This document shows, piece by piece, positions 1 through 64,000 of a DNA stretch of 64,000 nt (its first letter is position 1; each line of letters begins with the position of its first letter). This DNA is from Guillardia theta CCMP2712 (taxonomy: Eukaryota; Protista; Cryptophyta). A model generated the notes under the pieces. The model worked only from the letters and a program-made list of their open reading frames with translations, ran no database searches and had not been told where the DNA came from. The DNA is taken from contig NW_005434595.1 in NCBI RefSeq assembly GCF_000315625.1, positions 297,826-361,825 of the forward strand, given 5' to 3'. A program made the position numbers and the translations under genes.

Positions 1-1071
1 CCATGAAACCCGCCTCGGGATGTCAATAACAGGGGTGGGGTACACATGTCCTGCAAGGGGTACATATCAAGCCATAGATTCATACCACCGGTAGTCTTTG
101 GGGTACCCTCCATCACCCTACCAATGTCCCACCTACTGGTACCCACGTGAACTAGCTGATGCTTGCAACCCTCACCAATCATATGACCCTACCTAGGTAG
201 AATCTTTGATCACCCTGGTCCTATGTCTGAAATCTATCGAGAGGGTGGGGTACTTGCACCGGGGGTTAGGTGGTGTTCTAGAGTGAGCAGTATTTTACCA
301 CAAATGGTCTTCGTGAATCACCAGTTTCATATTGAGCCTTCCTGCAACTGAATTTTATAACTTGAGTAAATATTTTATAATACAAAAGCTGTGGTTTGGG
401 GTACTACTATCAATATATAGGACATATGTTGGCAAGTCATCGAAAAATGAAAAAAAAGCAGTGAGCACAGGGGGTAGGTAGAATGGAATGCAGACGATGC
501 CCGGAAATGAAGCGAGGGGGAGGCGAGGAGAGGCGAAGGAGAAGGAGCGAGATCGAGCGAAAGAAATGTAGCTGCAATGAAAGGGGAGAGGAAGAGCAGG
601 AGCAGGAGGGTGAAGTCTTGGGAGAGGGAGTCGGGTGGGACGACCGGAAAGTAGCACAAGATTGACTGGAGGCAGTAAAAACAATTCATGCATGCTCAAG
701 GGAGAAGCAAGGTTGAAGAAGCAACAAGGATTAGCATGAAGAGGCAATTGAAGATGTGTTTCGTTTTGTGTCTGAGGATTTAGTGTAAACGAGGTGCACA
801 TTTTTATACCTGTAGGCTTTTGCGCCACAAGATTAGTGGAATGTTGTAAAACCAGTGATAATCGGACCTGAGGCCATGAAATCTGGTCTGAACAGGTGTC
901 AAGTAGACGTAGCTTGAGATATCAAGATGAATCTCCCCTTCCTCTTTGGAAGGTTCGAATATGAACGTTCAAATGACAGGTTCGGCCTTCGACTGCTGAT
1001 ACGTAGGATGGTTTGATTGCAACGTCCAATGACGATACAAGAAGTTGACGTTGGACTCAAAACGACGTAAA

Positions 1072-4000
1072 ATGTCGGTTTTCAGGAGCTCCAAGACGAA
1101 TTTAGGTGAATTCTCATCATTCTTTTACGTTTTGATGAACTGATCTCTTGTTGTTTGAAATTCACAACCCTCTCCCTGATGGCTGTTCCAAAGGTGCCTG
1201 TGTCATGGTGAAAGAAGAGAAGTCGTTCGTTGCTCCACCCTCGCCATTGCAGGATTGCTGGCCTCGATGCAGGAGAGGCCACAACGTCTGTACCTCCCTC
1301 TTGGATCGTGAATGCGGAGGGAGGTCTCTGAGATCATTCAAACAATTCCCTCAAAGCATGGTCACCCGGCTGGACAAGGAGTACGACTCGATCCCAGGGT
1401 TGGTTGCTTCTCTGAATGACGCATATGTTGCCGGAGACGTGGGACGGCTGAAAGAATTGTTGAAGAGAGCGTGGAGAAATGTCATTGCGTATGAAAGCGA
1501 ATCGAACATGCAGAGAGATAATTTCATCGTTTACGGGGGTTCTAATGTGTTGATTCGCATTCTTTTCCTTCCTTTCGACTTGATTGGAGCAAGAAACAGT
1601 GGATGGAGGGGCCAAGTTGTTGAACACGATCTATGGGAACTGAAGAAGCCTTGCATTCAATTGCTGAAGGAACTTTGCTACTTCACGCCATTTTTGGCTG
1701 AAGAACTTGGAAATTCGACAAAGCTGATTGTGCAGCTCTTCACTCTCATGAAAAACCGATCGATATTCGAGGACGTGATTACTCTCACTGAAGATATCAT
1801 AGCTTGTTCGAGAGAGATCTTCAATCTTGCCCTTGTACCTGATTTCGAAGGACTGCTGAATTCCTATTCGAAAAGACAGCTTGCTTGCTTCTGCCGCATT
1901 CTTGCTCTTGTTGTTTTCGAAACAGAAGATAGAACAAATGACGATTGCAAGGTTGTGAATGCTGCAGATCTGTTAACAATCCGACGAGAACAAGCACTTT
2001 CGCCCGCGATCAAGAATTCAGATAGGAATCATGCTGTTCTGCTCGGAGTTGAGGCCTTTCTTCCGCGTACTATAAGCTTGATATCTGCCAATACAGCGCC
2101 TATACTGGCAACGTGGGCAAGCGACGTGATCATGAGGTTATCTAGCAGCAGCCATCATCACGAGCTACTTCAGCTGGTCGATGTGGAGGAAGACGATAGC
2201 TGGGAGGACACGCAGGATGAGTCAGCGATAAGCGACCCGCACGCAAATATCAAGGCGCTGTTTCTTCTGGTGCACAGAGTCGAAATCCTGTTTGTGCTTT
2301 GTACATTGCTAAGTGGAAAGCGGAAATTGCAGGTGCAGGATAAGTTATACAGCTTGGGTATCGTGGAGACGTTGTCACAGGCCTTTGAGTGGCTGAACTG
2401 GAGTGACACGACAGTCTCTTTGTATCAAGAAAGAATGCATGGCCCTGGTTGTGAGTGCAACCCAGAGTCAGCCTTGCGTATACAATTCTTACGATTGATA
2501 CACAACCTGTGCGACCGGGAAAATGACTTTACAAGGGTGAAAGACCAGATGCTTTCCGCGCAAGAGCTGGAATCTGTTCAAGAATATGCCAAGTACGATC
2601 AACTTCGGCAACTTATCTTCTTCGACAACCCAGCAACATGGTCAACTGATGCGATGGGTGGAAGGGGACAACAGCCACTAGATTCTCACAATCCAACATC
2701 CAACAATGACTTGTGGTTTTCGAAGCTCAGTTCCAGTCCAGGTGGAGCAGCGAGTCAAGGGGATGCTTCAAACCGTGATTCGTGGACGAGCCTTGACCTC
2801 GAGGGGAATGAGGCTCAGCCGGAGGCATCTGCCCATTTTCGCAGCTCTCGCAGTCGGGGTACAAAGGTTCAAACAGGCACCTGTCACGCGTCATCTTCTG
2901 CAGCGGATGTTTCAAGTGTCAGTCTTCAACGCGGAAGCGTTCAACGGCCTCTCGCTCAGCCATCTGAGAGCTCAAGGGCTGCAAGGGCCAACCCTTGCGA
3001 TCCTGACAATTCTAATAGAGGTCTCATCACCAAAGTCTTACTGGTGTTTATGAACGAGAAGCCCGACTCTACCTACAGGTGCTGCTGCCGGCACTGACTT
3101 TCCTCTCTTCTGAGTGTCGTCCATTGTAGGTTCTGGCTAGCTTCCTGTGTAGAGGCCTTCTTGCGAGGTTCCGACGCACGAGCCCAGGTAGATGACGCTG
3201 ATCACTGTGAGATTGTTGACATTCCCAAAGGTTTTCATGGCGAAGATGGGATTGCTGGACCATCTGGTTGATGGAATTTTGAACTTTCAGATTTCTGGCA
3301 ATTTGCAAGTAAGACTTGAGGTTTAGTCCCTAGACTTCTTAACACTTTTGCAGACCAACTTTGACTTGCTTGGCGAGTTGGTCAAGTACAACCCGGAAGT
3401 TTTCCTCATGTTCAGTCAAACTGTTGATGATGCGAAGTACAAGGTATTCATGCAGGTAAGTCACAGACTGAAGAAGAAGGATTGTGCGATGTGACATTGA
3501 GCACAGGTCGTGGTTTCAAATTTGGTTGATTCCAATGTATTCATTCGAGCTGTCGTGCTGTCTCTGGAGTTCTTTTCATTCCGATGTCGGGAGCTTGCTG
3601 CGCTCGGAAGTCGTTATGACATGGAGTCTTGCAAACTGCACAAATTCTTGAAGCATAATACTCTCCGGCTCCTCAAGGATTTGATGACAGTGATCACTGT
3701 CGAAGATATCAATCAAGAGAACATCTGCTGTCTCAACACAGGTTATTTCTGTGGCATCCTTGCACCCTCATCACTGTTGTGTCGGCAGCATTGTCGCTCT
3801 TCATATTTGTCCGACTCCATGGCCGACTAAACGATTATATCACGGCGATCAGAAACTGGGAAATCACTCACAACAAGGTAGGAATGATTTATTTTCCCCT
3901 TCTCCCCATTCAATCTAATTTGACTTCTCTCCTTCTTGCCGCTCGGTCTTGACTGCTTGCCTTTCTGTTCCTACAGGTTGGCTTCGTGACCAGCAACTTT

Positions 4001-4205
4001 CTAGCGCTTCTCAAGTTCTGGTTAGAGTACTATCTATACAGGTCATGACTTCTCATTCAGCCATGGTCACTTAGAGTGTGTGTGCAGGGGCAAAGACTGC
4101 CTGTCGCTGGAGTTGTCTTCCAACATTCGCTTCAGCGTCTGGCGAACGACTGTAAATGAACTCTTAGAGGCAATGTCCAACAAGACAGAGTCCTCGAGCT
4201 TTTAA
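1072..4205 (+). CDS. TRPC4AP: TRPC4AP/TRUSS-like protein (DUF3689), multi-exon
   Basis: Main ORF 1148-3097 contains HGPGCECNPESALRIQFLRLIHNLCD. After intron 3079-3129 it reads RFWLASCVEAFLRG; later exons give INQENICCLNT and a last exon KDCLSLELSSNIRFSVWRTTV ending at TAA 4203-4205. All resemble conserved TRPC4AP blocks. The start at ATG 1072 plus a first intron is inferred. Confidence 0.8.
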
Positions 4206-4342
4206 CGTGTGCGTTAGCAGCATGTGTCAAAGTTCTGTATATGAAGAATCGTCTGATCACAGCGATAGAAACGAGTGGGAGGGAAAGGAGGAAGCATGTT
4301 GACACCTCCCCGTACACACGCATGCTAAATCCGTTACTGGTG

Positions 4343-5410
4343 TCAACTGGCGAATCCCTTCCCTTCTTCCAAACTGATGACGTCATCAGCTGCAAACGAT
4401 CGATCTTCCTCCATCAGTCCATTCACGTTCCCTCCTGGCCCCCGAGCTCCAGCTCTTCCCGAACTCAGACAGCGCTTCCGGCTTGATCCTGCCCAGAGCT
4501 GACCTGGTCGGCGCGCAACTCCCCTTACCGGCAGTCTTCCCGTGTAATCGTCGTCCTCCTCCTCTCCCTCGCCCTCTTTCTCGCCTAGACTTTGAGATAT
4601 CACCCTGTTCCGCTTCAAGTTTGTCGACAGCGAGTCGCTTCCATTTATGTTGGCGTTCTCCGTTCCAGGTTTGTCCGGGAGGACTGAGGTGGGACTGGTC
4701 TGCAGAGGTCCTTCCTCTCCGTGAACTCCGGCTCTCCTACGCTCAATTGCTCGTACGACTGACCCTCGAGTCATCTTGAGCATGTGCAGGTATTTTCTGC
4801 CGCTGACACTCTCGGCTCGCAGTTCCTCGTCCCCGAAGGCAATGTCGTACAGCATGCCAGTCACGTCTGTCAAGCGCTGCCGGAGGCAGCTCAGAGTGGG
4901 CAAGTTCGACTCCAGGTCGATGCGGAGGAATCGCCCGGGCAGATTGCTGATGCCGGTGACGAAGATGGGATAGGAAGGAGGTCTGTTTGAGGGATGCAGC
5001 CTGCCATCCTCGTGGGAGAGCAGACCGGGTTGCCATGCAAGCTCCCTCACAGCTTTCTGGTTGGTCACGCGAGGCTTCTGCTCCCTTGGCGTTGCTGGCT
5101 CGTTGCAGAATCGAGCGAAGCGAGGCATCACGATGGAGACCATGACAACGTCATCACTCCCTACGTCCTCCCCATGGAGCCTCTGCTCTCCATCGCCTCC
5201 TCCTTGGTCCCTTCGATGCCCATCATTGCAGTTACCCTCAACGGTGCAGCCTCGTTGTGAAATCTCAATCCATTGAGGGCTGAGGCAGAGGCTCCTTCCA
5301 ACAGCCTTCTTGACCTCCCACGTGCTCAGTGACGCCGTCAAGCATGTTCTAACTTGGCACTCGCCCACCAGTCTCCAAGAGAGGTGGGTGTTTGTCATAT
5401 GGAGCTGCAA
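4343..5410 (-). CDS. Hypothetical protein, possibly with two degenerate ubiquitin-like domains
   Basis: 355-aa ORF. TASLSTWEVKKAVGRSLCLSPQWIEI and PTLSCLRQRLTDVTGMLYDIAFGDEEL resemble the helix-1 region of beta-grasp folds. Ends uncertain (probable extra exons). Confidence 0.4.
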   Translation of the reverse strand: MQLHMTNTHLSWRLVGECQVRTCLTASLSTWEVKKAVGRSLCLSPQWIEISQRGCTVEGNCNDGHRRDQGGGDGEQRLHGEDVGSDDVVMVSIVMPRFARFCNEPATPREQKPRVTNQKAVRELAWQPGLLSHEDGRLHPSNRPPSYPIFVTGISNLPGRFLRIDLESNLPTLSCLRQRLTDVTGMLYDIAFGDEELRAESVSGRKYLHMLKMTRGSVVRAIERRRAGVHGEEGPLQTSPTSVLPDKPGTENANINGSDSLSTNLKRNRVISQSLGEKEGEGEEEDDDYTGRLPVRGVARRPGQLWAGSSRKRCLSSGRAGARGPGGNVNGLMEEDRSFAADDVISLEEGKGFAS

Positions 5411-5450
5411 GAAAGATCTATCTTGCCCAGGAGGATGGAAGCGAGACTAG

Positions 5451-5504
5451 AAGATATCATGCACAACAAGACATCTCAAGATATCATGCACAACAAGACA
5501 TCTC
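5451..5504. repeat. Perfect 27-bp tandem duplication (AAGATATCATGCACAACAAGACATCTC x2)
   Basis: Read directly; probably intronic or 5' of the minus-strand gene. Confidence 0.9.
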
Positions 5505-5619
5505 AATGCGAATATTCATGACCTTCTCTTCTCTTCTCCTCTTCCTCTTCGCTCCTCTCCGCCATCGTCGCGAGGCTTCCCGCCAATCGAGCCCTTAGCA
5601 TCCGAGCACTGAGATGATC

Positions 5620-6345
5620 AAGAGTCGTCCGGAGGACTCCGGCCCGCGGCCCGCCGGGGGAGCCGCTCCCCGGGCCGGCGTCGTCACCTCCGCCGGACTC
5701 TGAGTCCGAGCGGCTGAGCCGCTGAGCCGCCAGGCCGGGCTAGACGGCGGCCGGAATCACGGGGACCGTGCGGGCCCGGCCGGCGGGCCCGGAGGGCTGC
5801 GCCGTCCGTGCGCTCCGAGCGGCTCCCGAGGGCCGGAGTCCCGGAGTCCGGTGGACGAGTCACCGCCGGGGGCACCCGTGACCCGGCGTGGCATCGGTGA
5901 TCATGATCGCCGGGATCGGGCCAGCCGCCGCTCCGGAGCAGCCGGTGCCCCCCGCCGCCGGGGCCACGGCGTGACGGTGCGCCGCCGGACTAGGCTACTA
6001 GCCATGCGCCCGGCGTGAACTTGAATGCTATCATGGATAGCGGCTCAGTCCGACCCGGGTACCGTACTATCGGAGGCCCTCCGGCGATACTCCGAGGCAC
6101 TGAGGGTACCGTTCAAGGGGCCGTAAGTTCACTGCGGTTCCCGGAAGTTCCATATATCATCAGTGGCATGATGACATCGCGGCCCGGGCCCGGCCGCCGT
6201 CCGAGTCACTGGAGCCATCAGTCGGCTTGGAGCCCGGTTCGGAAGTTCACTGACTCCGGAACTCCGACCGTCGACAAAGTTAATTTAGTTGAATCAGAAC
6301 GAGGACAATCTCCGAGGCTCGGAGCCTGTCGGAGCCGGCCGCTAT
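5620..6345. promoter_or_regulatory. GC/CCGG-rich, palindrome-rich intergenic island between divergent genes
   Basis: Very high GC with no credible ORF. Lies between the 5' end of the minus gene (about 5.5 kb) and the plus-strand ankyrin gene. Confidence 0.45.
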
Positions 6346-7706
6346 TATTCCCCAGTCACACCCCCATCCCGTGCTCCCCACCCCCTAATTTCCCAGTTAC
6401 ACTACCCCAAAATGTTAAAAGTCACACTACCCGGTACATTATCGTGACCATTCACCCCTGTTTCCTGCCATCAATACCCCACCTCTCCTCCCTACACCCA
6501 CCCTGTTTCCTCCATTCGTCCAGAATTGTTCGAGTGGGTACGAGGAAAAATTGAATCAGATGCTACCACCCCGGTACAAATCTGACTACCCTTTAATTGT
6601 TGTTTCGAAATCAGCCTTGATACTACCCTACCCCCTTGTGAAGCTGAACTTGTACGATATCCCGTGCAATGGACCCCATGCGTTTGAACCCCACCCAGTA
6701 GGTAACAACTGCTGACATTGCCCCACCCTCATGGTTGACGGGATTTTATAATTTTTATAAAATGCAATTATCATGGGGTGGGGTCAATTCTTCTGTACCC
6801 AAATCTACAACCCCTACCCCCTTTTCTTGATACCTTCTCGACATTTTTTTGACCCCTGGTGCGGAACATACTCCATTCAAAAAGTCAACTACTACCCTAC
6901 CTTTCATACTCCCCCCAGCCATTCTTCATACCCCTCCTGGAACTGTGGCCAACAATGTACCCCGTCAATACACCCCACCCTCGATCCAAACATTCAGAAT
7001 TCACTACATGAACCCCCTCTCCATCGGTACCACCCACCCATCCTACCTCCCACCCACCCCTTCAAATTGATACTTCTTCAACTTATTGGGGGAGTAGGGT
7101 GTGGTATCTCCCCACCCACCCCATTCCTTTCTGCTCCCCTATTAGCATCTTTTCCTAACAAATTGCTAGTACCGGGGTCCTATCATGCCTACGAGCCGAA
7201 AAGTGAACCATTCAGATATCAAATCCCTAATAGTTCTAGGATTCAAAGATATTCAGTTTAACGAGCCCTTGAATAGTTCTTGTGAAGTTCAGTGCATCCG
7301 TTGGGAAGGTCCATAGTTAACGATGGCAGCTGTGAGGGGAGGAGTGAAAGAGGAGGAGGTCATGGTGAAGAAGGATGAATGGGCGATTGGGTGAGAATGA
7401 AAGAAGTCTTACATCATCACTGGATCAAGAAGGAGAAGACTTGCAGTTTCATTTGAGGCCTTGAATGACTAGGGAGTGAGGATAAGTCTATTTTGTGAAA
7501 TTGTATCGAACGGGGCGGTTAGGACACAAGTAGATGAAAGAATTGTGTTATAAGCAGGATAACCATACGAACAGGTGTCGATAATATCAAGATAGCAAGT
7601 AAGATACAGATATAAGCAAGATGAAAACTTGCTCATCGATTATATCTGGGTTGCGTAGTGGAAGAGATAAGGGATGAAATCGACTTGGAGGTTGAGATAC
7701 ATTTCA

Positions 7707-7774
7707 CAACAACAAAAACAACAAAAACAAAAACAAAAACAAAAACAAAAACAAAAACAAAAACAAAAAAAACA
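7707..7774. repeat. (CAAAAA)n microsatellite
   Basis: Read directly: acaacaaaaacaacaaaaacaaaaacaaaaac... Confidence 0.9.
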
Positions 7775-8001
7775 ACGAAGGATTGTATTTAGACCAGGCA
7801 TGGCAAAATATGTTGTAAATCTCCCAGTGAGCAGATGCATGTTGATTCTCTTTGTTTGATGAAGTCCTAACCGTAAATAGATTGAACTTGAACATAGGCA
7901 AGGCTAGTTTCGAGCGTGTACAGGGCCACATGTTCCGCTGCCGAATTATGAAACACGTGCTTTCACGCTGAAACAATGCTCACAGGTCGAATGTCTGCGA
8001 C

Positions 8002-9991
8002 ATGTCGGAAGCGGAAGGCCTAGCAGCCTCTCTGAGATCGATTGAAACCAGCGACGCGGGTCCTGAAATAGTGCATGCAGAGAGCCATCAATCTACTCCC
8101 GATGTAGACGTGCTCAAAACTTCAAGCAGCGGCAGAGCTTCGGAGCAGACAGCTACTGCCCATCGAGAACCATCGGACGAGAATGCTGATGAGCCAACAC
8201 AATCCCACGGCGACCAGCCGTATCCAGAGAAGCACGAGAACGACATCATCCCATCTGAGGGGGGTCAGGGGCCGGGAGATGGTGCGAGTTTGAATCCGAA
8301 CCACGAGGTCCCTGATGGAAGCGAGAAACATGAAGGCCAACTCGCAAGCCACAGCGACGAGACAATGATGGAGGATCTCAACCTGCCTGCGGAGAGAGCA
8401 GGGGAAGAAGCGGGCAAAATGGAGGAACAAGCCGTGCGCGAAGAACCAACGATGACTGTTGACTTGACCAACCAAGCTGGGGAGAGTCAAAGGGCAGATG
8501 AGGGGTTGGGGGACCAAAGTGAAGTACATGCACAAGTGCCGAGCAACACTGACGAGGCGATGATAGACGAGTTGATCAAACCTTCGGATGGAAGTCGTGG
8601 AACAGAGGAGGAGGGAGGTGGAGGGGCGGAAGGGGTGAGCAACGGAGCAGCCAGTGCAGAAATAGAGGACATGAGGAATGGGGCAGCACAAGAGCCGAGC
8701 CATATCGACGAGAAGATGATAGATGATCTTGTGAACCCGCCTGAGGCGAGTCATAATGCACCACAAGAGGCAGAGGAGTTGGGGAAGGCGGAAGACGGCG
8801 TAACAGGTGACGAGGGTGAGTCTGGATCACATAGACGGCAGCATGTAGAGATCAATCTCAACCACACAGAGATGTACATAGATGAGAGAGGTGCTTTAGA
8901 TGCTCATAAGTCAGATATCATTCCCAACGGAACGTCTCACTCCGCTCCTCCCAATGGCATTGTAAGTTCCCATTCGCTCCCGTCTCAGTCTCGGATCTCA
9001 AAAGCAGCCAAACAGGTGGACGAGCTCTGCATGAAATCGCCGCACGCGGCCGCAAGGTACAACACGTTGAGTAAGCTGCGCAAGCACATCGAGGAGCAGA
9101 GATTCAACGTGAAAGACGCAAGCGGTTTCACTCCCCTCCACTTCGCCGCCTGCTACGGGAACAAGGAGGCCGTCGGCATCCTCCTTCAAGCCAAGGCGTT
9201 GGTGAACGAGGTGAGCCAGCAGGGATGGAGCCCGTTGCACGTGGCGTCGAGGAACGGACATCACGGCTGCATGGTCGAGCTGTTGGAAGCAGGATCGAAC
9301 CTGACCTTGGAGGACAAGCAAGGAATGTCAGCCCTGCACAACGCCAGCTGCTGCGTGACCGATCAAGGGTACCAGTGCGTGGTGGAGCTGCTGAAACGAG
9401 GCGCGAACGTGAATCAGCTTGACGCGGACAACTGGACTCCCCTCCACTTCGCTGCAAGATTCAACAACGTGAGCACGCTGCTTAAGCTGCTCGAGTACAA
9501 CGCGGACCCCAACAGAGCAGACAGAGACCGGTGGACGCCCCTGCACAACTCAGCGAGGAACGGGAGGAACAGATGCGTGCAAGAGCTGATCGACCACGGA
9601 GCTGATCTGTTCCTCACGACGAGGTATGGGGAGACGGCTCTTCACATAGCTTGCAGGAAGGGCAAGTCAAAGGTGACTGGATGCCGACCGCACGTGCGCT
9701 CTGCTGAAACTCCTCAGGTTGTGGAGAAGATCATGAACAGCATAGAGAAGCTGGGGACAGGCAAGCTGACGAACCTGCTGATGTGTCAAGGTAGGAGGAG
9801 GAGTGGGCCGACGGGGCGAGCCTGACACGCACTCGCAGACGTGGAGGGCAGGACAGCAGAGGATGTTGCATCGTCGGAATACATCCGCTCGCTCCTCCGT
9901 CGAGAAACAAGGAGAGGAAGCTCCTACGATTTCGTGCCCGAACTGACCAAGTCGCCCTCGTTCGAAGGGACTCGAGTGAAGAAGAAAAAAG
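8002..9991 (+). CDS. Ankyrin-repeat protein with long acidic, disordered N-terminus
   Basis: About 6 ANK repeats (GFTPLHFAA, GWSPLHVAS, GMSALHNAS, WTPLHFAAR, WTPLHNSAR, GETALHIAC). Short introns near 9673 and 9791; the 3' end may extend to about 10.2 kb. Confidence 0.85.
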
Positions 9992-10457
9992 GTAGGACAT
10001 GGCAGTGCCTTAGACCGTTTCTCGAGGCTCCGATCCTCCCTTTCTTTTTCTTGCCCTGCCCCTTTCAACCTGTCGTCAAAGTTCCCCCTCCCCTCCCCTC
10101 CCCTCCTTCCCCTCTTCTCCCCACTGGTCCTCGCCTCCTCTGCTCGTCTCTCTTCAATATCTATGATCTACCTTGTCTCTCGGCCTTGCGCTCTTCTCAC
10201 CGGATCTAAGTGTCTGTCGCAGGATCAGCAGCCTGTACGATTCTTTGACCTGTCTGTTTATATTCATCTCGCACTCTCTCATGCCAGATGCCTTTCGGCC
10301 TCTTTCCTTCTTGTTTGCAAGTGTAATGTTTCTCAACCTACACTCTCCTCGAGTTTTGTCTATACAATGAATAAATTCAACATGATCAGATGCACTTGTT
10401 GAGAGCTCGTAGATCGATAATTGTCTTCATTCTGGACGAGTTCTACAGCACGGCGAG

Positions 10458-10967
10458 TCATCTGCTCCCTCCTCTCATGAGGCTGGCAGCCTCGCCTCCT
10501 CCTCTCCCTCCTCCCTCTCCTCTCTCTTTACCCTGCGAGATTCTATTCGTTCCACTTGCCTCCCTCGACGTCCTGTCTTGTGCTGTCCTCTCTCCTTCTC
10601 CCTCCACCCCCCCTGCCCTCCTCCTGTCCATGACGTCTTTCTCCATGGCCCACACCTCACTCCGCGGCTTCAGCTTCTTCTTCCTTATCCCCTCCCCCGG
10701 CTTGATGAAGAGCACAGCAGTCGAGAGACCGTTAGCCGACGCCACCTCCGCATGCTCGATCACCCGCTCCTGCTCCATCACCAGCTCCGTCTCCTTCCTC
10801 TCCTGCAGTGTGTTGCTGAAGATGACCAACTCCGCCTTCACTGGCCTGTCGCTGCTCCCCACCGACGAGCCTGACGTCTCCTGCGAGCTTGCCTCCTTCC
10901 TCTGACCAATCGTTTCCTCCTCGCTGAAGTCACGGCTAGACCAGCTTTCCTGCGGCTCCACATGCCG

Positions 10968-11019
<52 letters not shown>

Positions 11020-14000
11020 GTTCTTTCTGATCCTCGCGGGCTCACAACCTCCTGCTCGCTGTTTTGATCGTAGAAAGTTCGCATCTTCGACTCATGGAAG
11101 CCCAGTCGCAGGCACACGGCTGCTGTTTTGCTCATGCTGCCCTCCCTCTTCTCCAGCGCGATCCACCGCTCCATATGCTGCAAGCTCCCGAGCTTCTTGC
11201 TCGTCCTCCCCGGGAGGTCAACGTATTCCTCCAGCTTCAGCCCAGCTCTTGCCAACTCCCTGTTCGACTTTCCGTCGATAATCTTGATCGTCACCTCCTC
11301 CTCCCCCGCGTCATGCACGGCGAAGGACATGCGCTGGTTCCAGTAGGGGGAGCCGGACAGGACGAGGCGCGTCCGCTGGATGACCTGACCGACCTCCACC
11401 TCGCAGAGGAAGCCGGAGGGGCTGGCGTGCTGCTTGCGCGAGAGGTTCCTCGCTCGGACCACGACGATCTCGAGGAAGCCGATTGAGCGGCTGTCCATCT
11501 CCGGGGACTGCAGCGTGTAGATGGCGTCCTCCACCTGCAGGATCATGTCGGCGTCCGGGTTGGTGATGACGTAGGGCATGGGGGAGGAGCCCTTCCATGG
11601 CCGCTTGCGGTGGACGCCGAGGGGGAGGGCCATGCAGCGAAGGACGAGGAACTCAAAGAGCTGGACGTAGCTCTTGCCGTGAAATTCCTTGGGGACGGGA
11701 AAGAGCGCAAGCTGGGAGGGATGGACATTGGACTCGGGGAAGGAAGCGAAGGTGCCTGCGTTGACGACAAGGGCGCGGAGGATGCGGACGAGGTTGGGGT
11801 TGTAGAAGGCTTGGCAGGCGAGCTTGTCGAGGATAGAGTTGATGTAGACCTTGCCCGAGGCGAAGAGAGGCGAGGAGGCTGGGTCGAGGACGACGGTGCT
11901 GTTGATGTGCTTGCGCTCTTCCTCGGAGAGGAAACTGATGTTGCTGCTGTTGACAAGCTCGCACACTATTTGAGCCTCTGGCCGGACGCGTTGGATGCAT
12001 TGCTGGATGAAAATGGCGTCTGCGTCCACCAGGTACGACGACTCGGCCTCGTCCGATCGCATCCTTGAGCTAGAGAGGATGATTGCCTTGCTGAGCCCGA
12101 ACACTCCAGCTCGAACAAGGTCAGCAGGCTCAAGGGGGGACCCTTGGACGAAGAATACATCCTTGAAGAAGCAGATCTCAGCCCAGGCGAGCGGCGAAGG
12201 CTCTTCGGGATGGAGGATAACAATCTTGAGGAGCGTCTCCTCCGGGAGGAACTTGGGGCGGAGGGTGGCGATGAAGTGATTGAGAGCCGTCAGAGAGCCG
12301 CAGATCAAGACATGGCCCTGCATGTCCTCTAGAGCGTCTCGCTTCACCTCCTCCAGGCTCGTCCTCGTCTCCCTGCAGTGATACTGCTGGCGGAACTTGT
12401 TCATCATCTCCTCTGTGCTCTCCATCTGCGCGTCCTCGTCTGCGTAGTTGACTGCCTGTGCGTGCCCTTCCTCCTCCTCCTCCTCCTCCTCGTCCTCGTC
12501 TAAGATGCCGTAGGAGCTCACAGCCTCCGCGTCCTCCGCGTCGTCCGCTATGAGAAACACGACGGGCGTGGAGTTGGGAGGGATCACGTAGCGGGCAGGA
12601 AAGAGGACGACGCGGGTGCATCCGGAGCAGTCTTTGATCTCGATGGCAAACAGGATACACTTGAGCTCCCGATAGAGCAGGGAAGAGACTTCACAGAAGA
12701 GTTTCCCTCCGAAGCTCCGGCTCAGCCTCGTGCAGTACATCTCCTTGCCGCAGCCGGGTATGTACTCCTTCTGCCAGTCGAGGCTACTCTCGTCCACGTC
12801 TGAGCTGGAGGACACTAGGAGGTTGCAGATGAAGGTAGTAAAACCCGGGCAGAGGCAGTTCTTTCCTAGCAGGTTCATCTTGATCTCGTCCATGCAGATC
12901 ACCTGGTTCTGGTGGCTGCCATACATGGACGCCATGAAGTGATGGCGGTTGTCCGGCCGCAGCAGCTGTACGACTATGGGGATCTCACTCCCTGCTGTCT
13001 GCTGGCTGACAAACTTGGAAATGCTGATGGCTCGGATGATGTTGGCCGTGTCCTCCGCGTACGCATCGTCCGCAAACTTGTCACAGAGGATGAAGGCAGC
13101 TCGGCATCTGGCGGAGTCAGCACGGAACAAGTCGTTCTCCAGGAGGACGGAGCCTTCGAGGTAGACTGTCTTGGTGGCGTAGAGGGGAGAGCGGAGGAGC
13201 CAGAGGAGGCCGGCGGAGGGGACGCCGCTGCCCATGATGACAACCTTGAACTCTTCCAGGTCACCCATCTTATGATCCTCGTGAAAGAACTCCTGCAGGA
13301 AGTCCTGCGTGGAGGCGACGGTGATGTTGCCGCAGAGGAGAACGTGGGGATGCTTGGAGGAGCGGAAGGAGGCACGAGCCCAGGGAGAGTTCAAGGAGAG
13401 GAGAGCCATGAGCCGGTTGACCTGGACAGGGATGAGGGAGTGAGTGAGGTCGAGGAGGAGAGAGGAGCAGGATGAGTGGAGAGCAGGAGAAGGACGGCAA
13501 CTGGAAGACACGACATTGACATGGCATGAGGGGAACTAGCTGACCTGGTCACTGATGGTGGCAAGCGATGCCAGGATCATGAACATGACGAGAAACTTCC
13601 CGACGATCGTGGTAGGATAATAGTCTCCTGCCGACGATATCAATCCTCCTCTCCTGTCTCCTTCCCTCCCTCCCTCCCTCCCTTCCTCTTCCTCTACTTC
13701 ACATGACCCTCAAGACTTACCGTAGCCCACAGTGCTGACGGTGATGATGGTGAAATAAACCGAGTCATGGAAGTTGAAGGAGGTCACCCCCCTGCAAAGC
13801 CTCAGCCTCTTTCAACTCTCAGAGTCTCTTCACCAGATGTCGAGCAACTCGTTCAGACTACGGAAGGACAGCTCCACCACCTGAAAGTTGATCAGACATT
13901 ATTCCTCCTCCTCTCCCTCTTCTCTTTTTCCCTCCTCTCCTCCCTCTTCTCTTTCTTCCGCTTGTTCCCTTCTCACTCCCTCTTTTTCTTCCTCCTCCTC

Positions 14001-14959
14001 CTCTCACTCCCCTCCTCTTCTCCTGCATCTCCTTCCTCTACATCGGCTCATACCTGAAATAAACCGGCGAAGCAGAAGATGAGGCTGATGGAAGTGAGGA
14101 TGATGGTGTAGACCGCACGTGACACTTCAGCTTGTCCTGTGCTGGGCTTGTTTCTGTTGATCAGACTGATAAAGAAAATCAAGAGAAAATCCAAAGACAA
14201 CAACAAGCCCAACGCCAATTCATAGAGATAGCGGAGAGAGAGGAGGGGGGGGCGGGGGAAGAAGGGAGAGAGGGAGGGAGGGAGAGAGGGAGGGAGGGAG
14301 GGAGGGAGGGAGGGAGGGAGGGACGACCCATGTAGAGAGCATAAGAGACGAGCGACACTTTCGTACTTGAGCAGCTTGAGGATCTTCAAAACTCTGATGA
14401 CTCGAAGGAAATTCAACTTTGAGATCCGATTAATGTCATTCTTGGTGTAGCCCGAAGTCGCCGCGTTTGACGAGAATGTGATAAGGGGTGGGATGATAGT
14501 GATGAGATCTACGACGTTGGTGAACGAACGGACGAACACAAATCTTGATTCTGCCGCATAGAATCGAATCGCGTAATCTAATAAAAGAAGATCAGCATGG
14601 CGGGTTGTGATAAGGTTTGCCTCACCTAACAAGAAGAAGAAAGTAATGTACACCTCAGCTATCGACAAAGAACTCAAAATTTTGATTTTAGCATCTGTCA
14701 GCTCTCCTTGCCAAGGATCGTAATACGTCTGCACGATGTAGAGACAGACAGACACCAGGCTGAGAAAGCAATTGACCATCTCGAAGACAAGAGCGTAGGT
14801 TGAAACCTGCAACGACAAGAAGGTGAATGAAACCGATCGCTGAACTTGTTAGTAACTTACATGAAGCCAGTGGTTAAAATCTTTCCTGACCCTTGCAGCC
14901 ACCTGGTTCTTGTCTTTGATGAACCTGATCAGCTTCTCTGTGTAGGTATTGGTAGGCAT
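10458..14959 (-). CDS. Slo/BK-family (KCNMA-like) 6TM K+ channel with tandem RCK domains and a C-terminal C2 domain
   Basis: S1-S4 in 14048-14818 (S4 LNFLRVIRVLKILKLLK). Pore exon FHDSVYFTIITVSTVGYG|DYYP at about 13620-13780. RCK1: HVLLCG...FLQEFFHED, YLEGSVL, GKNCLCPGFTTFICNL. RCK2: HVLICG, FVQGSPLEPADL, CELVNSSNISFL, PLFASG. C2: FLEIVVVRARNL...SPYWNQRMSFAV. Start inferred at ATG 14959 (MPTNTYTEKL). Confidence 0.9.
10968..11019. repeat. (CTCCTG)n hexamer repeat encoding a Gly-Ala tract in the channel C-terminus
   Basis: Read directly; translates to AGAGAGAGAG on the minus strand. Confidence 0.9.
14270..14323. repeat. (GGGA)n intronic microsatellite
   Basis: Read directly, in a purine-rich intron of the K+ channel gene. 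Confidence 0.85.
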
Positions 14960-15821
14960 CGCTCGTCAGTGAATCCTTTGAGTCCAGACGTGATAGTTCG
15001 TTGCAGGAAAATTGTTCTTATTCACCTCATGTTCTGTTTACAACCATCGTCCTTGAGTCTTCCATGGTTTTCTGCATCCCGTCGGTGCCACCGCTGCTAC
15101 CTTGAAAGCTTCACAAAGTGGCCTCGCACCTTGCATCAGACCATCTGGCAATGATGGAGCTGTACAAGCAAGAGATAAGTGACAAGTGATAAGTGAATTC
15201 ATGATAATGAAGTTTTCAGTGTATTCTCTGTCTTTGTTACTTTCTGACTCGGACACAAGCACTGATTCAACACTGTGCTGCTCTTCCACTACCACTTTCT
15301 CTCCCCTCTCCCTGTCGTCATCGTATCCGTCTCCATTGTACATCCTCAGCTCTGTCATATGCCGCTCCATCAAGGCACCCCCCCGATACTCCCCCATGAG
15401 AATATCCAATACTGTACTATCCCGGCACTCACCCTACCCATGGCGATGAATTACACCCCACCCACCTAATGAAAGTAAAGTGTCAATTGACCCCTACCCC
15501 CAATGTCTCTGAGAAACTAACCCCCAATATGAGGGGACAAGACTACCTTACCCCACCATTGTTCGAGTCACCCTGTGTCGACTTTCAGAAAATATAAAAA
15601 GTTTTTTATTTGTACTATAAGATCTCTGTCGGTACAATCATTGCCGGGATGTGTACTGCGATTATAATTATATACTTTCCACATTATGGTACAAAAGGAA
15701 AAAAGAGTCAACATTTCTTGACTGAATTATTCCGAGGTCAGTCACGCAAGTTCAAAAGCCCCGGGCCGGCGCCGCCACAGGCCCAGGATACTGAGGCTGC
15801 AGCGCGGCCGCGTGGCGTGCT

Positions 15822-16015
15822 TTTTACTCAAAGTTAAGGCGTGCCAGGCGCGGCAGCCTGTACAACCTTTACTCAAAGTTAAGTTAAAAAGCAGTACGAG
15901 TCCTGCCGACTGCTGTCCCCCAAACTTAACGGATACCTTCACTTAACTGCACGCGCGGGACAATCCCCCCGCGGTCTGTCACAGTGACTCAGACTCGCCC
16001 GGCCGCCGGGCGTTC

Positions 16016-16046
<31 letters not shown>

Positions 16047-16130
16047 CGGGCGTGGCCGCCCGGCCGGCGGCCCGGCGGGCCGGGCCGAGTAGTATTTCAT
16101 CAGAGTCTTTACTCAAAGTTAAGTTAAAAA
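15822..16130. repeat. Direct repeats CTTTACTCAAAGTTAAGTTAAAAA (15867-15890, 16107-16130; partial copy 15823-15838) flanking a GC island with (GCG)n
   Basis: Two identical 24-mers 240 bp apart and a third 16-nt copy, read directly. Confidence 0.9.
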
Positions 16131-16509
16131 ATCCGAGACGGTGCCGGAACCTGGGCTACAGCAGCCTGTGAGTGTTCAATATGCGTGAAAGGGTGGGGTA
16201 GTGTGAAGTAACGGTAAGAAAGGGGGTGGGTAGGCGGTCTACAAGGGGTAGGGGTGAGGATGGGGTGGAATGATAAAAGGGGTGGTTTGGAGATGAAGAA
16301 ATGAGGAGTTGTGTGTTGGAAGCTCAACAAAGAGTAAGCAGCGCAGAGATGGGAGGTGTAGGCATAACAAACATGTGAGCGAACAACTAGGAGTAAAAGC
16401 AACCGCAGACTAGGTCGACGAAGTAAGAACAGGGTGATAGAGAGGAATCGAAGGTGGGGAAGGCGTCGTTGTGTTCAATGACATCCTGATAAAGTTAGGA
16501 ACAACAAGC

Positions 16510-17243
16510 ATGGCCGCAAGATCTATAGCACAGGCGATATTCGGGGGAAAGCAAGTGGATCCCAAGGAACAGGTATGAAAAACTGGGAAATCATGGTTAA
16601 GAGCCAACAATCTTGGCAGGTCAAACAATGGAGGCTCAAGATTAGGGGGGAGATGAGAACTTTACAGAGACAGTGTGACACAATCGAGCGGGAGGAGAAA
16701 AAAATCAAAGCAGAAATTAAGAAGGCGTGGAAAGAAAATCAACCAGCAGCAGCGAAAATGCTCGCCAAAGAAGTGATTCGAAGTCAGAAAGCGCGAGAAA
16801 GGATCTTGTTGGGCAAGGCAAACCTGAATTCGATGGATATGCAGCTGAATGGACAGTTGGCTTCCATGAGAGTTGTAGGGTCTATGGAGAAGAGTACAGA
16901 GCTGATGGCCTTGATGAACAATGCGGTTAAGCTACAAGAAGTTTCGCAGACGGTCAGAGAGCTTTCGCAGGAGATGGAACGAGCTGGGATCATAGAAGAA
17001 TGCATTAACGATAGTTTAGAAAGCCTGGAGCCCGAGGACCTCGAGGCCGAGTCGGAACTTGAAGTTCAGCGCGTCCTGGCTGAACTTGGAGTCGGTCAAA
17101 TGGATGCCGCACCTCACGCGCCTTCAGCGAAAGTCGGTGAGGTCGCACGTCCTGTCGAAGAAGTCTCCAACGAGGAACCGCTCGAGAGCGAAGGTGAGAC
17201 TGCCGACATGGAAGCAAGAATTGCTGCCCTGAGGGCAGCATAA
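16510..17243 (+). CDS. VPS24: ESCRT-III subunit CHMP3/VPS24 (Snf7 family)
   Basis: Exon 1 16510-16572 (MAARSIAQAIFGGKQVDPKEQ), intron 16573-16619, exon 2 VKQWRLKIRGEMRTL...AKMLAKEV...C-terminal MIM-like MEARIAALR. Confidence 0.9.
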
Positions 17244-17371
17244 GCATAGCAGAACGGATCTTGTCTGTTCGAAATAGATGAGTTTTCGAGTCTCAGTAGC
17301 TTTGTGCATCAAAAATTGAATTATGAATAAGTTTGAACAAGGTTTAGTTCGATTTGTGCCTCAGATATTTA

Positions 17372-17574
17372 CCAGGAAATCTACTGCAGTCAGATCTGCT
17401 CCTAGCTCAACCAGCCTTGAGATTGCATTGATGTGCCCTTCTCTGGCTGCATAATGAAGAGGGGTCCTCTTCCACATGTCCTGGTTAGCACCAGAGTTAC
17501 ATGCATGTCGTTGTGGCCTTCGCAAGAAGGATAAAAGCAGGCATAGCTAGAAGATTCATGCTTTTATGTTCACA
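17372..17574 (-). pseudogene. 203-bp duplicated fragment (part intron, part exon) of the ankyrin gene at 25217-25419
   Basis: Manual alignment shows 5 substitutions in 203 bp with no indels, same orientation. Confidence 0.9.
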
Positions 17575-17672
17575 CCGAGTCGTTGATATTTCAATGCTGT
17601 GTCCAAAATTAACTGTGAGACTTGGGGCGAATCTCGTTCTCCTGAATGTGCATTCATCACAGGCATGAGCTT

Positions 17673-19382
17673 TCAGCTATAATGGACAGGACTGACCTGG
17701 ACAGGATGTAGAAAGATCCTCTCTTCGGCTTGTTTAAAGCTATCTGGTCTGAAAGTAATGGTAAAAACGAAATCTATATCTGCATACAAGATCCTGATAT
17801 CCTTACCCGCGGGACCAGTCATATGATTGAGCATATGCAAAAAGAGTCCCATCACGATTGAAATCCACTGAAGAAATTGAGTTCTTCATTGATATATCAG
17901 AGGGGCTGCAAACTGTATGAATAATATTTTCAACCGGAAGTCGTTGAAATCCTTTAAGCCTCTGCTTCGCGTCCTGTTTTCGGCTGTCAGCTCAAGCGAA
18001 GAAAGAATGAAGACATGGATTCAAGAGAATGCTCGGCATCACCTTGTCCCAGAAATTGAAAGTTCCGTCAGAACCCGCTGAAATATGATATTGAGTCGTA
18101 TTTGGCACAATTTTACACTACTGTCCAACCTGTACAAAATGTTCCATACTTCTTGTGGAACACAATTGCATTGACGGCAAAAATGTCCTGTAATCGGATA
18201 ATGAGACAAACATATTCGAATTTCCCTACAGAAGACCTGTGTGGAAGAATCTCTATGGCACTTGAAGGCAAAATTCAGCTTGGTGTCATCGTCGTTGATG
18301 TGCTATTCGACAATTAGTTTTCGTCACATCACATAGATATTTTCTGGACAAATCTACTCCTTTATTTGACACACCTGAATGTGCACGCGTCCTTCGATTG
18401 AACCGATTGCATATCTAAAGAAATTCAGCTATTCACAAAATTTCAACTCTCCTTGGATGGACCCTCGATTGTCATTGAAAAGGGCAACAGTTCTTATCTG
18501 ATGTCGCAAGGGAGACTGCGAACGACGAATCAGGGCTGTTGGAATTTTTCACAATCTTTCATGGCTTGGACCTGATGAGACTTGACTGGAACAGAGAAAT
18601 TGCGCAGATCAAAGACGTGAATATTTCTATCAGCGCTGCGATAAGGTCAAGGATGACAACAGGCCAAATCGGACTCAAATACCAGGCGACGACAGCCAGA
18701 TTGCCGTTCACATCCATGGAGTAGACTCGCTCGTTCAAACCGATTGTTGCCACTGCATCTGTTCCCACTCGATTCACCTAGGATACTTTTAGACTCCGTG
18801 TTATGAATGCAAGCAACTTGTTCTATCCATACATCCCAATATTTCAAAGTCTTGTCCCAACTTCCCGTAACGACAAGATTTTGGTTTTGGATCCAATGAA
18901 CGCTTTTGATGGGCTACAATGTAGAAGACGTCAACACACATGTAAGTGAGCCGGAAGCATAGAATCACTTGATCATGTCTGGCAAACTCCGAGGCCCTAT
19001 TAGTGGAAATATCAAGAACTTTGCCTGTGTTGTCGATAGATCCAGTGAAAACGTGCGTGCTGTAAGAATGTAAAATTGTGATCGCACAGCGTCCGAAACG
19101 AGAACCTATCCGAGTTCCAGCATGCTGTCAAGACAGGAAGAAGATGAGCTCCCGATTGAAGGACTGAGCTGGAAATGATTTCTTTGCCTTTCCCAACTCA
19201 ATTAGATAACGAAAGGAGCACTCCTGCATTTTTGCAACTTTACCATTCCTGGAGTAGCCATATATAGAAATGCTGCAATCCCAAGAGGTTGCGAGAAGAA
19301 GATCCTTCACCGGGCCAGCACGGTCAGCCGGGACAAGCGATGATATGCCAACTTCACCTTGCTCGGCGCAAACTTCAGGCAC
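17673..19382 (-). CDS. RAE1: mRNA export factor RAE1/GLE2 (WD40), many short exons
   Basis: Exon peptides [61 protein letters not shown] and [19 protein letters not shown]. The last two favour RAE1 over BUB3. Ends approximate. Confidence 0.85.
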
Positions 19383-19757
19383 GAGACTGAATCACTTGGG
19401 GCGCCTTTGATCTGTCAATCACATGATGCAGTTAGCCCTTCCCCTCTCCCCCTCCTCTGCCTCTGCCTCCATGTTTCAGGACAACCTCATGATCGATAGA
19501 TGCTGCCATTCCCTGGCTTCGGCGCTGTTCGTCTTCGAATGGCTGAGGACTCACTGATACCACTCCCGCACCGGGTGACCCGACCGGGCCACTGCCATCG
19601 GCTCCCCGGGCCCGCTGAGCTAGTTTGTATACTCGGTGTTGCTATCACATGTTTGTGATCTATTTTCATGCTGGAGCTCATGAAGCATGAACAGGAGCGA
19701 TCGCAGAGCAGACAGACAGCGCGAAGGGTTTAGAGGTGGCGACTGAAGCATCTCACC

Positions 19758-20324
19758 ATGATCAGCCACAGATGTCTCCTTGGCTGCTTCCTGTTCTGTG
19801 TTGTGTGCTTGAGGACCACCCGTCAAGAGCAAATCCCTTCCCTTACTGCGAAAACGCTGCCACATGAAAGGAAGACGTCTGCTCTAGTTCACTTGATGAA
19901 CAAGAAATCTTCGTTTGCGAGAACTAGGAATGACTGGAATATGAAAAATGGTGAAGACGTAAACAGGGAGATTGAGAGGTACTCCAAGATTGCTGCCTCG
20001 GGATTCAATGCGTATGAAGAAGATAGAAAACATGAAAAGCATAGGATAACGGATAGGCATAAGCTACAGGAGGTTGATGCTAAGAAAGCAGCTAGGTATG
20101 TCTGCACTTCATCTACAGTGTGCACTGTGATTTATTCTGTTTTACCCGCAGTTCATTGCTTTCGCAATACAGAAAGATTGCTTCTGCGGGTATCTCGGTG
20201 CAAGGTTCTCAGATACAAACTTCAAGACCTGGGAAGCTCACCTCCATTGAGGTCTTGTCGCCTACTGGTATTGACAACTTTCTTTTCTCTCATGTTGAAT
20301 CTCCTGCAAGAGCCTTATAGCTGA
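19758..20324 (+). CDS. Hypothetical protein with predicted signal peptide
   Basis: MISHRCLLGCFLFCVVCL hydrophobic N-terminus; probable introns; no recognisable domain. Confidence 0.35.
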   Translation: MISHRCLLGCFLFCVVCLRTTRQEQIPSLTAKTLPHERKTSALVHLMNKKSSFARTRNDWNMKNGEDVNREIERYSKIAASGFNAYEEDRKHEKHRITDRHKLQEVDAKKAARYVCTSSTVCTVIYSVLPAVHCFRNTERLLLRVSRCKVLRYKLQDLGSSPPLRSCRLLVLTTFFSLMLNLLQEPYS

Positions 20325-20721
20325 GTGAGAGAAATATACAGGGCATTGGCGACCAGTGACAGTCAATCAGTTTGAACGTGGGCGAGTGTTGGTGCATTAC
20401 AAGGGGTTTGATCATTCGTATGATGAATGGATCAATGCAATGTCTCCGAGAATTCGCTTGCAGGTCAATCACATTTCTCAAGAGCTGTGTAATATGATGC
20501 GATAATTCAAATGTTGTCAGTCTTTGGGAAGTGAACAAGCGCACAGCGATCTGAGGTATCTGAATGTGTTTCCTTTATCATCTGATAATTAACAAGCAAT
20601 GTCAACGGAAGATCTGATCGCCATGGCCCTTCGCGAGAGCAAGGAAAGACTAGAGTGCGGGGTCGCATGGTTGAAACTCAGCTGGACCGCATGTCTCACG
20701 GTAAATACTTGAGCTTATTCG

Positions 20722-22141
20722 ATGAGCCTCGATCATATTTTCTCATTAGTTGAAACGAAATCGACGATGAGAACGAATGAGACTAATCCAGCAGTTGATC
20801 CTGAGTTTGTCAAGATATACAAAGATCTAAGGCTGGCTGCACGGGACGCAAAATCTCATGGGCTAACAGACATCGAAAATCAGATTGAGCTGGAAGAAGC
20901 GAAGCTCATTAAGTTATCAGAGCTACCAGGAAAACTGCCAACTTCAGTGATGGCGCAGCTTACTAAAGCTGTCAATGTCTTGCAACAACGACTTCGGCAT
21001 AGAGTGCAAGCATTGCGTGAAGGGAGCATTTCACGAACCAACCATCCTACTGCTCCAAAAATTACTCATCAGGTTGTGCTATCGAAAACGGATGCGAAAG
21101 CAAATGCTTTGAAACGAATGGTGATGAGGTTTTCGAAGGGAGCCATTGCTTTGGCTAGCAAGTCAAGATCAAAGATTCCAATGCACAAACAACTTGCATC
21201 GCGAATCGACAAAAGTGTATTGTCGCGCGAGAATGCTGTTGGATATACGCCCAAGATCTCAGAAGAATTTTCATCTTGTTTAATTCCTTCGATTCCTGCA
21301 ACGATGTCGCCCTCCTTTGCGAATAGAAAAGTGCTAAGCTTTGCTCTGATGAGCAAATATGGTATATCTTCAATAATTCTGAGGAAAGAACTGAATGTTG
21401 GATTCAGTTCCGAGCGATTCTCCGAAGATGCACCTGAAGGTTACAGGAACTGCTCTTGATGGAACTGCAGGAGATGATTATGGAGAAATCATTCTGGGAC
21501 TTGATCGAAGAGCCGATGGTGCTGCTTGGTACTATGACTCGCAAATCATCGTTTCTTCATCTCCATGGAGCATGGTAACCTCTAATGAGATTTTTAGTGG
21601 TTTGTCACAACGATCTTGTCAAGGTTGGATTTCTTGAGGACGAACCAGATATGCTGGTTTCTGACTGTCATGACCGTTTCTTGTCGGTTATCAACATGAA
21701 GCCATATACATACCAAACACAGCAACATGGAATGAAGGTAGAAACACAAATTCTTAGCTATACATTGATTGCCGGTTGCAGACTGTTGCATCGATAGTCT
21801 TGGATCATGGAGCGGACCCTCTGTTTGTTACACGTCACAAAACTTTCAACGTCGACGATGTACAACGTCCCGACAGTTCGTATTTCGTCTGGTCTCATCA
21901 AAATCAACCACTCGCGATCCTCCAGCAGTCCGGAAGTGACGACGGCTCAAAGTGGGTGATTCAGATATTGCAGGGATCACCGCTCGATTTCCGCGTCATC
22001 GGCCTCTTGGCTGCACAAATCGAAGCTGAAAAATTCTTTCTACATTCCACAAGTTTCTTCGAACTGGGGGTGATCATTTTTCATTTGCGCCACATAGTCG
22101 TTAGTAAGTCTTTTTCTTTTGGGAGCAGTCGGCGTTTGTGA
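20722..22141 (+). CDS. Hypothetical multi-exon protein, C-terminal part weakly Tubby_C/LURP/scramblase-like
   Basis: Chain of plus-strand ORFs (20722-21459, 21395-21637, 21585-21797, 21776-22141) separated by intron-like AT-rich gaps. The domain guess rests on beta-strand pattern only. Confidence 0.3.
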
Positions 22142-23265
22142 TTGCACTGAACGTCTTGTTGGTATGCTGTTGCATGCCGAGCCTCTTTCGGTGGTGTAAG
22201 GGCACTCAAAGTGCCTCAGCGGATAAGCAATCAGTGATGCATGGAAGTCTGATGGAAGCAAGTGAGCATCGAATGCAACATTTGTCGATCCCGGGGTTGC
22301 GCGGGGACTCTTTTCAAGAATACCAACAAGGTGAATCTTACAAGGATCATACGTTGACATGTAAATGTTGAACATACGTGGTATTTTAACACTGATGTTG
22401 CCAGACTCAAGCAAGGTCATTTCCGGCAATGTCCACGCAGACAGCAAAGCACTTTCAACGAGCTCACTGTTGCGGAATCATGCTGCAGGTTGAAGACTGT
22501 CATGTCGACTTACAAGTCGCATGATCTTGGTCCTGGAGAGAAGTGACACTTGGCAACTAGGTCCTGGGAAAGGCGATTGCAGTGTTGAGCCCGACGGCTA
22601 CCTTCCTCCACCTTCCATGCCAATTCAGGACCCGAACCGAGATGTCGTCGAGCAGGTGAAGCAAGCGTTGCAAGGGACATGGAGGGAAAGCGAACGATCA
22701 AGTCAGCGAGGTTGGTCCGTGTCGAGCTTCCGCGATCAATCGCGAGGATACGCCGACTTCAGAGGTGACTTTGCAGACCATTAGGGCAAGTCCTTGTTGT
22801 GACAAATTGACAGAGGAAAGCGTTACAATCGGCGTGTTGGAAAATATGCCGTCCCGCTCTTCGTGGAGGGACGATGATAAGGTTGACCAAGGACCTTGCC
22901 GTGGATTCTAATAAGTCTTGACAGGAGATTGCTCAAAAGCCGAAAAACCTAAGGGAATGGGCGAAGAAGTATGATCCTATTCAGCGACCGGGAAGCTAGC
23001 CTGAGAGAATATGAGACAACGTATGTTGTCATCCTATGTTGATACGAGAAGTTTTCTTGCGGGTGGGAATGGGGGCTGGTGTACAGAATGTTTGGGAAGC
23101 TATCCTTTATCTTTGTAAGCAATAACGATACTCAGCATTTCTTGTTTGCTGTCCAGAGCTGTTGTCCACTCGTTTACAATATGCTCAACCTGCAAGGTTT
23201 TAGGCTGTGAGGCATCATCCTGTCGTACCTTCAAGCATGTCCCGTTGTTTGCCTCCTTGAGTTGC

Positions 23266-24159
23266 TCACACGCGCTCTTGAATGCCGTGATGCCACTTTC
23301 CCTGCTGCTCGTTACAAGGCTTCACATCAACGCAACAATACCGCGATCGGAGGGGGGAGATGCTCAGAAAGAATGCTCCCTGTCCGCTCCTCCAGTCAAC
23401 CGCAACAGAGGACTGGTTGATGTCCGGGAGGAGAGAAAAGACGGTCTTAGCAAGAAACGGCATCGTCGCCTCCTCGTGCATAAGTTCTGAGCCAAGAATC
23501 ACATCAAACGGCGTGTTCACTTGCTCGCTTTCGTCTTCCCACCGTAAGATTTGAGCAGTGACAAAGTCCTCTTGCCGGAGCGATGCATCTCGAGCGCGGC
23601 GTCGTCTTATGAGAGGCAAGTTTCTTCGTACATTCTCTCGGAAATGTTCAATCAATTCTTCCCTCCTTTCTGTCATGCAGACATGGCTTGCGAAGAAGCA
23701 CGCTACCAAGGACGGGAGGCCGATACCTGCTCCAAGCTCGAGCACCCTCCTCCCTTTGATCGTCTCTGGGTTCGACAGCAGCAGGTTTGAAAGAGCTTCC
23801 GCGGACCCCCACACGTGAACACCTGAGAAGGAGATGTCTCCGCATCCACCTTGTCCTGTCCGTCCAAGTTCATGTCTTGATGCTCCTCGGGAGGCAGTGG
23901 ACAACTGAAGCACAAGCAGCGATTCCTCACTATGCGGCAAGGGGAAGCTAAACTGAAGGTAACGCTCGGCCCATGGCAGGTAGCCTCCAGACGCGTCCTG
24001 TTGAGCCCTTAGCTGTTCTTCTACCACTGCGAACTCTTCTTCCTCAGGTGTCATCGAAGCGGAAGAGGAGGGCGGGAAGGGCAGGGAAGGCTGAGCAGGA
24101 GGAGCATATTCGGTGATTTGCGGGGGTGGGGGTGGGGGTTGAGTGCGCGTGTATGACAT
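23266..24159 (-). CDS. Lysine methyltransferase of the METTL21/METTL23/EEF2KMT family (Methyltransf_16)
   Basis: GVHVWGSAEALS, RVLELGAGIGLPSL (SAM motif I), LRWED, FDVILGSELMH. The true 3' end is probably spliced further left. Confidence 0.8.
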   Translation of the reverse strand: MSYTRTQPPPPPPQITEYAPPAQPSLPFPPSSSASMTPEEEEFAVVEEQLRAQQDASGGYLPWAERYLQFSFPLPHSEESLLVLQLSTASRGASRHELGRTGQGGCGDISFSGVHVWGSAEALSNLLLSNPETIKGRRVLELGAGIGLPSLVACFFASHVCMTERREELIEHFRENVRRNLPLIRRRRARDASLRQEDFVTAQILRWEDESEQVNTPFDVILGSELMHEEATMPFLAKTVFSLLPDINQSSVAVDWRSGQGAFFLSISPLRSRYCCVDVKPCNEQQGKWHHGIQERV

Positions 24160-24203
24160 GAAACCATCATGAATGATCTTTGAAATTTCATTCTCCTCAA
24201 CCC

Positions 24204-25765
24204 CTATGCATACTCCACTTCCTCCGATTCTTCGTGCCAGGATTCCACTTCTTCTTCCCGTGCAGCAAGGGTTTCGTCGTCGTCTGAAAGTTTTATCCCA
24301 CCCTTCTCTTCACTATTACAGAGGTCAGAAATAATTTCCAAATGCTCATGGCAAACCTTTTACTTCCGGCTGCATAGCGAGCTTGAGCTTTAGCAACGGC
24401 AGCAGCAAGAGTGTCTTCTTTGAAAGAAGTGGCACTGTCATGATTAGACCCAGCAAGCTCGATTTTCTCTTCTGCACGCAACAAATGATTTAGACAGAAC
24501 CTAATCATTGATAGTCATCGTATTACCAGTAGTTAGCCGTGAGCGGCCTGCATTAGCCGATGGCACCTTGCTGGTCGTAGATGGCGTCGGTATTGTTTGC
24601 GGCTTGGGTGCTTGCTTTGCTGCCATGGTTTGCTGGATTGGCTTTGGAGGGACAGCTGGCTGTTGGGCTTCCTTGAAGATGGGCAGGTTCTGGGGCAGAG
24701 TGCCCCGAATAGTGGCCGCATGCAACATAGCCTGTGTTTCCACGTTGCTTTCTTTGGAGTTGGCAAGATTCAAGGGCTTGAGATTCTTAGAGTCGATCGC
24801 GTGCACGTCAGCCTTCATAACCAGCAGCACCTGCACACATTCAAACTGTCCACGACGAGCCGCCCAATGAAGAGGAGTTCGTTGCATCTGATCTCGAGCC
24901 TGTCAAAAGTCGCATTAGCAAATCGCAAGTGCACCAGGCTTCACGCCCAGATTCTCAATCGTCCTCACCTCCTTATTCGCCCCTAATTCACACAGCTTGT
25001 AGACTACCTCCGCATGCCCTTTGTAGCAAGCCCAATGCATTGGGCTTCGACCACCTTTTCATGAGATTAGCTGAATCATCCATGGGCTGCAGTTCTACTC
25101 ACTGTTGTTGGGCCATGGATTCTTGTCAGGATGGTTGAGGTCAGATCCCAGCTGAGCCAAGACAGCAACAGCATTTGCGTGGCCCTTTCTCGCTGCATGG
25201 TGCAAAGGTGTCCTCGCCAGGAAGTCTACTGCAGTCAGATCTGCTCCTAGCTCAACCAGCCTTGAGATTGCATTGATGTGCCCTTCTCTGGCTGCATAAT
25301 GAAGAGGGGTCCTCTTCCACATGTCCTGGTTAGCACTAGAGTTACATGCATGTCATTGTGGCCTTCGCAAGAAGGATAAAAGCAGGCATAGCTAGAAGAT
25401 TCACGCTCTTATGTTCACAAAATGGTGCTCACGAACTGACATCCACAAGAGAATGTCAAGCCTTTTACCTGATAGTTGACGGGCGCTCCAGACTGCACTA
25501 ACAGGTTAATTCCAGCTGGGTCCAACCCTTCAACATTATTCTCTGTCGCCGCTTTGATCAGCTCTTCGCCGGCTTGCTCCTCGGTTATGGCTTCTCCGTC
25601 TACACCCAGGGCATTCCCTCCTCCACGGAGTCGCATCAGGATTTCGTTCCCTCTTACTGCCGTAATGCATGGGGCACATGTTCTCGCTCTTGCCCCATCC
25701 ACGCATCCTCCCAGGGTAATGAGGAGCATGCATCCGCTCGAGAAGAGGAGGTATGTGAAGGGCAT
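24204..25765 (-). CDS. Ankyrin-repeat protein with signal peptide and RLRGG motif
   Basis: ATG 25765 MPFTYLLFSSGCMLLITLGGC; intron 25326-25468; ANK repeats KRTPLHYAA, RTPLHHAA, QRTPLHWAA; acidic last exon ending EEVEYA* (TAG 24204-24206). Confidence 0.75.
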
Positions 25766-26382
25766 AGTTCTTGTCCCCCGCTGCACTCGAAACTCACCTT
25801 TTCCTCCCCACTCCTCCTTGCCCGCATGCCTCATCGCTCCCATGGCCGCCGCAGTCCTTTTAACAGGAGGGGGGGTGGGGTGTCCGAGGGACCTGGAGGG
25901 GGTGGGACAGTAGTCTACCGAAAACTTGGAGTACGGGTGAATATGAGCAAAGGGTAACGGGTGGGGGTCCTCCCAGACACCCCATCTCCAGGGCCCGCAT
26001 GCATGTTCCCTCATCCCCGCGCAATCACCGGAATGAGGTCCGGGCGCAGTCCGGGCGCTGGTCCGGTCGCTGGTCCGGGCAGGCCCGGGTCAAGGCCCGG
26101 GTCAACGTGCTTGACGATGGCAGACCCGCCCCGGGACAGGATATGAGCCGGTGTTCACAAATAAAAACTTTTCTGACTAGGCCAGGGTGTCCTGAAACTA
26201 AAATGTGAATTTTAGAGATTGTAGCACTACTGGTAAGTAATTGGACTTGAATGTAGAGCTATGGGATCTAAGTAGGATTCGAAGTAGGTTCAATACTTTT
26301 CCTTTAGTTTTTTGTCAATTTTATTGTTTCACAATATTTCAAACCACAAACTTCCATGGCAGGGCCATTGCACCATACGTCA

Positions 26383-26700
26383 TCACTGTACTGCATCACT
26401 CTACTTGTACTGAATGAAGTGATTACTGTACAATCAACATCTCTACTTCTGTCTAATGTATCAACCATCATTTCTACTTGTGCTCTACTGAAGTATACCT
26501 ATCACTGCTGAAGTATAACTATCACCCTACTGCATCACTACTCTACTGGTACTCTACTGAAGTATACCTATCACTACTGAAGTATAACTATCACCCTACT
26601 GCATCACTACTCTACTGAGTGCATCACTCTACTTGTACTCTACTGAAGTATACCGTATACCTATCAGCATTCACTCCACTGCATCCGACTCTGAAGTATA
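26383..26700. repeat. Degenerate tandem repeat, two 69-bp units (from 26483 and 26552) built of CTACTGAAGTATA and TGCATCACT submotifs
   Basis: Read directly; lies downstream of the YR stop codon. Confidence 0.85.
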
Positions 26701-26903
26701 TCTCCTGTTTAGTGTACTCTAGGAGGTGATCACAGTACAGTCACCATCTCCTAGTCTTCGTCATTCTACTTGTCATTCAACGGTTCTCGTCTGATTCTGA
26801 CTTGCCCATATCTTCCAGTCACTTTATTACACTCAGTGATATGGTTATCGTGATTGATTGGAAATTAACAAGTCATTGAATTTATACTCAGCTACGATTC
26901 AAC

Positions 26904-29470
26904 TCACTCTCCTCTCTCTCTCAGTTTCTTCACTAACGTGTTCCACTTCAATTGCCCTTTCCGCCTGGATCTTCCTGCGTTTAACCACGCAAAGAATGAA
27001 TCCTGGTACATCACGAATATCTCCCGACATTCAGTCAAGCGGATGTCCACAGGTCCCCCTCCTCTTTGCAAGTTTTCCAACCGTCTCTGCACTTCTTCCC
27101 GTGTGTCTTGGTCTTGATTGGCTAGGATCCTTCTTACATGCTGCTCGAAACATTTCACCAGGTATTTCACATCTGAAAGACGTTTCTTGCAGTTCTTCGT
27201 GTGCAACACTGACGGGTCAACAGAGCGTAACATGGGTATCTTCTTCGTTCCATTTCCGCAGAACCACAAGTTCCATGCCTGCATCATGCTCCCAAGTTCA
27301 TCCGGCAGGAAAACATTGGTGGGAAAAGAATCACTTCTTCCTGTCTCTGACCCTGCTCCATTGATGTCGGAGATGTTTTCGTCAGATGATTGTTGTCCTG
27401 GTCGCCTCATGCCCCCAACACGCTCTACTGCAGCTTCAGCTTCAAGGTTCGTGACTTGGCTGGTCCTTGTAGAATTGTCTCGAAACTCTCCCTCGCGTAG
27501 CACCTCTCGAAGGCACTCTTTGATAAACTCCTTGTGCATTGATGTATTCCCGTGGACTACTTGCATGTTATTCTGACCTGCTGCAATCCTGTCTGCGTAC
27601 TCTCTGAAATGAATCATATCGGCCTGTATTTTAGCCAAAGACGTCAAAACTTTCTCATTGTGAATATACTGGTGAACATGAGGAGGTATGCCCGTGCCTT
27701 CAATCCTCCCCCTTGCTTCTTGCGGCATACAGCACACCACTTTTGGCTTCAACATGGGCACCATCCCTTCATCTTGAAAAAGTGTTGATTGCCATAACGG
27801 GTGACTCGGCTCCAGGTTACGTTTCAGAAAATCCAAATGATATACCACCGATGCCAGCACATATTCTGCGACTCCCTTCATGCATGCTGGCAGAGTGGGA
27901 AACAATTGATCGATTGCCTTTGTCAGATTCTCATCCCTGTCGACAAAGTGCGGAGGCAAAATAGCAAATTCTGCCTGGTCTATCGGTAGCCCCGCAACTG
28001 TCCGCCCTGTCATACTTCGTGAGCCCATGAAAAGCCTGAAAGATATCTGATGAGCTTACCTACAAAACAATCCCCTGCTGCTTCATATCTTAGATAAGTC
28101 TGAAAGATAGGGCCATTGGCCCATCCTGCTCGCTCTGAAAGTGACGCACTTGAGGGACAGTGCGTGCTTCCAGATGCACAAAATGTCGCAGACCCCTTTC
28201 GTATCGAGTGACTGCCTATGTCTTCCGGTTGCAGACCTAGGGATAATAAATGGGTCGTCACTGCCCTTTGAACTGTATCCATCTGATCATGAATTTCTGC
28301 CTCATCAACATCCATGTCATCGGTTGCCTCGCCTCTGTTGTTGGGCGGCTTCATAATTTGCCCAAGGACTTGCATGAATCGTTTGTATTGTGATCGGCCT
28401 GGGAACAAGCATAGATCGTCTGGAACATAGCACAAGAAGTAGATTCCAAGGGCCAGAATAGGGCAAATCTCCGGGCTGATGGGGTTTGCATATATTCTCC
28501 TGGGATCTCGCGGTCTATCTCCACTCTGATCAGTCTTGCTATGTGCAAAATATATTTGAAGATGGTCTTCATTCCAACACATATGATTGAATTGTATGGA
28601 TTCTGCATTCCCAGCACGACACATAAGATTCCAGCAAATGATCAAGAACGTGCGTGCAAAGATGTAAACCCTCTTCTTGCAAAATAACATGTTCTTGCTG
28701 AACAAGCGATACGTTGACATACTCATAGGCTCTTTCCCACTCGTTATTTTGAGTACTCCAGTCGAATCCGCAAGATTGCAATCACGCTTCAGTCCAATGT
28801 AATATTCCTGTACCTCGTTCTTGAACTGTGATGGGACGTCATGTTGAAAGTCTCTGAATAGGCTGTTCAATGCCGATCGATGGTTGCTGTACGTTGCAAA
28901 ACCATTGTCGGTGGTACCTCTAATATGTGTAATCCACAGAAGAAAGTCATCCGCAGTCAAGCGGTCGAAGTGCAGAGGATAAACTCTCTCTGTACTGCCT
29001 GTGAAAAAAACAAAGGTCATTCATTACTTGCGAACAATGAAACCCTCCTAACCTGTCCACTCAACCGAATTTTCCAGAAGGACTTCTCTGATACGTTTTC
29101 TGGAAGGCAACGGTGGATCCCCTTCCATTTCCATTTGAATCTTTTCCTTGAATTCATCAGTCAAAACAGCTTGCATATTTTGGTACAGGAATTGCAAAAA
29201 ACGAACAATGCTAGATGTATATGCAGCTCTTGAATTCTGTGAAACTCTGCTAGCTCGAATTGCTGACATATTTTGTCGTACAGCAGCCAGATCAAATGGA
29301 TGCGCTACTCCATCAGACCTCCTGTTGTTTCTTCGACCACCGACTTGACCTCGTCGACCTTGATCGGCGATATTCTGCTCAATCACAACAGCTGGTTGAA
29401 GTTCTTGTCTTGCATCATTATTCTGCATATCATTGGGAGAATCAGATTCTTCAGGAGACATGCTGTTCAT
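26904..29470 (-). CDS. Crypton tyrosine recombinase, 819 aa after splicing
   Basis: Exons 29470-29053, 28998-28060 and 28006-26904; GT-AG introns 28999-29052 and 28007-28059; total 2460 nt in frame. Catalytic R (CWNLMCR), K (HSKTDQ), HxxR (GSHSIRKG), W (RAGW), Y (QTYLRYEAAGDCFVG|RTVAGLP). Confidence 0.9.
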
Positions 29471-30249
29471 CACAAGGCTGTCCGTGCAGCCTACACAAGA
29501 GAGTTTGTGGAGGCCACAGTTTATGGCTCGGCTATTGCCTATAAGAATCCTCCCATCCTCCTGAAATAACCCCTCCTAAATTCAAGATTACTCTTACTCA
29601 TGGGGGTAGGTACCCACAGTAACTCCATCCTCCGAATAGAACAACAATTTGCTCAAAATAGCAAACGTGTAATTGTTTGTCATATTCAAAAACAATTCAC
29701 TGTATGATCAAATAAGAACCAATGATTTCATCACATGGCTCCAATTATCTGAATATACTTGTAAGATATACCAGTATGTAGGATTTGAGATATGGTCGAT
29801 CTGAGGCAGACTCGGAAAATGGGTAGGATAAGATCCTTCGCTCGTCCTCCGAAACTACTATATGTTTTGTACAAACATTATTATAAAGTATCCATGGATG
29901 GAGGACATGCTGGTACCTCGATCAGTACGTTCAAACGCTACCATGGTACCTTTGTATAGATTCAATGCCGCTAAACTTGATCTTGGTATTTTTATATATC
30001 TTGATCGTTTGTACTGTATTCCTTTGGCTACTTGTATAAATTCTGGTAATGATCAACTTTTAATAAATAAAATTTAGAGCTGCAACAATAGGACCCCCCG
30101 TCGTGGTACCCCCCAGGCACACTCATCATACCCCCTACAATCCCAGAGTGGTCTGTAGACAAAAACTAATGTGCCCGAACCCCGACCACCCCACCCCCAC
30201 GTTTTATATCGTTCACATTCGTACCTCCTGCAGGGATCGGCGACAGCAA

Positions 30250-31680
<1,431 letters not shown>

Positions 31681-31868
31681 TGGAGTTGTTAGTGTTTGCT
31701 TCCATTACTGTGGTAAAAATCGAATATGTCTGATGCGAAAGCAAGTGATAGAATCGAGTAGTTAGGGACTCTTTATGAATGGGAGAGTTTATCAGACTAG
31801 AAACTTAGATTCTGCTCCGATTCAGAATCTACAACGATGCGCTTGATGCTAGTTTTGATTGAATACAA

Positions 31869-32684
31869 TCACATTCGTTTTCGCTGAATCTGTTTCTCTG
31901 CAACTTTTGCCCTCGCACTGCTGATTATTTCAGCGGCTCGCAACTTCGCCGCTTCGATTCGAACTTTGTTTTGCATTCTGATACGTGCGGCTTGCATTTG
32001 AACGGCTTCAAAGAGAGAATTTGACTTCCGGTAAGCGTCATCCCAATTCACATCTTCTCTAGTAGTCCTTCCCGGACAAAAATACGTCACATGCTCTTTG
32101 AAATATTTCATTCCAAATTCACCCTGGCAATTCGGGCATTGGTACACACCCTTTGACACTTCTTCTGCTTCAATGACTCTTGTATCTACTTGAGCCGATC
32201 TAGGCAATTGTCCCTTGCAGATTTTCATATGTCGAGAGCAATGGTATCGTTTCGAGAAAGATCTTTGACAGTGGGGGCAAACTTTCTTACTTTTCGACTG
32301 AATTTGGTTCACCTTAGACTTTTTCCTCGAATCCAACAGTTCTCCAATCTCATATAGACATTTTTTTCTTCTTTCACATAATTCGCCATTTCGGAAAAGA
32401 TTGATTTGTCCATGCAGCCAACCCCTCAGGCGAGAGTCTGAAATGGTCACCACCGAATTGGAAGGAACTGATCGTACCATTTTCTTAAGCTTATCACAAT
32501 TTTTTATGAATTCAATCAAATCTCTGTGCTCATGTTGAGACGATTGGGCATCAGCGCTCTGAGGATGCTTTCCCAACAGACAGCTGAGGTAAGTGGGAAA
32601 CCTCTGTGAGTTCATGTTTGCTGGCGCACAAGAATATATTGGGATATTACAAACTCTGCATCCTCTCGTCGCTACACTTGTCAA
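31869..32684 (-). CDS. Putative DNA-binding protein: helicase-associated (HA)-like motif plus two C2HC zinc fingers
   Basis: SRLRGWLHGQINLFRNGELCERRKKCLYEIG; CPHCQRSFSKRYHCSRHMKIC; YQCPNCQGEFGMKYFKEHVTYFC. First ATG at 32615. Confidence 0.55.
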   Translation of the reverse strand: MTSVATRGCRVCNIPIYSCAPANMNSQRFPTYLSCLLGKHPQSADAQSSQHEHRDLIEFIKNCDKLKKMVRSVPSNSVVTISDSRLRGWLHGQINLFRNGELCERRKKCLYEIGELLDSRKKSKVNQIQSKSKKVCPHCQRSFSKRYHCSRHMKICKGQLPRSAQVDTRVIEAEEVSKGVYQCPNCQGEFGMKYFKEHVTYFCPGRTTREDVNWDDAYRKSNSLFEAVQMQAARIRMQNKVRIEAAKLRAAEIISSARAKVAEKQIQRKRM

Positions 32685-33201
32685 TGAAACCAGAGGAAAT
32701 CAAGTTGCAGTACTCTATCCATGTCTCATCTACTCATCTCAGCTCTCACTGGTTCTTCGCTCTTCCCCCTGCCCTTCGTTCCTTCCGAAGTTCCCGCTTT
32801 CACCGAAGGCAGCAAAGTAACAACTACCCTCAAGCGACGCTGCCTCACTGGAGTCTGCGCCCTAGCTCAGCAGTGACGGTGTTTGCCGGTAGCCCGGCCT
32901 CACCCGGGCCCCGGGGGGGGGGGGGAAGGGGAGTTGGCGGGCCGCTCAGAGTCAGTCACTGACTGTGAATGATAGAAGTTTGAGTAAAGAATAAGGATAG
33001 AAGTTTTGTTCCGTATCGGCATATCAATTTATGTATCATGATGGAGTAAAACTTGAAATACCAAACAAGAAAATGATTTGAACAGGTCAGAGAACTTTCA
33101 GCTCCTTGTTGTTGTTACTAAAGGGAAAGAGCAAAGATTTCTGCCTTTCGAGTCAGAATTGCTCATAATGCGTCCGTCTCGCACCATGTGAAGATCGAAA
33201 C

Positions 33202-36200
33202 CTACTCTTTGCACCGTCTTACATGATCAGCGATCTTCGATTTGAGTGCATCAACGAAGAAATTGCAGACACGCCCATCTGTAATGGCCACTCCTGGTCC
33301 GTTGAACCAGTTGTCGATGCTATCCAGCTCTTGCACTGTAAAGAGGCTTGCCTCCTCAGCGGTCTGTTGGCTTTCCGATGCCAAACCTCCCACGTGCAGC
33401 CTGATATCTTTGTTGGTCAGCATCATGAAATGTTCTAGATCAGACTTTTTCCGAGCGGCAGCTTCCTCGCCCTGTAGCTCCAGGCGTCCGAGGGAAGGAT
33501 AGACACTGACGTCCCACTCGGTTCTTGCGGGGCCAGGGCCAAGCTCATCTTCATCTCGCTGCCATCTTGCTGATGCGATTTCTCGAGAAAACTCATGCGC
33601 CCAACTCTTGTTGACCTCGACACAAAAAACGTAGCAGTCCTTGGAGCTTTGCTCGTCCTCCTCTGTCGATGGACTCAAGGCACATAGCAGTGAGACGGTG
33701 TCTTGCTGGGCTCCATCGGACGTCCTGTACCACTGGAGAAGGACGAGCCCAGCTTCAGGCACTTGCACCTGCATGAGCTCATCCTCTTCAATGGGAGCAC
33801 AAGTATCGGCATATGGAGTAAAGGATTTGATCAGAAACTGGTGGATCTTAGATATGCGCAATCCAGTATGATCAGTATCGAAGAGATAAAATCTCTGCTC
33901 TTTCAATTGTGAGAGAAGAGAGTAAATCATGCCACGGAGCTGACGTTGTTCGAGCTGCTCATTCTCATAAGACCAATAACTTTGAGATCTCTTCCTCTCA
34001 TCCAAACTCTCTTCAAGCTCTCTTACAAGGAAGTCAGGAGGGTCCTCTCCGCTGCCTTGAGAATCCTTCAGGAGCTTTTGCAGAGATTGCACCCTCGTAG
34101 AGAATTCACAAGCGAGTTTCAAAAGGCGGATCGATCGGTGCAGATTCATAGGCTGGTCTCTGGATTCGAACCGAGTCCCATTCAAGGTTGCAGCTTCCAA
34201 CAGAATACTTCGAATGGAGTCGAAGTCGAAAGCGTCTCTCGAGGCATAACGCAAAGCAGCCTTCAAATCAGAGACGATGGCTTCATACAAGACTCTTTGT
34301 TTGTTTTCATCCTGCTTCTCCTTCTCGGCATCATCAGTCCTGCAGATTCCTCCCCACACGAGAGGAGCAGATTCTAGCGAAGACAGTTGTCGCTTTGCTC
34401 GGGCCCTCGCGAAGTGTAGCTTGCTGATTGTGCGATCGGAAACATAAGATAAGCCGGACATTAGCGTTTCAGCTTCGTTGCATAAGAGCACACTTGTTTC
34501 AAGGTTATTCTTGTCAAGATCAGGTACTTGAATCTCGAGATGAGCACGCAAGACTTTGACCTTTACGAGTTCGAATGCATCTGCGATGTATTTGTTTTTC
34601 ATATCAGCCAAACCAAGAGAGGCGAAGTGTTCATGCATGATGGTTTCAGCCAAGCGAATGGAATGTAGAGCAGCTCGAATATGTCTCAGTTCCTTTTGAA
34701 CATCAGCAAGACTCGCATACAATACAGCCAAACCGAGATCGGTACTTTCAAGTTTAGTTGCCTTGTTGATGATCTCCTCGAGAGTTGCCATGCTCAAGTC
34801 AAGCTTACCCTGATGCAAATCGTGCATGGCTTGATAGGTCATGATATCTCGGAGCACAAGCTGTTCGTTCAGCCTCGCCATCTCCTGTAGGACACGATTG
34901 CTCTCCTGCCGCAAGAACGTCCACCTCGATTGCCTAAGGAGAGCCTGACAGCGCATTGAACGGACTTTCAACCAAATCTTGGGATCGATGCTTTTCTTTA
35001 TAGCAAGACCTTGGATCGGGCCCTTGTCTTCCAGAAGCTTGCATAACTCAGCTGTAATGTCAAGCACAGAGGAGTAAAAACCGCGTTTCATCATGAGGTT
35101 ACACTTGATTAGGTCACACTCTGCAGTGAAGGATAGCGCTTGATTCAAACTTGCATTCATCAAGCCTCCTTCTCCAGTTTGGCTCTGTCTTAAAGCATCC
35201 TCGTCTCCCGAAAGAGGTCCGAAGTACTCCTTGCGCAAATCTTCTAGCAGCCCTTCGGATAAAGTACAGAGTTCCGACACATTCTCATCCTGTTGGGGCC
35301 AAAATGGTTTCACACCGCAGTAGGTAATGATGAGCTCAATCTTGACGAGCTCGAGAATGAACTTCACCCTGTCTGGATAAAGAGATTGCAGCTGCTCAGA
35401 CAGTTTCAGCTCAGAGACCATCCGAATCTCTTTATCGTTCTGCGAGTAAGACTGAGGCTCGTCGACCTTGAAAGCTGATTTCAGAAACGAGGAGGACGAG
35501 TCTCCAACGCTGGAAGCTTGACTGACCGACAAGATGCTGGGCAGCCCCACCCCACGAAACGTATTGACGAGGAGATTTATCGCTTCCGGCATCGCTCCTA
35601 TGTGCACACACGCACGGGCTTTCCACGCGCAAGCATTCGCATAGGACGCTGGATCTTTGATCCTCTCCTTTGCAAGCCACTGGTAGAAGGAGGCGAAAGG
35701 GAGCATCTGCAAATAGAACTTGTACTCGAAGAGGACCTGGCAGCAGAACGAGCTCGCATCCGCTAGAGTCGCCGCATCACACATGGAGGAATCGTTGGCG
35801 AAGGGGTCGGAGGCTGTCAGCTCTCTTGGAGTGTAATCGGCAAAGTCCCTGGCACGAGACGGATGAGGCTGTCCGCATGTGAACGTGAGGGCCACCAAGT
35901 GAGCGGCAAACAGGCTGTACTCGAGTTGGAGGTGGAGATCAAGACGGTAAGTGAGGCTAGAGAGCTTGAAGCATAGCACGGTTGCAAGCAAGATGTTGTT
36001 TAGTCCATACTTCTTGAGGAGGGAAGAGCGTTGGGCTTGAGCTGGAGGGTTTGTGAGCAAAGTGGTTGGGATAAGATCTCTCCACTGACGTCCAACATTC
36101 ATGACAGTGAAGATTGAATCCAAGGCATCATTCCACGCAAGACCTGCTTCTCGATGTCTTCCGCAGAAGTATAAGATCTCACCATATTCCTGCAGAGCGA

Positions 36201-39200
36201 GAGGAAGCAACTCTCTTTCTCTCTTCTCGCGAAGGACCGATATGCATCGTCCATATTGAACTTCTATGGCTCCTGCCCTCGTCATCGCCTCCGCTTCCCT
36301 GTCTCCTTCTTCCTGCACTTGCGCTTTCTCGGAGGACATCGATGCTGCCTCTGTTGCCTGAGCACCTTCATTCTCAGTCGCAGTGTCATCATTCTGTGGA
36401 TTATCTTTCATCAGAACCTCCTGAGAGCTTTGTTTGATGCTCCCACGTGATTTCTTCAATCTTTCTTCTCTCATGAAGTTCTTTAGAGCCATACGGCATC
36501 GTTCCAGCTCAATCGCATGTTTGCTCTTGTCTCGTCCGATGTCGCTTTGAATTTTCAACCAATCATCATAGGTCGCTCGGATCGTCACGTTCTTGCCCGG
36601 AAGCTTTTGAATATTCAAGAATCTCAAGCTCAAGATACGATGATTGAGCTTGTCAATTTCAGCTGCGATCTCATCCATTTCTTGCATCGCCTGACTTCTT
36701 TCCTTTGCCTTAGTTCGCAAGCCCTCTGCCAGTCGTCCTTTGGGACCAGTTTCCTTCCGCAAATAATTCATCCGATTCTCTTTCTCCGACAGTTGCCCTC
36801 GCAACTGGTTAGTTTCGTCATTGGCTTGCAAGACTTGTTTACAAGCAGCGAGCATGAGCTTGACTAGCTTGTCCATCAGGTTGTCCATGTTGCTGACATG
36901 CGGGTGAAGTTCAAAGATTATGTTGATCGTGGCGACCCATCTCTCAGACGTCATCAAAGTTTCCAGGCAAACGATCAGCAACCGAGAGACAGCACTGACA
37001 TCAAAGACGTCTCCTCCTGTCAGTATTCCTCCATAGACGCGATAAATCACTCCATCCGAGAACTTATACGAACGAAGGTTATAAGGGGGATTGAATGCCT
37101 GTCGCTCTGTCAGAGTCAAGTCCGCAGACGCAACTCCACGGCATAAGTCGTCCTGCTCCTTGATCATCTTCACAATGGCCTCAGCAATATCTCGAAGCAA
37201 GTGCGAGATGTACACCCTTGTCTCTTCATCGGAGAAGAACTCCTTGACCACATTCAGAGCTTGCATACAACAGTTAAGCATCAATGTCCATGCCCTCCCT
37301 CTGCTCGCCAAGTTTACAGCTTGAGTGAAGCTCTTCAATGCCGCATATGGTCCTCGAAGTCTCCGTGGTAGTTTTGGCTTCTTGATGTAAGCAGGATCTG
37401 AAGGATCTAATGCCTGAATCTTGGTCTTGCCTTCTCCTTCTCTGTCTTCCTGACCTTCAGCTTCGGCTTCGTCCTCCCCACCATCCTCCCCACCACCTTC
37501 AAGCCCCGCCCTCATACATTCGTCGTACAAGATTTGACCATGCTCGAACCGCAAAGCGGCGAGCCATGGCACATGACCTTTCAGCAAACGCCGAACTTCT
37601 CGATGCTCCCGACAGAATCTGATTCGAGCGAGAAGGAGCTTGGCAATCCTATCGGCAGCTGCTTCTTTTCTCACTGTCAGTCTATTCTCAGCGTTTTCCC
37701 TTCGCCTTTCTTCTCGCTCATTCCGAGAGATTTTCTTTTGTTCCCACTCCTCTACTTCTGCATCTGAAGGAGTGAGAAACTGCAACTCTAGATCTTTCTT
37801 CCGAAGATTGTCCGCTTTTTCCTCTTCCTTATCTGCTTCTTCTTCCTGGATTTCTTCTGGCGTAGGTTCAAGAGAAGGGAGAGGCGTCTTCTCGGGAGCA
37901 ACCGGTGAGCTGTTCACCAGCCTTCCTCTCTGCTCTGTCGCCCGCGTGAAGGCTTCCTGGATCCACTCCTTCAGTTGGTCCTGCTTCTTCTCTGATATCG
38001 CCTGACGCACGGCTCGATAAGTGAACTCAAGGAAACGAGCTTCGTCCTCAGAGATGGCATCCTTGGCAGCCTCCGGGCTTCCGACAAGAAGCGGGTAGAT
38101 GCTCACTTCAGAGCTTGTCACTTTCTCCTTCACTTCCGCCAGCTTCTCACGCACGGGTTCCAGGACCAGCAGGTACTCCCACAAGGCTTGATCCTCTCGC
38201 GAGAACTTGAAACCCGTCACGCCCCTCAGCCACAGCTGCTGGGAAACCTCAGACAGGACAACCTCTTTCATCAGCTCAGGTTCCTGCAAGTCAGAGACGA
38301 ACTCAAGCAAGCTGTATGTCAAGCAAGACATCACTCTTCGAACCGAAGTGCTGACAACATTCAGTTCAGTCTCGTTCTCCAAACTCTCTGCGTGAGTTTG
38401 TTGCAAGCGACTTGCCATCATTCGAATCGCAGTCCAGGCAAGCAGCAGAGTCTGTCCGATGGAGTCGTGCTTGGTCTTCTTCTTCAGCGATGGTATGACC
38501 GCATGATACAGTTGCATGACTGCACGACACGCCAGAGTGTCGTCTCTGATGCTCATGCACACATAAATTGCCATCATAATCTTTTTGCAGGCCCGCAAAC
38601 GTAATCGATCAACGTCCACACTTGGCGCCTGTTCATCTTGGGAGGGATCAATCGTAGCCTTGCTTAGACCGTAATGAGCAAGGTTACAGAGAACCATTGC
38701 AAACGTGCGGAGAAGTGGGGGAGGAGCTCGATCGAGGGCCTCGAACACCAGTGTGTCTTGAGAAAGAGCCGTCTGCTCCCAGCTTCTGACCATCGGTCCT
38801 TCATGCACGAACACGTTGTAGAGTTTGCGGCTCGAGGAGAGAGAGATCTGAGTCAAGCCCATCTCCCAGGCAGATAGAGAAATATGGCTCCAGATTTGGA
38901 GGATTGGAAGCGGAAGCAGGGCAGCAACGGGTAAGCTCGTCTCCCCTATCCCTTCGATCACTTTTCCTCCCTCGTCGAACGCAGCCACCGCAAACACGTA
39001 CGTCTCATTGGGCTGCAACCCCTTCACACTGAACGTCTCTCCTGCAGCTTTCGGGATCCCACTCCCGTGACACTCGACATTGTTGAGAGAGACCGCGACG
39101 CCGCTGCCTTCCTCCTTGCAGTACAGAGCGAACGAGGCAACAGTCCTCCCGTCGCCCTTCAACTGCATCCATGAGTCTGCAGTGAAGATCATTTGAGTCG

Positions 39201-41832
39201 CACTGCGCATGAGCAGCCTAGGAGAAGGAGGGATTCGATGCCGTTGAGACGATGGCTCCATTCGTATTTGCTTCTCCAACAATTCTTCTTCCAGGCTTGC
39301 TTTCTCCAGATATTCGATTGCCTGGAGCAGCAGCTGTTCTCGCTCAGCAGACTTTCTGGGAAGACGAGCCATCTCTATGAGGAGAATGGCCTTCTCGTAG
39401 GAGTTCTTGTTGCAGGCAGCAAGAATCTCTCGCTCCCGAGAGGGAGGAGGGACCAACGGACGATACTTGTCTGACCTGGCTTGACGGATCTCCTCGTTCA
39501 TCTGCTTCCTTGACTTGGTGCCCAAAATGTTCTGATCCTTGGTTCGTTGCAGCCTCGAATGAGCATGTGAAGCTTCTCTTGCCGCATAAACTTTCCTGTA
39601 GTCATCGACCGCTCCCAAGAGGATGTTTCGGTACAGGGCGTGCAGCAAATCAACTTGCAGGTAAGCCAAGGCTTGTTCTAGCGCAGTCAGCGTCTTGTGA
39701 TCGCTTCCTTGGAAGTCTGTACTGATGCGGATGGATGGAAGGGCATGCAGATCTTCCCAACGTGTTCCCGAGGGCTGGTTGATGAGCAGCAAATCGGTTC
39801 GAGTCCGGTACAGCATCTCGATCCCATCCTGCAGCGTCTTAACTGCATCCTCCCGTCGGTCCCGCTTTTCGAAGAGGTTTGAAAGCCGCAGGCACAAACT
39901 TGCAACAAGGAAGGCGTCGTCAAAACGAACCCATCTTAACGTTTTGCCAATGGCTCGTAGAATGTCGGTAGCAATCTGCCGCAACGATGGTCCTACCACA
40001 GCTCGAGCAACACTGGTTGTGCTCTTCTCCCCATCTGCTCCCTCATGCACCTTGTCAGTCTCTGTGGAATCGCCTCCTTCCTGTTCCTCCTGCTGGTCGC
40101 CGACCTCTTTGTCTCCTTCCTCTGCCCCATCCTCTGCTTTATTCTCTCCTTCCCCCTTATTGATCGTTTGAGTTTGTCCGGGACTTGTTCTCTCGGGTGG
40201 CTGAGGGATGGGAGGAGGTTCTTCTATGCTTTCAGGATCAGTCGAGTCAGCAAGCTGCAGCAGAGAGTTGACGTGATTCCAGGCAAGCAGAGCAGCATCA
40301 GCAAAGAGATCAGCACCATCAGAGCTGTTGGAGCTCAACTCACTTGATTCGATCGTTAGCTCGATGAGAACACCAGTCACCGTCGAAAGACCGTTCAACT
40401 TCTTCCAAACTTTCTCATGTTGCTGGGTGTTTGGTGGGAGAATAATCTGATCGTTGCTTTCAGATGGCTTCGGATGTTCCAGGGAGGAGAGAGCACGAAG
40501 AAGTTTGATTTGAGCCACTTGTATGCTGGAACAACTCTCATGCCTTATCCTATTTTCACATACTTCCAGAAATGATTCGAAAATTTCCATCAGCTCAAAA
40601 TTATAGGCAAATTTTGTAAGTTCAAGGGTCAATTCTATCGGTACTTCCTGAGAAACTTTATGATACTGTTCCTCAGTGATTGCATCTTCATTTTCTGCAG
40701 TTTCATCCTTAACGGGATGCTTTCCGAAGCTGGTAAAAGTGTCCACAAAAGGTTTCATGCGCTTGTACAGTGCATTGAGAATCGAAACCTTGGTAGCTTC
40801 CTCCTCTGTTGGAGGTAAATGCCGAAGCGTTCTTCTCTCTGTACTCCTCAAAATCTGTATCACTGCTGCGATCGTCTCAGACAAAGAGTCTGACAGGACA
40901 GCCAGAAGGTCATTCACAACGCTCTCACCATCTGCTGCTTTGCATCGATAAACGCAAGTCATCATCTCAGCCTCAGCTGAATTGATCATTCTGCGAATGC
41001 TTGCTGGCGGTGGAACCGGGTCGATTTCTTCGATCTGCTGTAGTTTCTTGACTTCAGCCAAGCCTCTCTCAGCGAAATGAAGCGCTTCTTCTTTCATCTT
41101 CACTTCTTCATACGCAAAGCATACTGCAGCATAAAGCCGAACCCGCCAGTTCAAATACTTGGCTTGATTCAAGGGCACTTGGGCTTCCATCGACAACGAT
41201 GCAAACAAGAGATACTCGATCGCAACAGAGCAGTACCCACATGTCAGTAACGGTCTGCAAAGCGTGAAGATGGTGATGGTCGAATTGTACACAAGCCAAT
41301 ATGCTTCCTTCCACCTTGAAACCTGCTTGCTGAGACTCCTTGCCTCGTCCAGCAAGTGCAGGATGGTTCCTACACTATCTAACTTGCGTAGCTGAGGATC
41401 TGATTCCATCAGCAAAGAGAAGCTGCATGAGATTATCCCTAACTTTGAGCGAACAGTCAGCGAAATTTCCTCAGAGTAATTCATTTCAGGGCGAATTCCA
41501 TGTCTTGATTCAGACATGTTGAGATACTTGTGGTAGCAAGAAGTGCTCGCCAATCGGTGTTCCTGCACTTTGGAGAACTCGTCTCCAAACTTCACGAGGC
41601 GGGGATAGTAAACTTCAGCAGGAAGACGTGGAGGCCTGTATGCCTCCATGACGCTGACGGCCTTGAGATACAAGACGCTGTGAGAATGTTCGCGAGCACT
41701 TGACTTCGTCGCATTCGGGATTAGGCCATTTTGCTTCCGAAAGATTTTTGCGAGCGAGGAGATCTCTTTATCGAACTCATTCAGAGTCTTCAAGACAGTC
41801 AAGCTCAGGGTGTTGCCCTGCTGCGGCTGCAT
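33202..41832 (-). CDS. CFAP54: Cilia- and flagella-associated protein 54
   Basis: About 2880-aa ORF. N-terminal YWLVYNSTITIFTLCRPL...EYLLFASLSMEAQVPL...YLNWRVRLYAAVC and Fn3-like GLQPNETYVFAVAAFD match CFAP54; TPR-like helical remainder. Confidence 0.85.
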   Translation of the reverse strand: MQPQQGNTLSLTVLKTLNEFDKEISSLAKIFRKQNGLIPNATKSSAREHSHSVLYLKAVSVMEAYRPPRLPAEVYYPRLVKFGDEFSKVQEHRLASTSCYHKYLNMSESRHGIRPEMNYSEEISLTVRSKLGIISCSFSLLMESDPQLRKLDSVGTILHLLDEARSLSKQVSRWKEAYWLVYNSTITIFTLCRPLLTCGYCSVAIEYLLFASLSMEAQVPLNQAKYLNWRVRLYAAVCFAYEEVKMKEEALHFAERGLAEVKKLQQIEEIDPVPPPASIRRMINSAEAEMMTCVYRCKAADGESVVNDLLAVLSDSLSETIAAVIQILRSTERRTLRHLPPTEEEATKVSILNALYKRMKPFVDTFTSFGKHPVKDETAENEDAITEEQYHKVSQEVPIELTLELTKFAYNFELMEIFESFLEVCENRIRHESCSSIQVAQIKLLRALSSLEHPKPSESNDQIILPPNTQQHEKVWKKLNGLSTVTGVLIELTIESSELSSNSSDGADLFADAALLAWNHVNSLLQLADSTDPESIEEPPPIPQPPERTSPGQTQTINKGEGENKAEDGAEEGDKEVGDQQEEQEGGDSTETDKVHEGADGEKSTTSVARAVVGPSLRQIATDILRAIGKTLRWVRFDDAFLVASLCLRLSNLFEKRDRREDAVKTLQDGIEMLYRTRTDLLLINQPSGTRWEDLHALPSIRISTDFQGSDHKTLTALEQALAYLQVDLLHALYRNILLGAVDDYRKVYAAREASHAHSRLQRTKDQNILGTKSRKQMNEEIRQARSDKYRPLVPPPSREREILAACNKNSYEKAILLIEMARLPRKSAEREQLLLQAIEYLEKASLEEELLEKQIRMEPSSQRHRIPPSPRLLMRSATQMIFTADSWMQLKGDGRTVASFALYCKEEGSGVAVSLNNVECHGSGIPKAAGETFSVKGLQPNETYVFAVAAFDEGGKVIEGIGETSLPVAALLPLPILQIWSHISLSAWEMGLTQISLSSSRKLYNVFVHEGPMVRSWEQTALSQDTLVFEALDRAPPPLLRTFAMVLCNLAHYGLSKATIDPSQDEQAPSVDVDRLRLRACKKIMMAIYVCMSIRDDTLACRAVMQLYHAVIPSLKKKTKHDSIGQTLLLAWTAIRMMASRLQQTHAESLENETELNVVSTSVRRVMSCLTYSLLEFVSDLQEPELMKEVVLSEVSQQLWLRGVTGFKFSREDQALWEYLLVLEPVREKLAEVKEKVTSSEVSIYPLLVGSPEAAKDAISEDEARFLEFTYRAVRQAISEKKQDQLKEWIQEAFTRATEQRGRLVNSSPVAPEKTPLPSLEPTPEEIQEEEADKEEEKADNLRKKDLELQFLTPSDAEVEEWEQKKISRNEREERRRENAENRLTVRKEAAADRIAKLLLARIRFCREHREVRRLLKGHVPWLAALRFEHGQILYDECMRAGLEGGGEDGGEDEAEAEGQEDREGEGKTKIQALDPSDPAYIKKPKLPRRLRGPYAALKSFTQAVNLASRGRAWTLMLNCCMQALNVVKEFFSDEETRVYISHLLRDIAEAIVKMIKEQDDLCRGVASADLTLTERQAFNPPYNLRSYKFSDGVIYRVYGGILTGGDVFDVSAVSRLLIVCLETLMTSERWVATINIIFELHPHVSNMDNLMDKLVKLMLAACKQVLQANDETNQLRGQLSEKENRMNYLRKETGPKGRLAEGLRTKAKERSQAMQEMDEIAAEIDKLNHRILSLRFLNIQKLPGKNVTIRATYDDWLKIQSDIGRDKSKHAIELERCRMALKNFMREERLKKSRGSIKQSSQEVLMKDNPQNDDTATENEGAQATEAASMSSEKAQVQEEGDREAEAMTRAGAIEVQYGRCISVLREKRERELLPLALQEYGEILYFCGRHREAGLAWNDALDSIFTVMNVGRQWRDLIPTTLLTNPPAQAQRSSLLKKYGLNNILLATVLCFKLSSLTYRLDLHLQLEYSLFAAHLVALTFTCGQPHPSRARDFADYTPRELTASDPFANDSSMCDAATLADASSFCCQVLFEYKFYLQMLPFASFYQWLAKERIKDPASYANACAWKARACVHIGAMPEAINLLVNTFRGVGLPSILSVSQASSVGDSSSSFLKSAFKVDEPQSYSQNDKEIRMVSELKLSEQLQSLYPDRVKFILELVKIELIITYCGVKPFWPQQDENVSELCTLSEGLLEDLRKEYFGPLSGDEDALRQSQTGEGGLMNASLNQALSFTAECDLIKCNLMMKRGFYSSVLDITAELCKLLEDKGPIQGLAIKKSIDPKIWLKVRSMRCQALLRQSRWTFLRQESNRVLQEMARLNEQLVLRDIMTYQAMHDLHQGKLDLSMATLEEIINKATKLESTDLGLAVLYASLADVQKELRHIRAALHSIRLAETIMHEHFASLGLADMKNKYIADAFELVKVKVLRAHLEIQVPDLDKNNLETSVLLCNEAETLMSGLSYVSDRTISKLHFARARAKRQLSSLESAPLVWGGICRTDDAEKEKQDENKQRVLYEAIVSDLKAALRYASRDAFDFDSIRSILLEAATLNGTRFESRDQPMNLHRSIRLLKLACEFSTRVQSLQKLLKDSQGSGEDPPDFLVRELEESLDERKRSQSYWSYENEQLEQRQLRGMIYSLLSQLKEQRFYLFDTDHTGLRISKIHQFLIKSFTPYADTCAPIEEDELMQVQVPEAGLVLLQWYRTSDGAQQDTVSLLCALSPSTEEDEQSSKDCYVFCVEVNKSWAHEFSREIASARWQRDEDELGPGPARTEWDVSVYPSLGRLELQGEEAAARKKSDLEHFMMLTNKDIRLHVGGLASESQQTAEEASLFTVQELDSIDNWFNGPGVAITDGRVCNFFVDALKSKIADHVRRCKE

Positions 41833-42186
41833 TGTGAGATGCGACACTCTTACTTTTTCAGTGGTCAGATAAGAGAAACCTGCAAGCTAGTTCAGCAAGG
41901 AGATATGAAACTCGTCCCGTTGAGTTCAGAGCTTGTACTTGTCTCTCTTCGTCATAGTACCTCTGTCCTCTTCCTCCTCTCTTTCCTTCCTGCACTTGCG
42001 CCCTCCGCTCCCCGTCCTCCTCCTCCCCTCCTTCACCTGCTCTGCCATCGCGCACCGGCCGTTGATGTTTGTGACACCAGGGGGTGGGGTACTTTTTGAT
42101 TATGGAATGGGGGTACTCTGTTGGACGTCGAGAAAACAATGAGGGGCAGGAGCAGGAGGTAGAGAGAGGAAGGGAAGAGAGGTAGG

Positions 42187-43330
42187 ATGAAGGAAACCTT
42201 GCCTGGATGCAGTCTTGTCATTCTCTGTTTCCTGGTTGGCTTGTTGGGAGTTGCTCTAGGAGAAGACCGATGCGAATTCAAAGATCGTTACCCGCTTCAG
42301 TACGTTGCCTACAAGACTAGTAAAGCACCGATAGTCGATGGCAGACTGGATGACAAGGCATGGCAAGAGGTAGGATGGAGTGAAAGCTTCCAGGATATCA
42401 CGGGGGATTCGTCAAAAACTCCGTATCATGAGACAAGAATGAAAATGAGGTGGGATGATGAATTCTTGTACATCGGAGCAGTTCTTACCGAGCCGGACAT
42501 CTGGGCAAACATAACCACGGACAATCAAGTCATCTTTCATGACAATGATTTTGAATTCTTCATTGATCCTGCTGGCTCGACACACTTTTACAAGGAGTTT
42601 GAAGTCAACGCTGCAGGTGCTCAGTGGTCTCTTTGTTTGAATAAGCCATACCTCAATGGAGGATACGAGAATTCCAGCCGCGTCTTTCCCGGACATGGAT
42701 GGTCGTTTTCCTCACACCTGCAATCCGCGATTTTCATAAGTGGAACTTTAAACAATCCAAAGGATGTTGATGACTACTGGTCAGTGGAACTTGCAGTTCC
42801 ACTCGGTGAGGTGCAGTACAACAACTCAGCGGGGAAAGTAACATCCGGTTCGCTATGGAGGATCAACTTCAGCCGCGTACAATGGCACGTCGTGAAGGTC
42901 GGGGATCACTATGAAAAAGTAGCAGGGCCGGAAGAGAATTGGGTCTGGTCGAAGATGGGAGAGGTGAACATGCATCTTCCAGAGAGGTGGGGTTACCTGC
43001 AGTTTGCGGATGGGAAAGTGAACTCCACAAAGGTGAAGCCTGACTCTCAATGGACGTTACGATGTGTCTGTATGGCTCTGTACACGGCACAGCTGAGGTA
43101 TAAGGACGTTCATGGCCAGTACACCAACTTAGTGGAAGAGTTGCTTCCCTTCGACCCCGATGCAGTGCTGCCCGGGACTTGCTCGAGCTACCCTGATATC
43201 AAGCTCACAAAGAATGGGGGGTAAGGTGATGAGGCGAGATGAAATATGCTCACATGTTTCTTTGCAGATATGTTGCCATGGTTACGTCCAAGAGCGGAGA
43301 TATGTTGGCAACGATCAGAGACGACAGGTA
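42187..43330 (+). CDS. Secreted carbohydrate-binding family 9-like (DOMON/CBM9_like) protein
   Basis: Signal peptide; IVDGRLDDKAW, KMRWDDEFLYIGA, DNDFEFFIDP, WRINFSRVQW, NWVWS, MHLPERWGYLQF. Intron near 43221; 3' end approximate. Confidence 0.8.
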
Positions 43331-43403
43331 GCAGACTCTTCATGTACACAGCCAACGTTCACATATTTACAACGTACTTTACATTCGAGTTTGCTCAACT
43401 GCC

Positions 43404-46400
43404 TTGCAGGTTCCTGCAAGTTGTACCAGCTTCGCCACTCGAGAGACTGTAATCTTTCGACGGGGAGCACGTGCGTCATTCACGCTTCTGCAGCTCTCGC
43501 TCCTTCCCTCTCAAGCCCTCCAGAAAGCGAACATGTGCTGCATGGCGAGCAACTTTGACCGCATCCTGCTGGAGGACGGCCTCTCTTTCCTCAAGGCTCA
43601 TGCTGAGTCTGCTCGCCTTCTCCTCGCTTGCTCTGCTCCTCTTCGCTGCTTCGACTTTGGCCTGTGAAATCATCAACGTGAACATCTTTCCCTTGTACAA
43701 GTAGCTCAAATGAATACCACGATCGCCTCCTCCCTCAGCTTCGTCAGCCTCCGCTGCTCAGCTCCAGCACCATCATTCGGGTAGACATGCAAGCATGTAC
43801 TGAGAGGAATGACATCCCACAGCTGCTCGCTGCTCTCGACGGGCCCATTCAAGTTGCCCTCGAAGCCGGTGGTCTCATCTCCCGTATGCCTTTCTGTCCA
43901 GTAGACGTACCAACTCGTTATCTTACTGAGCCAGGCCTCTTCTCTTCCGCGCGACCTCCCCTCGAGCAGGCGAGAGTGAATGAAGGAGTTGAGGGCGAGC
44001 ATGCTGCATCCCGCGACTGTAGGGGCCCACGAGAGAGAGAGGAGAGGAGGGGAGCTGAGAGCGTTCTTGGCATGCAGCTTGATCTCGACGTAACGATCGC
44101 CGGACGAGGAGACACCATGCTCGTCAAGATACAAAGTCAGGGCATCAGCCCTGAGGATCTGATCGCTCCCTTCCTGCAAGACTTTGGTCTCGCTCCCTTG
44201 TGGTCCCTGTGAGAGACTCTCACGATCCATGAGTAAGAAACAAATCGCACCTGGTTGAACGTCCTCTTGTCCCTCTGCAGCCAATCCATCCTACCTCTTC
44301 CTCCATTCGAACAGAGCACATATTGACTTGACTTCCACTTCCCCACTGAACAATCCACACACTCCAACCTCGTCTGACTTCCAACAATCTGCTAACAGGG
44401 TTACAATCATTCCACAACAGAAGTGAAGAAGACCTTCACTTGTACGAGAGGGTTTGAGTTGTTGTTGTTTGCAACTTCGATGTCTTGCATTGTAACCAAG
44501 CTTCCTCCGGTCACATGCACTCCCTGTTTGTTGTTGCCCGCGATCCTCCCACCTTGTATTTGGAGCTCCGTGTGCATACCGTCTACCTTGAGCCCTTCAG
44601 CTCGGTTTGCTAAAAAGCAAGACTCGCGTGAGGAGCATGTTGACTGCTCGATGGCTTGCATGCCTGCTTCTCCGTTGTTGGAGACGGAAGTGCGATCGAG
44701 AGAAAGGAGAGAGTCTGATCCTGCCACTTGTACTCCATGTCGGTAGTTGGAGGTGACGCTGCAGTCGATGAGATTGGCGCCTCCCCCGTGAGCTACCATC
44801 ACTCCGTTGAGCAGGTTCGTATGGAAGGAAGATGATTCTGCATGCAGCAACGGCTTTCCAAACGATTGAGTGGCCATGTGGCTGGATTGGACGGGCATGC
44901 CCCCTGGCTGGGGGCGAGAAGAAGCATCGTCCTCAACTCGGACATCTCTGTCGCAGTACACACTGTAAGCTCCATGGCCTCGACAATTCCTTACAACAGA
45001 CGAGATCATTTTCACTCGCCCGCCATTGTGAGCAACAACTCCATGCTTTCCACAGTCTTCGATGATGCTGTTATGGATGATAACATGTGCGATGGGACCA
45101 ACACAAACTCCATTGTAGTCTGCGCTCTTAACTCGGCAGTCGTTCAGTATCATCTCTCCCCCTCGCTCCACCATGATAGCGCACATTTCGATGTTGCTTT
45201 GGATCAGCTTAAACTTCCTCTCTACTTCCTTGTGTTCAACAGCAATGCTCTGCAACTTTTCTTGAAGCTCACTGATCTCCAACTTTGTCTGATGAAACTC
45301 ACTCTCCAGTAACGACACGTGATCTCTTTGCTCACAAACGAAGTCATCCACAACTTGATTCACCATCTCTTCAATGAGATTCAGGATTATTGACCGTTGG
45401 CTGATGAACGCATCGGAGCCCTGTGAAAGAGAAAGCTTCACCGAAGATTGATCCATCTGCCCAGCAAAGTTTAAAAGAACAGCGACAAATTTCATCCCGG
45501 CCTTACTGATTCGGAGTTTTCTTTCAACCTCAGCTTTTCTTTCTTGAGCAGGCGCTCAAGGTGATGTATGTGTGTCTTCAGAGAAGCAGCACGATTGTCT
45601 CTCTCGGCGTCATGCAGCAACTGCAGGTAGAAGAGAAGCTGCTTGAGAAGCGACGCGTATAGCTTGAAAGAATCTCTGCAGCAACACGACAATCACCACA
45701 GGCTTCCCCCCTTCTCCCCCAAGGACTACCTGCCAGTTTGCTCTACTCGTGATCGACATGTCTTGAATCGATAGAAAGCAGGGAGCTCCTACTCGTCCCG
45801 TCATCATCTTCCCTCACTCGCCGCATGCATTACCTTTCCTTCGTCCCCTGGAAGCGACTGCCCCCTCCCTTCCGCCTCCTCTCCTCCTCCCGCTCCCTGC
45901 TCGTGCTCCCAGTGCGCCCCCATGACACCTGGTGCAAGACGATCCATGCGGAACCCGGCAGGAGCAGAGCTGGAGACGTCGCCCCCTTGAACCACCATGA
46001 GACCGTTGAGCGTCACGCCTGGCAAACATCAGCGAGCGGACGAGACAGGAGCTTGAGCTACCGGGAGACGAGCAAATCACAACAGGAAGACCAGGATCAG
46101 TCTGAGTAAGGCTGACGCGATCTCTTGTCATCGCGATGACGTTGAGGGGCTTGTCAAGGACAAGGCTCTCCTCAAAGATCCCCTCCGACATCCCCAAAGT
46201 TCCTCCAGGCGCCACCGCAAGGATGGCCGGGCGGAGCTTCTCATGCGGGCCCACGAGAATTCGAGGCACATTATGCCTGTACCCTCGAGCACCGAACTGT
46301 GTTAAGCCAACCCTGAAGGCCGCGAAGGAGGAGCGAACGTTGAGCTTGATGCTGTCGGTGATGATGGGATCAAGCTCCAGGCGCTGAGTCTTATCACTCT

Positions 46401-49400
46401 GAGCTTCAAGTTCAAAGTCGCGATAGTTTCCATCTGAAAACTCGAAAGAAAGAACAGAAATCCACTCCATCATGCAGTTTTCATGTGCAAATGATTGCAC
46501 AAGGTAAAAGTCGCTAATCACAACGCTGTGTTTGAAACGCAACGTGATCCATGCCCCGATGTTCTCTCGTTGACTTGCCCATCTCGTGCTGCCCCTGCGC
46601 ACAATCAGCTGTCAGACCCAGGACGAGCAGGCGGGGGAAGGGAATCTCAACCCTTGAGCAAAGAGCACTGGGAGAGCAACAAGGGCGGGTGATCGGGGCA
46701 AAGAGGCCAAGGGCTCTGAGAACGACAGACAACATGGGAGGGTTGAAAGAACTTGCCACAAGCAAACAGCCGAGAGGAAGCGAATGAGGAGAGGCAGGCG
46801 TGGAGTTCCTGGGGGAGGGAGCCTCACCTTCCATCGAAAAGCCTCTCGACACCACAATCTTCGCTCAGCTGCGAAGAAGCAGTCGCGCTCTCAAGATCTC
46901 CATGGTGAGGGTCGCAAAGATCGTGAAAAGGCTCAAAGCTGTCGTCCTCCAACGATTCATCCTCATCCTCCTCCCTATCTCCGGTGTCAGCTCTTGGTTC
47001 AGCTCTTCCTCCGTCAACGTCGCGCCCTGTCCTGAAGACCAACAGGTGGACGATAAGATCAATCTCTCCCTTCCCAAACGCCATGTTTGCTTCCGCCCAC
47101 GAGCCCACAGCATCGACGTCACTAACGGAACCTGTTCGAGCACAGCCCAGGAAGCAGTCGAAAGATTTCTGATCGCGCAGGGGATGCATGCTTCCTCCGA
47201 CTTGCTTGTAGCCGAACTCAGCGGCAGAGTGAAAGCTTTCCTTGAAGAGGTGGAGGAGACTGCTCCAAGAGGCATTCGCAAGCTCCATCTCAAGCTCACC
47301 CACACGTGTCCTACACCACCATGTGTCAACGACTTAACGAGGGAAGGGAAGGAAGAAACTGTCACTCACCTTCCTTCAACCAGCTTGATCATCAGGCGTG
47401 GGGGGCCTGGTTTCCTCCATTCGATACCATATGACATGCAAATGCGCTCAGAGACTTTGTCGATTGTTGATCTCACGAGTTGCTTGGACAGGAGATGAGA
47501 AGTTTTCTTCAGTCTCTGAGCCTCTTCAAAGTTGTGCTCGTCGATGAGTTTGCGATACTCATTCCGCAATCTCCTCCACGTCTCTTCATCTTCTCTTCTG
47601 GTTTCCCCAGCAAGCCCTTGCATGTCAAAAACCCTCCATTTGTTGGCAAGACTCGATGCCCACGAGCTGTGCTGATCCTGGTCGGGGGCTTGCAAGAGGC
47701 TTGCCTGGATCACCGTCATCACTTCCACCCATGGCGAGGCAACCGAATGCAAGAAAGCGAAACCAACGGCTGACCCACGTGGCACATCAAAGGCAACAAA
47801 GAGATTCCTATCCATCTTGGTCAACCTCGACATGTCGTCCAGAAACTCATCGATACTTGAATCGACTACTCGAAACTTACTCGAGCCTCCGAAGGATAAG
47901 ATGACAGGTCCAGGAGCTTTCCCTCTGATCCCCAACCTCTCTTGAACCGCAGAGACTGATACCTCCATCGTTTCTCCTTCTTCGAGAAAGACGACCTGCT
48001 GTGAATTTCGGATGCATGCAGCAAGTTTGCGAGGGGCTGTATGCTGCCCATGCAGGATGAAAATGTCCTTCTTTGCACAACAAGCGAAGACAAGCTCTAT
48101 AACATTGCGAGCGCAGAAGAAGAAATTGTTGTCAAGGAGAAGAACGAGGGCGGCAGAGCCTCCGACCCCGACATCCAACCAGTCCTGCAACTTGAGATCA
48201 GAGGAGTAGCAGAATGAAGTGAGATATCAAGTCAGATCAATCAAGTGAGATCTTCTCACCGGCATCGGAAGGGGATGATGGTTTTCATCAACAGGACGAT
48301 CAGATTCTTGTACAAACTGTTCCTCACTCCAAGACAAATAATGCGAAGACCTAAAGCAGCTTGAAAGTGTCGCTCGCCTCGCTGCATCTGAGGAGGTTGA
48401 ATAGAGATGTCCACCAGAAGTACATGTGAAGTCCCTCCACATCCTCTTAACCTTTTCTATCACCATTTCTGCATTCTCAGACAACGAACCGATGCACCAG
48501 TGCAGAAATCTGGCGAGGGAGGGCACCTCCCATTCATGGTGCAAAGAAGCTAGGATTTTGATAGGATGAAGAGCCGACGTCGCAATCTTTACCTGGCTCA
48601 GATTACCGACGAGCTCTAGCTTTGAAAGCAATTGATCATCATGCCTTGCCAATCCCAGCAAATCATGAGCAAAGATCGCCTGCAGTCAACATCATCCAAC
48701 AACAGCTGATGCAAGGAAGCAATCAAAGACCTGGAAATCTTGCTCGATTGAATCTTCAATGTGATGAACAACTTGATCATCGGAGACTGCCGACACGTGG
48801 AAACAAGACAAAACGAAAGCATCCATGACGAGCCGAGAGATATGGAGGCTGTCGGCGTGGTCATCATCCGTCATCGTCCGAGAGAGTAGCAGCAACCCTC
48901 CTTGCTGGAAGAACAATGATCTCAAGCTCTCATTTAAAGCAAGTTGTCGCATCGCCACAGCATGTACAAGGCGCTTCGATAGACAAACAACTTCCACGTC
49001 CATCGACCTCTGTAGCACGTCTTGCGAGGATTCTCTCCCGACCTTGGCAGTCGTCTTTCGGCTCATTTGAGATTGAGAAGTCGTAGGTACTTCAGCTTCT
49101 TCCCAGCTAACTCCGTCAACTCCGAATGATGTGTTGTTCAATTCGCTTGTTTGCAGGGCATGGTCGATAAAATCAACAAGAAGTTTTTTCAGATCCGGAA
49201 GGAAAGAAGAAACGAAGCGAGCATGAGAGCTGGGTACTTCGAAGGAGTGAAACAACAAAATGAAGCTTGTGAGAAACGCAAAGGAGATTGAGTTGTCACT
49301 GTGAGCATCTTTTGTGGTGATCCGGGATAGGAAAAGAAAGAAATCAGAAGCTAACTCATCCTCGATACAGGCAGCTGGGAGCTCTGGATCCTCCAGAGAA

Positions 49401-52400
49401 ATTATTCCAATGAGACGGAAGCAATCTGCTGCAAGGCGATAGCTGCTAAGCTCGAGGGCAGAGAATTCAACAACCTCTTGAGACGAAAACCTTCATCACA
49501 ATGTCATCAATGCATACATAATCAGGGAAGTACCTATCATCTTCATCTCCGGCAACTGACTCATACACACGGAAGGTTGAAGTAGAAGCTTTGTGGTTTC
49601 TGGGCGTTGAACATATACAATTTCTAACAAACTTTTGAAAGCAAGACTGCGAAAACGATGGGAAATGCTGTTGAACGACACTGATAACCTTCGATGAGGA
49701 CAACAAGAGATTATTCAAGAGCAACACGAGCGGATGTTTGTGAGCAAACATGTCGCTATCATCCAGAAGGAGTAGCACAAGCAGGTCTACACCTCCCATG
49801 CTGACGAAGGCATCCGACGCGTCTTGATTCTTGCAAATGATTTGGGAGATGGAGAAGATTGCCTGGTCCTGGAGAGCAGATAGGACTTGCTTGTTCGAGG
49901 CATGCAGAACAGTCTCGATAGGAACAAAGTGAAACTGGAGAGGCGGACGACCGCCATGCCCGAGAACAATGCCGAGAGCCAGGAAGATGAGGTGAAGCAA
50001 GGCATTCTGGGAGATCAGACGATCCTGATACTCCTTCCTCTGCGTGCTAATTTCCCCCACCGTGAACCCAAGGTTCTCTCTTACCTTGAGGAGGATCGGA
50101 AAGTCCACGACAAGGTGCCTGTCAACACGGATCCAACGCTTCTGACTGTCTAGGAGCAGCTGAGGAGATATCGCATTGACAGCGGGTGCCTGTCCATCTG
50201 AGTTGCCACCGGAGTTTTGCTGATTCTGTTGATCCTGCGCCTCTTGCAAAGAACTCAACAGCGAGACGAATTCACGATGAGTGGAAGAATGAGACGGACC
50301 CTTACAGCCTTTCTGGATATCTTCACCACTGGCGAACATGAGCAGCACTTCGCACATCTTCGTTCTTAAAACCATCATTCTATGATTCTTTCGAGCCAGA
50401 TGCCCTCGAAAAACGCTCTGCAAATGAGATGCAGTCCTTGTCAAAGAAAGCAAAGGAAGGCATCAACAAAATTACCTGTACAAGACAAGCTGAGCCAGAT
50501 TGCGCGCTCAGATTGATGCGGATCTTCTCAATTGCTTGGTCAAAGATGAAGTCGAAGACATCAACAAAATCAAAATTCTCTTCTGCAAGCGCCAGAGAGA
50601 AGATGGAAACGGAGATCTCCCCTCTTCGTCCCTCGCGACGTATCTGATAGCCTCGTTCATACGGCACGACCGCGATGCTGTCCGGACTTTCTTTCCAGCC
50701 GATGACACAAACTTTGCCCGTATGACTGTCATCATCTTGCCACTTGGCCAGCTGAAAGTCTCCTCCTTGTCCTGCATTGTAAACAAATTCTTCTCCTGTC
50801 GCGTTCCACTTCACAACTGCTCGCAAGGTGCCTGCTCGGACTGCAACACTCTCACACAGAAGCTCTTGATGTATCCTCCTGCCTCCTGCCTCCTCCTGTG
50901 CTCTTGCTAGAGCCACAATGACGCCTGGGCCATCCCCCGTCACTCGTAGAGCGTCAGGAACATTGGTAATGAAGCGAGAGGAGGGGACCACCATCATTCC
51001 CGTCGCTACCGGGCAGCTGGTAGTGCCCACTAACATTTCATCACTGATAGCGACGAGATCGAACAAGCCTCCTTGTCCAATGCTGTACTCCTCTAGCTCG
51101 CGACTGCTGTCCCACACGACCTGACATTTCCCCCCCCTCACTTCCACCATTGTCCCACGGTTGCTGGGGTTGACATAGAGCCTGGAAGTCGCTTCGTTGG
51201 ATAATCGCACGCGAGTTCCAGGTTCAGGAGCGACATCAACTGCAATCAAAGGCGCAACGTCGTCCTGCTGCAATAGGTTGGATCTTGAGATTAGGAATCT
51301 AGCCAGGAAGCTTCTCTGCAAGTCCAGAATCTTTTGGATCACTGCAATCCTGCTGGTTTGAAAAGGAGAGGAGATCAGTGAAGGCAGCAAAGCCACGGAG
51401 GACTTGGAGAGACAGACATTCAACCCGATATCCGCCTTGATCTATAAAAAAAATCATCACAGTGCAACGCAACGCAAAACATAAGTCTTTGGTCATTCAG
51501 GGGAAACGCACTCACATGCTTGCCCAGTAGGACTTCGGTTTCAGACGGCAAAACTAGGCAGAGATGATATTCCTTGTTCGCACCTGCTTTGTACAAGTCT
51601 TTCTTACCACTCCTATCCCACACAACCTCACAGAGACTTCCCATGCTCGCATTCTTGACTTTGACCGAGTACACTGTGCCCATCCCGCCCATAGAATCTT
51701 CAAGCATTTTGGGTTTCAACACGCGTACTTCATCCGTGAAGCGAACACGCATTCCAACTTCAGGTGTACAACCTTGCTTTCCCACGACAAAATCTTGATC
51801 TTCTCGTAAAATACCACCATGATGTATGACGTTCTTCCACCCGATTGTACTGTACTGATTCGTCTTGATCCAGCAGATTCTGAGGATGAGCTGTTCTTCG
51901 CAGTGTTCAAGCAGGTCTACCACGATTCCTGGCCCATCTGCAGACTTCATAGCAAGATTCCTTCTGTTGGGATCCATGTATGAACGTTTGGAAACGAAAA
52001 CTCGCATCCCCACGTGTGGTCGATCACCAGTCCTAAATCGCTTGTTCCCAAACTCGTCCCTTAACATCGCTTGGAGACGTGGAAGGGCATGTGCATAAAC
52101 ACTAGGGTCGACTAACGTGTTTCCTACAGTTGTTTCAACATCCAAACTATGATTCGATGAGCTGTTTGGCAGCCACCGAACTTTGAAAGACGCTTCCCCC
52201 TCGCGGCTGACAACTCTCCCATACTCATGCACAGATTCATTCACTCGAAGCACTAGCTGTCCAACCCTCAATCTGTTGCCATCCGTGTAAGCAAGTTGAA
52301 CGTGACCAGCAGGCAGCCGTTGCTCAACTATCAGCCATGTCTCATGCCAGAAAATCTGTACAGAGGAAGCATGTACTGACAAAATCGTTCCCCAGCCTTG

Positions 52401-52920
52401 CCCTCTGCCGCTTGCTAATTTCTCTTCTCTACTTGCTTGATTGTTGTAACAGACAAGATGACCCACCTGATGCCAATTGTTAGATCTTAAAACGTTTGGT
52501 ATTCTTCACCTGGAATGTCACATTGCTGGTTTCAGATTTCTTTGGAATGATTTTATCCGACGGGTGGCAACCAAGTTCCTTGCCATTTCTTGAAATCTCC
52601 TTGACGCAGGTAACTGCAGGGAAAGATGCCTTCCATTCATCCAACCTGTGAAAAAGAGGCAACCTTCCTTCAAACAAGGAGCCTTCCCCTCCTACCCCTG
52701 TGTAGAAGAAAAAAACCATCGCATTTGTGGACCCGGGCTCCACTGTGAAGAGTTCGACCACTCTTGACGAGATCTTCTCACTCTTGATATCCAGAAAGCG
52801 ATCCACCTCATGTTCGACGGAGTGAATCCAATCTGTAACGTTTGATATCTCTATAGGGTCAGTATGGAGGGTAATCCAGAGGCCGATATAACATTCGTCA
52901 CTACCCTGGCTCTCCCTCAT
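43404..52920 (-). CDS. Giant multi-exon locus (one or more genes): MIB/HERC2-like repeats, IQ motif, ARM-like helices, discoidin-like domain, right-handed beta-helix, coiled coil
   Basis: Consecutive minus-strand ORFs separated by short GT-AG gaps. GMGTV..CEVVWDRSGKKDLYKAG and CQVVWDSS..YSIGQGGLFDL (MIB/HERC2-like); LQSVFRGHLARK (IQ); WASQRENIGAWITLRF..TDSIKLNVRS (discoidin-like); I.DCGKHGV, NYRHGVQV, NNKQGVHV (beta-helix). Single-gene status unproven. Confidence 0.55.
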
Positions 52921-53169
52921 CGCTTTTCAATGACAGGATGTTTTCTTCCCCAACTCTTTTCAGCGAAGCTGTTTGGAGGGTTCGTATCCCCTTTGCTACT
53001 ATCTTCGCTCTTCTCTGTTACCTCCCCTTTCCCACCATGAAGCCCTCCGCCCATGTCGGGCGTTCAACTGTTGGGGTAAATCAACAGCGAACGGGTTCCC
53101 CTCAGAACAAATATGCTAAGTGAAGTTGGGACAGCATTTTGTTGACTGAGAGTACTATAGTTCTTTTTG

Positions 53170-53800
53170 AGCCTATTCGGGCGCAGCCGGCCGGGCCCGG
53201 GTGCCCGGCCGATCGGATCCCGGCGATCATCTCGAGTCCCGGTCCGGGACACTGTGCCAGTGACGGTGACCGTACAGTACGGTCTAGTATGCCGGATACG
53301 CGGGCGCATGGTGCCAAGTGACCGTGAATCCGAACAGAGATGATCATCGTCCGACCGAGGCTTGGCAACCGGCGCCAGTGAACTCGGAGTCATGCTGCTG
53401 ATGATCGGATCGGATCACCTCAGCCTAGTCCAAGGGTCAATACTATTGAAATTACTTCACATTGAAGACACCCGGCACAGCTTCACTGTCACTGCCTGCT
53501 TCCGATAAGTTCCATACCGTGACTGAGTCACGAGTCGTGTTTCGGAACTTCGGAAGTTCACGGTTGTCCGACCGTCCTCAACAGTAGTAGTGAGCTTTGG
53601 CCCTTGCCGCCAGCCAGCACAGACTGTCCGATCACTCCCCCCACCCCGGCCCGGTGTGACCGGGGCGGGGGCAGAGGCCGATGGCCGCCGGGCCGGCCCG
53701 GTGCTCGGACCGTCGATTCCGGACTCAGACCCGGTGACCGGGGATCTGATACCTATACCCCGCCGGGATCTGATGGGGGCCAGCATGGGGGGTGGGGTAC
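53170..53800. promoter_or_regulatory. GC-rich palindrome-dense island between divergent genes, ending in GGGGTGGGGTAC
   Basis: Perfect inverted repeats at 53236-53250, 53268-53284 and 53518-53532; motif at 53789-53800. Confidence 0.45.
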
Positions 53801-54231
53801 TTGTATGATGGGGCTATGTGCTCTTTCTATTTCGGACGAGTCCTCTAATTCGGGCGCCAGCAGTCCATGGCAGCGTCGAGTTCAGGTACGGCAAGCACGC
53901 TTAGACAGCTGGTGATGTTGGCGAAATGATAGAACAGTGCTGTGCTAGAAGTAGAAAATGAATGGAATGATGAGCAGATACTGTACGAAAGGCAGTAGCG
54001 CTAGTTCGTGTGTGGTAACTGATTGTGATGTGTTGCTTGTGTAGACAGCAACAAAGATGAAAGTTGATTCGAAAATTACATCTTGCAGTAGCCTGACCAA
54101 AACAAATTTTCTGCACAATTTTTCTGATCGATTGCTTTTTTAGGCCATCACTATGGCGCAAATCAAAGATGGGAAACTTTCGAAGTAGTGGTCATACTTG
54201 TTTTCTCCTGGTGTGCTCGTCTGATTTGTGA

Positions 54232-55329
54232 GTGCAGACTCGTCGAACAGGTCGGAAGGCAAATATGCAACAGGTTGCCATTGGCATCCTAGTCAGCACA
54301 CTTGCTCTGGCAGCAGCTATCGTTTCCTTTAGTCCTGACTCGGGATCGAATTCTCAACGCCCAAAGCTGGCTGGTCACAGAGCTCCTCCGGGTGTGAAAT
54401 CATTCGACTCTATGACTCATCTTTGACCAACTTTCTCAGGCTTGATATCACTTGGAAGGTTTCAGGGCCTTGCCGAAGTAAGCAGTTCAAACAGCAGTAC
54501 AGGATCAAGCAATTCGTCTGCTCCAACAGTAGCGGCTGCTGCTCCTGCTGAAACCGCATCTCCTGCTGCTGCCACAAGTTCTGATGTCAAGAACAACTCA
54601 GAGGATGATCAAGCACCAAAAGAGAAGACCCAGATTCAGGATGAAAATGGTCTTAGCATCGCTGCCGGCATATGGGCACAAGGTCATCCACAAGGAGCAG
54701 CTATGGCCAACACATTGCAGTATGTCGGAGGCTTTCTCACGCTTGTTGGAGTGGCGTTCCTGCTTTACAGTGAGATCAATACTGTATTCTTTTATCGGGA
54801 CAAGGATGCTGTCAAGGCTGCAGATTTACAGGGAATTCACGATTGTTTAAGTGCGCGCTACTTGGAGAGGGAGTTGTGGTGGGGAAAGGGATTGCAATCT
54901 CAGTGGCGCGTCACTCTTTCTGGGATCGGGATAGCAGGAATCCTCTTGGGCACTTACTTGTCGTTTTCGTCTGAATGTCCTATGGTTGCGTACTTGCAGG
55001 CCCATTATGACATGTCCCAGACTACTTACTCAGGGAATTGTCCTGTGTTGGCCATTCTTTTGGCTATTGCCAACGGCATCGGACTTTCTTGTTTGCTGGC
55101 TGGAGTCTCTTGGTCTTGCACTCGATTGACGTACTCCCTGTTTCTGATCTTCATATCTGTCACCGAGGATTTTGTGAGCAGCAGTGATAGTCCAGCTATC
55201 TTGATCACTTGGATTTTGATTGTGTGCGCGTTCTTGGCAGGACTCTGGCATTACATTGAAAATTCAGAAAGTGAATCGGATGAGTCGAATCAAGGACTGT
55301 TGGGATCCAAACCTCGTGAATTTTGCTAG
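54232..55329 (+). CDS. Hypothetical multi-pass membrane protein
   Basis: ORFs 54232-54426 and 54442-55329 joined by a probable short intron; about 5-6 hydrophobic segments and a Ser/Ala-rich linker. May start near 53805. Confidence 0.5.
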
Positions 55330-56440
55330 ATCACAATGCGACGTTTCTGACGGCATTGGAGGACGGTCCTCGTTCACAGAGTCTGAATAAGGAAAGTGTA
55401 TTGTTTCCTTCTGACGAGTGTCAGAAGTCGCTGCTTCTGCATGCGTGCAGGCAGCGAAACCAATGACTCATGTAGATTTGCTATACCTTTAACGCACCAA
55501 AATAAAATTCTTCTTGACAAAAAGTACTAAGTGGTATTTCCTACAATTGAAATGAACCTTCTCTGGATGATCTATTCCTATTCTCATGATGGAACAGATA
55601 TTCTCATCATGGAACAGCAGTTTTAGATTCCGACAGAACTCTGAACTTCCTTTGCTGTCAATGATGGGAGATTGAAGGTGTGTCATGCCGGAGCACGATC
55701 ATGCGGATTGGAACTCACAGGCACGGCTGGTTTAATACCGACATCGCAAGATATGAGCAACTTTTGTACAACAGCAAGCAGATTTTGCGCTTGAAGAAGG
55801 AACCAAAAAGAACAGAAACGATGTTCACAAGGTAACCAGCAGTGGTATGGTGATTCTTGTCTTGATCTAGAGCATGTATGGCAGGACCTCGTAATTCAAC
55901 GGGTAACTCGTTTCCTGAGAACTAGGGGAAAGTAGAGGTCGAGGGCATGGCGGTAGCTGAGAAGGCAGAGGATGCAGGCCCTGATACAGACGAAAAAACA
56001 GATCCAGGTTGGCGATATCTATCCCTCGCTTGTCATTAGAAGAAAGGAAAATAAATGATCAGGCATGTCAAAAAGGGTCTACGAAGCTGAAGCTGAAGGA
56101 GTAGGACGAGGAGAGAGGGAGAGGAGAAGAGAGGTCGAAGGAGATGTACAGGATGAGATGGACAGGAATGATGGAGCGGGCAGTCAAGGAATCACTTCGA
56201 TGGTTTTCAGACAGCAAGCGCAAAGGCCTTGCCGGAGGAGGTTGCCGGAGTAAAAGAGACCTAAGACCAGTGAACGCATAAAGCAGCCTCTCATTTATAC
56301 TGCCACCCCACCCCCTTGTATACCCCTTTCTTACATGCCTACCCACCCACATTCCCACTAATACTCCATCGACCACCCCCGCTTTCCCTTTCCCCACCCT
56401 CACCCACGTGCGACCCTCAACTACGGCTTCCTACACGATC

Positions 56441-57427
56441 ATGCTGAGGTTAGCTATGTTGGGGATGGTGGTCGCCATGGGAGGAGCTCTTCGGGCACCA
56501 CTTCCCCCTTCACGCCTTCCTTCCTCTTTCGTCACTTCCTCTCTCATCCCTCGGACCAGCTCTCCTCTTTCTTCTAAACCAGCGAATACGTATGCTAAGC
56601 CTGTGAATCTACGAATGGGGAAAGCAGTGTTGGAAGAGGTTGGGCAAGAGCTTGATGGGCAGGGAAGGGCAAAAGCGACGGACTATTTCAAACCCTTGGT
56701 CGAAGGAGATATTCTTGTGAGCACCAATGAACAGAAAGCAATTGTTGGGGTGTCATACTTTCTACTTGCTGCCCTCGCGGTCAAAGGCATTTGGATGCTT
56801 CCTGAACTAAGCGCATCAACCATGATAGCGACTCTGTCAGCTGTGGCTCTGGGATACGAGTTCGCAGATTTTGGATCTGGTGTTTACCATTGGGCCATGG
56901 ACAACTATGGTACCAAGAACACACCTGTCTTCGGTACACAAATCGAAGCTTTTCAGGGTCACCATGAGCTTCCATGGACAATTACGTATCGTCAAGTCTG
57001 CAACAACATCTACAAGATTTGTCAAGCAACATCCCCGTTCTGTCTTGCTGGTATCCTTCTCCTGGACAACCCATACCTTATTCTCTGGATGACGACTGCA
57101 ATATGCTTTATCAACCTATCGCAGGAGTTGCACAAGTGGAGCCACATGAGTCCGTCACAGGTTAGTGCATGGATCAACTTTTTGCAAGATTGGAATGTTA
57201 TCGTCTCGCGTAAGAGCCACTTGGCACATCATCGACCTCCATTTGATGGAAATTATTGTATTGTTTCGGGACATTGCAATTCCTTGTTAGACAACTCGGG
57301 CTTCTTTCGGGGATTGGAATCGATTGTTTTCTCGATCACCGGCAACAAGCCTCGATGTGAAACAAATGAAAGACTCTTGCAGGACCGAGTTGAAAGTCTG
57401 GGCATCAAATCCAAAGGCGCACGCTGA
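56441..57427 (+). CDS. FAD4: FAD4/TMEM189 (Kua) family lipid desaturase with bipartite plastid presequence
   Basis: ADFGSGVYHWAMDNYG, FQGHHELPW, SQELHKWSH, HLAHHRPPFDGNYCIVSG; signal peptide MLRLAMLGMVVAMGGA followed by an S/P/R-rich transit-like peptide. Confidence 0.85.
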   Translation: MLRLAMLGMVVAMGGALRAPLPPSRLPSSFVTSSLIPRTSSPLSSKPANTYAKPVNLRMGKAVLEEVGQELDGQGRAKATDYFKPLVEGDILVSTNEQKAIVGVSYFLLAALAVKGIWMLPELSASTMIATLSAVALGYEFADFGSGVYHWAMDNYGTKNTPVFGTQIEAFQGHHELPWTITYRQVCNNIYKICQATSPFCLAGILLLDNPYLILWMTTAICFINLSQELHKWSHMSPSQVSAWINFLQDWNVIVSRKSHLAHHRPPFDGNYCIVSGHCNSLLDNSGFFRGLESIVFSITGNKPRCETNERLLQDRVESLGIKSKGAR

Positions 57428-57726
57428 GTTAAGAAGTGAAGAGAAGCAGATGTGAATACCTGGTGGGGAAGATGGAAGGACTAGAAATCATCCTTGTTGA
57501 GTTTGGAATATGAAGTGTAGATGAATTTAGATAGAAATATTTACTGTCATAAACCCACACATTTACTATCATGAGCACAGGCGCAACTTCGGCATACCGA
57601 AAATTGTAAGAGTTCTGATACAAGATTTCACGTTGGAACGAAGTCAGGGGTAAACCCTAAAGAAACACACAATCATTCCAGAATCAAAGGTTAACAAGAC
57701 AGCAGGGTGAGAAACACTCAACAAAT

Positions 57727-58450
57727 TCAAGATAAGATAAGAATATCTACCAAACCTGCATCGAGTAATGTTCCAGTTGGCATCATTTTCTTCCACCTTC
57801 CATCATCTCTGACTGAAAATGGCAGGTTCATCAGTGTCTTCGGATAAATCAGTGAATCAAGATTCCAAAAATGAGCATGAAAAAGAAACATGTAGAAACA
57901 TATTCCAAACTCACCAAAGTCATCACACTTCACAACATCATATTCAATCGTTATTCCTCGATCAACCAAGTGCTGCAGCTCACACTGTGAGAAAACAAAC
58001 TTTCCCGAAAACTTTCATCACTTGTGGGCTCTGATCTTCTGTGCGAACAATAGCCTGGCGAATCAAAAGTCAACACTTTCAGCGAGCGTACGGCTACAAT
58101 ATATGTTCGGAAAGAACCTCAATGGTAGGACTGCCATCTCGCGGAGTGAAGTCAGGTACAAGTGTCAGGTGCGGTTGTTGATGCTGTTCTTCTACAAAAT
58201 GGTACGCTTTGCATCGTTCCACCCACTTGCAATTCACACAAATGCACATCTGCCCGATGAATATCAAAATACCGCGCAAACTACGGCCAACGAATGTTAC
58301 ATTGAGGCGGCCGACGTTGCTGAAGGTCGGTCGGCCTTTGCTAACTTGGTGCTTGTACAGAGAGGATGCTGAGTGGATGAAGGAAGTACATGCATGCGCT
58401 GCGGTGAGAATCGTGAGCATCCTTAGCAAACATGCCGATGTTGCTGCCAT
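57727..58450 (-). CDS. ycf34: Nucleus-encoded Ycf34 (cyanobacterial/plastid Fe-S protein) with presequence, multi-exon
   Basis: MCICVNCKWVERCKAYHFVEEQH..PHL..DF.P..PTIEV and a later exon ITIEYDVVKCDDF..GRW are Ycf34 motifs; N-terminal signal peptide followed by ..ACTSF. Confidence 0.85.
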
Positions 58451-58880
58451 TCCTGGTACAAAGGTTCGCTTGTTCTCTGTCCTTTTATATTCGCCACTTC
58501 ATTACATGCTGTCTCTTATTTGAATTAGACACAGCTCTGAGGCAGACTGGAGTTTTTGTCTCGCACTCACATGGCGGTTGTCGGGGCAGGTGATGGCGAG
58601 GGAGAGGGAGAGGGAGAAGGAGCAGAAGCAAGAGTATGAGGACGGAGAGGAGGGGCAGGTACAGGAGGAACTTTAAGGAGCAAGAGCAGCAGCAGCAGCA
58701 AGACAGACAGACAGAAAGAGAGCTTTTGCAGTACAACCTGTGGTGCAAAATGCTTTGAATTGCCGATGGGATACTCATCGGGTTTCAAAGACGGAGATTG
58801 ATAGAGGCATCTCTCATGCAGCAGTGAGGGATGAGAATGCGTCCATATCGCTCGTCTTGAAAGTTGTTACTGTCCTTGCA

Positions 58881-61800
58881 ATGTTACGTCTACTGAGGAA
58901 TCGAAATTCACCGAGAGATGCTGGGAAGAAAGACCCGGGTAAGGGTCAGGGGACCAAGGAAGAAAACGAAGGAGATAAACATGCCGATGAAGAATGGAAA
59001 ACTTTCGACTTCGAGAAGCTGCAACGGGAGCTCAACATATATGCTCCTTCTGCAGAATCACACACACAAGTCAGCAAGCACACTCATGCTCTGGAGGGCA
59101 TGTCTGCACACCCTGATGATCAAGACCTGAGCTTCGATCAACTGATGTCAGAGTACAAAAAGTTTGAGATGGCAGTCGATTCTTCCTTGGGAGAGGAAGG
59201 AGTCAATTACAATGACACCGAGGACTTTTCAAACAAGATACCACCATCCATGAAGAGCGAGTACAAAGGGATCATGAAGAGCTCAGGTGCAGAAGCGAAG
59301 CGAGCCAAGGAGGTCAGGGTCGACACGGAAGACGAGAAGAAGCAGAAAGGTCAAGGCAAGGCAAAGGATCAGAAGAAGACAGTAGATGTCACTGCTCGTC
59401 CCTCTGCTATCCGCTGGGATCTCGATGGGGGTGGCAGGGCAGCAAAGGGCGACCAAGTTGCACATTCTCCCATGTATGATGACGAATTTCCATTGCCATC
59501 CAGCTTGCATCAGACTGCTATCAAGAGAGATCGAATCGACGTTGAGTTTGAAGCGATAGGTGATTCCAAAATGCTTGGTGCCGAGGGTTTGGCTAATTTC
59601 TCAAAAAAGAACTTGCTCTCTATCCCAATGGTGGTCTATAACGAGAGTGACTTTGGGGGGAAGTGTTTTGTTCTTTGGGCCCACCAGAATCGCATCAAAT
59701 GGCTTCCTGAAGTGATTGGACGATTAACAGCTTTGACTGAGCTGAGACTTCATCATAACGAGATTGAACAAGTGCCCCCAGAATTCGCACAAATGCGAAG
59801 CCTCAGGAAGTTGTGGTTGAATGACAACAAACTAGTTGCATGTCCAACTGAGTTGGGAAGTCTGACATTGTTGGAAATGCTCTCGCTGTCTCGGAATCCC
59901 TTTGATGAGCTCTGCCTGGGCATCGGATACCTCACGAAGTTGAAAGACCTTCAGTTGGATCAGCTGAATCTCAAAGTCCCTCCGAGAGAGATCGTCATTC
60001 GAGGCCCGGTAAACATCGTGAAGTACTTGCGTCGCATTGATATTGCAGCGATGTCTTGCTTGAAGTATAGAGCCATGAAGGATCCTAGTTTGAAAGACCT
60101 GCCTCCTCCTTCTGAGTATCAGATTTTGAAACTTGAAGGTGACGAAGAACAGCAGAATGACAAACAAGCTTGGTTGAACTGCAAGCTTGCAATCACATTG
60201 GCAGGGTCAGCACATTTTCAACTGCTTTCAGGACCAACAGCAGATGCTTGGATTGAGATAGGCAACCTGCAGAATGTTGATATCAAGATCAAGAAGAACA
60301 AAATCAATTATCCATTTCAGATGTATGATCGGGTTTCCAAACGGACTTTTTCTTTCGCGCTTCCTGACAAGCGAAGCCGGGACAAACTGATTGACACGGT
60401 CAAAGACATGCAGGAGATTCCGTCTTGTTCGCTCTCTCTCAACAGCCATGGCTTGCTCAAACTTCCGATTGAAGTGAGTCGGATGGCAGAGCTCGAGTTT
60501 CTTGACTTGTCAAACAATACGTTGCAAACTCTGCCTGTGCTTAAGTTGGGCCTTTTGAAAACTTTGCTCCTAGATTTGAACAATTTCTCAAGCATCCCCA
60601 AGACAGTTTACCAAGACCTCACCGCCCTCACACACCTTTCCATCATCGACAACCCGATCCATCGGCTACCTACTGCTCTTGCTCAGATGAAATCATTACA
60701 GGAGATCAACATGAACTCCAACTTTCACCTTGAGACGCCCCCGCCTGTGGTAGTCGTTCAGGGTCAGCATCTGCGTTTCTTGCAGTCGCTGCTGGAGTGT
60801 GAGAGAAGCGGAGTGATGGATCTTTCTTCTTTCAACATGGACGAGGTACCTCGCGAGATCGGCAGGAGGTGGGATGAGCATCCGGAGTACCACAAGATGT
60901 CAGTCCTGAAGCTTGACAACAACGTCCTTGCTGAAGTTGATAGTGGTGTTGACAACTGGAAGAAAATTCGCTCCCTTGAGATTCGAGGAAACCGACTTTC
61001 TCGACTGCCGAGGACCATTGGGGGGCTGAACCTCCTGTCTGAGCTCCACCTTGATGACAACGAACTGCGTGAGTTGCCACAGAGTGCGAAGAACCTTCAG
61101 ATGTTGGTTGCACTGCATATCAACAACAACCAGCTAGATATCTGGCCCCCGTGTCTGCAGTACCTGACAAGCATCACAGAATTGTTCATGAATCGCAACA
61201 CGATCGAGTTCGTTCCTCCTGAATGCTCAACATTGGTCAATCTGAGACACCTCGAAGTCTCTGGAAATCGAATTTACGACCTTCCGCCGCAAGTCGGGGG
61301 GTGGACGAGCTTGACGACGCTCAAGATGGATAGCAATCGTCTCCCCGCCTTGCCGGAGACGTTGGGGCAGCTGTCCAAGGTGGAGAGTCTTTCCTTTGCA
61401 AACAACAACATCATCACCTTCCCTATGGAGGTCGGTAGCTGGCACAACCTGCGAACGCTGGACTTGTCCAAGAATGACATCCGATTTCTTCCCAGCTCTA
61501 TCAGCAACTCAACCGCCATGCGGCAGCTCTTCCTTGAGGGTAATCCACTCATCCAACTCCCGCTCGGCATGGGCTCCATGCGCGGTCTGCGCAAGCTTTC
61601 GTACACCAAGTGGGACAAGTGGATTTCCCCGCCGAATGCGATCATGAAGCAGTCATACCATCAGGTCATCCAGTACCTGCAAGCCTTTCACAGCGCCAAG
61701 CAAAGCAACTCGCTCAACTTCAGCGACATGGGGATCGAAGTCATACATGCGGATGTCCTGGTTATGTCGAACTTGACCGAGCTTGACATCTCCAAGAATC

Positions 61801-64000
61801 GCCTCAAGACTTTGACCGCTGTGATGGGAGAGGCTGATGGCAGGGTAACCCACTTGAAAGGCGACTGCGACTTGTACATGTCCGATGAGGTTGCGGCGAA
61901 GAAGAGGCGAGCGAAAGCGGCGCTGCTGAGAGAGCTCGGGGATGGATTGAACGACAGGCAGCTGCGAGAGCGATCAGAGAAGATCTTCGCGGCTATCGAC
62001 GAGGATGGGGGAGGAACACTGGGGATAGACGAGCTACTTAGATGCTTCCATCACCTCGGAGTCGACATTGACGAAGCCGTTGTCAACATCATGGTGAAGG
62101 AAGTGAGTAACGATGGGGACGATGAGATCGATATGGACGAGTGGGTGCGGTTAGTGAATAACATCTACAAGGGAGCAGGAGACGTGCAAGGGATCGGAGA
62201 TCTCAAGAAACTGAAGCACCTCAACATCAGCGGCAATGAGTTAAAGAGATTGCCCTATGGTCTTGGATTTTGTACGAGTTTGAAGACATTGACGCTGGAT
62301 GAGCCACATTTTGTGATTATCCCTTGCGACGATATTCTCTCAACGAGCAAGAAGGATGCTTCTATCCTGACGGACTACCTGCGACGGTTGCACGACGTAA
62401 GACCTTGCTTGCTGTCTGAACGCAGTCACTGACCGAGTTCCTCTCAGGCTGTTCTGTCTCGACGGCTCGATCTGTCGGGTTTTACCATCAGCGTGTTGCC
62501 AAAGGAGGTGATCGAGCTGACGTCTCTCACGGAGCTGACCATGAGAGACAACAACCTCAAGGTCGTCGTCTCAGAGATCGAGCAGCTACCCCAGCTCGAG
62601 TTGGTCGACTTGAGCAGCAACCGGATCAAGATGCTCCCTGCCACCCTCGGCAAGCTGAGCAGGTTGAGGCGTCTGGACGTGAGGAGGAACCGTCTCAAGC
62701 ACTTGCCTGCCGTCCTCTGCAACTTGGAGCAGCTCGAGGAGATCGAGATAGAAGGAAATAAGGAGCTCGAGATCCCCGAAGAGATTCAGCGATCAGGCAC
62801 TCCGACGCTCAAGTTGTTCCTCCAAGGGATCTTTCGCGGTTCAGCTGATTCTGTGGTCGACTGGTCCAAGGTCACCATGGTAGAGGACAACAAGCTCGTT
62901 GCTCTGCCGACGATCCTCTATTCGATGAACTGGATCACTGACCTCAACCTCGACAACAATCGTATCCGCAAGATTCCTAGTGAAATCAGCGTTTTGAAAT
63001 CGATGAAGAGCTTCTCAGTCAGGAAGAATTTGTTGGAGAAGGTCTCTTCAGACATCAAAAGATGCAAGTCTTTGACAACCATCAACTTGGACTCCAACCT
63101 TCTCAGCAAGATTCCTGTACAGTTCTTCACGCATCTCTCTCTCACATCTCTTAATCTCAATCATAATCAGCTTGATTCAAGCCTATTGCCTGAACAGTTT
63201 GCTGAGTTTTCTGGAAGTCAGCTCAAGGTGTTGAGGATAGACTCGAATGCCCTCGGCAAGATTCCAAATTCTATCGAGCTCTTTCAATCCTTGACCGTCT
63301 TCACCGCGAATTTCAATGAAATCAAGATGATACCGCGGGAGATTTCCTTCTGCACTCTGTTGAAGGACCTGCAGCTCGACGGCAACCGCATCCAAGAGCT
63401 TCCGATAGAGATCACGAGGCTCTCCTCCCTCGCACGGCTCAAGCTCAATGACAACTGCGTCTCCGTCGTCCCCGAGTGGATCGGGAGGATGTCAAGTCTG
63501 CGTCATCTCTCGCTGGGGAACAACAGGCTGCAGCACGTCCCCTACTCCATCTCCCTCCTCAACCTCGCGGTCCTCACGTTGGATGGAAACCCTCTCGACT
63601 CCATCGAGACGGGCGTGTTGATGGGAGGAGCCAAGGGGTTGCTGGAGCATCTGCGGTACAACCACAACTACGACATCGCCGATCGAAACCTGCTCCCCGA
63701 CGTGATTGAGCAGCGGCGACAGGTAGAGGCCTACCTGACAAGGACCGAGAAGGAGCTGCAGGAGATCGAGCAGAGCTCGCTGGAAGCTGAGCTCAAGGTG
63801 ATCGGGGGCCTCGACCAACTGGAGATCGCCAGGAACAAGCGCATTGGTGAAGATCGGACGGCGACGGATGGGGCGGTGATCCTGGATCAGGAGATGCTGG
63901 ATGAAGTCAGGGTAAGTCCAGCCCTCCTGCTCCCGTTGGGTTTGACCTTGTCGCAGATCCTCGCTGAGAGGGAGCGAGCGGGCGCTGTCATCTTCAGCTT
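58881..64000 (+). CDS. Very large leucine-rich-repeat protein with inserted PH-like domain and EF-hand pair; truncated at window end
   Basis: Dozens of LxxLxLxxN repeats; EF-hands DEDGGGTLGIDE and SNDGDDEIDMDE; intron 62397-62447 continues the frame (AVLSRRLDL); another intron near 63912-63957. Start uncertain. Confidence 0.85.

What the first reader, a model, noticed from the sequence alone, without database searches (positions are those of the whole stretch)
26150..30085. Intact, intron-containing Crypton tyrosine-recombinase transposon in an apparent cryptophyte-like alga
Seen: three minus-strand ORFs splice through two canonical 54- and 53-nt introns into one uninterrupted 819-aa protein with a complete R-K-HxxR-W-Y catalytic set, N-terminal core-binding helices (SRAAYTSSIVRF, YSNHRSALNSLF) and a C-terminal W.LWF.G..IP.LR..KRLSD block. 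Established: YR-only, intron-bearing DNA transposons are Cryptons, and the GSHSIRKG..SGST..RAGW..YLRYEAAGD.FVGRTVAGLP signature resembles the oomycete/diatom (CryptonS-like) type. Inference: an intact copy with host-sized introns may be an active or recently active element, or a domesticated recombinase, in a lineage where I know of no described Cryptons. It would be a candidate eukaryote-adapted site-specific recombinase.
Basis: partly seen in the sequence, partly recalled or inferred. Interest (0 to 1): 0.85.

Follow-up and report, generated by a model that had tools for sequence, protein, structure and literature searches.

The report
Expressed Crypton transposon in a cryptophyte
This is a 3.6-kb jumping gene of the Crypton kind in a Guillardia-like alga. 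Its single gene, a Cre-like tyrosine recombinase of 819 residues, is intact, transcribed and correctly spliced, so it is a well-supported new example of a known kind of element rather than a new kind.

Summary
Exons at 29470-29053, 28998-28060 and 28006-26904 (minus strand) join through GT..AG introns of 54 and 53 nt into an 819-aa frame without stops. Assembled contigs of two runs from separate studies carry exactly this joined form at 100% identity. A DNA-like run keeps both introns.

The exon-2 model (pLDDT 91.9) matches Cre at Z 15.8, with R267, K294, H403, R406, W432 and Y441 in place. The whole C-terminal half aligns with oomycete proteins, as described for CryptonS.

The real element is 29859-26253 (3607 bp). 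Both ends are conserved in a sub-family about 30% diverged in DNA. The 3' end motif occurs 17 times in the genome against 1 in the control. Deletion derivatives keep both ends. There are no inverted or long repeats. Junctions carry an A/T-rich (T/A)AC-WTAT repeat.

A 98.9% identical copy in another sample abuts DNA that lies on contig C21 of this genome, where no copy was found. That argues for mobility and against domestication.

More than 90 diverged relatives lie in this 87-Mb genome and form a cryptophyte clade with Hanusia. This scan had already noted the family elsewhere in the same genome. Verdict: new member of a known kind, moderate interest.

The parts
26253..29859 (-). Whole Crypton-type element, 3607 bp, from 5' AGTAGTTTCGGAGGACG... 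to 3' ...GATCCCATAGCTCTAC
   Evidence: Both termini recur in the diverged C50/C502/C2 sub-family, next to unrelated flanks. The metagenome contig L071 matches 29865-26251 at 98.9% and then leaves for other DNA.
29860..29865 (-). 5' junction hexamer ACATAT in the flank, a candidate target or crossover sequence of the form (T/A)AC-WTAT
   Evidence: AC-WTAT precedes the element in 4 of 6 independent 5' junctions: window, L071, C50 and C502. The mini-element junction shows ATAT only if an extra AGT is counted as element, and C34 lacks the motif.
29820..29859 (-). Conserved 5' terminal block, AGTAsTTTsGGAGGA..GAAGGA..TATCCTACC
   Evidence: It aligns with the C50 sub-family, whereas the following non-coding DNA does not align. 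The 15-nt motif matches exactly at 11 genome sites.
29823..29829 (-). Sub-terminal ATCCTAC motif, copy 1
   Evidence: There are three copies in the element, all in the same orientation and all within 85 nt of an end.
29778..29784 (-). Sub-terminal ATCCTAC motif, copy 2. The next bases, ATAC, form the pseudo-site at which contig L071 shows a second copy joined
26805..29512 (-). mRNA as assembled in two runs: 5' UTR about 42 nt, 3' UTR about 99 nt
   Evidence: Contigs of X1 and X2 end at 29512/29505 and 26805/26809. Depth is zero in the intergenic bins on either side.
29053..29470 (-). Exon 1 coding part, residues 1-139 plus one base. It holds a basic, low-complexity N-terminus and the first SAM-like core-binding helices
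   Evidence: Pfam Phage_int_SAM_4 matches residues 68-106 weakly (E 0.016). The same family is matched by 5 of 62 relatives, best E 2e-5.
28999..29052 (-). Intron 1, 54 nt, GT..AG, phase 1
   Evidence: It is removed in the X1 and X2 contigs and kept in the X12 contig. The same position is interrupted in C34, C2, C50, C502, C14 and C72.
28060..28998 (-). Exon 2: rest of the core-binding domain and the catalytic domain with R267, K294, H403, R406, W432 and Y441
   Evidence: AF2 pLDDT 91.9. The Foldseek top 50 are all tyrosine recombinases. VIA-align gives Z 15.8 to Cre 1ma7_B over 233 residues at rmsd 3.1.
28007..28059 (-). Intron 2, 53 nt, GT..AG, phase 1, lying 12 codons after the nucleophile tyrosine
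   Evidence: It is removed in X1 and X2 and kept in X12. It is present only in the window and C34 copies and absent from C50, C502, C128 and C45.
26904..28006 (-). Exon 3 with the stop codon. It holds an extension of the catalytic domain, a long helix, a disordered linker and a C-terminal helical domain with WNLWFCG...KRLSD
   Evidence: AF2 pLDDT 81. It aligns end to end with Lagenidium P0114 (1e-38) and Phytophthora nicotianae P0095 (5e-32). Residues 1-115 of the piece match an Atlas cluster that carries NDC10_II.
26823..26828 (-). AATAAA, about 18 nt before the end of the assembled transcripts
26473..26617 (.). 69-nt tandem repeat (2.1 copies) in the untranscribed 3' part of the element
26253..26281 (-). 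Conserved 3' terminal block GAATCCTACTTAGATCCCATAGCTCTAC, which includes ATCCTAC copy 3 (26272-26278)
   Evidence: 28 of 29 bases are identical to the C2 and C50 copies, while the adjacent DNA cannot be aligned. The 16-nt motif gives 17 genome hits against 1 for the reversed control.

Best explanation
Window 29859-26253 is one full-length, probably autonomous copy of a Crypton-type DNA transposon of the CryptonS-like group, resident in a cryptophyte nuclear genome.

**Shown**
- The element carries its own transcription unit, 29512 to 26805.
- The pre-mRNA loses two host-type introns and then encodes an 819-aa protein.
- That protein has a SAM-like core-binding domain, a Cre-like catalytic domain with a complete R-K-H-R-W-Y set, and the C-terminal region shared with oomycete and diatom relatives.
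- The two ends of the element are conserved across diverged sub-families. They are not inverted repeats.
- Copies, end fragments and internal-deletion derivatives lie at unrelated loci.

**Inferred**
- The recombinase binds the conserved ends, and perhaps the same-orientation ATCCTAC motifs beside them.
- It joins the 3' end ...CTCTAC to the 5' end AGTAG... across a short A/T-rich overlap (WTAT) to give a circle.
- It then recombines that joint with genomic sites that resemble it, (T/A)AC-WTAT. This leaves the short imperfect direct repeat seen at the junctions and makes no true target-site duplication.
- This is the Goodwin model for Cryptons, which mutation-accumulation data in Chlamydomonas fit (PMC9977147).
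For: **Gene and splicing.** Searches give the ORFs, junctions and frame. One search shows the joined form in runs from two studies at 100% identity, the unspliced form in a DNA-like run, and no depth in the flanking intergenic bins.

**Fold and catalytic residues.**

**Architecture shared with oomycete and diatom proteins.** These proteins are 41-46% identical over the catalytic part, and some are named by UniRef as core-binding, Tyr-recombinase or Ndc10 domain proteins. Published CryptonS elements are 2.8-3.9 kb with 4-29 copies (PMC3212892 Additional file 1).

**No other enzyme and no terminal repeats.**

**Ends.**
- 5' AGTAsTTTsGGAGGA and 3' GATCCCATAGCTCTAC are shared with the C50/C502/C2 sub-family, next to different flanks.
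- C50 and C502 are 99.4% identical copies in different flanks.
- The 3' motif gives 17 hits against 1 in the control.

**Derivatives.**
- A mini-element has 17 nt of the 5' end plus 117 nt of the 3' end.
- The 5' and 3' motifs lie 60 nt apart on C269.
- A 98.6% identical 3' fragment on C262 is capped by telomere repeat.

**Junctions.**
- Four of six 5' flanks end in AC-WTAT: window, L071, C50 and C502.
- All seven 3' flanks begin with three A/T bases, and three of the seven read WTAT.
- The L071 copy has TACATAT on both sides.

**Another locus in another sample.** L071 is 98.9% identical over the whole element. Its 3' flank maps to C21:126532-126651 at 98%. None of the DNA, protein or end-motif searches found a copy on C21.

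**Selection.** dN/dS of the window against the decayed C34 copy is 0.28. Polarised changes are 3 nonsynonymous and 8 synonymous on the window lineage, against 20 and 9 on C34.

**A second sub-family shows the same behaviour.** It has four copies at 96-99% identity, sharp ends, 3733 bp, no inverted repeats.
Against: - Only one intact copy of this sub-family is in the reference assembly.
- The window copy's own junctions share only ACAT (5' ACATAT, 3' TACATTC), not a perfect repeat.
- The TATGG termini typical of CryptonS are absent.
- No circle junction, excision footprint or de novo insertion was observed.
- The 5' side of L071 is a piece of the element (positions 22-85), not C21 DNA. The structure in that sample is therefore complex and comes from a short-read assembly.
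- Runs X1 and X2 are only guessed to be RNA, though intron removal and exon-only depth fit nothing else.
- Strong purifying selection on a lone copy is also what a host-kept gene would show.
- No Repbase or Dfam comparison was possible.
Confidence: 0.75

Rival explanations
1. It is a Crypton-derived recombinase gene kept by the host. Under this reading it is a stationary single-copy gene at this locus, serving a cellular function through an active or DNA-binding recombinase, and no longer a mobile element.
For: - There is one intact copy of the sub-family in the assembly.
- The mRNA is well expressed and correctly spliced, with a lineage-specific intron.
- The window lineage shows about 0.1 nonsynonymous per synonymous change, while its sister copy decays.
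- This family has produced at least one catalytically dead, intron-free paralogue (C128), so domestication does occur in it.
Against: - Both element ends are still attached and match ends conserved across sub-families.
- A 98.9% identical copy abuts C21 DNA in another sample.
- A 98.6% identical fragment lies at a telomere on C262, and derivatives keep both ends.
- The catalytic set is complete, whereas known Crypton-derived genes mostly lack it (PMC3212892).
- No close Hanusia orthologue of this copy turned up. The best Hanusia hit is 46% identical to exon 2 and groups with C72.
Confidence: 0.12
2. It is a young but already immobile copy. The frame is still open and transcribed only because too little time has passed for it to decay, and the family is no longer transposing.
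For: - No second intact copy and no identical copy exists in the assembly.
- Many relatives carry stops or deletions.
- The window's junction repeat is imperfect.
Against: - Synonymous changes have accumulated on the window lineage without matching nonsynonymous ones: 8 against 3, compared with 9 against 20 on C34. The frame has therefore been under selection, not merely young.
- A copy at another locus in another sample points to recent movement.
Confidence: 0.1
3. It is the integrase of an integrated virus, such as a polinton-like virus or virophage, or part of a DIRS/Ngaro-type retroelement, rather than a Crypton.
For: Cryptophyte polinton-like viruses encode tyrosine recombinases (PMC12220804).
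Against: - The unit is 3.6 kb with one gene. Neither the unit nor its flanks hold a capsid, polymerase, RT, RNase H or methyltransferase ORF.
- The flanks carry ordinary ORFs, one with ankyrin repeats and one papain-type protease-like, read from their translations only.
- There are no split or inverted terminal repeats.
- The architecture and the whole C-terminal half match the oomycete family.
Confidence: 0.03

Closest known systems
CryptonS elements of oomycetes and a diatom (Kojima and Jurka 2011, PMC3212892)
   Same: - Size of about 3-4 kb and low copy number.
- A single protein: SAM-like N-terminal domain, tyrosine-recombinase domain and a conserved C-terminal region that is not Pfam GCR1_C.
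- 41-46% identity over the catalytic part, and end-to-end alignment of the C-terminal half with Phytophthora, Lagenidium, Aphanomyces and Nitzschia proteins.
- No inverted or long terminal repeats.
   Different: - The host is a cryptophyte.
- The 17 copies from this genome plus Hanusia form their own side of the tree (SH-aLRT 93).
- The termini are AGTAG... and ...CTCTAC with an A/T-rich WTAT-type junction, not TATGG.
- Host-type introns are present, and their positions differ between sub-families.
- I could not compare with the Repbase sequences themselves.
CryptonF-1_cRei of Chlamydomonas reinhardtii, the first Crypton seen to move (PMC9977147)
   Same: - The model is the same: a short motif at one terminus recombines with a near-identical genomic target.
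- Insertions lie close to genes. Here the 5' end lies about 375 nt from the start of the neighbouring transcript.
- Partial dimers occur.
   Different: - CryptonF proteins carry a GCR1_C domain. None is detectable here, either in 201 sequences scanned with Pfam across alignments A1, A2 and A3 (which share some members) or in the genome.
- The target there is CAYCG, whereas here it is A/T-rich.
- Movement was observed there and is only inferred here.
Cre, Flp, XerH and the Tn1549 integrase (solved tyrosine recombinases)
   Same: - A two-domain clamp fold. Z is 15.8 to Cre, 13.3 to Flp, 13.5 to XerH and 13.2 to the Tn1549 integrase.
- The same catalytic positions, with Trp in place of the second His, as in Cre and Flp.
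   Different: - About 15% sequence identity, and no Pfam Phage_integrase hit on this protein.
- About 140 extra N-terminal and 370 extra C-terminal residues.
- The recombination site is unknown.
Crypton-derived host genes (DUF3504 genes; Gcr1, Cbf2/Ndc10)
   Same: Descent from Crypton recombinases. The start of exon 3 resembles a cluster annotated NDC10_II.
   Different: Those genes have lost catalytic residues and element ends. This copy keeps both.

Membership tests
Crypton (tyrosine-recombinase DNA transposons) | Encodes a tyrosine recombinase with the catalytic R-H-R-Y tetrad | tested here: met
   The fold matches Cre at Z 15.8. R267, H403, R406 and Y441, plus K294 and W432, sit on conserved columns.
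Crypton (tyrosine-recombinase DNA transposons) | No reverse transcriptase, RNase H, methyltransferase or DDE transposase in the unit | tested here: met
   There is one gene in 3607 bp. The remaining ORFs are short antisense or overlapping frames. Pfam finds nothing else.
Crypton (tyrosine-recombinase DNA transposons) | No terminal inverted repeats and no long direct or split repeats | tested here: met
   The repeat finder on 26000-30300 gave no pair joining the ends. The 5' and 3' terminal sequences are unrelated apart from the 7-nt ATCCTAC motif.
Crypton (tyrosine-recombinase DNA transposons) | Dispersed copies with defined ends at unrelated loci | tested here: met
   Copies or pieces lie in the window and on C34, C262 and C112, in mini-elements, and in the L071 copy next to C21 DNA. 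The sister sub-family lies on C50, C502 and C2 with the same ends.
Crypton (tyrosine-recombinase DNA transposons) | Short (4-6 bp) direct repeats at both termini that serve as recombination substrates | tested here: inconclusive
   L071 has TACATAT at both junctions. The window has ACATAT against TACATTC. C50 has ACTTAT against TACATAA. Four of six 5' flanks end in AC-WTAT, and three of seven 3' flanks start with WTAT. The pattern is clear but the repeats are imperfect.
Crypton (tyrosine-recombinase DNA transposons) | Excision as a circle and reintegration | not testable with these tools
   The single read-laying run showed no joint of the two ends. Most runs were assembled contigs, which drop rare forms.
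CryptonS group | Conserved C-terminal region shared within the group, without a GCR1_C domain | tested here: met
   Exon 3 aligns over its whole length with oomycete proteins. PF12550 was not found in alignments A1, A2 and A3 or in the genome, although the control genomes were silent too. A language-model feature search pointed at GCR1_C clusters (0.93), which I treat as a lead only.
CryptonS group | TATGG (5-6 bp) terminal repeats in most members | tested here: not met
   The junctions read (T/A)AC-WTAT. There is no TATGG at either end of this sub-family or of sub-family A.
CryptonS group | Placement inside the CryptonS clade in a recombinase phylogeny with reference elements | tested here: inconclusive
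   The tree was built without Repbase references. The cryptophyte sequences form the sister side to all oomycete, diatom and environmental relatives (SH-aLRT 93, midpoint root, quick search).
CryptonA / DUF3504 | Match to Pfam DUF3504 | tested here: not met
   No such hit at E up to 1 on any exon.

The most novel reading that the evidence does not exclude
Cryptophytes hold an old, diversified clade of CryptonS-like elements of their own. Under this reading the recombinase recognises a compact site built from the element's own joint (...CTCTAC-WTAT-AGTAG...) plus same-orientation ATCCTAC arm motifs, and integrates at genomic look-alikes of that joint. The window copy would then be a working, intron-bearing, nucleus-adapted site-specific integrase with a definable minimal substrate. 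The family would also be a recurring source of host genes and of gene-proximal sequence in this alga.
Probability: 0.3. Interest if true: 0.6.

Novelty: new member of a known kind. Interest (0 to 1): 0.45.

Why it matters
Cryptons are among the least understood eukaryotic transposons. Movement has been seen only in Chlamydomonas, and no Crypton recombinase or its site has been characterised biochemically.

This copy offers a complete protein sequence backed by transcript evidence. It also offers both element ends, a candidate crossover sequence, natural deletion derivatives that mark the minimal ends, and a likely insertion polymorphism. Together these make a direct test possible with the spliced cDNA and substrates carrying the two ends.

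The finding extends the CryptonS-like group from stramenopiles to cryptophytes as a deep clade of its own. That bears on how old these elements are.

A gene call in the public protein collection covers only the last 237 residues. It lies on a 405,718-base contig whose source the tool hides, which suggests it is this genome's own record. The recombinase itself is therefore easy to miss.

Tried and rejected
- **Pfam on the three exon translations.** Only a sub-threshold Phage_int_SAM_4 hit.
- **Profile search of solved structures by sequence.** Nothing relevant.
- **Fold of the C-terminal half.** Foldseek against the PDB gave nothing below E 4.7. VIA-align against 48,161 chains matched only the long helix as a generic coiled coil at Z about 5. 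I do not claim a new fold, because the domains were not folded separately.
- **GCR1_C link.** It was suggested by the Atlas feature search. It was not supported by Pfam scans of alignments A2 and A3, 139 sequences with some shared members, or by a genome-wide PF12550 search (where the controls were also silent).
- **TATGG termini and terminal inverted repeats.** Not present.
- **First estimate of the 3' end.** I put it at 26731 from the C34 copy. I rejected this once the C2/C50 3' terminus was recognised at 26253, which shows that C34 is 3'-truncated.
- **Target-site duplication in sub-family A.** Only weak resemblance, treated as chance.
- **Larger flanks and the C21 empty site.** I did not try to read those bases by other means.
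- **Literature on the sample behind L071 (PRJEB17505).** Nothing found.
- **Raw RNA run X18.** Only 22 reads lay on the stretch, too few to show the strand or the transcript ends.


Full report
**What is in the sequence**

Three minus-strand ORFs lie at 29473-29048, 29020-28010 and 28028-26904. Read on the minus strand, the joints are canonical. The first is GACAG|GTTAGG...TTCACAG|GCAGT and the second is TTGTAG|GTAAGC...ATGACAG|GGCGG.

With ATG at 29470, the exons are 29470-29053, 28998-28060 and 28006-26904. The introns are 54 nt (29052-28999) and 53 nt (28059-28007), both in phase 1. The joined frame is 2460 nt, which is 819 residues with no internal stop.

**Is the splicing real**

One read-laying run on 26100-30300 used four runs.
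- Runs X1 and X2 come from different studies. Each holds one contig (2603 nt at depth 498, and 2596 nt at depth 23.5) that is 100% identical to the window.
- These contigs run from 26805/26809 to 29512/29505 and skip exactly 53 and 54 nt with CT..AC on the plus strand, which is GT..AG on the gene's strand.
- Both runs have no depth over 29625-30188 and almost none below 26805, then very high depth on the neighbouring gene from 30232. That pattern is what RNA assemblies give, although the tool only guesses that they are RNA.
- Run X12 has depth across the intergenic DNA. It holds a 1575-nt contig that crosses both introns unspliced, and another contig showing the C34 variant.

So this copy, not its 93% relative, is transcribed and spliced as predicted. 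An AATAAA lies at 26828-26823. The raw RNA run X18 gave only 22 reads and adds nothing.

**What the protein is**

Pfam sees only a sub-threshold SAM-like hit on exon 1 (E 0.016). A sequence profile finds nothing relevant in the PDB.

The structural evidence is clear.
- AlphaFold2 on exon 2 with 61 homologues gave pLDDT 91.9.
- All of Foldseek's top 50 PDB matches are tyrosine recombinases: Cre/Tre, XerH, Flp, XerA and lambda Int.
- VIA-align gives Z 15.8 to Cre (1ma7_B, 233 residues, rmsd 3.1), 13.5 to XerH, 13.3 to Flp and 13.2 to the Tn1549 integrase. Both the core-binding and the catalytic domains are covered.

In the alignment R266 and R289 of the exon-2 piece are invariant. R127, K154, H263, W292 and Y301 are at least 90% conserved. 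In the full protein the catalytic positions are R267, K294, H403, R406, W432 and Y441. The structural register (model 296 to Cre 319) puts Y441 at Cre Y324 and W432 at Cre W315.

Exon 3 modelled at pLDDT 81.
- About 100 well-ordered residues resemble an Atlas cluster tagged NDC10_II (TM 0.60 by the match).
- A long helix, a disordered stretch (piece residues 173-224) and a confident helical C-terminal domain follow. That domain carries WNLWFCG...KRLSD.
- No solved fold matched it beyond a generic coiled coil.

**Relatives elsewhere**

The first query was the intron-free paralogue on C50 (706 aa). The best hit was a Hanusia phi transcript. Many oomycete proteins followed (Phytophthora, Lagenidium, Aphanomyces, Thraustotheca), then a diatom protein (Nitzschia) and many environmental ones.

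The window's exon 2 gives the same picture at 41-46% identity. Some Phytophthora hits are named by UniRef as core-binding, Tyr-recombinase or Ndc10 domain proteins.

The whole of exon 3 aligns with Lagenidium P0114 (E 1e-38) and P. nicotianae P0095 (E 5e-32). The alignment includes the W..W.C...P..R...KRLSD block and the terminal RR.GQL.W.T.

This three-part architecture is how Kojima and Jurka describe CryptonS: oomycetes and a diatom, no GCR1_C domain, and a conserved C-terminal region. Their elements measure 2.8-3.9 kb, have 4-29 copies and mostly end in TATGG.

An exhaustive HMMER search with the last 142 residues found 102 representatives. None carries Pfam GCR1_C, and the genome gives no PF12550 match. 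A feature-based Atlas search did point at GCR1_C clusters. I record that only as a lead.

**The family in this genome**

The assembly is 87,145,349 bases in 669 contigs. That fits the 87.1 Mb quoted for Guillardia theta. This and the Hanusia hit are my basis for the host, so the identification is an inference.

Protein searches find more than 90 matches to exon 2 and to exon 3 on dozens of contigs, from 95% down to under 30% identity. Some carry stops and some lie in long open frames.

I built a maximum-likelihood tree of 66 sequences (quick search, midpoint root). All 17 copies from this genome plus Hanusia fall on one side (SH-aLRT 93). All oomycete, diatom and environmental sequences fall on the other. 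The Hanusia transcript is sister to the C72 copy.

Intron positions differ among sub-families.
- Intron 1 is shared by C34, C2, C50, C502, C14 and C72.
- Intron 2 occurs only in the window and C34.
- C128 and C45 have none.
- C282 has one at another place.

**The ends of the element**

The 93% copy on C34 shares 29859-29801 and 29314-26731 with the window. At first this suggested a 3.1-kb unit.

Comparing C2, C50 and C502 changed that. These copies are about 70% identical to the window in DNA. C50 and C502 are 99.4% identical to each other but lie in different flanks. Their 5' end reads (C)TTAT|AGTACTTTGGGAGGA, and the window reads CATAT|AGTAGTTTCGGAGGA. Their 3' end reads ...GAATCCTACCTAGATCCCATAGCTCTAC and is followed by unrelated DNA in C2 and at two C50 sites. 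The same 29 bases, with one difference, end at window 26253.

The element is therefore 29859-26253, or 3607 bp, and C34 is truncated at its 3' side. C34 also has further damage:
- About 486 nt including the ATG are replaced by 20 nt.
- There is a 1-nt insertion in exon 1.
- A 12-nt deletion removes the stop codon.

Only the first 40 or so and the last 29 or so bases align between the sub-families. The non-coding DNA next to them does not align.

The 3' motif occurs 17 times in the genome with at most one mismatch, against 1 for the reversed control. The 5' motif has 11 exact sites.

ATCCTAC occurs three times in the element, always in the same orientation, at element positions 31, 76 and 3582. 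There are no inverted terminal repeats.

**Derivatives and other copies of this sub-family**

- A mini-element joins 17 nt of the 5' end directly to the last 117 nt. It occurs on C349, C122 and C207 within one larger repeat.
- On C269 the two end motifs lie 60 nt apart.
- C262 holds 213 nt of the 3' part at 98.6% identity, directly capped by CCCTAAA repeats.
- Short pieces of the transcribed region sit inside other repeats on C13, C80, C154, C94, C16 and C11.

**Junctions**

| Copy | 5' flank before the element | 3' flank after CTCTAC |
|---|---|---|
| Window | ..AAAACATAT | ATTC |
| L071 | ..CCTACATAT | ATAT |
| C50 (first site) | ..AAAACTTAT | ATAA |
| C50 (second site) | not read | TTAA |
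| C502 | ..CTCTACTTAT | not read |
| C2 | 5' end missing | TTAT |
| C262 | fragment only | TTAT |
| C112 | not read | AAAT |
| Mini-element | ..GTATATAGT | diverged terminus |
| C34 | ..GCTCAG | 3' end truncated |

Four of the six 5' flanks end in AC-WTAT. The mini-element fits only the ATAT part, and only if an extra AGT is counted as element. C34 does not fit. All seven 3' flanks start with three A/T bases. Three of the seven read WTAT.

Because the element itself ends in TAC, the junction repeat is (T/A)AC-WTAT. It is perfect (TACATAT) in L071 and imperfect elsewhere. This is the kind of short terminal repeat described for Cryptons, but it is not the TATGG of CryptonS.

**A copy at another place in another sample**

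The window's exon-2 ORF is found, residue for residue, on a 3818-nt metagenome contig (L071). That contig matches window 29865-26251 at 98.9%, with 18 mismatches and one gap.

Upstream of the element it carries element positions 22-85, joined at ..CCTACATAT|AGTAG... This is a second copy or fragment joined at an internal look-alike of the junction site.

Downstream it continues into 121 nt that do not match the window. They match C21:126532-126651 of this genome at 98%. No DNA, protein or 3'-motif match lies on C21.

The simplest reading is that a closely related strain carries this element at C21, where the reference has none. There are two caveats.

**Selection**

Between the window and C34, dS is 0.095 and dN/dS is 0.28. 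I polarised the changes with C50, C502 and C128.
- Window lineage: 3 nonsynonymous and 8 synonymous changes.
- C34 lineage: 20 nonsynonymous and 9 synonymous changes.

The window's frame has therefore been kept by selection while its truncated sister drifted. This fits an active element lineage. Taken alone, it would also fit a host-kept gene.

**Mechanism**

Shown:
- The gene, its splicing, its fold and its catalytic residues.
- The conserved asymmetric ends.
- Dispersed copies and derivatives.
- The A/T-rich junction pattern.

Inferred:
- The recombinase pairs the two ends and exchanges strands across a WTAT overlap to give a circle whose joint reads ...CTCTAC-WTAT-AGTAG... .
- It then integrates at genomic (T/A)AC-WTAT sites.
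- The ATCCTAC motifs and the C-terminal domain are the obvious candidates for end recognition.

This follows the Goodwin model, which the Chlamydomonas mutation-accumulation data fit.

**Comparison and verdict**

The element works like, and is best filed with, Cryptons of the CryptonS-like kind. The group-typical termini are not met. Placement relative to reference elements could not be tested.

No paper in the searchable library describes Cryptons in cryptophytes. Repbase and Dfam could not be consulted.

Earlier notes of this scan on other pieces of the same genome reached similar readings for other family members. I treat those as unchecked leads.

My odds are 0.75 for a functional, recently mobile Crypton copy, 0.12 for a domesticated gene, 0.10 for an immobile young relic and 0.03 for a viral or retroelement integrase. 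Novelty: new member of a known kind. Interest: 0.45.

Noticed in passing
L037:1486-3606 (G000:C128:144726-146846): An intron-free 706-aa paralogue, 54% identical in the exon-2 region, has lost the catalytic H, R, W and Y: GSASFSKG replaces GSHSIRKG and there is no RAGW/TYLRY. Its frame is nevertheless open, so it is a candidate domesticated or decaying copy.
   Followed up: partly
window 27533-27637; L020-L024, L027 (C154, C94, C80 three times, C16): A 105-nt piece of exon 3 sits at 92-95% identity inside a repeated unit of about 2 kb. That unit is tandem on C80, with three copies 2.5-2.8 kb apart. Depth in the DNA-like run X12 also peaks here.
   Followed up: partly
L010 and L014 (C11:809977-810301 and 822274-822581): Two inverted copies lie 12 kb apart. 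Each holds a deletion derivative that joins window 27637-27479 directly to 27330-27177.
   Followed up: no
L011 and L012 (C13:942292-942451 and 903761-903920): A 160-nt piece matching window 29502-29351 at 92% lies inside a duplicated segment of more than 3 kb (99.7% identical copies). The piece starts within 10 nt of the assembled transcript's 5' end and covers the first 120 nt of the CDS.
   Followed up: no
L006 (C262:1802-2014): The last 213 nt of an element copy, 98.6% identical to window 26473-26261, directly follow CCCTAAA repeats. This looks like a chromosome end healed inside a Crypton copy.
   Followed up: no
L051-L054, L065-L069 (C282, C47, C319, C114, C43, C1, C6): A second sub-family, 38% identical in protein, has copies at 96-99% identity and sharp ends: 5' AATTAGCTAGCG and 3' GTGTAAATAT. 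It measures 3733 bp on C319 and has no inverted repeats. Its termini differ from those of the window's sub-family.
   Followed up: partly
L038 (C72:195450-197578) and P0001: The C72 copy and a Hanusia phi transcript are sisters, with short branches of 0.10 and 0.14. This is either an orthologous host-kept gene or a lineage shared by the two genera.
   Followed up: no
window 26904-27617; P0294: A gene call on a 405,718-base contig in the public collection covers only the last 237 residues, starting at an internal Met. The recombinase part is missing from that protein record.
   Followed up: partly
window 28007-28059: Intron 2 occurs only in the window and C34 copies. The C50, C502, C128 and C45 relatives read straight through the same codons, and C72 has an intron about 19 codons earlier. 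Introns therefore seem to be gained or lost within this transposon family.
   Followed up: partly
window 30232-31340 (+) and 25095-26014 (-): The element lies between two ORFs judged only from their translations: a papain-type protease-like one and an ankyrin-repeat one. The protease-like one is very highly represented in runs X1 and X2, and its transcript starts about 375 nt from the element's 5' end.
   Followed up: no
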